From positions 1 to 43,303 of the IMG/VR virus record IMGVR_UViG_3300025635_000039: a stretch of DNA of 43,303 nt; one strand, 5' to 3'. Under the pieces are notes generated by a model. The model saw nothing but the letters and a program-made list of their open reading frames with translations, ran no database searches and was not told where the DNA came from. Of this stretch, positions 1-43,303 are shown one piece after another. Both the position numbers and the translations under genes were made by a program. The stretch comes from a virus. Its lineage: Duplodnaviria; Caudoviricetes. Positions within the stretch are counted from its first letter, which is position 1. Each line of letters begins with the position of its first letter.

Positions 1-1
1 T

Positions 2-127
2 GGTAAGGTATGGGCTACATGGCGGGAATGGATGAAGATGGGGAAAGAAGATTCAATGCTAGGAAGACCTGAACCACGTTTCCCAAACCAACCCGATTAC
101 ATGGCGGGATACAACCATAAGAAAAGA
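2..127. repeat. Terminal direct repeat, copy 1 (126 bp; probable circular-assembly overlap)
   Basis: 2-127 is identical to 43178-43303. Base 1 (T) differs from 43177 (C), a synonymous Asn codon difference in the ORF spanning the junction. Confidence 0.93.
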
Positions 128-155
128 ACTACCCCAACCAAAGGAGAATGACGCT

Positions 156-338
156 ATGAACCTTTTCTACTCAAGAAACACACTAGGCCTTCGAGGTATC
201 AGACGCTCACAACGGTCTGTACTGGGTGGCTGGCAGAATTGCACAGCGATTTACTTACCGTTGGTTTCAATCATCATCACCTATGGCCCAATCACACCCA
301 ATATCAAAACTACACCACGAATGAGGAGACAAGCATGA
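156..338 (+). CDS. Small early hypothetical protein
   Basis: 60-aa ORF with AAGGAG RBS at ~141-146; stop overlaps the next ATG (ATGA). Confidence 0.55.
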   Translation: MNLFYSRNTLGLRGIRRSQRSVLGGWQNCTAIYLPLVSIIITYGPITPNIKTTPRMRRQA

Positions 339-490
339 AGAGCTTTAGCCTAGGTAGCAAGGTAGTCAATCGCAACGGTGAAACCGGCGAAGTAGTGGAA
401 CTCCTCTCGCCATTCTTCGTAGCGGTGTATTGGTATGAGGCAGACAGGGAAACGCGGTGTGATATTGGCACACTAGAAAGGAAGGGATAG
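335..490 (+). CDS. Small early hypothetical protein (51 aa, MKSFSLGSKVV...)
   Basis: GAGGAG RBS before ATG 335; start trimmed from the ORF track. Confidence 0.65.
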   Translation: MKSFSLGSKVVNRNGETGEVVELLSPFFVAVYWYEADRETRCDIGTLERKG

Positions 491-493
491 GCC

Positions 494-1111
494 ATGGAGA
501 CCATCACGTACAAAAGGTGCACCATTAAGCTAGTGCAGGACGAAGACCCTGAAAGCCCTAGGGAGTGGAACAACGTAGGGGAAATCCTTTATACCTCTTC
601 CCGCTATAACTTAGGAGATCGGCGGACCACCTCAGAGGAAATTAGGGAGATTACCCAGCGCAAAGACGTTGTATACCTTCCAGTGTATGCCTACATTCAC
701 AGTGGGATAGCCTTACGCACTGGGCCTTTCGGGTGCCCTTGGGATAGCGGACAATGCGGGATTATCTGGTGTACGAAAGAGAAAGCGGTAAAGGAGTGGG
801 GAAAGAAGCGATTCACAAAAGCAGTCAGGAAGAAAGCGGAGCAATGCTTAGAGGGGGAAATCAAAACGCTTGATAGCTACTTCCGAGGGGATATTGTCGG
901 GTTTATTGCTGAGAATCCAGACGGCGAAGAAATCGACTCTTGCTGGGGTTTCTATCCCGATGATAGCAGGGGATATAGCAAACGCTGGGAGTACCCGATT
1001 GAAGAGGCAAAAGCTAGCATAGACCACTGGCGAGAGAAACGCACAAAGGAACTGAGAGAAGAACGGAGAATCACCCGCTCTAAGCGGGAACAACACATGG
1101 CATTGGCTTAG
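494..1111 (+). CDS. Early phage protein of unknown function
   Basis: 205-aa ORF with RBS; motifs DPESPREW, HSG, WDSGQCG and DSCWGFY resemble a recurrent early phage family (recollection). Confidence 0.75.
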   Translation: METITYKRCTIKLVQDEDPESPREWNNVGEILYTSSRYNLGDRRTTSEEIREITQRKDVVYLPVYAYIHSGIALRTGPFGCPWDSGQCGIIWCTKEKAVKEWGKKRFTKAVRKKAEQCLEGEIKTLDSYFRGDIVGFIAENPDGEEIDSCWGFYPDDSRGYSKRWEYPIEEAKASIDHWREKRTKELREERRITRSKREQHMALA

Positions 1112-1126
1112 GTCAAAGAGGATAAC

Positions 1127-1240
1127 ATGAAACCTAACACACACCAGACGGACAACCTAGATGCAATCCTAGGCATTACTCGCGGGTTAGCCTTGGGGTT
1201 TGTTCTATGGGTACTTCTGATCAGTTTTTTATGCTTGTAA
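1127..1240 (+). CDS. 37-aa single-TM membrane peptide (MKPNTHQTDNLDAILGITRGLALGFVLWVLLISFLCL)
   Basis: AGAGGA RBS; hydrophobic C-terminus; below the ORF-track cutoff and translated by hand. Confidence 0.55.
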   Translation: MKPNTHQTDNLDAILGITRGLALGFVLWVLLISFLCL

Positions 1241-1267
1241 CCTTCCATGTATAGAAAGGATCTACCC

Positions 1268-1906
1268 ATGAAAACCTACCAATTTACAGTAGAGCGGCAT
1301 GAAGACTACGGCACACTAGGGTTTAAACCTAAGTGGTACCCTGAAGGCGAACCTTTAGTAGGAATGACAGTGGCACATGACATTCTAGAGCATTTCCCAC
1401 ATGACGACGGGAAAGCAGAGGGGGAGTTTCTCGCCTTGGGTGCTGCTCTTTGGATACGCGGGAACGGGGGACTATTCAGCAACAGCAGTCCTGAAGAGAA
1501 TATTGCCGCCGATCTTCCTCAGGTATGGGCGCATCACGTATACCGCGACAGGCGGACATCACTGAAACCGTGCGGGGTATCTCATGACGAAAGGCTCATG
1601 GATCAATGCCGTGAAATTGTGCGGATTGCCATGAATGAATTTAGACACCGAGAAGAGGAAATCCAGCCTAGTGAAGAGAATCAGGAAGGCATAGCACGGT
1701 GGATAGCGCGCGGATACATGAAAGCTTCACGGCGATACGGGCGCATAGGGGCCTGTATGGTAGCGTGGGATTTGTTCAGGCCGATTCAAGAGCAAGCAGA
1801 CAGGGTACTGAAGTATGCAGAGGAAGGAATGATCCTCAACGTAAAAATCAGCCTAAAGAATAGGTCTGTCAAGGTGGCTTGCGATTATCCAGCGGATTTT
1901 TATTAA
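1268..1906 (+). CDS. Early hypothetical protein with HDILEH possible metal-binding motif
   Basis: AAAGGA RBS before ATG 1268; 212 aa. Confidence 0.7.
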   Translation: MKTYQFTVERHEDYGTLGFKPKWYPEGEPLVGMTVAHDILEHFPHDDGKAEGEFLALGAALWIRGNGGLFSNSSPEENIAADLPQVWAHHVYRDRRTSLKPCGVSHDERLMDQCREIVRIAMNEFRHREEEIQPSEENQEGIARWIARGYMKASRRYGRIGACMVAWDLFRPIQEQADRVLKYAEEGMILNVKISLKNRSVKVACDYPADFY

Positions 1907-1939
1907 CCTGATTCTTCCACACATAGAAAGGATCTACCT

Positions 1940-2689
1940 GTGAAACACAACGGGTTTGTATTTTATGATGGGCCTAGCATGCTTGATGGGAAACCGATTC
2001 TAGGCATTGCAACGGGATTGAAACAGACGCGGACAAACACGAAGACAGGTGCAATGATACAGACCTACATACTCCGCAAGGAAGAAAACCCAGTGATAGC
2101 ACATAAGCGGGGGTTAGATGCTAGTGTGTGTGGGGATTGTCTTCATCGTACCTTGGGGACATGTTATGTACGACTAGAGAACGGTCCTCTACAAGTGTAC
2201 AGGGCATATCAACGGGGGGGATATCCGCATCTTACCCTGCAAGAATCCCGCACACTACTTGTCGGACGTATCGTGAGATTAGGGGCATACGGAGACCCCG
2301 CAGCTATCCCTTTTGCAACGTGGGAAACCATCCTAGACTGTGCACATAACTGGACGGGATACACACACCAATGGAAAGCAGAACCTTTTGCTCCCTTCCA
2401 GCGTTTCACTATGGCGTCATGTGATACAGATGCAGAGTATCAAGAGGCAAAGGCTTTAGGTTGGCGAGCTTTCTATGTGGTACCTCAGGGTTACTCAGGG
2501 AAACCCCAAGGGGCCTTTTTGTGCCCCGCATCGGAGCAAGCGGGGAAAAAACTAACCTGTATCGATTGCACAGCATGCAATGGCACACAGGGGAAAGCTA
2601 CTGCATCGGTCTTTATTCCAGTGCATGGAGTAGGCTTTAAGCAAACCCGCTTTTCTAATCTCATACAAATAGGGAAAGCTTCGCACTAA
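1940..2689 (+). CDS. Cys-rich, probable Fe-S (radical-SAM-like / Gp88-like) phage protein
   Basis: CGDC-x7-CYV, RLGAYGDP, TGYTHQW and C-terminal CPAS...CIDCTAC; same RBS cassette as the preceding gene; canonical CxxxCxxC absent. Confidence 0.6.
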   Translation: MKHNGFVFYDGPSMLDGKPILGIATGLKQTRTNTKTGAMIQTYILRKEENPVIAHKRGLDASVCGDCLHRTLGTCYVRLENGPLQVYRAYQRGGYPHLTLQESRTLLVGRIVRLGAYGDPAAIPFATWETILDCAHNWTGYTHQWKAEPFAPFQRFTMASCDTDAEYQEAKALGWRAFYVVPQGYSGKPQGAFLCPASEQAGKKLTCIDCTACNGTQGKATASVFIPVHGVGFKQTRFSNLIQIGKASH

Positions 2690-2717
2690 TGCGCCCATAT
2701 GTGGGAAGGATGATATC

Positions 2718-2879
2718 ATGGAGCTAAATTGCCCTGTGTGTGGAAGTAACCAGACAAACACCTACCGAATCAAAGGTGGCTACTACCTTGTTGAATGCGT
2801 GAACTGCGACAGAGAGACCACGGTGGATTGTAGTGTAGAAGAACTAGCAGAGCGCATCGACAGACTAACCCACGCATAA
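2718..2879 (+). CDS. 53-aa zinc-ribbon protein (MELNCPVCGS...ECVNCD...)
   Basis: AAGGA RBS; two CxxC motifs; translated by hand. Confidence 0.65.
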   Translation: MELNCPVCGSNQTNTYRIKGGYYLVECVNCDRETTVDCSVEELAERIDRLTHA

Positions 2880-2936
2880 CCCTCTGAAGAGCCGCGTGGC
2901 GAAACCTGGCGGACACCATACCGCTAGGTCAGGGTT
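2878..2936 (+). ncRNA. Type I hammerhead ribozyme, predicted cleavage 3' of C2930
   Basis: AACCCT (stem I) - CTGAAGA - GCC/GCGT/GGC (stem II) - GAAA - CCTGGCGG/ACACCATA/CCGCTAGG (stem III) - TC - AGGGTT (stem I'); full catalytic core with a GUC site. Confidence 0.9.
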
Positions 2937-3014
2937 TTTTCAGGCATACATAGGGGGGATACCGTTTCCCGGTCCCTGTGTGTATCTTTAACTTCAACCA
3001 AGGGGAGGTGTGCC

Positions 3015-3314
3015 ATGCACTCAGCATCTTTGCGACGTAACCCACCACGCACAACCGCAAACACGCGCCGTAACCGTCCGCCATGGTACCTGTGGATGCT
3101 CACGGCGATCTCCTGCGGGGTGTTTGTGGTGGGACTTATCATCCTCGCGCATCGCAAGTTCTTCGTCATTGCGGCCATCATCCTGAGTCTCATGGGGTTA
3201 CCATCGGACGCACTGGCATCGTGCACAACCCACACAGTCTACGGGCCTGATGGTTCAATGCGCGTCTGTCAAACCTGCTGCAACAACGGGTCATGTCAGA
3301 CATTTTGTAGTTAG
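3015..3314 (+). CDS. Membrane/secreted protein with C-terminal Cys-rich mini-domain
   Basis: GGGGAGG RBS; two hydrophobic segments, ALA|S site, then CTTHT...CQTCCNNGSCQTFC. Confidence 0.7.
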   Translation: MHSASLRRNPPRTTANTRRNRPPWYLWMLTAISCGVFVVGLIILAHRKFFVIAAIILSLMGLPSDALASCTTHTVYGPDGSMRVCQTCCNNGSCQTFCS

Positions 3315-3476
3315 CTAACCGGGCGTAACGTGAAGGGTGGGCACACCTTATGATCACTGTTTTTACCGCTAATGTTCCATTGCTAGGAGAGATCTATTTT
3401 GGGTATGATCCTGTGGGTGGAAAGTGTGTGTGGGAATTCACCTCTGCGAAGACACTCGCGGAGATACGGAGGTCAT

Positions 3477-3815
3477 ATGTACAAAGAACTGGGGATACTC
3501 TCGACAGTACTGTCAGCAGTCCGCCTGCTCGACGACAACATCCCCGCGCAGACGCTCAGTGTATTCCTAGCCGTCGCCAAGAATGAGGGCATCGGCATTG
3601 GGGAGCTTGCGACGAAGTGCGGGTTGGCGGATTCATCGGCCTCTCGTAATGTCGCGGCCCTGAGCGATTGGCATTGGCTGAAACGTCCTGGTCTTGGCCT
3701 GGTGGAAGTGCGAAGTGACCGGATGGACGTGTGGAAAAAGACCGTGTGGCTTACACCGAAAGGTAAGAAGCTCGCGGAACAACTTGTCGCGATATTGGGA
3801 GGTGACCATGCCTAA
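3477..3815 (+). CDS. MarR-like winged-helix regulator (candidate repressor)
   Basis: GGAGG RBS; HTH segment IGELATKCGLADSSASRNVAAL and wing ending LTPKGK; directly upstream of integrase, as in temperate T7-like phages such as LUZ100. Confidence 0.8.
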   Translation: MYKELGILSTVLSAVRLLDDNIPAQTLSVFLAVAKNEGIGIGELATKCGLADSSASRNVAALSDWHWLKRPGLGLVEVRSDRMDVWKKTVWLTPKGKKLAEQLVAILGGDHA

Positions 3816-4830
3816 GCGAAACCTTCCTGATGGCATCCGCCAGAGGGGAAACAGTTACTTGATCGACGTGACCATCAAAGGGACACGGCGCACGAAGACC
3901 ATCCCCGCGTTGGATCTCGACCGTGCTATCGCAGAGCAGGCCCAGCTTCGCGCCGACATGCTACGGCAGGTCTCAGTACCGGCGAAAGAGGAGCGCGACA
4001 CCTGGACACTGAGGCAGGCGTATGACAAGTGCGTGGAGTTGTACTGGTCAGACGCAAACAGCGGGGTAAAACTCGCACGTAACGCGGAGATTGCCCTTGA
4101 GCATTTTGGCGAGGCTACACCGCTGGATGTCATCACTGATGAGAAGCTCGATCAATACGCCGCGTACCTCATGGCATCCGGTAACAGTAACGCGACGATC
4201 AACCGCAAGCTCTCCGCCGTGTCACGTATGCTCACCCTCGCGGTGAAACGCGGGAAGCTCGTGCGGAAACCCAGCGTGGAACGCCGCAAGGAGTTCAAGG
4301 GGCGTATCCGGTTTCTCTCCCACATGGAAGAGCAGCAAGTGCTCGGTACCCTGGCATCGTGGGGGAAGGATGAGCACGCAGAGGCGGTCTGTGTCCTGAT
4401 CGATACTGGGATGAGACCCAGCGAACTGTACGCACTGGTCGAGCGGGATCTCGACTTCATGAACGGGATCATTCACGTATGGAAGACCAAGAACAAGGAA
4501 GCTCGGAGCATTCCTATGACACAGCGTGTCAAGGAGATCCTGTGGCGACGGTCTCAGGTCATCATGTCCGGGGCGTTGTTCCCTTACGACAACTTCTGGA
4601 TGGAGCACGTATGGGATCGTGTGAAGGGACACATCGGCCTGGGTGAGGACAAGGAGTTCATACCTTACGCACTCAGGCACACCTGCATCTCCCGGCTGGT
4701 GCAACGCGGGGTACCCCTGAAGGTGGTGATGGAGTGGGCCGGACATAAGAACATCCAGACCACTATGCGGTACGCTCACCTGTGCCCCACGAACCTGATG
4801 GATGCCGTCAAGGTGCTTGAGATTGCGTAA
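3808..4830 (+). CDS. int: Tyrosine recombinase / phage integrase
   Basis: TGMRPSEL (R), KTKN (K), YALRHT, AGH and TTMRYAH (catalytic Y); GGAGG RBS. Confidence 0.93.
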   Translation: MPKRNLPDGIRQRGNSYLIDVTIKGTRRTKTIPALDLDRAIAEQAQLRADMLRQVSVPAKEERDTWTLRQAYDKCVELYWSDANSGVKLARNAEIALEHFGEATPLDVITDEKLDQYAAYLMASGNSNATINRKLSAVSRMLTLAVKRGKLVRKPSVERRKEFKGRIRFLSHMEEQQVLGTLASWGKDEHAEAVCVLIDTGMRPSELYALVERDLDFMNGIIHVWKTKNKEARSIPMTQRVKEILWRRSQVIMSGALFPYDNFWMEHVWDRVKGHIGLGEDKEFIPYALRHTCISRLVQRGVPLKVVMEWAGHKNIQTTMRYAHLCPTNLMDAVKVLEIA

Positions 4831-4844
4831 TCCGATTGCGGCCA

Positions 4845-4899
4845 ATGTTGCAGATGATGTTGCAGAGATGTTGCGGAATGATGCAGAATAGCCGCAACA
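4845..4899. repeat. Putative integrase arm-type sites, ATGTTGC(A/G)GA x4 plus one inverted copy
   Basis: Copies at 4845, 4857, 4868 and 4878 (degenerate); inverted GCCGCAACA at 4891; further inverted-like copies near 4976 and 5087. Confidence 0.6.
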
Positions 4900-4916
4900 C
4901 ACTCGCTGAAATCTAC

Positions 4917-4960
4917 GCCCGAGTGGTGAAATTGGCATACACAAGGGACTTAAAATCCCT
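4917..4960 (+). mobile_element. attP: attP core: 5' half of tRNA-Leu(TAA), not a complete tRNA
   Basis: GCCCGAGTGGTGAAATTGGCATACACAAGGGACTTAAAATCCCT = acceptor 5' strand, D-arm and anticodon stem AGGGA/TCCCT with TAA; no T-arm follows; adjacent to integrase. Confidence 0.88.
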
Positions 4961-4993
4961 GTATAACAATTCCCACATCTGCAATCGATTCAT

Positions 4994-5034
4994 AAACCCG
5001 CTTTGGATCACACGATTCGAGCGGGTTTTCTTTT
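4994..5034 (+). terminator. Intrinsic terminator between attP and the RNAP gene
   Basis: AAACCCGCT...AGCGGGTTT stem followed by TCTTTT. Confidence 0.65.
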
Positions 5035-5044
5035 GCCTAGTCAC

Positions 5045-5058
5045 TTCCACACATGGAA
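5045..5058. promoter_or_regulatory. Operator-like palindrome TTCCACACATGGAA
   Basis: TTCCA-N4-TGGAA; related copies at 1243, 1915, 7575, 11137, 16411, 24832, 42989 and 43109. Confidence 0.65.
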
Positions 5059-5101
5059 CTATCCACAGGCTGTTGCTGGGTTTGTCTCCGCAGCATGCCC
5101 T

Positions 5102-5124
5102 TATTGGTTGGACCTGTAGTTGGC
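5102..5124 (+). promoter_or_regulatory. Phage RNAP promoter P1 (predicted +1 G5119)
   Basis: TATTGGTTGGACCTGTA-G; core shared by five intergenic sites with T7-like -17/+1 geometry. Confidence 0.75.
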
Positions 5125-5146
5125 CCGAAACATCCACGGAGGGAAT

Positions 5147-7570
5147 ATGAACGACCTATACGCCCGTCAGTGTGAACTTGAAAAAGAGATGCAGGGCCTA
5201 GGGGCCAAGCGGTTTATTGAGCAGATTCAGAAGGCGCGGGAAGGCCACCAGGAGAGTAATACGATCTACGGTATGCAACTTGCCCAGCGGACCATCCTCC
5301 CGATGAGTCAGGCTCTTGAGGAGTGGGTGGCCCAGGTGAATAAGACACGCGGCACTCGCCCCATTGCAGCAAAGTACTTGGCAGACCTCGACCCGAAGGT
5401 GGTGGCGTACATCACTGTCCGGGTAGCTCTCGATTGTATCACCCTGCAACGGTCCCTACAGAAAACCGCTATCGCCGTCGCCTCGGGGTTGGAAGACGAA
5501 GCCCGGTTCACGCACTTCGAGGGAAACGCCAAGGGTCTCTGGCATACCGTCACCACGAAGCTCGACAAAGCCACGAAGCACGCTGGACACAAACGCCGCG
5601 TGCTCATTCATGCGATGAACCGTGCCGCTGAACGCGACAGCAACCTTGAGTGGCAACCGTGGTCGCAAATCGACAAGTACCATGTCGGGGTGCGCTGTCT
5701 GGACCTCTTGGCCGCAGCCACGAAACTGATTCGGATTGTGACCCTCGACCAGGGGAAGCGGACATCATCCACGGTCGTCGAAGCCACCGAGCAAACGCTG
5801 AAATGGATCGAGGAGAAAAACAGCCGGTGCGAACTGCTTGCCCCGGTGTTCCTCCCTACGATCATCCCGCCGAAGCCCTGGCGAAACCCCTACGAGGGGG
5901 GCTACCACACCAAGGCGGTGCGCCCGTTGCGTTTAGTGAAGATACGGAACGAGAATTATCTCGAAGAGTTGTTTCACCGGGTCGATGACATGCCCGTCCT
6001 GTATCAGGCGGTGAACGCAGTACAGGCCACACCCTGGCAGATCAACGGCCAGGTGCTCCGGGTGATGCAGCAGATTTGGGATGCTGGGGCGAACGTGGGG
6101 GAGGTACCTAGCCGGGAAGATGCCCCACTCCCACCGAAGCCGCATGATATTGCCACCAACAAGGAAGCGAGGATTGCATGGAAACGGAAGGCGAGTACGG
6201 TACACACGGCGAACGTGAAACTGAGAAGCCAGCGAATACAGATGGCGAAAATTCTCTACATGGCGGAGAAGTTCAAGGACGAAGCTGCGATTTATTTCCC
6301 CCATCAACTAGATTTCAGAGGCCGTTTATACGCTGTGCCGTCCTTTCTCAATCCGCAGGGGTGCGACATGGCGAAGTCGTTGTTACAGTTTGCAGACGGG
6401 AAGCCTGTGGGAGACCGTGGGAGTCGCTGGTTGATGATCCACGCAGCAAATTGCTGGGGGGAAGATAAGTGCTCCCTTGATGACCGCGTGAAGTGGTCGC
6501 GGGAGAACCTCACGAAGATCGTGGCGGTCTCGCTTGACCCCCTCAGTGAACAGTGGTGGACCGAAGCGGACAAGCCCTGGCAATTTCTCGCGGCGTGCTT
6601 CGAGATCCACGCAGTCATCCTCAACCCGGATTATGTGAGCCATCTTCCGGTCAGTGTCGATGGGAGTTGTAATGGGTTGCAAAACTTCAGTGCCATGCTC
6701 AGAGACGAGATTGGGGGACGTGCGGTTAATCTGCTGCCGTCCAAGTTACCAGCCGACATTTATGCACGAGTGGCGGAAGTGGCAGCGGAGAAAGTTGCCG
6801 TGGATGCACAAGCCGGTGACCCGGTTGCTCTGCAATGGGTATCGTATGGTTTTGATCGAAAGGCCACCAAACGCCCGGTCATGACGCTTCCCTACGGGGC
6901 CACGCAGTACAGCGCACGACAGTACATCAAGGACTACATTGACGAGCGTGGTGACCACCCGTTCGGGGAAGACGCATTCGGTGCCGCGATCTACCTCAGC
7001 AAACACATCTGGTCGAGTATTGGGGAAGTCGTGGTCGCGGCCCGGTCTGCAATGGACTGGCTACAGAAGACCGCACAGATCGCGGCATCCGAGGGTCTCC
7101 CGGTGAACTGGACAACACCAGTCGGGTTCCCGGTGTTGCAGTCCTACGTCAACATGGACAGCCGCACCGTGAAAACCAAGATGGGCGGGGCGATGATCTA
7201 TCACGTCTTGACCGAAGAGACCACGGTGATCGACCGACGCAGGCAATCGAGTGGCATCTCCCCGAACTTCGTGCATTCGATGGATGCAGCAGCATTGATG
7301 CTGTCTGTGCGCCGTGCCCTCGAAGCGGGGATCAGCCACTTCGGGATGGTGCATGACTCCTACGGAACCCTAGCCGCTGACATGGACACCATGGCAGTCT
7401 GTTTGCGGGAGGCGTTTGTCGAGTTGTATCAGCATGACGTACTTGAGGAGTTCCGGGGGTCGATCTTGGCTGGTCTCTCAGAGAAGAAGCAGCGGATGGT
7501 CCCGCCGTGCCCACCGAAGGGCAACTTGGATTTAGCGGCAGTCAAACAAAGTGTGTATTTCTTTGCCTAG
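5147..7570 (+). CDS. T7-like single-subunit DNA-directed RNA polymerase (gp1)
   Basis: DFRGRLY, DGSCNGLQ, RKATKRPVMTLPYG, PNFVHSMDA, HDSY and C-terminal YFFA. Confidence 0.97.
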   Translation: MNDLYARQCELEKEMQGLGAKRFIEQIQKAREGHQESNTIYGMQLAQRTILPMSQALEEWVAQVNKTRGTRPIAAKYLADLDPKVVAYITVRVALDCITLQRSLQKTAIAVASGLEDEARFTHFEGNAKGLWHTVTTKLDKATKHAGHKRRVLIHAMNRAAERDSNLEWQPWSQIDKYHVGVRCLDLLAAATKLIRIVTLDQGKRTSSTVVEATEQTLKWIEEKNSRCELLAPVFLPTIIPPKPWRNPYEGGYHTKAVRPLRLVKIRNENYLEELFHRVDDMPVLYQAVNAVQATPWQINGQVLRVMQQIWDAGANVGEVPSREDAPLPPKPHDIATNKEARIAWKRKASTVHTANVKLRSQRIQMAKILYMAEKFKDEAAIYFPHQLDFRGRLYAVPSFLNPQGCDMAKSLLQFADGKPVGDRGSRWLMIHAANCWGEDKCSLDDRVKWSRENLTKIVAVSLDPLSEQWWTEADKPWQFLAACFEIHAVILNPDYVSHLPVSVDGSCNGLQNFSAMLRDEIGGRAVNLLPSKLPADIYARVAEVAAEKVAVDAQAGDPVALQWVSYGFDRKATKRPVMTLPYGATQYSARQYIKDYIDERGDHPFGEDAFGAAIYLSKHIWSSIGEVVVAARSAMDWLQKTAQIAASEGLPVNWTTPVGFPVLQSYVNMDSRTVKTKMGGAMIYHVLTEETTVIDRRRQSSGISPNFVHSMDAAALMLSVRRALEAGISHFGMVHDSYGTLAADMDTMAVCLREAFVELYQHDVLEEFRGSILAGLSEKKQRMVPPCPPKGNLDLAAVKQSVYFFA

Positions 7571-7574
7571 ATAC

Positions 7575-7588
7575 TTCCACGCATGGAA
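7575..7588. promoter_or_regulatory. Operator-like palindrome TTCCACGCATGGAA
   Basis: Perfect-arm copy 6 bp upstream of promoter P2. Confidence 0.65.
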
Positions 7589-7594
7589 ACGATC

Positions 7595-7617
7595 AATAGG
7601 TTGGACCTGTAGTTGAC
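7595..7617 (+). promoter_or_regulatory. Phage RNAP promoter P2
   Basis: AATAGGTTGGACCTGTA-G, immediately after the RNAP gene. Confidence 0.8.
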
Positions 7618-7647
7618 CCGAACACTTAACCACATGGAGGAAACCTT

Positions 7648-7899
7648 GTGAGAGCAGCACGCATCGCTCAACGGCAGCAACGGAAGAAGGGCATGAAGCA
7701 TCTCATCCGCGAGATGCGCGGGAGGATCACGGACTTACGAATCGCGGGTCTCGCCGCGTTTGAGGCGGGGGCGTTCGCGGAACGACAACGGAGGACCAAT
7801 GCCGAAAATAGTGAGGGATGTGTTAATCCCGGCCCTGTGTGTGGTGATGCTGAACACCGCGATAGTTATGGTCGTGGAACACTGGAAGCAACAGCCTAA
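7648..7899 (+). CDS. Hypothetical basic protein
   Basis: GGAGG RBS before GTG; first ORF after P2. Confidence 0.55.
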   Translation: MRAARIAQRQQRKKGMKHLIREMRGRITDLRIAGLAAFEAGAFAERQRRTNAENSEGCVNPGPVCGDAEHRDSYGRGTLEATA

Positions 7900-8161
7900 G
7901 GAAACCACCCTACACTCTCCGCAGTTCCACACCAAGCAATGCTTTGTTAACGCCACCGAACCACGCGAGCCGTGGTCCCCTCCGGTTGACGGCATCGTGG
8001 AGGTGGTGGGGTATGGGCACTACCTCGTCTTGTACTACCGGGAAGCCGACCGGCGGTACGCGGGGCCGAAGGGAGGGTGGGCTGAGGGTATTCAAGAGTT
8101 TGACCGGATCTATAAACCTATAGCGTGCCCTAAGGAGTGGGCATCGAAGAAAGGACGGTGA
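7799..8161 (+). CDS. Hypothetical protein with N-terminal TM segment
   Basis: GGAGG RBS before ATG 7799; hydrophobic VLIPALCVVMLNTAIVMVV. Confidence 0.6.
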   Translation: MPKIVRDVLIPALCVVMLNTAIVMVVEHWKQQPKETTLHSPQFHTKQCFVNATEPREPWSPPVDGIVEVVGYGHYLVLYYREADRRYAGPKGGWAEGIQEFDRIYKPIACPKEWASKKGR

Positions 8162-8206
8162 GGGCTGGACGAGAAGAAGAAAGAGGAGACTCCCAATTAC
8201 CTCGGA

Positions 8207-8632
8207 ATGTTTGCGTTTGTGGCGAGGCAGTCTGGTTCCGATTATTACAACGGAGAATACTTCATTGTAATGCAGACACCACACACGTTGTTCGGCGTGA
8301 AACTGGCGGGCGGTTACGGTGGGCATGAGTTGAGAACTATTTCTCTCGCCGGGTCAGAGGCATACACGGTTGTGGGTGCGTATCAAGATGATGCCGCAGC
8401 GCGGGTCGGGATTGATGCGATGAAACACTTCGCGGGGACACCCCAGCGTGGGGAGAAAGAGCAATGGGTGAGTTCGGTGTATAGCGCGTGTGCAGCGAAC
8501 GCCCGCTTGGCTGAGAACGCTATTAAAGCCCGAGCACAGCAGCCCACTGAAGAGAAGATGGAGTGGGGGCTTACAGCAGTCATCCACCTTTACAATGATG
8601 GAACTTATACAGAGTGGCGGGGGGTGAAATGA
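8207..8632 (+). CDS. Hypothetical protein
   Basis: 141-aa ORF coupled to the next gene (ATGA overlap); start uncertain. Confidence 0.5.
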   Translation: MFAFVARQSGSDYYNGEYFIVMQTPHTLFGVKLAGGYGGHELRTISLAGSEAYTVVGAYQDDAAARVGIDAMKHFAGTPQRGEKEQWVSSVYSACAANARLAENAIKARAQQPTEEKMEWGLTAVIHLYNDGTYTEWRGVK

Positions 8633-8892
8633 AGCTACACGTTGAACTAGAGCCACCCCAACCAGTTAAGCCAAAGATCGCCCGCATCACCTTACAGATA
8701 TCCGTTGATGAGGCGCAGTTGCTGCGGATAGTAGGAGGTATGAATCACACCATTGCACGAGTTTTGTGTAGCGACCCTCGTTTTTCCTTTGAGCGCACAA
8801 CTTTCGGGCCGAGTGATGAGGCGCGGGTAGCGGCGATGCTGGGTAGGTTGTATCACGCATTTGATGGAAATGAGGAATTTGAATGTCGTTAA
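8629..8892 (+). CDS. Hypothetical protein
   Basis: GGGGG RBS; ATG overlaps the upstream stop. Confidence 0.55.
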   Translation: MKLHVELEPPQPVKPKIARITLQISVDEAQLLRIVGGMNHTIARVLCSDPRFSFERTTFGPSDEARVAAMLGRLYHAFDGNEEFECR

Positions 8893-9071
8893 GAACAGTC
8901 CGCTCGCAAATCCGGCGTGGTGATCCGCTGGATCTCACTCAGGTCACCGACATGCTACAGGGAGGGGTTGATGCCAGCGTGGTTGAGCAGGGTTTCGAGC
9001 GGGAAGAACTCAGTGGGTTCCACGTCATCGACGAACGGGACTTTGCCGCCTCCTACCGAGACGAAATTTAG
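8883..9071 (+). CDS. Hypothetical acidic protein
   Basis: GAGGA RBS; overlaps the upstream stop. Confidence 0.55.
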   Translation: MSLRTVRSQIRRGDPLDLTQVTDMLQGGVDASVVEQGFEREELSGFHVIDERDFAASYRDEI

Positions 9072-9383
9072 TAGGCCATCCTACTGCCGAGACAAGGGTG
9101 GGTGTGCCTGGTCTGAGATTGGCATATGTACATGCACCCGCACACATAAATGTCAGTATTCAGAGTACGACTACCATCGGGAAGTCTCCGAAGGGACCAC
9201 GTATTACCGGAAGACCTGTCAGGAGTGCGGACGAGAGTACGACCACGGTTATAACTACCCCGACTAACGAACATGTCAGCACAGGTCTACCTCGTGTTCA
9301 CCTTCACGCTCGACGGGCGTTGGTGGTGGAAATTGATGGGCGGAGTTTCAATTCAACAACATTAGCCGAAAGGAAATCTACGC

Positions 9384-10064
9384 ATGAGTGATCAGCAGAA
9401 GCGGGAGCAGTTTACCTCCCCCAAGGGGACCGCAAAGTGGATTCGAGTCAACGAACCGGACACCAAGTATAAGGATGAGGGTGAGTACAAGGTGGATCTC
9501 CTCTTGGAGAGCAAGAGTAAGGAAGCCAAGGAACTCAAGAAGAAGATCGATGATGCTATCGAGGTAGCGGTCTCTGAGGCGAAGGCGAACAAGGCCAACG
9601 CCAAGCACGCCAAGATCATCAAGGCGGCTTCGGTGACCCCATACCGCCCGGACGTGGACAAGGAAGGGAACCCCACCGGGTTTACGATGTTTCGCTTCAA
9701 GGCCATCGCTTCCGGTGTAAGCAAGAAGACTGGAAAGCGTTGGACCTTCAAGCCGCGTCTGTTCGACGCCAAGGGTAAGCCGATCCGGAAAGAGGTGGCG
9801 GTCTGGTCCGGGTCAGTAGTCAAGGTCAGCTACGAGATGAGCCTGTACGGAATCACCGCGTACTCCCCGACGATGGGAGCCGGGGTGTCCCTGCGGTTGT
9901 GCGCGGTGCAGATCCTTGAGTTGAAGACCGGCACTGGTAAGGACGCAGCGGCGTTCGGCTTCGAGGCAGAGGACGAGGGGTATTCACAGGATGATTCCCC
10001 CGCGTTCACGGACGATCAGGCGGAAGCAGGGCAGTCAAACGACGCAGCGAATGAGGACTTTTAA
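9384..10064 (+). CDS. ssDNA-binding protein (T7 gp2.5-like)
   Basis: FTSPKG...EPDTKY, GVSLRLCAVQILEL, acidic tail ending in Phe. Confidence 0.9.
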   Translation: MSDQQKREQFTSPKGTAKWIRVNEPDTKYKDEGEYKVDLLLESKSKEAKELKKKIDDAIEVAVSEAKANKANAKHAKIIKAASVTPYRPDVDKEGNPTGFTMFRFKAIASGVSKKTGKRWTFKPRLFDAKGKPIRKEVAVWSGSVVKVSYEMSLYGITAYSPTMGAGVSLRLCAVQILELKTGTGKDAAAFGFEAEDEGYSQDDSPAFTDDQAEAGQSNDAANEDF

Positions 10065-10479
10065 TCGCCGGCAACGCTTCAACCAGCAACGTCAGAAAGA
10101 TGGGAAGCGCAGCGGCTTAGAGTCGGCTGTAGCTTCCCAGCTTGATAAGGCTGGTGTGAAGTACGCATACGAGCAGGTCAAGATCGAGTATCACAAGCCA
10201 GCCAAGACCTCGAAGTACACACCGGATTTCGTACTTGAGAATGGCATCATCATTGAGACGAAGGGGATCTTCGATACGGCAGATCGGCAGAAGCATCTAC
10301 TGATCAAAGAGCAACTCCCCGAACTGGACATCCGGTTCGTCTTCAGCAATCCCAATCAACGCATTAGCAAGATCAGTAAAACAACCTACGCCATGTGGTG
10401 TGAGAAGAACGGCTTCGCCTATTTTGCGAAGGCCGTTCCCACTGAATGGCTCAAAGAGAAAGGTACTAAACAATCGTGA
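10051..10479 (+). CDS. Endonuclease I / Holliday junction resolvase (T7 gp3-like)
   Basis: RSGLE, YTPDF, IETKG, KHLLIKEQ, DIRFVF, TTYAMWC. Confidence 0.95.
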   Translation: MRTFNRRQRFNQQRQKDGKRSGLESAVASQLDKAGVKYAYEQVKIEYHKPAKTSKYTPDFVLENGIIIETKGIFDTADRQKHLLIKEQLPELDIRFVFSNPNQRISKISKTTYAMWCEKNGFAYFAKAVPTEWLKEKGTKQS

Positions 10480-10625
10480 TTGAACACATGGGCTATATCC
10501 TCATCGTCAGCATCCTCCTCATCATTGTCTGTGCCCTTCCAGACATCATCCATGATCTCTCGGAGTATGCCTCCGACGTATGGCAGGCGATTCGCCGCGT
10601 GCCCGCTCGGTTCAAGGGGGAGTAA
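10476..10625 (+). CDS. 49-aa single-TM protein (MIEHMGYILIVSILLIIVCALPD...)
   Basis: GTGA and TAATG overlaps couple it to both neighbours; translated by hand. Confidence 0.55.
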   Translation: MIEHMGYILIVSILLIIVCALPDIIHDLSEYASDVWQAIRRVPARFKGE

Positions 10626-11065
10626 TGCCCCGGAAGGTCACCAACCTCATCATCGTCCACTGTAGTGCGACTCCCGCGAGTCACACGCACGTTGACGCTA
10701 AGGAGATCGACGGCTGGCACCGCAAGAAGGGCTGGCTGAAAATCGGGTACCACTATGTCATTACACGCGATGCTGTTGTCCAGAAGGGCCGAGAGCAAGA
10801 GGAAATTGGGGCACATGCGGCGGGGTTTAACCACGAGTCACTCGGGGTATGCCTGGTTGGAGGAACCGCTGAAGACGGGAAGACTCCCGAGAACAACTTC
10901 AACTCGCAGCAGATGTACGCCCTCCACGCTCTCTTATTACGACTACGCCAGGATTATCCTCATGCTCGCATTGTTGGGCATGGTGAACTTGATCCAAAGA
11001 AAGCGTGCCCCTCGTTCAGCGTCAAGTACTGGCTTACAGATAAGCCGGAACTGGCCGTCGAGTAA
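10625..11065 (+). CDS. N-acetylmuramoyl-L-alanine amidase (T7 gp3.5 lysozyme-like)
   Basis: IIVHCSAT, IGYHYVI, GAHA, GHGE and KACPSF zinc-amidase motifs. Confidence 0.95.
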   Translation: MPRKVTNLIIVHCSATPASHTHVDAKEIDGWHRKKGWLKIGYHYVITRDAVVQKGREQEEIGAHAAGFNHESLGVCLVGGTAEDGKTPENNFNSQQMYALHALLLRLRQDYPHARIVGHGELDPKKACPSFSVKYWLTDKPELAVE

Positions 11066-11086
11066 TTAGTTGGACCTGTAGTTTGC
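11064..11086 (+). promoter_or_regulatory. Phage RNAP promoter P3
   Basis: AATTAGTTGGACCTGTA-G. Confidence 0.8.
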
Positions 11087-11120
11087 GGGAGACCTGAGGA
11101 ATTGTCCTTGGGTCTCCCGT
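11085..11120 (+). other. 16-bp hairpin after P3 (possible RNase III site or 5' stabiliser)
   Basis: GCGGGAGACCTGAGGA-ATTG-TCCTTGGGTCTCCCGT. Confidence 0.55.
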
Positions 11121-11161
11121 TCGTTTGTCTTCAATCATCCACACATGGAAGGAGTCACGCT

Positions 11162-11470
11162 ATGTCTACCGCTACCGTTGAAGCAGCCGCCGAAGTACAA
11201 GTCCCGGTCAACGTGTTCAACACCCGTCGAGCCGCGCAGATCTTGAGCAGTATCCCGTCCACGAATCAGCAGCATTCCGTCCTCAACCATATCCTGATGA
11301 AGGGATCAATCAGCCAACTCGAAGCGCACGAACTCTACAAGGTTCGCCGCCTCACGTCCCGCATTGATGAACTCAAGAAGCGGGGTGTCGCCCTCGTCGC
11401 GGAGATGCGGAAAGACCTCGTGGGAGATAAGTATGCACGGTACTACATCGCCGGGAACATCTCCCGATAA
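11162..11470 (+). CDS. Helix-turn-helix DNA-binding protein
   Basis: GSISQLEAHELYKVRRLTSRIDELKKRG wHTH pattern; AAGGAG RBS overlapped by an operator copy at 11137-11150. Confidence 0.75.
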   Translation: MSTATVEAAAEVQVPVNVFNTRRAAQILSSIPSTNQQHSVLNHILMKGSISQLEAHELYKVRRLTSRIDELKKRGVALVAEMRKDLVGDKYARYYIAGNISR

Positions 11471-13088
11471 TTCGTCGTGCATCCGACATGAGCCGTGTCC
11501 GTCCTGCGGTAGCCGAAATAACCTCGGTCGCTACAGTGATGGGCACGGCTACTGTTTTGGGTGTGAGTACTACGAGCCTGGTGAGGGCACCGTCAAACAG
11601 GGGAGGAGATCAACAGCGGTGAAGTTAGACTTGATCGAGTGGGGTGAATACAAAGCCCTCACGAAGCGTGGGATCTCAGAGGAGACCTGCCATAAATTCG
11701 GCTACACAGTCGGGAAGGACAGCGCGGGAATCCCTGTGCAGATTGCCCCCTACTATGATGCCGAGGGGAATGTCGTGGCGCAGAAGATTCGGTACGCCAA
11801 CAAAGCGTTCACCTGTACCGGCGACATGAAGAAAGCGCAGTTATTCGGGCAGCAGTTGTGGCGGGATGGCGGGAAGATGGTGGTGATCACGGAAGGTGAG
11901 ATCGACTGTCTGACAATCAGCCAGCTACAGAATAACAAGTGGCCGGTCGTCAGCCTGCGGAATGGCGCAGCCGGTGCTCATAAGTGTTTGCAGGCCAACA
12001 TCGAGTGGTTGCAGAAGTTCGACGCGGTGATCCTCGCATTCGACATGGACGAGGCGGGGAAGAAAGCGGTTGAGAAGTGCGTCCCACTCCTGCCCCCCGG
12101 CAAGGTGAAGGTCTGGAATATCCCTCTCAAGGATGCTAACGAGATGCTCCTGGCTGGCCGTGAGAAGGAGATCCTCGACGCGGTGTGGGGAGCCAAGGTG
12201 TACCGACCTGACGGGATTGTCAGTGCAGCGGACACCTGGGATCTGGTCATCAAGGATGAGCCGGGTGAGAGCGTTCCCTATCCGTGGGCTGGTCTCAATC
12301 TACTGTACGACGGGCTACGTGTGCGGGAGATTGTAACGCTGTGCGCCGGGTCGGGGATTGGGAAGTCGGCGTTGTGCCGCGAGATCGCCGCGCACTTGAT
12401 TACCCTCGGGGAAACCGTGGGCTACATCGCCCTCGAAGAATCCGTGAAGAAGTCAGTGCTGGGTCTCATGTCCGTCTTCGCCAACCGCCCACTACACAAG
12501 CGGGATGCGCGGAAGCTGGTCGATGACGAGTCGTTCAAATCCTCATGGGAGAAGTTGAAGGACAAGGCGTACTTCTACGACCACTGGGGATCGACGGACA
12601 GTGAGAATCTCCTCAACAAGATCCGCTATCTGGCCCACGGCTGCGGCTGTAAGTGGATCATTCTTGACCACCTTAGCATTGTGGTCAGTGGTCAGGCTGA
12701 GGGCGAAGAGCGGCGACTGATCGACAACACCATGACGGCTCTGCGGGCGTTGGTTGAGGAACTGGGGATCGGGATGATCCTGGTCTCCCACCTGAAGCGG
12801 CCCGAGGGGAAAGGCCACGAAGACGGCGCACAGACCTCGCTGTCCCAGCTTCGAGGTTCCGCCGCGATTGCCCAGTTATCAGACGGGGTGATCGGGTGCG
12901 AGCGCGATCAGCAGGATAAGATGAATGCACACATCACCACAGTACGTGTGTTGAAGAATCGATTCGCTGGTGAAACCGGGATTGCCTGTTATCTCTCGTA
13001 CCAGAAAGACACAGGTCGTCTCATTGAACTGTCTGAGTGTCCGTTCGTGGATGAAACGACACAGGAAGGTGGCGATGACATCACTTGA
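11433..13088 (+). CDS. Primase-helicase (T7 gp4-like)
   Basis: Zn finger CPSC...CFGC, TOPRIM EGEID and DMDEAG, Walker A GSGIGKS, LDHL, LRGS, KNRFAGETG; start approximate. Confidence 0.96.
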   Translation: MHGTTSPGTSPDNSSCIRHEPCPSCGSRNNLGRYSDGHGYCFGCEYYEPGEGTVKQGRRSTAVKLDLIEWGEYKALTKRGISEETCHKFGYTVGKDSAGIPVQIAPYYDAEGNVVAQKIRYANKAFTCTGDMKKAQLFGQQLWRDGGKMVVITEGEIDCLTISQLQNNKWPVVSLRNGAAGAHKCLQANIEWLQKFDAVILAFDMDEAGKKAVEKCVPLLPPGKVKVWNIPLKDANEMLLAGREKEILDAVWGAKVYRPDGIVSAADTWDLVIKDEPGESVPYPWAGLNLLYDGLRVREIVTLCAGSGIGKSALCREIAAHLITLGETVGYIALEESVKKSVLGLMSVFANRPLHKRDARKLVDDESFKSSWEKLKDKAYFYDHWGSTDSENLLNKIRYLAHGCGCKWIILDHLSIVVSGQAEGEERRLIDNTMTALRALVEELGIGMILVSHLKRPEGKGHEDGAQTSLSQLRGSAAIAQLSDGVIGCERDQQDKMNAHITTVRVLKNRFAGETGIACYLSYQKDTGRLIELSECPFVDETTQEGGDDIT

Positions 13089-13458
13089 AAAGAATGTATT
13101 CAAGGTGGTGCTCCGGTGCACGACGCGGGTGTGCCACGGCTTCGATGCCAAGAACATCCTCGTTCTTGCTGAGAGTATCTCCGATCAGGTCGTGAAGGCG
13201 GTTATCGTAAGCGATCCTGAGGTGTACTTTGAACTCCGCACGGATCGCGCCGAGACGTGGTGCCTCATGAACGCCGTTCTTGATGAGGTCGCGAAGGAGA
13301 TCCCCGCCACCGCCCGGATTGAACTGGTTGGGGTGGGTATCCTTCGGTCACATCAAGTGGCCTATCTGAAGAACATGGAAGAGAGGAAACAGAAGCGATA
13401 TGCAACCGCAACTACTGACGGTGGTAACAGAGGAGACACTCAAGACCTGGCCTGCTGA
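13075..13458 (+). CDS. Hypothetical protein
   Basis: ORF coupled to the helicase end; GGAAGG RBS. Confidence 0.55.
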   Translation: MTSLEKNVFKVVLRCTTRVCHGFDAKNILVLAESISDQVVKAVIVSDPEVYFELRTDRAETWCLMNAVLDEVAKEIPATARIELVGVGILRSHQVAYLKNMEERKQKRYATATTDGGNRGDTQDLAC

Positions 13459-14227
13459 CGAGTGGCCGAAGTGGTGGGTCGAACGGAAGATCGACGGTGG
13501 GCGGATGACGTTCTGTGATGGGACGTTTGCGTCCCGCACGGACAAACCGTTCTACAACCTCGAACGTATTGCGGAAGAACTCAAGGAACTCCCTGGCTGG
13601 ATGCTCGACGGGGAAGCCTACGCGGGATCGTGGGCGAAGACCATGAGTATTCTCCGCAGTAAGAAAGCGGTGGATAACACCGACCTGCGATTCTGCGTCT
13701 TTGATACTATGTCGAAGTTCTCTTGGAGACAAGGGCGATGCCTAGACATCCTTGAGGATCGTCGTTCTGAGTTGATGATGCTTACAACAGGGATGCAGTA
13801 CGTGGTTCCTATCCTCCCTGAGTTCGCAAATTCCTATGAGGAGTTCGCCACACTTCACAAACGGAACCTCGCGGAAGGCTGCGATGGTACCGTTCTGAAA
13901 CGCATTGACTCCCTCTACGAGTTCAAACGCACGAAGACCTGGCTGAAGGTCAAGCCGTGCCTCGATGTGGATGGTGTTGTCATTGACATGGAGGAGGGGA
14001 AGGGGAAGTACAAGGGGATGCTCGGGGCGTTGGTCGTTCGCCAGGACAGCGATAAAGGCTGCGATCTCGTTACCAAGGTCAGTGGTATGACGGACATGGA
14101 GCGGGAACTCTGGTGGAATAACCGGGGGCTTCTCATCGGGAAAACCATCGAGGTCAAGATCCGGGGTTACCACCCATCGGGTAGCTGGATTGAACCGAGG
14201 TTTCACAGAATAAGAGAGGATGCGTAA
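13400..14227 (+). CDS. ATP-dependent DNA ligase
   Basis: KIDG adenylation motif, LDGE, FD, EGCDGTVLK, WLKVK, OB domain ending PRF. Confidence 0.9.
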   Translation: MQPQLLTVVTEETLKTWPADEWPKWWVERKIDGGRMTFCDGTFASRTDKPFYNLERIAEELKELPGWMLDGEAYAGSWAKTMSILRSKKAVDNTDLRFCVFDTMSKFSWRQGRCLDILEDRRSELMMLTTGMQYVVPILPEFANSYEEFATLHKRNLAEGCDGTVLKRIDSLYEFKRTKTWLKVKPCLDVDGVVIDMEEGKGKYKGMLGALVVRQDSDKGCDLVTKVSGMTDMERELWWNNRGLLIGKTIEVKIRGYHPSGSWIEPRFHRIREDA

Positions 14228-14230
14228 CAT

Positions 14231-16141
14231 ATGAAAGAGATTGTCTTCGACATTGAAACCAATGGGTTCCTGCATGAACTCACGAAGGTGCATTGTATTG
14301 CCCTAGCCGACGAGAGCGGTACCGTGCAGTCCTTCAACGGTGAACGGATTGTCGAAGCCCTCTCTTTGCTGGGACAGGCCGAGGTCTTGATTGGACATAA
14401 CATTCAAGACTTCGACCTGCCGGCACTCAAGAAGGTGTACCCGCAGTTTAACCCGCGTGGTCTCGTGCGGGATACCCTGCTGTGTTCCCGGCTGATCTGG
14501 CCTGAGATCACCGCACAGGACATGGCGATCATCCGCAAAAACCCCGCTGCGTTCCCCACGACTCTCATTGGTGATCACAAGTTGGAAGCGTGGGGGTATC
14601 GACTGGGTGAACGGAAGGGTGAGTACGCGAAGGAGCAGGGTAAGGATGCCTGGGTCACATGGGCACAACAGATGGAGGACTACTGCCGACAAGACGTGGT
14701 GGTCAACTTCAAGCTGTGGCGGTTGATCAAAGGGAAGAAGTACTCCGAGGAAGCAATTCAGTTGGAGCACGACTTCAGGGAGATCATCGCGGAACAGGAA
14801 CGCGAGGGCTTCCCGTTTGATGAGGAAGCGGCCAAGGCATTCTATGTCGAACTGTGTGCCAAGCGTGCAGAGTTAGACCGGGAGATCATGCCGTACTTCC
14901 CGCCGTGGGAAACCCGGAAGACGTTTACGCCGAAGGTGAACAATAAAAAGTACGGGTACGTCAAGCACGTCCCTTTCACCAAAGTCGAAACACACACCTA
15001 CAACCCCGCGAGCGACAAGCAGACCATCGAGAGACTGAAGGTACAACGCGGGTGGGAGCCGGTGGATTTCACCGATAAGGGCAACCCGAAGATCGATGGG
15101 GAAACCCTTCGGAGACTGGGGGAGCAATGGCCTGAATGTAGGCTCCTCGCTGATCGTGCCGACATCGAGAAGATCATCGGTATGTTGGCGGAAGGAGAGA
15201 ACGCTTGGTTGAAGCTCTGCAAGAAAGGCCCCGATGGTATCAGCCGGATACACGGTAAGGTCATCACGAACGGAGCAGTCACCGGGCGATGCGCCCACTT
15301 CCAGCCAAACCTCGGGCAGATCCCGAAGGAAGGGGAGATGGGGGCGCGGTGTCGCCGGTTGTTCACCACGATCCCCGGCTACAGCCTTCTCGGGGCAGAT
15401 GCCTCGGGGTTAGAACTGCGGTGCCTCGGTGGGTACATGGCGAAGTATGACGACGGGGCGTATGTCCGCATTGTCACGACCGGCGATGTTCACACGGAGA
15501 ATCAGCGGGCGGCAAATCTAAAGACCCGCAGCCTTGCGAAGACGTTTATCTACGCCTTCCTCTACGGGGCTGGTGGGTGGAAGATCGGCCTGATCCCTGG
15601 GGTCACCGAGGAAGAGATCCTGATGTACAAGGAAGAGGGTGTCTGGAAACAGGCGAAGTCTACCTTGGAACGCCGGAACATGAGCACCTCAGATTACAAC
15701 GTCGCGTTGGAAGTCCAGGGGCGCAAACTGAAGGCGCAGTTCATTAAGGGCCTCCCAGCGTTGGGACTACTGAAGGCTGCGGTGGAAACCAAGGCAAAAG
15801 AACAGGGGTTCATCAAGGGGTTGGATGGCCGGTTGATTCCGTGCCGGTCAGCACACTCATCGTTGAACACCTTACTGCAATCAGCGGGATCAATCCTTGT
15901 GAAGAAAGCGACGGTGATTTTCCACCGGCACCTCAAGGCGCGCGGCCTGAAGGATGCCGGGGTATTCCGCCAGGTCGTTCACGTTCACGATGAATTGCAG
16001 GGGCTTACTAAACACGGCCACGAGGGGGAAGTAGGAAAACTTGCGGTCCAATCAATCAAGGAAGCGGGCGAGTACTTCAAGTTCCGCTGCCCGCTCGACG
16101 GCGAGTGGAAGATCGGGGCGAACTGGCAGGAGACTCACTGA
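14231..16141 (+). CDS. DNA polymerase family A with 3'-5' exonuclease (T7 gp5-like)
   Basis: FDIET, GHNIQDFD, YCRQD, DASGLELR, AKTFIYAFLYG, HDE. Confidence 0.97.
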   Translation: MKEIVFDIETNGFLHELTKVHCIALADESGTVQSFNGERIVEALSLLGQAEVLIGHNIQDFDLPALKKVYPQFNPRGLVRDTLLCSRLIWPEITAQDMAIIRKNPAAFPTTLIGDHKLEAWGYRLGERKGEYAKEQGKDAWVTWAQQMEDYCRQDVVVNFKLWRLIKGKKYSEEAIQLEHDFREIIAEQEREGFPFDEEAAKAFYVELCAKRAELDREIMPYFPPWETRKTFTPKVNNKKYGYVKHVPFTKVETHTYNPASDKQTIERLKVQRGWEPVDFTDKGNPKIDGETLRRLGEQWPECRLLADRADIEKIIGMLAEGENAWLKLCKKGPDGISRIHGKVITNGAVTGRCAHFQPNLGQIPKEGEMGARCRRLFTTIPGYSLLGADASGLELRCLGGYMAKYDDGAYVRIVTTGDVHTENQRAANLKTRSLAKTFIYAFLYGAGGWKIGLIPGVTEEEILMYKEEGVWKQAKSTLERRNMSTSDYNVALEVQGRKLKAQFIKGLPALGLLKAAVETKAKEQGFIKGLDGRLIPCRSAHSSLNTLLQSAGSILVKKATVIFHRHLKARGLKDAGVFRQVVHVHDELQGLTKHGHEGEVGKLAVQSIKEAGEYFKFRCPLDGEWKIGANWQETH

Positions 16142-16448
16142 AGCGGGGAAAAAGCGGGACGCTAATCTTCGCCGGCGGTATGGAATAACACAGGCGGGCT
16201 ATGAGTCGATACTCAGAAGTCAAGACTTCGTGTGCGCGATTTGCCGGAAACGATGCGAGGTCAAGCCTGTGTTGTCGGTCGATCACGACCATGCGACGGG
16301 GAAGGTGCGTGGCCTACTGTGCCACACATGCAACCATCAATTAGGGGTGATCGAGAACGAGTGGTTTGTGGCCTCCGCCCATGAGTACCTAAAAAAATTT
16401 AACACTGAACATCCACACATGGAAAGGACGAATGAATGCGAAAACTAA
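16041..16448 (+). CDS. Endonuclease VII-family nuclease
   Basis: RYGIT, CAIC, VDHDH, VRGLLCHTCN; the only in-frame start is a TTG 100 nt inside the polymerase gene. Confidence 0.8.
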   Translation: MRSNQSRKRASTSSSAARSTASGRSGRTGRRLTEAGKKRDANLRRRYGITQAGYESILRSQDFVCAICRKRCEVKPVLSVDHDHATGKVRGLLCHTCNHQLGVIENEWFVASAHEYLKKFNTEHPHMERTNECEN

Positions 16449-16684
16449 CCGAAGAAGAAATCTTATTTGAACGCGAGGGTCGCGGGCGGTTTAACCTCCG
16501 CCGCTCCTGTGAGATCACGCCCGTTGCTGCCTCGCGGCGTACCCGCACTGGACCGCAGGCCACGATCACCAACCGACCCACTCGCACGATGCCCACCATC
16601 GGCTACGACCGCACGAAGTACCTCCCGAAGCTCACGAAGGATGCCATGGGGAACGACGTGCGAATGATGGTGCAGGTCCGCTGA
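16436..16684 (+). CDS. Hypothetical basic protein
   Basis: AAAGGA RBS abutting an operator copy at 16411-16424. Confidence 0.6.
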   Translation: MRKLTEEEILFEREGRGRFNLRRSCEITPVAASRRTRTGPQATITNRPTRTMPTIGYDRTKYLPKLTKDAMGNDVRMMVQVR

Positions 16685-16779
16685 TGCAAGCTGGGATCAT
16701 TTTCATCGGGTGCATGTTGTTTATTCTCTTCACGGCCTGGGCTGGTGGACCGTGGGATAACCCGGAGGGAAAAGCGTGA
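16684..16779 (+). CDS. 31-aa TM peptide (MQAGIIFIGCMLFILFTAWAGGPWDNPEGKA)
   Basis: TGATG and GTGA coupling at both ends; translated by hand. Confidence 0.5.
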   Translation: MQAGIIFIGCMLFILFTAWAGGPWDNPEGKA

Positions 16780-17000
16780 GGGATGTTCTAGGTAAAGAGA
16801 TCAAGGTTGGCGATACGGTTGCCTGCGGGATGCGCCGGGGAAACTCCGGGGCAATCAGCGTGGGCGAAGTGCTCGCCATCGAAACCGCAGAGGGCTGGAA
16901 CGGTGGTAAGTATGAGATGCTGAAGGTCCGTCATGTAGACGGGAACAAGCGCACGACAACCTGGACCTGTCCAGACCGCATGGTGGTAGTTCAGGGATGA
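16776..17000 (+). CDS. Small SH3/KOW-like hypothetical protein
   Basis: RDVLGKEIKVGDTV pattern; GGAGG RBS. Confidence 0.6.
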   Translation: MRDVLGKEIKVGDTVACGMRRGNSGAISVGEVLAIETAEGWNGGKYEMLKVRHVDGNKRTTTWTCPDRMVVVQG

Positions 17001-17791
17001 AACGTGTTCTCCTGATCGACGCGGACATCCTCGTGTATCAGGTGGCGACGAGTGCGGAGATCCCCACAGACTGGGGTGATGGTCTGTGGACCTTGCACTC
17101 CGAACTACCTGATGCGGTGGAACGTCTGGACCGACAGATCGAAGAACTGAAAGAGACGCTCAAGGCTGACGAGTTGGTCTTCGCGTTGACGACGATGGAG
17201 ACCAACTTCAGGAAGCTCATCTATCCACCCTACAAGGCACACCGCAAGGCAACCCGCAAGCCGCTTGTGTGGTTACCCCTGCGGGAGCACCTACATTCCA
17301 AGTATCGGGTATTCGAGCGGTCCCATCTTGAAGGGGACGACTGCCTGGGTATCCTGGCGACGAAGGTGGGACCGTTGTTCCCCGGCTGTCCAGTGTCAAC
17401 GAAACGGATCTTGGTGTCCATCGACAAGGACTTCAAGACGATCCCTTGCACGTACTACAACATGAAACACAAGGAGACCATCACGGTTTCCGAGAGCGAA
17501 GCCAACCTGTGGCACATGACACAGACGCTCACCGGGGACACGACGGACGGGTACCCGGGCTGTCCGGGGATTGGCCCGAAGAAGGCTGAGGCGATCCTCG
17601 CACCGACCACCATCATCAAGGATGTCACGGAGCAATCACGGCTGATGTGGAAGGCGGTTGCCGAGACGTACAAGAAGGCGGGCCTGAGTGAGGACGTGGC
17701 GTTGCAGCAAGCGCGATGCGCCAGGATCTTGCGGGCGTGCGATTATGATTTCAAGAAGAAGGAGCCGAAGCTATGGGAACCCCCAAGGTAA
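16997..17791 (+). CDS. 5'-3' exonuclease (T7 gp6-like)
   Basis: LIDADIL, NFRK..YKAHR, LEGDD, DKD, GDTTDGYPGCPGIG. Confidence 0.94.
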   Translation: MKRVLLIDADILVYQVATSAEIPTDWGDGLWTLHSELPDAVERLDRQIEELKETLKADELVFALTTMETNFRKLIYPPYKAHRKATRKPLVWLPLREHLHSKYRVFERSHLEGDDCLGILATKVGPLFPGCPVSTKRILVSIDKDFKTIPCTYYNMKHKETITVSESEANLWHMTQTLTGDTTDGYPGCPGIGPKKAEAILAPTTIIKDVTEQSRLMWKAVAETYKKAGLSEDVALQQARCARILRACDYDFKKKEPKLWEPPR

Positions 17792-18303
17792 AGGAAGGGG
17801 ATCGGGTCAGACGAATTACGTGTGGCAATGGGAGTCACAAGATCCATATACAGGTTGGGATGATCGGGACTGTGCGTTCGGTTAATCCTAGTGGAACCTC
17901 CGCTAGAGTTGAGTGGGACGGTTTCCACGATCCCGACCAAGTGGTGGCTAACGACACCCAGTATTTGGAAGTCATTGGCAGAGAGGGTTCCCTTGATACA
18001 CGACACCCGTCAAGTCAACGCTTCCACGATCTCCTGAAACAACTCGGGGATCTCCACGACAAGAAAATGGCGGACTATGGCCGGAAGGACGATCCGTTCG
18101 CCAACGTCAGGGGGAGTCAGGAGTGGGGCATTCCACCGTGGGTGGGGGCAATGGTCCGAGGGAACGACAAGGTTAAGCGACTTCAGAAGTTCGCCGCAGA
18201 GGGGAACCTCGCGAATGAACCTGTGGAAGATGCCTTCCTTGACCTCGCGGGGTATGCCTTGATTGGCCTGGTGTTATACCGGGAAGAACAGAATAAGAAG
18301 TAG
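17773..18303 (+). CDS. DUF1599/Nmad1-like all-alpha nucleotide pyrophosphatase-type protein with N-terminal SH3-like domain
   Basis: KKMADYG..DPFAN, DKVKRL, EPVEDAFLDLAGYA. Confidence 0.65.
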   Translation: MGTPKVKEGDRVRRITCGNGSHKIHIQVGMIGTVRSVNPSGTSARVEWDGFHDPDQVVANDTQYLEVIGREGSLDTRHPSSQRFHDLLKQLGDLHDKKMADYGRKDDPFANVRGSQEWGIPPWVGAMVRGNDKVKRLQKFAAEGNLANEPVEDAFLDLAGYALIGLVLYREEQNKK

Positions 18304-18386
18304 CGCGGAAGTACCAGTGAGACGGTGGGGCGTTTCCCCGGCCAATGGGCACATAGGGCCAGGCCAGTAAGGGGTCTACTGGGAAC

Positions 18387-18438
18387 AAAATAGAGGGAGA
18401 GTTTATGGCTTCGGCCATAGGCTTTCCCTCTATTTTTT
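18387..18438 (+). terminator. Strong, potentially bidirectional terminator ending the replication module
   Basis: AAAATAGAGGGAGAGTTTATGGC-TTCG-GCCATAGGCTTTCCCTCTATTTTTT with a C(UUCG)G loop. Confidence 0.85.
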
Positions 18439-18463
18439 CGTGCGTTTATGCAAGGTCCGTACC

Positions 18464-18486
18464 TATCAGTTGTACCTGTAGAGTTC
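18464..18486 (+). promoter_or_regulatory. Phage RNAP promoter P4 (late/structural)
   Basis: TATCAGTTGTACCTGTA-GAG; one core mismatch; at the head of the virion module. Confidence 0.65.
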
Positions 18487-18520
18487 GTACCAAACCGGGC
18501 CAACTACAGGAGACCATCAT

Positions 18521-18745
18521 GTGAGCACGAAGGAACCCATCATCCCCTTAGAGATCGTTGAGTTCGTCGAAGAGATGTTCCCCGATAAAGCGGGTGAGAA
18601 GAACGACTCCCATGATGATCGCGTCTGGAAGGCGGCACAGGCCCACGTCGGGCGATTCCTGCGGGATCGGTACACACGTCAAACCCAAAACTACGCTCGC
18701 ACTATTCTCGAAAGGTCACATAACGATGTGCATGTCCGCTCCTAG
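18521..18745 (+). CDS. Small conserved-position hypothetical protein
   Basis: AGGAG RBS; first late ORF. Confidence 0.65.
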   Translation: MSTKEPIIPLEIVEFVEEMFPDKAGEKNDSHDDRVWKAAQAHVGRFLRDRYTRQTQNYARTILERSHNDVHVRS

Positions 18746-18968
18746 TATGCCAGACACGAAACCGCTTGCAGTCGCTCCCCCACCCCCTCCGCCACCCGCA
18801 CCAGAAGCAACCGCGCAGGGCCTCACGGTGGGAAGTGACCGCAAGAGCAACCCCATTCAGCAGTTCTTCGCCCGAGCAATCGGTAGGAAGTACACCTCCT
18901 CTCTCACAGTCCCGTTACGTGGCTCTGATTCCAGTGCCGGTTCTTCAGGACTGAATCTCCCAGGATAA
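18726..18968 (+). CDS. Pro-rich virion protein (positional equivalent of T7 gp7.3)
   Basis: MC start, poly-Pro, C-terminal SLTVPL...SGLNLP; directly before portal. Confidence 0.7.
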   Translation: MCMSAPSMPDTKPLAVAPPPPPPPAPEATAQGLTVGSDRKSNPIQQFFARAIGRKYTSSLTVPLRGSDSSAGSSGLNLPG

Positions 18969-18976
18969 GGCGCAAC

Positions 18977-20536
18977 GTGGCAGACACAACTTACTCCGCA
19001 CCGCAAGCGGTCTCCGCTGAGACACGCTACAACTCCCTCACGTCAGTGCGTAATCCGTTCCTCAGGCGGGCTGAGGATTGTGCGGAACTCACACTCCCCA
19101 TGCTCTTACCCCGGCAGGGAACCACAGGGGCTTCGGAGATTCCGACCCCCTGGCAAAGCGTCGGTTCAACCGGCGTCAATAACCTCGGATCAAAACTGTT
19201 GATGGCCGTGCTTCCGCCAAACACACCGATGTTCCGCTTGGAGATGGATGAGATCGCTCTCGCCAAGTATCAAGTGGATGACGGGATGAAGACCCGGTTG
19301 GAGATGGGTCTCTCCAAGATGGAACGCGCCGTGATGAAGGACGTGGAAATGTCCGGTGATCGCGCCGGGGTGTTCGAGATGCTCCTCCATCTCCTGGTCA
19401 CCGGGAACATTCTGATCCACGTCAGCGACATGGGCTTCCGTGTGTATCGCCTCGACCATTTTGTGTGTCGGCGTGATCCCAGCGGAAACCCCCTCGAGAT
19501 CATCGCGCATGAAGCCATCGACCCGGTGGTACTTCCTGCGGAGATCCGTGAGTACGTTAAGCGGGACGTGAAGTACCACGAAGCGACAAGCGTGGATCTC
19601 TATACCCGCATTACCCGCACGGATACCAAGTGGGTTGTCACGCAGGAAGTCTGCGGGCAGACCGTCCCCGGTGTGGGTGGGGCGTATCCCCTCGATAAAT
19701 GCCCCTGGTTGCCCCTGCGGTTTATCCGCGTGGATGGGCAGGATTATGGGCGCGGTTATGTTGAGACGGTGCTGGGTGATCTCCGGTCCCTCGAAGACCT
19801 GTCCCAGGCGTTGGCCGAGGGTGCGCGAGCAGCCGCCAAGCTGTTGTTCATGTGCAACCCAAACGGGACCACGAAGCCGGAAGATCTCGCCAAAGCCGCG
19901 AACGGGGATTTCGTCAACGGCATCAAGGATGAAGTCACGGCTCTACAGGTGGAGAAATACCACGATTTCCGCGTGGCCTTTGAACAGGCCCAGGTCATCT
20001 CCAACCGCCTCTCCTATGCGTTCCTCCTCCACACCGCAGTACAACGGGATGCCGAGCGGGTTACCGCTGAAGAGATCCGGTACATGGCCCAGGAACTTGA
20101 GACGACGCTGGGTGGGTTCTACACCCTGATCTCCCAGGAGTTTCAACTGCCGTATATCCGTCTGAAGATGACGCGGATGCAACGGCAGAACAAACTCCCG
20201 CAGCTTCCGAAGGGTCTCGTGAAGCCCACGATCATCACTGGCATTGAAGCCATCGGGCGTGGGAACGACCGGAACAAACTCGTGCAGTACGGACAAACCT
20301 TGACTGCGGTGTACGGGCCTGAAGCTGTGGCACGTCGGTTGAACTTCCAAGAGTTCTCAGATCGCCTCGCCACCTCAGACGGCATTGACACGAAGAATCT
20401 CGTGGTGTCCGACGAGCAGATCGCAGAACAGGATAAGCAAGCTCAGATGCAATCGATGATCGAGAAACTCGGGCCACACGTCATCAACACAGGCGGGAAA
20501 CTCGCCACTCAATCACAAGGACAAGCGACAAAATGA
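18977..20536 (+). CDS. Head-tail connector / portal (T7 gp8-like)
   Basis: WQSVGSTGVNNL, YGRGYVE, RDAERVTAEEIR, TGIEAIGRG. Confidence 0.96.
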   Translation: MADTTYSAPQAVSAETRYNSLTSVRNPFLRRAEDCAELTLPMLLPRQGTTGASEIPTPWQSVGSTGVNNLGSKLLMAVLPPNTPMFRLEMDEIALAKYQVDDGMKTRLEMGLSKMERAVMKDVEMSGDRAGVFEMLLHLLVTGNILIHVSDMGFRVYRLDHFVCRRDPSGNPLEIIAHEAIDPVVLPAEIREYVKRDVKYHEATSVDLYTRITRTDTKWVVTQEVCGQTVPGVGGAYPLDKCPWLPLRFIRVDGQDYGRGYVETVLGDLRSLEDLSQALAEGARAAAKLLFMCNPNGTTKPEDLAKAANGDFVNGIKDEVTALQVEKYHDFRVAFEQAQVISNRLSYAFLLHTAVQRDAERVTAEEIRYMAQELETTLGGFYTLISQEFQLPYIRLKMTRMQRQNKLPQLPKGLVKPTIITGIEAIGRGNDRNKLVQYGQTLTAVYGPEAVARRLNFQEFSDRLATSDGIDTKNLVVSDEQIAEQDKQAQMQSMIEKLGPHVINTGGKLATQSQGQATK

Positions 20537-21765
20537 TCATGCGGAAATTACTGGCGCACCTGAGTCTTGCGCTGTGCCTCCTGACTCCACCCGCGTTTGC
20601 GGCTGAAGAGGCTATCGGCCCGGTCACCTTGCAGAATGCCGCCACAGGCACGGCCAATGGCACGTACCTCGATGTATCCACGTACAGCACCGTCACAGTG
20701 AAGCCGACGATTTCCGCGACGGCGACGGTGACGTTTGAAGGTACTCTCTCAACCACCGATACCGGGTGGGTGGCGAAGACCTGCGTGAGTACGGCCGATA
20801 CGGGTGGGTCACTCACCACGACTGCAACAGCCACCGGGCAGTATCAATGCAATGTGGCCGGTCTCACCCAGTTCCGGGCGAGGGTCTCCTCGTATGGGAG
20901 CGGGACCATCACCGTAACAGCCAAAGCTACCACAGCGTCTATCGGCGGTGGGGGCGGTGGGGGCGGCGGGGGCGGTGGGGCTGTTACAAACGCGGGTGTG
21001 TTCGCCGTTCAGGTGGACGGTTCAGCCCTGACCGCGTTGCAGCTTATCGATAACCTCCCGAACACCATTGGTTCAACCACGAGTGGTCAGTCCGGTATTC
21101 TCGGTCTTTGCGCCGTCACCACTTCCGCCCCTACGTACACGACAGCGCAGAGCCATCCATGCTCACTCACGACAGGCGGGGCGCTACGTGTTGACGTAAC
21201 AAACGGTTCCGGTACGGTGACAGAAGACGGGGATATTCCCGCGTCAACCGCGAGTGTTGCACAGACGGCAAGTGTCGAATACTGTGCCACCGTCGCGCAT
21301 GGGAGCAATCCGACTGCGGTAGCGGCGGCTGGCCGTGCCGGCAATAAGTGCAACCGCGCCGGTATCCCGTTCGTCATCGGCGGGCATCCGAACATTGTCC
21401 ACGACACCTTTACGGTAGCGGCAGCGGATGGTGCCCGTAGTGACATTAGCCTCACCGGCACTATCGGCACAGGTACCAAAGTCGTTGTTACGGAGTTCTC
21501 TGCAAAGGTCAGCCCGAACAACTCCGCAGCGGTCACTTTCAGAGCAGGCTGCGGGGCCACCAGCACCCCCAGCGCGTCCCTCACCGGGGCGAGTCTTTTG
21601 ACGGACGCCACGTACCCGGCATCGTCCTATGCGGGAGAACACTTCGGGGACGGATCAGCCATTGTGAAGGTTTGCGGTGATGGTGAAGAGGTGCGCTACA
21701 CTTCGAGTGCCGCCACAGGTGGCTACCTGTACATCACCATCTCCTATTTCACTATTGAATCATAA
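20533..21765 (+). CDS. Signal-peptide-bearing Thr/Gly-rich beta protein with Gly12 hinge
   Basis: MIMRKLLAHLSLALCLLTPPAFA|A signal; 8 Cys in the mature part; ATGA overlap with the portal stop. Confidence 0.8.
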   Translation: MIMRKLLAHLSLALCLLTPPAFAAEEAIGPVTLQNAATGTANGTYLDVSTYSTVTVKPTISATATVTFEGTLSTTDTGWVAKTCVSTADTGGSLTTTATATGQYQCNVAGLTQFRARVSSYGSGTITVTAKATTASIGGGGGGGGGGGGAVTNAGVFAVQVDGSALTALQLIDNLPNTIGSTTSGQSGILGLCAVTTSAPTYTTAQSHPCSLTTGGALRVDVTNGSGTVTEDGDIPASTASVAQTASVEYCATVAHGSNPTAVAAAGRAGNKCNRAGIPFVIGGHPNIVHDTFTVAAADGARSDISLTGTIGTGTKVVVTEFSAKVSPNNSAAVTFRAGCGATSTPSASLTGASLLTDATYPASSYAGEHFGDGSAIVKVCGDGEEVRYTSSAATGGYLYITISYFTIES

Positions 21766-21775
21766 GGGACACTGA

Positions 21776-22963
21776 ATGAATCGCTTGAAACGATTAGCCT
21801 CACTGGCGCTTGGTGCGTTGATGTTGGCCGCGCCTATTGTGGGGCTGGCCGCGTCAGCCAACAGACAGATCTTCTACGAAGACCCTTGGTATAACCTCGG
21901 ATCAGCCGCCGCGTTCGGCACAACCTGTTCGATTGATTCAGCCAACGCACGTTGCGCTGTGATCTTTCAGGCGACTTCCACGGATGCCATCACACACGTT
22001 ACAACCTGTTCGGCATCGGCTACTGCATTGGGTGGGAACATTGCTCAGGTGTCAGTGCAGGGCGTGGATGGTTCCGGGTTTCCTGATGGGGCCATCCTCA
22101 ATAGTGGAACCGCCAAGCTCAACCTGATCCCCGATACCGCATGGACGACAGGTTCGGCAGACTGTACCGAACATGCTTTGGCAGCGGATACCGGGTCGTT
22201 GACCATTGGTACCTTTATTGCGATTGTCGTGGAAGCGGCCCCAGGTGGCACGACACCTGACGCCTCAAATAAGGTTGTTCTCAATCTTATCTCCAATATG
22301 CAGGCATCGGGCACGAACCGATACGCCATGATTGACACCAATGCTACCTGGGCATCGGCGGACAAGCAGGCGGCTATGCCGGTGTTTGGTGCGCGGGCCT
22401 CCACGACAACGTATTACGGCAGGCCCATCACCGCATTCTCCGCCACGACGCTCTCCACGACCGTTGAAGCAGGCGGGATGTTCACGACGGATGCTTCGTG
22501 GGGAAGCACCATGCGGTTGAGTGGGGTGCGCTTTATCGGTCTCGGGCCTACCGCTAGTAATACCCTCACGGTATCTGCGTACTCAGGGTGTACCGACACA
22601 AGTCCAAGTCAGCTTACGACCATCACTATCGATGCTGATATGGTAAGTGCGGTTGCCAGTAACCGGACGCTGTTCGAGGTGATCTTCTCAACCCCCATCG
22701 ATCTCACAATGGGGACAACCTACTGTGTCGCTGTGTATGCTTCGGGGGGTTCCCCGACGTTGATCTATATTGACTACAAGACCAACGCCGGTATGAGCGC
22801 GAAGTATGGGGCAGCGGGTATGACCTATGTAACCCGCAACCCATCGGGAGGGACCAATGCCTTTACAGAAACCTCCACGCGACTCCCGAGGATCAGCCTC
22901 ATTATCACAGACATTACAGAGCCAGCTACAACGGGCGGGCATCCGGGGATTATCGGTGGTTAA
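21776..22963 (+). CDS. Signal-peptide-bearing beta-sandwich-like protein
   Basis: MNRLKRLASLALGALMLAAPIVGLA|A signal; 6 Cys; Thr/Ser/Ala-rich. Confidence 0.8.
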   Translation: MNRLKRLASLALGALMLAAPIVGLAASANRQIFYEDPWYNLGSAAAFGTTCSIDSANARCAVIFQATSTDAITHVTTCSASATALGGNIAQVSVQGVDGSGFPDGAILNSGTAKLNLIPDTAWTTGSADCTEHALAADTGSLTIGTFIAIVVEAAPGGTTPDASNKVVLNLISNMQASGTNRYAMIDTNATWASADKQAAMPVFGARASTTTYYGRPITAFSATTLSTTVEAGGMFTTDASWGSTMRLSGVRFIGLGPTASNTLTVSAYSGCTDTSPSQLTTITIDADMVSAVASNRTLFEVIFSTPIDLTMGTTYCVAVYASGGSPTLIYIDYKTNAGMSAKYGAAGMTYVTRNPSGGTNAFTETSTRLPRISLIITDITEPATTGGHPGIIGG

Positions 22964-23897
22964 TATCATTGCGTTCCTCCTCATTCTCCTGTTCCCGTAT
23001 CTGGCTCATGCTGATCTCACCTCATGGGAGCTTGACGCCACACACGCCAGCGCCACCACACCGTATGGGTGGGGGCAGGTTGGGCCTACGATAGGTGGGA
23101 GTCAGCCTAGCACCCGTATGACGATTGGGGATGCTGGCCTGACGGCCTGGGTCTCCGGGCAAACACATGTATTCGCCGCGAAGTGCGCCGCTTCCGATGC
23201 TACACCGGCAACTGACGCCTCCTGTAGCGGACGGATTTATCCGTACTATGGCGGCACCACGTATCAGACCCACGACCTGTATTTCCAGTTCCTATTTTAC
23301 TTGCCATCGGCCTCGTTACAGGTCAGCACGAACTACTCCTATGCGGAGAAGTTTGCGTGGGCGCAGTCAGCGTCAGGTGGTGAAGTACCGAACGCGGGGC
23401 AATCGTGCTGGGTGATGTTATCAAACCAGACTTTGACCTCGCGCCCATACTCGTACAACACAAATTTTGCGATCTACGCCAACCCCCGCGCCACCGATCA
23501 GGTGTACCGCACGAAGATTGCAAACGTAACGGCAGACACCCCACATCTACTCACAGTACATTGCAATCAAGTAGATGGTGGTGATGACCTGATGGAAGTG
23601 TGGTACGACACTGATCCTACAACTGCGTCACCTGATGTGTCCGTGACAGGCTCGTTCTTCAGCACAAGCACGTCAACGTACTGGACGAACATTCAGATCA
23701 GTTCAAATTGGATCGGTTGGTGCGACGATATTACCGGGACGGATTGCCGTCCGATGGGCGATCCCGAGCGGCCTGCTTCGGTGTTTTATATCGATTACTT
23801 CGGGGCGTACAACACAAAGCCGGGTGACCGGATGAATTTCCTTACACCCTACGCTCCGGCCTATCGCGGGCGCTTCGGTACTTTATTCCCTAGATAA
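22956..23897 (+). CDS. Signal-peptide-bearing protein, possible ConA/LamG- or polysaccharide-lyase-like fold
   Basis: GTG 22956 gives MVNIIAFLLILLFPYLAHA|D; aromatic-rich strands DLYFQFLFYLP, MEVWYD, FYIDYF; 6 Cys. Confidence 0.72.
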   Translation: MVNIIAFLLILLFPYLAHADLTSWELDATHASATTPYGWGQVGPTIGGSQPSTRMTIGDAGLTAWVSGQTHVFAAKCAASDATPATDASCSGRIYPYYGGTTYQTHDLYFQFLFYLPSASLQVSTNYSYAEKFAWAQSASGGEVPNAGQSCWVMLSNQTLTSRPYSYNTNFAIYANPRATDQVYRTKIANVTADTPHLLTVHCNQVDGGDDLMEVWYDTDPTTASPDVSVTGSFFSTSTSTYWTNIQISSNWIGWCDDITGTDCRPMGDPERPASVFYIDYFGAYNTKPGDRMNFLTPYAPAYRGRFGTLFPR

Positions 23898-23907
23898 TGG
23901 AGGTGCT

Positions 23908-24165
23908 GTGAAACGAACGGTATTGGGCGTGATCCTATCGATCCTGATGGTATCGGCAGTGCAGGCAGAGCAAGCGCCCCGCTGCGTTGTTGAGGATACC
24001 AACCTGCAAATGGTTGAGCGGGATCGCAAGGCCCTTGAGAGGAAGGCGGCGATGATGGCTGCGTTAATGCAGGAAGCCGACGCCCGCCTTCTTGAAATGG
24101 CAGCGGAGCTAAAGACCCTGAAGAAAGATCAGGCCGCTCAGAAAGAATCAAAGAAGGATGAGTAA
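23908..24165 (+). CDS. Signal-peptide-bearing coiled-coil protein
   Basis: GGAGG RBS; MKRTVLGVILSILMVSAVQA|E followed by a long helical segment. Confidence 0.75.
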   Translation: MKRTVLGVILSILMVSAVQAEQAPRCVVEDTNLQMVERDRKALERKAAMMAALMQEADARLLEMAAELKTLKKDQAAQKESKKDE

Positions 24166-24319
24166 GAAGTCTAACGTGGCATCTGAAGTGGCATCTGAAG
24201 TGGCATCTGAAGTGGCATCTGAAGTGGCATCTGAAGTGGCACCCGCAGTTGAAACCCCCGCATTACCTGGCGGGAAAGTCATTATGATGGTCAACGGAAC
24301 CAAGAGAGAGGATCACTGA
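24158..24319 (+). CDS. 53-aa protein with (VASE)5 repeat, ending GTKREDH
   Basis: Translated by hand; overlaps the upstream stop; the tandem repeat is in frame. Confidence 0.65.
   Translation: MSKKSNVASEVASEVASEVASEVASEVAPAVETPALPGGKVIMMVNGTKREDH
24176..24241. repeat. Perfect 12-bp tandem repeat (GTGGCATCTGAA) x5.5
   Basis: Read directly from the sequence. Confidence 0.95.
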
Positions 24320-24324
24320 TTGCG

Positions 24325-24732
24325 ATGAAGACCTACCGCCCGATTCCCCGAGGGAGTGTGAAGAACTCCCTGTACCTTGAAATGCAGGATTCCACGACTG
24401 GTCTCCCGAAGACCGGCTTTGCCTATAACACGGCGGGCATCAAGTTCTATTACACGAAAAAGCGTGTCGCTGCCGTCGCCGTGACTCCCGCAACCCTCGC
24501 CGCCGTGACAACCGCCTGGACCTCAGGTGGTGTGAAGGAGATCGATGCGACCAATGCAGCGGGTCTCGTTCGCTTCGACATTCCCGATGCGGCCTTCACT
24601 GATGATGGGGTCTCCGATGAGGTGATCATCTCCGTGGTCGCGACAGGGTATGCCCCGGTGAACGTGCGGGTGCCACTGACTGACAAGCAGGATGTGTGGG
24701 TCAGCCCTGGGACGACTCGCGCTAACAGCTAA
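24325..24732 (+). CDS. Cytoplasmic beta-rich phage structural-type protein (135 aa)
   Basis: GAGG RBS; no signal peptide and no Cys; DSTTG...EIDATNAAGLVRFDIPDAA. Confidence 0.7.
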   Translation: MKTYRPIPRGSVKNSLYLEMQDSTTGLPKTGFAYNTAGIKFYYTKKRVAAVAVTPATLAAVTTAWTSGGVKEIDATNAAGLVRFDIPDAAFTDDGVSDEVIISVVATGYAPVNVRVPLTDKQDVWVSPGTTRANS

Positions 24733-24852
24733 TCAATCCGTACAAGCCATTCGGTGCGGTGCAGGCCGTGAGAGTAAGTCCTGCTTAAACCCGTTAGAGA
24801 ACGGGGACGCACCCCGGCTGTTTCTATTATCAACCATGTGTGGAGGATGTGA

Positions 24853-25704
24853 GTGAGTGGAGTAATGCGAGTGCAGATCAACGCGGACGAGACGGGACCA
24901 GAAGCCCCGGTCGTACAACCGCCGCAGGAAACGCCGAAGCAACCCGACGAAGCGCCCCAAGAGATCCCGGCGTGGGTACCGGCGAAGTTCGTGAAGGACG
25001 GTGTGGCGGATTATGAATCCCTCGCCAAGTCCTACACCGAGCTTGAAAAGAAGAACAGCCAGCCGAAGGTGGAGCAGCCAAAGCCCGACGAGAAACCTGG
25101 GGCTGCGGATGTAAAGCCCGACGAGAAGCCAAAGGTTGATGAGAAGGCTGGTGAACAGCCGGCGCAGTCCCCGATCCCCGGCGTGACCGTGGAGCAGACC
25201 CAGCAATACACCAAGGAGCTTCAGGAAACCGGGAAACTCTCGGACGACTCCTACGCAGCCCTGGCGAAAGCCGGGTACACCCGTCAGGCGGTCGATACGT
25301 ACATTGCCGGGGCGCAGCGGGCGCAGGCCGAGCAGTCCGCCATGCAGCAGGCTCAGGTGGCTGAGGTCAAGGGTCTGGCAGGTGGTGACCAGGGCTACAA
25401 AGCCATGTCGGACTGGATGCAGACCAACCTCTCCGCCGAAGATCTCACCGCGTACAACGAGGCGGTCGGGAGTGGAAAGCTTAGTATCGTGAAGCTGGCG
25501 GTGAAGGACATGCACGCCCGCTACACCGAGGCAGTCGGGAGTGAGCCAAAGTTACTCGGTGGATCAAGCGGCGGGGACCAACCGACAGGCGGTATCTTCC
25601 GGTCGTTCGCTGAGGTCACCGAGGCAATGGCTAACCCCAAGTATTCACAAGATCCCGCCTATCGCAAGGATATCGAGGATCGCTTACGGAGATCGAAAAT
25701 CTAG
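24853..25704 (+). CDS. Capsid assembly scaffolding protein (T7 gp9-like)
   Basis: WVPAKF...LAKSYTELEKK, GKLSDDSYAAL, AGGDQGY, FRSFAEVTEAM..PKY..DPAYR. Confidence 0.92.
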   Translation: MSGVMRVQINADETGPEAPVVQPPQETPKQPDEAPQEIPAWVPAKFVKDGVADYESLAKSYTELEKKNSQPKVEQPKPDEKPGAADVKPDEKPKVDEKAGEQPAQSPIPGVTVEQTQQYTKELQETGKLSDDSYAALAKAGYTRQAVDTYIAGAQRAQAEQSAMQQAQVAEVKGLAGGDQGYKAMSDWMQTNLSAEDLTAYNEAVGSGKLSIVKLAVKDMHARYTEAVGSEPKLLGGSSGGDQPTGGIFRSFAEVTEAMANPKYSQDPAYRKDIEDRLRRSKI

Positions 25705-25706
25705 CG

Positions 25707-26123
25707 ATGACTCCTATCGTTGAAGCCGCCAGTGGTGTGATGTCCGGGGTGGTCAAACCCATCCTCGACAAGTTCGTAATGGATGCGGATAAGCGGCTTG
25801 AAGCAGAGCAGTTTGCCGCGAAGCAACTCCAAGAACTCAATATCGCACAACTGGAAGTCAATCAAGCCGAAGCAGCAAATCCCAACCTCTTCGTCTCTGG
25901 ATGGAGACCGTTCGTTGGGTGGGTATGCGGGGCCTCATTCGCATACGCGATGATCGGCAACGACATCCTGAATTGTGTTCTTCAGATCACCAGCCAGTAC
26001 ACCGGGAAGAGCGTTCCGAAGCTCCCTGAACCGGATACCACACTGGTCCTTGAGATCCTCTTCGCACTCCTCGGTTTCGGTGGGTTACGCACCTACGAGA
26101 AACTCAGGGGAGCGGCGAAGTAA
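25707..26123 (+). CDS. Holin of the GTA 3TM-holin type
   Basis: SGWRPFVGWVCG and LLGFGGLRTYEK signatures. Confidence 0.8.
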   Translation: MTPIVEAASGVMSGVVKPILDKFVMDADKRLEAEQFAAKQLQELNIAQLEVNQAEAANPNLFVSGWRPFVGWVCGASFAYAMIGNDILNCVLQITSQYTGKSVPKLPEPDTTLVLEILFALLGFGGLRTYEKLRGAAK

Positions 26124-26435
26124 CACCCGCACTGTCACGCTTCACCCGATCTCTACGGAGACTATCGGCTGAGGCGTGAGGCTGTGGTCCGTCAGCCAGA
26201 GCGTCATCCTGGCATCCCTCCACACACCATGCCGGTAGGTCTGCGGGCCACTGTGGGCCTACCGCGCTTCTTCCTGTTGTGACCCCTCGTTAGGGGCACT
26301 TAGGAGAATCCAGCATACATCATACGCCCGATCCCTTGGCCCTCTGCGGAGGACAACCTTGCGGCTACCGCTTTGTGATTTTGCTGTTGTGATTCCCGCC
26401 GTTCCAACCCTCCGATTTAAGGATTCCTACCTCAA

Positions 26436-27404
26436 ATGGCTGATGCAACAGTTTCTAGACTTGGTGAAGTTAACGCGGCTGGTGGTGATAAGTACGAACT
26501 GTTTCTGAAGGTGTTCTCGGGCGAGACGCTCACGGCGTTTGTTCGGTCGAACATCATGTTCAACGGGTCGGCTGATTCCGGTGCGATGCACACGGTTCGC
26601 TCGATCTCTCAGGGTAAGTCGGCGCAGTTCCCGGTCTTCGGACAGGCTGTGGCGAGTTACCACACCCCCGGTGCGGAAATCACCGGACAGCAGATCAAGC
26701 ACGCTGAGAAGACGATCAGCATTGACCAGATTCTCCTGGCCCCGGTCTTCATCGCCCGGATCGACGAAGCGATGAACCACTACGATGTGCGTGCCCCGTA
26801 CTCCGCTGAGTTGGGTCGCGCCCTCGCGAAGCAGGCTGACAAGAATCTCATTCAGTTGACGATCCTTGCTGCCCGCGCCTCCGCGACGATCACTGGCGGG
26901 AACGGTGGTTCGACCCTGACCAACGCCGGTTACGAGACGACCCCGGACACACTGGCCCAGGGTATCTACGATGCCGGTCAGGCAATGGATGAGAAGGACG
27001 TGCCTGAGGAAGACCGCTTCTGCATTCTTCGCCCGGCCCAGTACAACCTCCTGGTGCAGGCAAGCAAGTCGCTGAACCGGGACTTCAACGCCAGCTATGA
27101 TAACGGGACATTCGCGCAGGGGAAGATCTTCAAGATCAACGGTATTCAGATCAAGAAGTCGAACAACCTGCCGAGTTCCGTGATCAATGCGGCGACTGGT
27201 GAGAACAACACCTACAGCGGCACCTTCACGAACACGATGGGCGTGGTCTTCCACAAGTCCGCCGTGGGTACCGTGAAGTTGCTGGACCTGGCTATGGAGT
27301 CGGAATACGACATCCGGCGTCAGGGCACGTTGTTCGTGGCAAAGTACGCCATGGGCCACGGTGTCCTTCGTCCTGAAGCTGCGGTTGAATTGAAGAAGGC
27401 ATAG
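26436..27404 (+). CDS. Major capsid protein (T7 gp10-like)
   Basis: LFLKVFSGE, GKSAQFP, YDVRAPYSAELGRALA, AMGHGVLRPE. Confidence 0.97.
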   Translation: MADATVSRLGEVNAAGGDKYELFLKVFSGETLTAFVRSNIMFNGSADSGAMHTVRSISQGKSAQFPVFGQAVASYHTPGAEITGQQIKHAEKTISIDQILLAPVFIARIDEAMNHYDVRAPYSAELGRALAKQADKNLIQLTILAARASATITGGNGGSTLTNAGYETTPDTLAQGIYDAGQAMDEKDVPEEDRFCILRPAQYNLLVQASKSLNRDFNASYDNGTFAQGKIFKINGIQIKKSNNLPSSVINAATGENNTYSGTFTNTMGVVFHKSAVGTVKLLDLAMESEYDIRRQGTLFVAKYAMGHGVLRPEAAVELKKA

Positions 27405-27427
27405 TAGCGATCCTACTGTGCTTCTAT

Positions 27428-27468
27428 TGGGGTAGTCCTGGTGATCCTGGGGCTACCCCATTTTCTTT
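27428..27468 (+). terminator. T-phi-like terminator after the capsid gene
   Basis: TGGGGTAGTCC...GGGCTACCCCA followed by TTTTCTTT. Confidence 0.8.
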
Positions 27469-27482
27469 AGAAGGAATAACGC

Positions 27483-28061
27483 ATGGCACTGATGACCCAG
27501 TTAGAAGCCGTCAACATCGCCCTCAAGACCATCGGAGAAGCCCCCGTCAATACACTCTCGGGCACACTCCCGGTTGACGTGTCAACGGCTGTCTCGACGC
27601 TTGATGAGGTTCGCCGGAAGATCAACGAGAAGGGGTGGAATTACAACACCGAAGATGACGTGGAGACTTCCCTGGATGGGAACAGCGAAGTGGTGCTGGC
27701 GGCGAACGTCGTGAAGTGTAAGATGACGTACCCCAACAGCGGCGTGAACGCTGTCCAGCGCGGTACACGGCTCTACGATAAGAAGAACCACACCTACGTC
27801 TTCGCAGAAGCCCCACACCTCGACATCACCTATCACCTCGATTGGGACGAACTCCCCGAAGCGGCCCGCTCTTACATTGCGTACCGCGCGGCCCGCATCT
27901 TCCAGGCACGGCACATGGGCGCACCGGAACTTGACCAGTACGCTACTCGGGAAGAGCTTGATGCCCTAGCTGCGCTGAAGGCCAGCAACACGCAGACCTC
28001 TCGCCCGAACATCTTTCAAAGCCCGGAGATGTCCCGCTTCTATCGCTATCGGAGACCCTAA
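27483..28061 (+). CDS. Tail tubular protein A (T7 gp11-like)
   Basis: LEAVNIALKTIGEAPVNTL, GWNYNTE, LPEAARSYI. Confidence 0.93.
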   Translation: MALMTQLEAVNIALKTIGEAPVNTLSGTLPVDVSTAVSTLDEVRRKINEKGWNYNTEDDVETSLDGNSEVVLAANVVKCKMTYPNSGVNAVQRGTRLYDKKNHTYVFAEAPHLDITYHLDWDELPEAARSYIAYRAARIFQARHMGAPELDQYATREELDALAALKASNTQTSRPNIFQSPEMSRFYRYRRP

Positions 28062-30433
28062 TGCTAGTCAGTAAAGCGATCCCGAACCTCGTGAACGGGG
28101 TGTCTCAACAACCCGACTCGCTCCGTCTTCCATCACAAGCAGAGCTACAGCAGAACCTTTACCCCTCCGTGGTTGAAGGGTTGATGGACCGCCCCCCGGC
28201 AGAGCATATCGCCAAGATCTACACCGGGACTGCCGGGAACAGTCACCTCCACATCATCAATCGTGATGCCGTCGAGCGGTATGCCGTGTTAATTCGCAAC
28301 GGTTCCATTACAGTCCACGATCTTGATGGAAATGTGAAGACTGTTACCACCCCGGACGGGACAGCATACCTCACCACCACAACCCCGAAAACGTCCATAA
28401 AAGCCCTGACCGTGGCTGATTACACTTTTATTCTGAATACAGAAATAGTGGCCGCTATGCTGGGGACGACAACAGCAGCGAGACCAAAAGAGGGTCTTGT
28501 GTTCGTGAAGGCGGGGAATTACGGGAGTGATTACAAGGTCTATATTGACGATGTGCAGCGTGCCATTAAAACCACATCGACAACATCTGTTACAGATATT
28601 GCAACAAATAGCATCGCAGCAGACCTTGAGGCGGATCTCGTGGGTGCCCTCGGTGCGGGTTGGACGATTGCCCGTTCAGGATCGGTCATCTCGATTGTCA
28701 AGACATCGGGGGATTTCAAACTGAGGGTAGAGGATTCCCAAGGTGGGGCCTCACTCCTGGCATTCAAGGATGGTGTGCAGAGTTTCTCCTCTTTACCGAC
28801 TGTGGCCCCGGATGGGTTTGAGATTAAAGTCACCGGAGACGGTAACAGTCAGAGTGATGACCACTACATCACTTTCGTTCCGTCCACAACCGGGGAGACG
28901 TTCGGTTCGGGGACGTGGCAGGAAACCGTTGCTCAAGGGGTACCCTATCAGATCAACCCCGCAACCATGCCACATCTACTAGTCCGCAATGGGGACGGGA
29001 CGTTCACCTTTAAGGAAGCGGATTGGGACGCTATCTCAGTTGGAGATACAAATACCGTACCGGAACGGAGTTTCATTGGGCACACCATCAACGATGTATT
29101 CTTCTTCAAGAATCGTCTTGGTCTCCTGGCAAACGATGGGGTGATCATGAGTGGGGTCGGGGCCTACTTCAACTTCTTCCCCTCCACGGTGACAACGGTG
29201 GTTGACGATGACCCTATCGACTACACCGTCAGTCATACGAAGGTTTCTGTGTTGAAGCACGCGGTACCATTCGATGAGAAGGTTGTATTGCTCTCGGATC
29301 AGACGCAGTTCATTATGCAAGGTACACCGGCTCTCACCGCGAAAACCATTCAAGTCAACGCCACTACGGAGTTTACCAGTATCCCCACCTGTAAGCCGGT
29401 GGGTATCGGGAAGAACGTCTACTTCGCTGTGCCGCGTGGTACGTACAACGGGGTACGTGAGTACTTCATCAATCAGACGACCGCCACCAAAGACGCGGTG
29501 GATATCACCGGGCATGTTCCGAAGTATATCCCCGACGAAACCTTCCGACTCATGGCATCAACCTCTGAGGACATCCTGATCGCGCTGACCTCCGGGGCAC
29601 CTGAGGAGATGTACCTCTATAAGTACTTCTACTCCAACGACGAGAAGCTCCAAAGTGCCTGGTGCAAGTTCGTCATGGGTGGTGCCGGGACCGTGGTGAT
29701 CGGCGGTGATTTCATCCAGGCCGTGCTCTACTACGCCGTGCAGCGGATCGATGGTGTGTACTTGGAGAAGATGAACTTCGCGCCGGGTCTCACTGACCCC
29801 GATGTCAACTTCCTCACGCACTACGACCGACGTATTACCGAAGCGGAGTGTAGTGTGAGCTATAACGCTGGGACCAACGAGACGACCTGGACCGTGCCTT
29901 ATCAGATCGACGGTACGATGAAGGTGGTGACCCGAACGACCAACCCCGGTCAGGTCATCCCGCTCACGTACCAAAGTGGGAGCACACTCAAAGCCTCGGG
30001 GAACTACAGTACAACCACCGTCTATATCGGGCAGACGTACACTCGACGTAATGTCTTCAGCAAGTTCTTCTACCGGGAAGAGACCAAGCAGGGGCAAGCG
30101 ATTGTCGCGGCTGGCCGGTTGCAGATCCGCACGCTCACACTCATGTACTCCGATACGGGGACATTTACGGTGACCGTGACGCAGGACTACCGCGATCCGA
30201 ATTCCTACGTGGAGTACCGCGACCCGCAGGACGCGGCTTTTACCGGGCGTGTGCTCGGGGCTGGTTCCAATCTACTTGGCGCGGTGGCTCTGGCAAGTGG
30301 GGAGTTCTCATGCCCAGTGTGGGCACAGAACGACAAGGTAACCATTGAGGTGTCCAGTGACAGCTTCCTCCCCATGCACTTACTGAGTGCGGAGTGGGAG
30401 GGTTTCTACCATTCGAGGAGTAGGAGAATCTGA
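28061..30433 (+). CDS. Tail tubular protein B (T7 gp12-like)
   Basis: IPNLVNGVSQQPD, TMPHLLVR, FFKNRLG, DITGHVPKYI, AEWEG. Confidence 0.95.
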   Translation: MLVSKAIPNLVNGVSQQPDSLRLPSQAELQQNLYPSVVEGLMDRPPAEHIAKIYTGTAGNSHLHIINRDAVERYAVLIRNGSITVHDLDGNVKTVTTPDGTAYLTTTTPKTSIKALTVADYTFILNTEIVAAMLGTTTAARPKEGLVFVKAGNYGSDYKVYIDDVQRAIKTTSTTSVTDIATNSIAADLEADLVGALGAGWTIARSGSVISIVKTSGDFKLRVEDSQGGASLLAFKDGVQSFSSLPTVAPDGFEIKVTGDGNSQSDDHYITFVPSTTGETFGSGTWQETVAQGVPYQINPATMPHLLVRNGDGTFTFKEADWDAISVGDTNTVPERSFIGHTINDVFFFKNRLGLLANDGVIMSGVGAYFNFFPSTVTTVVDDDPIDYTVSHTKVSVLKHAVPFDEKVVLLSDQTQFIMQGTPALTAKTIQVNATTEFTSIPTCKPVGIGKNVYFAVPRGTYNGVREYFINQTTATKDAVDITGHVPKYIPDETFRLMASTSEDILIALTSGAPEEMYLYKYFYSNDEKLQSAWCKFVMGGAGTVVIGGDFIQAVLYYAVQRIDGVYLEKMNFAPGLTDPDVNFLTHYDRRITEAECSVSYNAGTNETTWTVPYQIDGTMKVVTRTTNPGQVIPLTYQSGSTLKASGNYSTTTVYIGQTYTRRNVFSKFFYREETKQGQAIVAAGRLQIRTLTLMYSDTGTFTVTVTQDYRDPNSYVEYRDPQDAAFTGRVLGAGSNLLGAVALASGEFSCPVWAQNDKVTIEVSSDSFLPMHLLSAEWEGFYHSRSRRI

Positions 30434-30904
30434 TTGGCATATGTGCGGGGATGTCTGGACGGAGATGCGGACTACATTGCTTCACGCCTTAGGACAGCAG
30501 ACAGACAGGAGATTGCTGCGAATAGCGGCCTACCTCCGCGCGATGCGATTCAGAGATGCACCGATGCCTCTGTGATTCTCTGTACCGTCGTGGGATGCTC
30601 GGGTAGACCATGTGCAGTATTTGGGGTTGTTCCGTGCGGTCCTATCACCGGGTGCATCTGGTTACTGGGCACGGATGAACTCGTCTCACCCCCGGTACGC
30701 CGTCAATTCATCGCTGAAGGTCGTGTGTGGCTAGATCGGCTCCACGACTTTCGGCCCCTCCTCTTCAATTTCGTAGACGAGCGTAACACCCTCCATATCC
30801 GCTGGCTCAAGTGGGTGGGGTGTACGTTCATCAATAGACACCCAACATACGGTCATGAAGCAAGGCCGTTCTTAGAGTTTGTGAGGGTGAGACAGCATGT
30901 GTGA
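30434..30904 (+). CDS. T7 gp13-like virion assembly protein (GNAT-like)
   Basis: LRTADRQE, IWLLGTD, NFVDERNTLHIRWLKWVG; position after gp12. Confidence 0.82.
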   Translation: MAYVRGCLDGDADYIASRLRTADRQEIAANSGLPPRDAIQRCTDASVILCTVVGCSGRPCAVFGVVPCGPITGCIWLLGTDELVSPPVRRQFIAEGRVWLDRLHDFRPLLFNFVDERNTLHIRWLKWVGCTFINRHPTYGHEARPFLEFVRVRQHV

Positions 30905-31520
30905 CTTCGGTATTACAGAATCCCTTATTGCGGCATCGCTCGTGGTGTCGGCGGCGTCTGCATCGGCCTCGATCATCGGGCAGCAACAGCAGGTAGCCGC
31001 CCAGCAAGCGTACCAGGGTAACCTCGTTGCGGCCAATAAGACACAGGCCGCACAGAACCGGGAGATTGCAACGAAGGCGTACCTTGATCAGGCTACGCAA
31101 GCGAATCAGGCCCTATCAGAATCCCGCCAAGCAGCCGCCGAATCTAACTTCGACACACAACGCCAAGGGCTTGAGGCGCGTGGTGCGGTGAAAGCAGCGG
31201 CAGCGGAGGGCGGGGTAACCGGCGTGTCGCTCTACGGTCTTCTTGATGACTTTCACCGTCAAGAAGCGATGTTCAAATCCCGTAACGACAGTAACCTGCT
31301 GATGAAACAGCAAGCAACCGCTACGTCAATCCGATCCATGCAGACCCAGGCTGAGGGTCGCATCGCTCAGATTCAACCGTACACACCCTCGCCCACTCAA
31401 AGCGTGGATTACCTCGGGCCGATCCTGGGTGTGGCACAGACTGGCATCAACGCGGGTATGAATTATAAATACGGGGCCAATAATGGTTCCCGTATCCGCG
31501 ACACTTCACGCATCTTCTAA
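30897..31520 (+). CDS. Internal virion protein (T7 gp14-like)
   Basis: MC start, Ala/Gln-rich, GVTGVS motif, synteny. Confidence 0.8.
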   Translation: MCDFGITESLIAASLVVSAASASASIIGQQQQVAAQQAYQGNLVAANKTQAAQNREIATKAYLDQATQANQALSESRQAAAESNFDTQRQGLEARGAVKAAAAEGGVTGVSLYGLLDDFHRQEAMFKSRNDSNLLMKQQATATSIRSMQTQAEGRIAQIQPYTPSPTQSVDYLGPILGVAQTGINAGMNYKYGANNGSRIRDTSRIF

Positions 31521-31541
31521 ATCAGAAAGGCACGAACACGT

Positions 31542-33767
31542 ATGGCAGAACAAAAGAGGCAAGCTGTCCCAGGTCTCGGGGCACTTCCGCAGTTACAGCC
31601 CCAAGCTCGCCCCATCGACACCTACGTGCGGCCTGGGGAAGCGGAGTTTGGAAAGCCCGTACAGACCAACCCCTTCCTTCAACTCAGTCACGCTCTCTCC
31701 CAACTAGAACCGACGCTTCAGCGCGGAACCGTGATGGCTGCGGAACAGTACGGGGCTGAGGAAGCGGCGAAGGGTGAGCAGGAGTTCTGGCAGAATCGCG
31801 AGAAGTGGAATGCGCTGATTAAGAGCGGGGAGGTTCCAGCAGGAGCTTCCCCGTACTTCACGCGGGGACTTCAGCGGGCCTACGTCAAGCAACTCGGGGC
31901 GAACTATCAGGCGGAACTTGAAGCGGCCTTCTACGGCCCCGATGGGGAAGCCGCCCGGAACTCTGATAAGCCCGAGGTGATGGTTGACCTTATGAACAAG
32001 GTCCGCCAGGACTTCAGCGAGAAGAACCTAATGAAGGGTGGTCAGCCTCTCTTCCAGAACCTCGATCTTCAGGAGGTCTTCAACCCACTGGCCGAGCAGG
32101 GCTACCGCTCGATGATGCAGCAGCACGCCTCGTACCGGGTGCAAGCCCGCGAGAAGCAGTACGAAGCTGCGGCCAGTACGCAAATCGGTGGGGTGATGGA
32201 TACCCTCGCCTGGAATAACCCCGGCACCCTCGACAACGAAACACAGACGGGCCTCTACAAAAACGCCGCACAGCGCATCAACGACGTACTTTACAACCCG
32301 GACAATGGCCCGGTACCGAACGGGATGCTGGCAGCGAAAGCAAATCAGGTGCTTGTCGATACCGTGGTTGCGAAAGTGGTGGCATCCGGTGACAAGTCTC
32401 TGCTGGGTGTCCTTGATTATGTGACGAATAAGCAGGGTGCGCCTATCGGGAAGACGCAGTACGCGATCACCAAGCGCACGGAAGCTGAAGAACACCTGAC
32501 CAGTCTCGCAATCCGGCAGGAGCAGTTCCAACACTGGAAGGACGGCCTGGGCTTCGAGGCACGAAGCCGCGCACATACTGAGCAATCGTGGGCACAGTCC
32601 GACGCACAGTGGGAACGCACGGTCGAAACCTGGGCCAAACAAGATCGCACACAGGACCAGGACACCATCATCGATACGCTGGCTATGCGGATCTTCGACG
32701 GTCTCCGCCGATCAGATCCGAAGCAGGGGCAGACGATCATTGACGACGCGATTGCCCGCGCAGAGAAGGTGGACTGGAAAGCCGCCGAACACCTCCGCAA
32801 GCTCGTCCACACGATCACCAAGCAGAAGTCCGACTACGAAGACGATCCCACAACCGTCGCCCTCACCCGCATGGACATCACCACGAATCCCCTTGGGTTT
32901 AACCCGAGTCGGCTGGCGAATGCGGTGAAGGAACAGAAGATGAAAGCATCGACGGCGATGCAGATGTTTGACGACCTGGACCGCAACCGGCAGAACGGCG
33001 ATCACCCGTTCCTCAGGCAACCGTTCTTTCACTCCATGATGGATGAAGTCAAGAAGTCCATGGCCGACAAGTTGGGTGATGACCAGTTCGGAGAAGGAGC
33101 GATCCGCGCCGGGAACGCCACCGAAGAGATGCGCGATGAAGCCGTGGAGTGGATCAGGGCTAACCCGCAGGGTACCCCCGAGGGATTCCGTAAGTATCTC
33201 CGGTCGATCAAGGATGATGTCATCCAGCGGAACAACGCGAACTACGGGGCTGAGGTCAAGCAGAAGGGTGCTGACCAGACGAAGAAGGGTGAGTTCATCC
33301 GCGATTCGACGGTGGCTGCTGAAGGTGAGAAGCGGCAGAAGGAAGCGGATAAGCAAGCCGAAACCCGCACGAAACAAGATCAGCAGAAACAAGAGCAGGA
33401 GACTCAGCGGCTACGTAAGGAGTCTCTCCAAAAAGACGTTGAGATGTTCAAGAGTGCGGCGGATACCGGCCAGAGAACCGGCGAGGGGAGGAAGATCCTC
33501 AAGCTGAGTGATGGCCGCATCGCTACCGAGCGGAACATTACCGTTATGGACAAGCGAATCAATGACGGGAGACCTACGAACATCCCCTCGATCTATGACG
33601 GGAAACTTGTGACGCAGGAAGAGGCTATCAGGATCATCGAGAAGAACGGCGGTGTCGATCCCGATACCGGAAGAAAACTGAAGGGATACTACAGCCTAAC
33701 CGATGCTGAGATTGCGGCGCGTGAGCGTTCCGCCCGTCTCGGTAAAGAGTATGGGGGAAATAGATAG
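31542..33767 (+). CDS. Internal virion / ejection protein (T7 gp15-like)
   Basis: Synteny, size, helical composition, QPQARPIDTYVRP N-terminus. Confidence 0.75.
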   Translation: MAEQKRQAVPGLGALPQLQPQARPIDTYVRPGEAEFGKPVQTNPFLQLSHALSQLEPTLQRGTVMAAEQYGAEEAAKGEQEFWQNREKWNALIKSGEVPAGASPYFTRGLQRAYVKQLGANYQAELEAAFYGPDGEAARNSDKPEVMVDLMNKVRQDFSEKNLMKGGQPLFQNLDLQEVFNPLAEQGYRSMMQQHASYRVQAREKQYEAAASTQIGGVMDTLAWNNPGTLDNETQTGLYKNAAQRINDVLYNPDNGPVPNGMLAAKANQVLVDTVVAKVVASGDKSLLGVLDYVTNKQGAPIGKTQYAITKRTEAEEHLTSLAIRQEQFQHWKDGLGFEARSRAHTEQSWAQSDAQWERTVETWAKQDRTQDQDTIIDTLAMRIFDGLRRSDPKQGQTIIDDAIARAEKVDWKAAEHLRKLVHTITKQKSDYEDDPTTVALTRMDITTNPLGFNPSRLANAVKEQKMKASTAMQMFDDLDRNRQNGDHPFLRQPFFHSMMDEVKKSMADKLGDDQFGEGAIRAGNATEEMRDEAVEWIRANPQGTPEGFRKYLRSIKDDVIQRNNANYGAEVKQKGADQTKKGEFIRDSTVAAEGEKRQKEADKQAETRTKQDQQKQEQETQRLRKESLQKDVEMFKSAADTGQRTGEGRKILKLSDGRIATERNITVMDKRINDGRPTNIPSIYDGKLVTQEEAIRIIEKNGGVDPDTGRKLKGYYSLTDAEIAARERSARLGKEYGGNR

Positions 33768-33769
33768 GC

Positions 33770-36700
33770 ATGTCGATGGATGAGTACGGGGTTGAGGCGG
33801 GGGCTGCGGCTTCTACGCCCGATGTCAGTTCAGTGAATGTTGACCCAGCACAGGTTCCCAGCGAACGGCCCGCAGAGGAACCTAACCCGGACGGGAATCT
33901 CGGTACGGATATTCTGTATCGTGGTCTCGTGGGTGGGGCCGAGCAAGCGGCACGCGGTACGTACTCCACGGTGAAAGCCGTAGGTGATGCCGTAGGAGCC
34001 AAGCTGCCGGATCTCCCCGAGGAATCGCTGGTGGAAGCCCCCGAGGGTATTGCGGGGCAGATCACTCGGGATGTCACACAGTTTGGTCTCGGGTTTATCG
34101 GCGGGATGAACCTACTGAAGATCGGTGGGATGGCGACGAAGCTCCCCGCCGTGGCGAAGGAAATCTTGGCTTCGGGTATCGGAACCGGGGTGGTCGCTGA
34201 TCCGACTGCCCCGCGACTCTCGAACCTGATTCAGAAGTACCCATTCCTTGAGAACCCCGTTACGGAGTACCTCGCACAGGACGACAAGGACGGGGTGGGC
34301 GAGAGCAAGTTCAAAGCCGCGCTCGAAGACATGATGATGACGCCCGCCGCGCTGGTCCTCTTCAAGACCGTGAAGGCTCTGAAGAACGCCCTCAAGGGGA
34401 ACGGCGATGAAGCCACGAAGCTCTCTGATGAGATCCTTCAGGATGCACGCGGCGTCAACAGCATGGATGACGCTCTCGAAGTCCCTGAGGTAAAGGTCAC
34501 CCCGGAGAACGCCGCACCGGATCTCGTTGAAGACGTAGTAAAGCCTGCGGTGGAGATCACATCCCCCAGCGGGAAGGTGATGTTCAAGCTGTCTGATGAT
34601 GAGTCGAAGGCGTTCGACGCACACTTGAATTACATCGTCAGCAACGGACACCTGGAAGACGTGTTCAACTTCCCGGCGTTCAAGTCGTTTAACGCCGCAC
34701 GATCCGAAGCCATGCCTGAGACGCAGGAGATGCTCGATGGTCTCGTGCAATACATCAAGCCGAAGCTCGATGGCAAGATGGGTGCAGTTAAGCAACACGC
34801 TGAGGTCGAGAAGTTTGCAGATCTCCTACAGGAAGATCCCAAGGTGCTCTACGCCCGGTTGCAGCAGTCAGCGAAGGTCGCTCAAGACCTCGACGCAACC
34901 ATCGTCGCCGCCAAGGGTCTCACCTACAGCCTCGCCCGAGAGACCCGCGCCCTGGCGACCAAGGTTCACTTCGGGACCGCCACGGCTGAGGACAAAGCCG
35001 CACTAGAACTCTCGCAGCAACGCCTCGCAGATGTCTTCGGGATGACTCTACAGATTCGCAAAGGGGCAGCGCGAGCTACCTCTGCGGGGAAGATCTCGAC
35101 CGGCGAGAGTGATCTCGAAGAGTTGTCCACGATGCTCGCCCTCACGAAGGACGAGAAGGAAGCCCTTGGTGTCCTGAAGGCGAAGACACTCCTTGGGAAG
35201 CTGATCGACGCCCACAACGAAATCTGGATCAACGGTATCCTGTCCAGCCCGAAGACCCATGTGGTCAACATCGTGTCGGCAGCTACGCAATCACTCCTGA
35301 TGCCTTTCAATAAGGTTGTTGGTGGGGCGATCCTTCGCGATCCACAGCAGATCCGCGAGGGGTTTGCTCTCTATAACGGACTGCGAACGAACATCTTTGA
35401 TTCAATGGAGATGGCCGCACGGTCCTTCAAAACCGAGAAGGCGATCCTTGATCCGGGGAAGAGTACGGATCAGATGACCGAGAAAGCCGTCGCCATGAGC
35501 GGGGACACTCTCTTCGGGAAGGGCGTCAACTTCCTCGGGACCGTGGCCCGTATTCCGGGGCGGTTCCTGAAGGCGGAAGATGAGTTCTTTAAGCAGATGA
35601 ACTACCGCTCGAAGGTGATGGCCGACGCTTCCAGGGAAGCCTCTGATCTCGTAACGGGCGGGAAGCTCGATCCAAAGAAGATGGTGGATTACACCGATGG
35701 TACCACGACCACCAAGATCAGCGAAGTTGAGAAGTACAAGCTAGATCGGTTCAACGCCGCATTCAGCCCATCGGGTGTTGGTGCGGATGGTGCCGCGCAA
35801 CAGTACGCTCGGGAGGTCACCTTCACGCAAGACCTTAACGGCATCAAGACTTACACCGACTGGGGTAACTTCGGGGCCAGCATCCAGCGGCTCGCGTCAA
35901 GCCACCCATGGTTACGTGGTTCCGTCTTACCGTTCGTTAAGGTTCCCACGAACATCCTCCGTGCAGCGGGTGACTACACCCCGCCCATTGCCGCCTTGAA
36001 GAAGGAGGGCATGGACATCCTGACCGGGGCTGAGACCGATCCGGGGAAAAAGACCGCATTCGTAGGCCGACTCACCACTGGGTCAATGCTCTGGACCTCC
36101 GCAATCATGATGGCCTACGAAGGCCGTATCACCGGGTCAGCCTTCGGGGATAAAGACATGCGGAACCGGCAGATGGAAAGTGGCTGGCAACCGTACAGCA
36201 TCGTCTTCGAGGGCGAGAACGGAAAGAAGGAATACGTGTCTTTCCAGCGTCTTGATCCGGTCGGAATGTTCTTCGGGTTGGCGGCTGACTTTGCCTACCT
36301 CGGTCAACACATCACGGACACTGAGCGCGACAACTGGGCGACATCCGCCGCACTCTCCATTGCGAAGAACTTATCCAGTAAGTCGTACTTACAGGGTGTG
36401 GTTGAAATGGCGTCGATGCTCGGTGGCGGCTACACCGCAGAGGAACAGGCGAAGCGGATGGTACAGATGCGGGCTGCGTCGTACCTCCCGAACTACCTCA
36501 ACCTCTACACCGGGAACGATGAACTGAAGGAGATTCGCTCGGTCACCGATGCGCTGATGGCGAAGACACCCGGCATGTCCTCTCAGGTAGAGGCCAAGCG
36601 AGACTACTTCGGGGAAAAGCGGGTGGCCCCGATGGGGTATCCGTGGAACAACATTGATCCGTTCCCGCAGAGTGAAGAGAAGGACAAGGTTCGCAACGAA

Positions 36701-37153
36701 CTAGCCCGTCTCTCGCGGAGTGAAGTGGAAGCCCGCTTCACGATGCCTGATGTCAAGCTCGGGGTGGTGGATCTCGGTGACCCCAAGCTCAAGAACGCCA
36801 CCGGACAGACCCCCTACGACCGCTGGACCGAACTGATCGGTAAGGTCGAGATCGGTGGAAAGACCTTCCACGACAAACTCGAACAGGTCATGGAGTCACA
36901 GCGGTATAAGGACGGCACGGACGGGACCAGCATGTACCACGCCGGGAACCGTGTCGTGATGATCCGCAATGAACAGGAGCGGTACCGCGAGAAAGCCCTG
37001 CGTGACATGCTGACGGAATACGATCAGCAATACCGCAGCGGTGCCCTCGCGTTCAGCCTCAGGGATATGGTGCGGCAGGACAAGCGGAATGAGCAGGCGG
37101 TCAGGCATGGGAAGACCGACCGTGTAAAAGACATCCTCAACTTCGGACAATAA
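33770..37153 (+). CDS. Large internal virion / ejection protein (T7 gp16-like)
   Basis: 1127 aa; LSSPKTHVVN, DEFFKQ, PFVKVPTNI, GWQPYS, RLDP; synteny. Confidence 0.82.
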   Translation: MSMDEYGVEAGAAASTPDVSSVNVDPAQVPSERPAEEPNPDGNLGTDILYRGLVGGAEQAARGTYSTVKAVGDAVGAKLPDLPEESLVEAPEGIAGQITRDVTQFGLGFIGGMNLLKIGGMATKLPAVAKEILASGIGTGVVADPTAPRLSNLIQKYPFLENPVTEYLAQDDKDGVGESKFKAALEDMMMTPAALVLFKTVKALKNALKGNGDEATKLSDEILQDARGVNSMDDALEVPEVKVTPENAAPDLVEDVVKPAVEITSPSGKVMFKLSDDESKAFDAHLNYIVSNGHLEDVFNFPAFKSFNAARSEAMPETQEMLDGLVQYIKPKLDGKMGAVKQHAEVEKFADLLQEDPKVLYARLQQSAKVAQDLDATIVAAKGLTYSLARETRALATKVHFGTATAEDKAALELSQQRLADVFGMTLQIRKGAARATSAGKISTGESDLEELSTMLALTKDEKEALGVLKAKTLLGKLIDAHNEIWINGILSSPKTHVVNIVSAATQSLLMPFNKVVGGAILRDPQQIREGFALYNGLRTNIFDSMEMAARSFKTEKAILDPGKSTDQMTEKAVAMSGDTLFGKGVNFLGTVARIPGRFLKAEDEFFKQMNYRSKVMADASREASDLVTGGKLDPKKMVDYTDGTTTTKISEVEKYKLDRFNAAFSPSGVGADGAAQQYAREVTFTQDLNGIKTYTDWGNFGASIQRLASSHPWLRGSVLPFVKVPTNILRAAGDYTPPIAALKKEGMDILTGAETDPGKKTAFVGRLTTGSMLWTSAIMMAYEGRITGSAFGDKDMRNRQMESGWQPYSIVFEGENGKKEYVSFQRLDPVGMFFGLAADFAYLGQHITDTERDNWATSAALSIAKNLSSKSYLQGVVEMASMLGGGYTAEEQAKRMVQMRAASYLPNYLNLYTGNDELKEIRSVTDALMAKTPGMSSQVEAKRDYFGEKRVAPMGYPWNNIDPFPQSEEKDKVRNELARLSRSEVEARFTMPDVKLGVVDLGDPKLKNATGQTPYDRWTELIGKVEIGGKTFHDKLEQVMESQRYKDGTDGTSMYHAGNRVVMIRNEQERYREKALRDMLTEYDQQYRSGALAFSLRDMVRQDKRNEQAVRHGKTDRVKDILNFGQ

Positions 37154-37160
37154 CACACTA

Positions 37161-39257
37161 ATGGCTCTTTCTTACGTACAGTACTCTGGTAACGGGGCGA
37201 CGACAAATTTCGCCGTCCCGTTCCAGTACATCGATTCGACTCATGTGCATTGTTACGTGGGTGGTGTCGAGGTCACGGCCTTTACCTGGCCGAATGCCTC
37301 AACCATCCAGTTCACGGTCGCCCCGGCTGCGGGGACGTTGAACATCGAGATCCGGCGAGTGACACCACGCGAAGTACCGCTCGTAGACTACGGGGACGGT
37401 TCGGTGCTGTTTGCCTCCGAGCTTGATACCGCGAACCTACAGAGTCTCTTCATTGCTCAGGAATACTTCGAGCAAGCGGAGAGTGCGTTTCCAACCGGCC
37501 ATACCCTCGACTCCCACTCTGATGCCACGCTTGGGGCTTCCGTCGCCAAGGGGACCATGCGGGTCTACGACGTAAACTCTAAGTGGAACGCAATCACGGC
37601 ACCGGCTGATGGTGGGTTGCTCATTGGAGATACCGCTGATGCCAAAGGTGTGCGCTGGTTGAGTAAAGGTACAAGCGGGAATTTTCTCCAAGTAGATGAC
37701 GCCGCTGCCGGGAAGGTGTCGTGGGTAGCGGGCTTTAAGAACCTGATGACAACCGTAGGGGATATTCTCTACGCTTCGGCGGTTGGTGTGGCCGCTCGCC
37801 TCGGGATCGGCCTGGACAACTATGTCCTCGTCGCCCGCCCCGGATCAACCCCGCCTCTTGCCTGGGAACCCACCAGTTTCACGGCAGGTACAACGGCGGG
37901 GAGACCGTCACCGACGACAACTCGCGTGGTGCGCCACAACACCACCACCAATCAGATCGAAGAGTGGGATGGCTCTGCGTGGCGTATCGTCCCGAGCCTA
38001 CCGGATGAAGCCAGCACACAGGGAGACGTGATCTACAAAGGTGCGTCTAACTGGGAACGGCTGGCAGTTGGCCGGGTTGGTGCCCCGCTGGTGAGCGGTG
38101 GCGCTTCGGCTAACCCTAGCTGGGATGCCATAGGCACTCCTGGGGTACATATCCTGAAGTGGGGTATTCTCAATAAAGCACAGAACAGTACCGGGTACGG
38201 TGCGTGTGTGGGGAATGGTGCGAAGACCGTTGAAGCAGATGGGGGCTACCTTATCCCGTTCCCTGTTCTCGTAGGCCATCTGCGGGTACATGCAAGTGCT
38301 GCCCCGCCTGCCGGTCAGACGTTTACCTTCACGGTTCGCCGGGGGAAGATTGACTACAGTACCGGCACCACCACCTTTGAGGATACTGCGATAACGTGTC
38401 AAATCACCAGCGCATCTACATCGGCGTCTGACTTATCCGCCTCAGCCCTCTTTGGTCCTAGTGATGTCATTGGGATCAAATGTGTTGCAAGTGCCACTAC
38501 AGGTAGTACCATCGACCTCACGATAACTGTGGAGATGTTCCAGCCGGAAAGCCTCAGTCGCCCGCTGGTTCACGGTGTTTTACCTGTGGCATACAATGGT
38601 GTTAATACCACCCCTGTGTGGATGGGTGAAATCGCTGTCAACGGCACGGAGGGGAAGATGCAGGTGCCCCTACCGGCTTGCTGTCTTGTACTACAGAGTG
38701 CGCCCTCAGACTCATCTAGTTATGGTGGGCCTAAACAGGGGTGGTGGCCTGGTTGGGAGCAGGAGCACGTCAAGTCGGCTAATGACCTACTCTCGTTCTC
38801 TTGGACACCTGTTTCCCCTGATGGGATTGTGTCCTATCTACATAGAAGGGCTGGTGTACTCCAACACGCTACGTCCCCGAACACGTATCACCCCGGAGTC
38901 ACCATATTCTCCGCACTCGATCAAGCGCAGAACACCACACGCTACTGCGGTGGGTTTGGTAATGCCCCTAGTGCCACCGAATCTGAAGTACAGATCCCCA
39001 TGCCAGCCTGTACCGTGCGAAACATGCGGGTGTCCCTCGATTCGACACCAGCAGCCGGTCAGAATTTCACACTGACTCTGCGGAAGAACGGGGTAGACAC
39101 GGCCTTGAGTGTAACGGTTTCCAACCCCGACACACTTCAAGCGGATCTCACCCATTCGGTTACCTTTGCCTCAGGTGACTTGCTCTCCATCAAGAGTGTG
39201 TCGAGTGCTACCTCTGGCACGCATTCACCCACCATCCTTATTGAGGTCACGCAATAA
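37161..39257 (+). CDS. Tail fibre (T7 gp17-like N-terminal anchor)
   Basis: YSGNGATTNFAVPFQY...IRRVTP...LQSLFIAQE anchor, GD-type shaft repeats, repeated C-terminal beta domains. Confidence 0.9.
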   Translation: MALSYVQYSGNGATTNFAVPFQYIDSTHVHCYVGGVEVTAFTWPNASTIQFTVAPAAGTLNIEIRRVTPREVPLVDYGDGSVLFASELDTANLQSLFIAQEYFEQAESAFPTGHTLDSHSDATLGASVAKGTMRVYDVNSKWNAITAPADGGLLIGDTADAKGVRWLSKGTSGNFLQVDDAAAGKVSWVAGFKNLMTTVGDILYASAVGVAARLGIGLDNYVLVARPGSTPPLAWEPTSFTAGTTAGRPSPTTTRVVRHNTTTNQIEEWDGSAWRIVPSLPDEASTQGDVIYKGASNWERLAVGRVGAPLVSGGASANPSWDAIGTPGVHILKWGILNKAQNSTGYGACVGNGAKTVEADGGYLIPFPVLVGHLRVHASAAPPAGQTFTFTVRRGKIDYSTGTTTFEDTAITCQITSASTSASDLSASALFGPSDVIGIKCVASATTGSTIDLTITVEMFQPESLSRPLVHGVLPVAYNGVNTTPVWMGEIAVNGTEGKMQVPLPACCLVLQSAPSDSSSYGGPKQGWWPGWEQEHVKSANDLLSFSWTPVSPDGIVSYLHRRAGVLQHATSPNTYHPGVTIFSALDQAQNTTRYCGGFGNAPSATESEVQIPMPACTVRNMRVSLDSTPAAGQNFTLTLRKNGVDTALSVTVSNPDTLQADLTHSVTFASGDLLSIKSVSSATSGTHSPTILIEVTQ

Positions 39258-39442
39258 TGCCAGGAACACTTATTATTGACCAGCGGTTCAAATCCTATCC
39301 AGGTACCGCTGCGGAAATCATGACCGCTATCAACGCAGACCTTGCTGCGACGGACCTCTGGTTCATCAAGCAGATGGGTGTCCTTACCGCAGGGCAAGGC
39401 ATCGTCGCGTGGGTACTGTGGGAAAAACAGACGAGGGGCTGA
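39257..39442 (+). CDS. Small hypothetical protein after tail fibre
   Basis: TAATG coupling; GAGG RBS. Confidence 0.6.
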   Translation: MPGTLIIDQRFKSYPGTAAEIMTAINADLAATDLWFIKQMGVLTAGQGIVAWVLWEKQTRG

Positions 39443-39636
39443 TGGGGCCGCTAGAAGAGGGTAAACTTATCGCCACCGTCGAACAACTCACCGCCACCGT
39501 CGCAAAACTGACCGATGTCGTAGAGAAGCTCGAAGCTCAACAGAACTACTGGAAGGGTGCCTTCGCATCCAACTTCGTGTGGTCTGGTGGGATTGCCGCC
39601 GCTGTCTCTGCGGTGTGGCAATGGTTTCACAAATAG
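39442..39636 (+). CDS. Coiled-coil plus C-terminal hydrophobic protein (holin-like position)
   Basis: TGATG coupling; heptad segment, then FVWSGGIAAAVSAVWQWF. Confidence 0.55.
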   Translation: MGPLEEGKLIATVEQLTATVAKLTDVVEKLEAQQNYWKGAFASNFVWSGGIAAAVSAVWQWFHK

Positions 39637-39742
39637 CCGAGTGGTCCCAGGAGGTCGAGCAATGGCTTCCTGGGACCGAACATGACCCTGCTGACTACGA
39701 TATCCCAGGCGGACAAACCGCCTTTGGTAAGGAGATCGCACT

Positions 39743-40093
39743 ATGGGCACTGTGGCCCGAACAAAATTGCATCGGCTGCGGGAACGCCTAGCCCAGGAGT
39801 TCGAGGACATCCTCAACACCGGGGAACCGCTGCTTGATAACGAGGGAAATCCTATCGTGATCAGCGGGAAGCCGGTGTTCAAGCGGCCCTCCCCCGCGAT
39901 GTATAACACGATCCGTCAGTTCCTCAGGGACAATGGCATCGACCGTGATCCGCTCGACATCGATCCCGAGAAACCCCCGGTGACTGACGCTCTCCCCTTC
40001 GTGGAAGACCTACAGGAACTAGATGGTCTCCCGGCCCACCTACAGATCCAATCTGATGCACGACTACAAACCGAAGACCCCGAAGGATTTTAG
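39743..40093 (+). CDS. Terminase small subunit (T7 gp18-like)
   Basis: PAMYNTIRQFLRDNGI and LPF motifs; AAGGAG RBS. Confidence 0.85.
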   Translation: MGTVARTKLHRLRERLAQEFEDILNTGEPLLDNEGNPIVISGKPVFKRPSPAMYNTIRQFLRDNGIDRDPLDIDPEKPPVTDALPFVEDLQELDGLPAHLQIQSDARLQTEDPEGF

Positions 40094-41789
40094 GAACTTC
40101 CTCTACCTCGTCTGGAAACATCTGCGTCTCCCTGCCCCAACCCCCATTCAATACGACATCGCACAGGCCCTCGCCCACGGTACCGACCGTGACATGATCG
40201 AGGCGTTCCGTGGGGTGGGGAAGTCGTGGATCACCAGTGCCTTCGTCTGTTGGACACTCGACCACCACCCCGATTGGAATATCCTCGTGGTCTCCGCCTC
40301 GAAGACGCGGGCCGACGACTTCAGTACCTTCGTCATGCGGCTGATCAAGGAGATGCCCATACTGCGGCACCTCACTCCGCGCGATGAACAGCGGGACAGT
40401 AAGATCAGCTTCGACGTAGGACCGGCCCCAGCTTCGCACGCACCCTCCGTCAAATCCCTCGGGATCACCTCGCAGCTTACCGGGAGCCGCGCCAACCTGA
40501 TCGTCGCGGATGACATCGAAGTGCCGGCGAACTCACAGACGCAGATGATGCGTGACAAGCTCGCGGAGCAGATCAAGGAGTTCGACGCCATCATCAAGCC
40601 TGAGCCGGGATGCCGCATTGTCTTCTTGGGGACACCGCAGCACGAACAGAGTGTCTACAACAAACTCCCCGAGCGCGGTTTCCGTGTCCATGTGTGGACC
40701 GCCCGCGTGCCGAAGGAGAAAGACCTTCCATACTTCGGGGATAAGCTCGCCCCGTTCATTCTGAATGCGATCCGCGAGGGTCGCCTGAAGGAGGGTCAGC
40801 CCACTGATCCGGGGCGGTTCAACGACTTCGACCTGAAGAAGCGAGAAGCCAGCTACGGCAAAACAGGCTTCGCCCTTCAGTTCATGCTCAACACGTCCCT
40901 CAGTGACATCGAGAAGTTCCCCCTGAAGGTCCGCGATCTGATCGTCATGGACATCAACCCGGATCGCGCCCCGGAGCACGTCGTATGGGCCGCAGACTCC
41001 GAGTTGATCATCAACGATCTCCCGAACGTGGCGATGACCGGGGACAAGTTCTACAAGCCCATGGCGTTCGCCGGGAGTGGACCTCAGGGACAAGCTCAGT
41101 GGCTTCCCTACACCGGCTGCGTCATGGCTATCGACCCGAGCGGTCGGGGTGCGGACGAGCTAGGCTACGCCGTTGTCAAGATGCTCAACGGGCAACTCTT
41201 CGTGGTGGCCTGCGGGGGTCTCTCCGGGGGCTACCAGGAGGAGAACCTTGAGGTCTTGGCGAAGATGGCCGCGAAGTTCCAAGTCAATCACATCGTCATT
41301 GAAGAGAACTTCGGAGACGGGATGTTCACAGCGTTGTTTAAGCCGGTCTTGAAGAAGTCCCACCCCTGTTTCGTGGAGGAAGTCAAGCACTCGAAGCAGA
41401 AGGAACTGCGGATCATCGACACCCTTGAGCCGGTGATGAACCAACACAAGCTCATCATCGACCGCTCCGTCATCCAGGCCGACTACGACTCGACCCAAGA
41501 GCGGGGAAGTGACCACGCTTACAAGTACCAGTTGATCCACCAGTTAACCCGGATCACCAAGGAGCGGGGTGCCCTGGCCCATGACGACCGGCTGGATGCC
41601 TTGGCTATGGCGATTGCGTATTGGGTCGAGCAGATGTCGAAGGACATCGAAGAATCCAAAAAGATGCAGTCCGCCAAAGACCTGAACGACGAACTGAAGC
41701 GATTTCGTCAACAAGTCTTTGGTGGGAATCGGAGGACACCGAACAATCGATGGGCAACCTCGCGTAATTACTCTGGAAATCGTCGTTGA
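40056..41789 (+). CDS. Terminase large subunit (T7 gp19-like)
   Basis: AFRGVGKSWIT, ADDIE, LGTPQ, IDPSGRGADE, HDDRLDAL. Confidence 0.96.
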   Translation: MHDYKPKTPKDFRNFLYLVWKHLRLPAPTPIQYDIAQALAHGTDRDMIEAFRGVGKSWITSAFVCWTLDHHPDWNILVVSASKTRADDFSTFVMRLIKEMPILRHLTPRDEQRDSKISFDVGPAPASHAPSVKSLGITSQLTGSRANLIVADDIEVPANSQTQMMRDKLAEQIKEFDAIIKPEPGCRIVFLGTPQHEQSVYNKLPERGFRVHVWTARVPKEKDLPYFGDKLAPFILNAIREGRLKEGQPTDPGRFNDFDLKKREASYGKTGFALQFMLNTSLSDIEKFPLKVRDLIVMDINPDRAPEHVVWAADSELIINDLPNVAMTGDKFYKPMAFAGSGPQGQAQWLPYTGCVMAIDPSGRGADELGYAVVKMLNGQLFVVACGGLSGGYQEENLEVLAKMAAKFQVNHIVIEENFGDGMFTALFKPVLKKSHPCFVEEVKHSKQKELRIIDTLEPVMNQHKLIIDRSVIQADYDSTQERGSDHAYKYQLIHQLTRITKERGALAHDDRLDALAMAIAYWVEQMSKDIEESKKMQSAKDLNDELKRFRQQVFGGNRRTPNNRWATSRNYSGNRR

Positions 41790-41794
41790 AGTCT

Positions 41795-41817
41795 AATGGG
41801 TTGGACCTGTAGAGGGG
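41795..41817 (+). promoter_or_regulatory. Phage RNAP promoter P5 (phiOR-like)
   Basis: AATGGGTTGGACCTGTA-GAGGGG after terminase, preceding an AT-rich tract. Confidence 0.8.
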
Positions 41818-41820
41818 CAT

Positions 41821-41904
41821 GTATCTCTATAGATACTATATAGTTACTTATATAATTTTATATAGTTATTATATAGTTATTTCTTAGGTTACTTCTATAG
41901 TTAC
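41821..41904. repeat. AT-rich tract with TATAGTTA repeats (candidate origin / concatemer-processing region)
   Basis: GTATCT-CTAT-AGATAC inverted repeat, then four TATAGTTA copies. Confidence 0.6.
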
Positions 41905-41948
41905 ACCTGAAGACCAGACGACTACAAGAAGAACCTAAAGGAAGTAGA

Positions 41949-42131
41949 TTGAAGGTATACCACTGTAAAGACTGTGGTTGTAGCTATAGTCATGACCAAG
42001 GTTACCTCCACAGTTTAACCTGTGGGGCACGTAAACGACCTGCAAAGATCGTGAAGTCCAGTGAGATCGACCAACAGATGGGCCTCGTCAACATAGGCCC
42101 GTATCGCGTGAGAAGAGACCTCAATGAGTGA
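41949..42131 (+). CDS. Small Zn-finger-like protein
   Basis: CKDC...H...C; AAGGAAG RBS before TTG. Confidence 0.45.
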   Translation: MKVYHCKDCGCSYSHDQGYLHSLTCGARKRPAKIVKSSEIDQQMGLVNIGPYRVRRDLNE

Positions 42132-42312
42132 TTATCGGAAGAAACCTGTGGTTATCCAAGCAGTTCAAATGCCTGTGGCCGGATCGGTCCATGATGTTCT
42201 GCATGGCATAGACATCCCCTATGAGGCTGGTGATTGGATTATCACCGGAGTCAAGGGTGAGCGGTACGCCTGCAAGGACGATGTGTTCCGGGCCACATAC
42301 GACCCAGCTTAA
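42124..42312 (+). CDS. Small conserved phage protein (YRKKPVV...GDWII.GVKGE.Y.CK family)
   Basis: Recognisable motif set; 62 aa. Confidence 0.75.
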   Translation: MSDYRKKPVVIQAVQMPVAGSVHDVLHGIDIPYEAGDWIITGVKGERYACKDDVFRATYDPA

Positions 42313-43093
42313 TAACGATCAATGACCCTCAGGTGCATCCCAATAGCGATCCCTGAGGGTTACATCGGGTTTCATGAGATCGTCGCTCGTAGGGGCACGG
42401 CAGCGTTTCCTGAGGGTATTCTGAGGGTAACTCGGAAGATGTTAGCAACTGGTTATCCTGTTGGTGTTCTGTGAAGGTCACCTGAGGGAGAGGGAAGCGA
42501 GGGTAGGTAGGACGCCCGGAAGGGCTGCATTCCCCGAGAGTAGACGACCTCGATTGTACCTCAGGCAGACCACACAGAACAGCGCGGATAATTTGGCGAA
42601 AAAATGTCTTAGGGTACCGCCTATAGCATCGCTGCCGGCTTCCCCCATGTGGGTACCCTGTTCATAACCTGTTGACAACGCTGGGCATTAGACTTGCATA
42701 GACACCAGGAAACCCCGATTTGTGGATAACTAAGCAACAAACCCAGCAACAAAGACACATAAACCCTTGTAATCATTGGCTAACCAAGGGATATTGTATC
42801 CGTTTCACAGGACCGACAAGGCTATAAAGCCCTATCGGTCCTTATTTTTTCGATTCCCGACTAGATTACTCAACAATGTGGTACATTCGCATGTCTTTCT
42901 GACATCGGGTGTATCAATGCGTTTTCAATCTACAGTAACCTAGTCAAGTATCCGTAGAATAACCTCAGGGCATAGTCTTTGTTGCACTTTCCACACATGG
43001 CAATGACACACTTGTGGGATTGATACCACACCCGCACAAAGTAGCCTAAGGCGTAACCTGAGGAATAACGCGGAGTTATCAGTAGTTTTCGCA

Positions 43094-43109
43094 TGGCATA
43101 TGGATTGCT
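43094..43109 (+). promoter_or_regulatory. Candidate sigma54 (-24/-12) promoter
   Basis: TGGCAT-ATGGA-TTGCT with exact GG-N10-GC spacing, ~50 nt upstream of the first early ORF. Confidence 0.5.
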
Positions 43110-43159
43110 TCCATGAGTGGGTATGATGCAGCAATGGGCCTAACCAAGGAGTAGACACT

Positions 43160-43303
43160 ATGAGAATCGATGCAAACGGTAAGGTATGGGCTACATGGCG
43201 GGAATGGATGAAGATGGGGAAAGAAGATTCAATGCTAGGAAGACCTGAACCACGTTTCCCAAACCAACCCGATTACATGGCGGGATACAACCATAAGAAA
43301 AGA
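43160..43303 (+). CDS. First early ORF (55 aa, MRIDANGKVWATWREW...), continuing across the junction to a stop at 149-151
   Basis: AAGGAG RBS; frame stays open through the terminal repeat. Confidence 0.65.
   Translation, partial: MRIDANGKVWATWREWMKMGKEDSMLGRPEPRFPNQPDYMAGYNHKKR
43178..43303. repeat. Terminal direct repeat, copy 2
   Basis: Identical to 2-127. Confidence 0.93.

Follow-up and report, generated by a model that had tools for sequence, protein, structure and literature searches.

A type I hammerhead ribozyme at an early gene end in an uncultured T7-like phage, with a predicted role in processing of early RNA

The window analyzed here is the whole 43,303-nucleotide stretch of a tailed-phage record, in which about 135 bases at 43169-43303 repeat the window start, which makes the record a circular assembly whose early region starts ahead of position 1. 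Upstream of the polymerase gene lie a small zinc-ribbon ORF, genes for a hydrophobic protein, a 78-aa product, a MarR-like regulator and a tyrosine integrase, and, at the junction of the first two, a hammerhead ribozyme motif (Table 1). As an earlier note on this DNA had proposed, the motif is located at the boundary between variable early genes and a conserved membrane-protein/marR/int block; the 99-aa gene, the 78-aa gene, marR and int are kept as a block in three relatives. Two features were absent from that note, namely the 78-aa ORF between the membrane-protein gene and marR and the overlap of the TAA stop codon of the 53-aa ORF (2877-2879) with the first two bases of stem I.

Table 1. 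Features of the hammerhead locus and its neighboring genes in the window.
Feature	Position	Strand	Basis or remark
53-aa zinc-ribbon ORF, weak Lar-like match	2718..2879	+	PF14354, E 4.6e-5, below curated cut-off
5′ tail complementary to 2894-2899, predicted pseudoknot arm or competing hairpin	2870..2875	+	4-6 bp
Hammerhead stem I, 5′ strand	2878..2883	+	6 Watson-Crick pairs with 2931-2936
Conserved core C3-A9, CUGAAGA	2884..2890	+	sequence reading
Stem II, 3 bp (2891-2893/2898-2900), with 4-nt loop GCGU	2891..2900	+	script
G12-A15 (GAAA, 2901-2904) and stem III with 8-nt loop	2901..2929	+	also flagged as terminator-like hairpin
Predicted cleavage site, after C17 of GUC	2930..2931	+	consensus position
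Stem I 3′ strand (2931-2936) running into six-U tract (2935-2940)	2931..2940	+	sequence reading
14-bp bulged hairpin near 5′ end of predicted downstream product	2946..2983	+	fold prediction
99-aa hydrophobic protein, Cys-rich C-terminus	3015..3314	+	first gene after predicted cut, 84 nt downstream
78-aa ORF, overlapping marR start	3350..3586	+	unannotated; conserved in relatives L084, L004 and L009
MarR-like regulator	3477..3815	+	phrog_9665, E 9e-26; 547 nt after predicted cut
Tyrosine integrase	3808..4830	+	PF00589, E 7e-24; 878 nt from predicted cut
T7-type RNA polymerase	5120..7570	+	profile matches; places phage among T7-like phages

The 99-aa protein has no Pfam or PHROG match and no usable Atlas match. 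Its homologs (L084:6273-6503, L004:20-235 and L085:6244-6480) share an invariant ALA-x-CT motif and five invariant cysteines, and in Nitrospira-type phages the gene is conserved immediately before the marR block; the product may, at a guess, be an exclusion factor or a similar exported peptide with disulfide bonds. Between the integrase and polymerase genes, positions 4917-4960 hold part of a tRNA-Leu(TAA), only its 5′ half as far as the anticodon arm, and several relatives have a whole tRNA-Leu at the corresponding site. The fragment could represent a truncated gene or the core of attP. These 44 nt matched none of five genomes, and among 201 Nitrospirota genomes one matched at 3 mismatches and none exactly, so that no host call can be made from attP. 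A Nitrospira-like host is suggested by homologs in Nitrospira-labelled records, the sole basis for this assignment.

Sequence reading and a script identified the plus-strand element at 2878-2936 as a type I hammerhead with stems of 6, 3 and 9 bp, in which C17 is position 2930 and the nine pairs of stem III (2904-2912/2921-2929) include one G-U. Under the core definition given in the methods of Perreault 2011 (PMC3088659), the core is complete: C3 U4 G5 A6 N7 G8 A9, G12 A13 A14 A15, U16 and H17 are all present, the core-adjacent bases of all three stems are paired, and none of the 18 stem pairs is broken. As stem I is the open one, the motif has type I topology. This is the sole descriptor match for type I on either strand of the window, and likewise the sole match for any of the three topologies. 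Dinucleotide shuffling of the window (1000 shuffles) yielded 13 loose matches, none for stems of 5/3/5 bp and none for the observed 6/3/9 bp. The motif is identical letter for letter in contigs of three other sequencing runs (X2, X3 and X4; X5 ends short).

A covariance model (R1) trained on 31 further phage type I hammerheads, the window motif not among them, gave the motif 33.6 bits (E about 1.5e-6) and the next best window site 12.4 bits, a score that is partly circular and serves as a consistency check, as the core of the window motif underlies the pattern that supplied most of the training loci. The Rfam check suggested in the earlier note went the other way: the whole window at gathering score and positions 2700-3100 at E up to 10 gave no hammerhead match, and the motif falls below the gathering score of every Rfam hammerhead family (clan CL00010). 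This miss says little, because Rfam recovered one of the 11 descriptor hammerheads present in 13 related loci, missing the other 10, and none in 19 further loci. A stem I-specific pattern found no direct homolog of the motif in viral contigs, and blastn of 2840-3000 against phage records gave chance-level partial matches only, so that no homolog supports selection on the exact motif. At the level of sequence, the element is confirmed as a real type I hammerhead, intact as the earlier note had described it, and its Mg2+-dependent cleavage after C17 (2930/2931) is likely, as predicted from the consensus position.

The complementarity of loop II to the 5′ tail, also described earlier, is present and longer than stated, reaching 6 bp (2870-2875/2894-2899) if stem II shrinks and 5 bp with one terminal pair open. 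A 5-bp helix with the 5′ tail was matched by 0.7% of 2000 random 10-mers. Six of 64 fetched type I motifs have a 5′ helix of at least 4 bp, while 16 of the 64 use the 3′ tail instead, and the same register, as a loop I-loop II helix, occurs in seven of 20 fetched type III motifs. Among eight type I motifs with a 3-bp stem II, the window motif is the one with a 5′ helix, and 24 loci with the same stem II length contain no second example, which leaves the helix without covariation support; pair counts on alignment A2 were circular, its rows having been picked for pairing, and were set aside as evidence. The analysis in Perreault 2011 (PMC3088659) predicted a pseudoknot for about 40% of motifs. 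The window motif resembles type I hammerheads with a stem I-loop II pseudoknot in its core and topology, in having a short stem II and in a Watson-Crick arm immediately 5′ of the stem I strand leading into CUGA, but its 5′-tail arm is uncommon among the fetched type I motifs. A loop II/5′ tail pseudoknot of 4-6 bp, a prediction from this one sequence, probably supplies the stem I-stem II contact; the helix may instead be a trap. The pseudoknotted fold is beyond the scoring of ViennaRNA, and in the nested-structure model a competing fold is level with the active fold (-24.1 vs -24.9 kcal/mol), with a stem I pair probability of 0.1-0.35. Because the competing fold is level in energy, cleavage of the window motif could be slow.

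Hundreds of bacterial hammerheads near prophage integrases are reported in Perreault 2011 (PMC3088659). The regulatory context of the window motif had been thought new in the earlier note, which does not hold: section 6 and Fig. S2 of that paper describe tests of hammerheads upstream of marR-tRNA-integrase, where the triple hammerhead of Agrobacterium tumefaciens C58 cleaves in vitro and in E. coli. The arrangement was thus already published with experimental support in 2011, and its authors suggested that processing yields mRNAs the length of an operon or a gene (PMC3088659). A primer from the paper finds one viral contig, L356, which encodes a T7-type polymerase 40% identical to that of the window, a T7 tail fibre, ArdA, MarR (34%) and an integrase (30%), and which carries two type II hammerheads by descriptor and a third core read by eye. 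Like the window, the Agrobacterium prophage-like locus has hammerheads between early genes upstream of marR/integrase, and the distance from the last CUGAUGA core to the marR match is about 450 nt in L356, compared with 547 nt in the window. The Agrobacterium cluster differs in having three motifs, other flanking genes and demonstrated cleavage, whereas the window has one type I motif with predicted cleavage. Among the traits of the published prophage clusters, the window motif has the sense-strand orientation, the intergenic position and the T7-like early region ahead of marR/integrase; as a single motif, it lacks the trait of several ribozymes flanking single genes. According to two reviews (PMC6765202, PMC6155905), the role of bacterial and phage hammerheads is an open question. 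The window locus alone does not move that question, its context having been published in 2011 and the phage being uncultured.

The distribution of hammerheads among relatives was determined on loci collected with an alignment query of 53 integrases, used instead of single-protein searches, which returned 0 loci for the integrase and one distant locus for the polymerase. The query returned 240 loci, of which L164 is the window phage and was dropped from all counts; the remaining 239 form 178 clusters at 95% identity, with L001-L003 outside the cluster counts. Eleven strong hammerheads were found in six of the 178 clusters, at one to three per phage. All 11 are in sense orientation and precede the integrase by 684-3555 nt, with none downstream or antisense; types I, II and III are all present, and the motifs sit between differing early ORFs. 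Among T7-type clusters with at least 1.5 kb of upstream sequence, three of 62 have a hammerhead. Single hammerheads also occur in L040 and L179, and weak descriptor matches with a 2-bp stem II (L073, L128 and L232) were kept outside the strong count. A pattern scan gave 80 viral loci, 59 of them with a full motif. The T7-like early regions of L293, L301/L302, L313 and L319 have three to four hammerheads each, located ahead of marR or int or after terminase. Two are present in L091, the T7-like prophage of Chelatococcus sambhunathii DSM 18167.

Of the relatives with a full early region, L084 (from a record labelled Nitrospira sp. SG-bin2) is the closest, at 71% for the polymerase and 78% for the terminase; its orthologs of the 53-aa (55% identical), 99-aa, 78-aa, marR and int genes follow the order of the window, but it has no hammerhead. 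No hammerhead was found in the closest relatives L084, L085, L006-L009, L014 and L015, nor in any of nine named isolates checked, two as whole genomes (ProddE and LUZ100) and seven in their early regions (Pasto, Lo5R7ANS, BOESR1, DU_RP_I, CRP-114, BB8 and HTVC200P). With six of 178 clusters and varying early-gene junctions, the conserved position in related integrase-encoding phages that the earlier note had raised as a check was not found. Judged by these comparisons, the window hammerhead represents a genuine class whose position is under selection; it is optional, however, and shows no tie to the lysogeny genes.

Among loci that were picked by patterns and the integrase query, that include related and thus non-independent phages, and whose genes were called by a simple rule, an SD-led ORF of at least 40 codons ends between -30 and +7 of C3 in 38 of 62 type I motifs (non-redundant and with enough upstream sequence), as compared with 337 of 5300 random windows. 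The core UGA itself serves as the upstream stop codon in 14 of the 62, vs 111 of 1707 random CTGA sequences, and 20 of 61 type I motifs overlap the end of the upstream gene. For type I, the upstream stop lies at a median distance of 0 nt, compared with 4 nt for type II and 32 nt for type III; with one motif counted per locus and type, a stop lies within 10 nt in 28 of 50 motifs of types I and II and 0 of 17 of type III (Fisher p 2e-5). The loci of this pattern are L244-L341 and L040-L179. Adjacency to stops may partly reflect compact phage genomes, which push intergenic elements towards stop codons. In hammerheads of types I and II, stem III stays with the upstream product, consistent with a role in forming a protected 3′ end. 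Their placement on upstream stops, not seen for type III, suggests 3′-end formation, possibly with translation coupling, as their job. A literature search covering titles and abstract openings, with few subscription papers in scope, found neither the stop-codon pattern nor a lysis/lysogeny role, and the stop-codon placement of phage type I/II hammerheads may be new. It is testable, and it is the part of the finding worth following up.

The favored interpretation, at a probability of roughly 60%, is that the ribozyme acts in constitutive processing at a gene end, cutting a polycistronic early transcript after C2930. The ribozyme would fold behind the terminating ribosome and cut constitutively without stopping transcription. 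The upstream piece would keep stems II and III and a 2′,3′-cyclic phosphate as a protected 3′ end, and the downstream piece (99-aa gene, 78-aa gene, marR and int, if read through) would start with a 5′-OH. Self-processing of early RNA, as put forward in the earlier note, is the likely role; co-transcription with marR-int and the effects on stability are what we infer. The site would be an optional element that phages gain and lose, comparable in function to the RNase III sites of T7, and not a switch.

RNase III sites lie between T7 early genes and cut the transcript made by the host polymerase. The window motif would likewise cut between early genes of a host-polymerase transcript; it differs in that its cut would be RNA-catalyzed, leaving a 5′-OH and a cyclic phosphate, not a 5′-phosphate, and in being a single site. 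RNase E/G, III and Y scored above cut-offs in three of three Nitrospira-labelled genomes; as Nitrospira-like hosts have RNase III, the ribozyme would not be making up for a missing enzyme. The 14-bp hairpin beyond the predicted cut may, on its modelled fold, be a 5′ stabilizer or an RNase III site. A ribozyme replacing an RNase III site was tried as a candidate and rejected, since long hairpins in the window (fold of 2931-3020, z -0.58) and in L084 (z -0.21) were not significant. A 5′-OH end resists the 5′-monophosphate-dependent RNase E/G, and it need not protect RNA where RNase J is present; the downstream piece would thus resist RNase E/G in a host without RNase J. RNase J was above cut-off in 0 of 41 genomes from the genus of the nearest host-like record, whereas RNase J-like genes scoring slightly below cut-off occur in two alphaproteobacteria that host hammerhead-bearing prophages. 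The 5′-OH protection proposed in the earlier note is therefore plausible for the downstream RNA if the host is Nitrospira-like, and need not hold in hosts like the latter two.

Self-cleavage within a bacterial mRNA upstream of a gene is also found in the glmS ribozyme. As described in a review (PMC6765202), glmS is ligand-dependent, associated with one fixed gene, and destabilizes its mRNA, none of which is indicated for the window motif. A conserved position before regulated genes across relatives, as in a glmS-like switch, was not found, and nothing was found to suggest a ligand or signal controlling cleavage in the window.

An alternative that is unlikely, though the best placed of those considered, is a translation-gated ribozyme, in which the 2870-2875/2894-2899 helix traps the core until a ribosome at the overlapping stop codon melts both this helix and stem I. 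Cleavage would then depend on the upstream gene being translated and would come after the ribosome is released. In a transcript ending at 2905, the trap helix is the only fold (pair probability 0.99-1.0), and at several longer transcript lengths its probability is still about 0.5. Its 5′ arm lies inside the last codons of the 53-aa ORF, and the stop adjacency of types I and II, the use of the core UGA as a stop codon and the overlap with upstream gene ends all point in the same direction. However, the same helix can act as an activating pseudoknot, and it is rare among type I motifs with a 3-bp stem II. The T7-like cluster in Perreault 2011 cleaved itself during in vitro transcription without ribosomes, and pseudoknots described there form before the rest of the ribozyme and allow function with a one-pair stem II (PMC3088659). 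An activating role of the 5′ helix is the simpler reading because the published pseudoknots form first and tolerate a one-pair stem II. The general form of this idea, that phage type I/II hammerheads are translation-termination-coupled processing sites, at which the ribosome times or gates cleavage because the stop codon either overlaps stem I or is provided by the core UGA, is quite unlikely. If true, the processed 99-aa gene/marR/int RNA would be tied to translation of the last early gene, a ribosome-gated step feeding the lysogeny module.

The motif may instead combine a terminator and a ribozyme, so that the folded motif and the U-tract behind it end most early transcripts near 2940-2942 and cleavage merely trims the end. 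This dual function is suggested by the terminator-like score of stem III plus its tail, by stem I running straight into six U residues and by the similarly U-rich tail of the L091 type I motif. It is nonetheless decidedly unlikely, as five terminator-like sites in 6 kb compare with 4.8 expected by chance, five bases separate stem III from the U-tract, and only two of 61 type I motifs have at least five T in the next eight bases.

The earlier note had proposed an input to the lysis/lysogeny decision, in which the cut stabilizes the membrane protein/MarR/integrase mRNA and thereby biases the decision. The motif does lie at the 5′ boundary of the conserved block, RNase J is missing above cut-off from all 41 genomes mentioned above, and MarR was proposed to act in this decision in the LUZ100 paper (PMC10134795). 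Against this, the flanking genes are present in the closest relative but the hammerhead is not, the other near relatives and all nine isolates likewise have none, hammerhead position and topology vary among relatives, and the two alphaproteobacterial hosts have RNase J-like genes. In place of a hammerhead, L085 (a Nitrospira chromosome) has an 11/12 sigma70 match, read by eye, before its 99-aa homolog. Like the window, LUZ100 has a marR-integrase operon ahead of the polymerase gene and a tRNA-Leu sequence nearby; it lacks a hammerhead, and a dedicated promoter, P3, drives its marR and integrase together, independently of the remaining early genes (PMC10134795). P3 is located inside the ORF preceding marR, and a 9/12 sigma70-like site, by itself a chance-level match, is found in the same position in the window (3380-3409), inside the 78-aa ORF. 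Sigma70-like sites precede marR in 13 of 43 loci; among 43 stretches inside int, which served as an imperfect control, two have one. It is very unlikely that the motif is an input to the lysis/lysogeny decision.

Least likely of all is an inactive or neutral relic of a mobile hammerhead cassette acquired with an early gene, which would fit the patchy occurrence among T7-type clusters, the competing fold and the inactivity of four of 18 consensus motifs in tests by Perreault 2011 (14 of 18 were active; PMC3088659), but not the intactness of every core base and all 18 stem pairs, the lack of any variant in the three other runs, or the agreement of its placement with the class pattern.

Several observations on other loci were made in passing. 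A third hammerhead-like motif in L097 (5857-5937), with an extra base after A9, was found by the covariance model only. Nine hammerheads in the viral contig L287 and seven in L250 are packed into 5-8 kb, which comes close to one for each gene. Longer conserved RNA frames enclose hammerhead cores with a 3-bp stem II in L327, L328, L330, L331, L334, L336 and L345, and further in L325, L335, L341 and L342 and in L332 and L339. Rfam gave no match on ten of these longer-frame loci, which share flanking motifs and an interrupted stem I with an inserted hairpin; the frames are possibly undescribed larger RNA motifs. Finally, stem III recurs in L091, L097, L179, L250, L293, L301, L313 and L319 in a variant form whose third pair is followed by a conserved internal loop; type I and type II motifs of T7-like early regions share this form.
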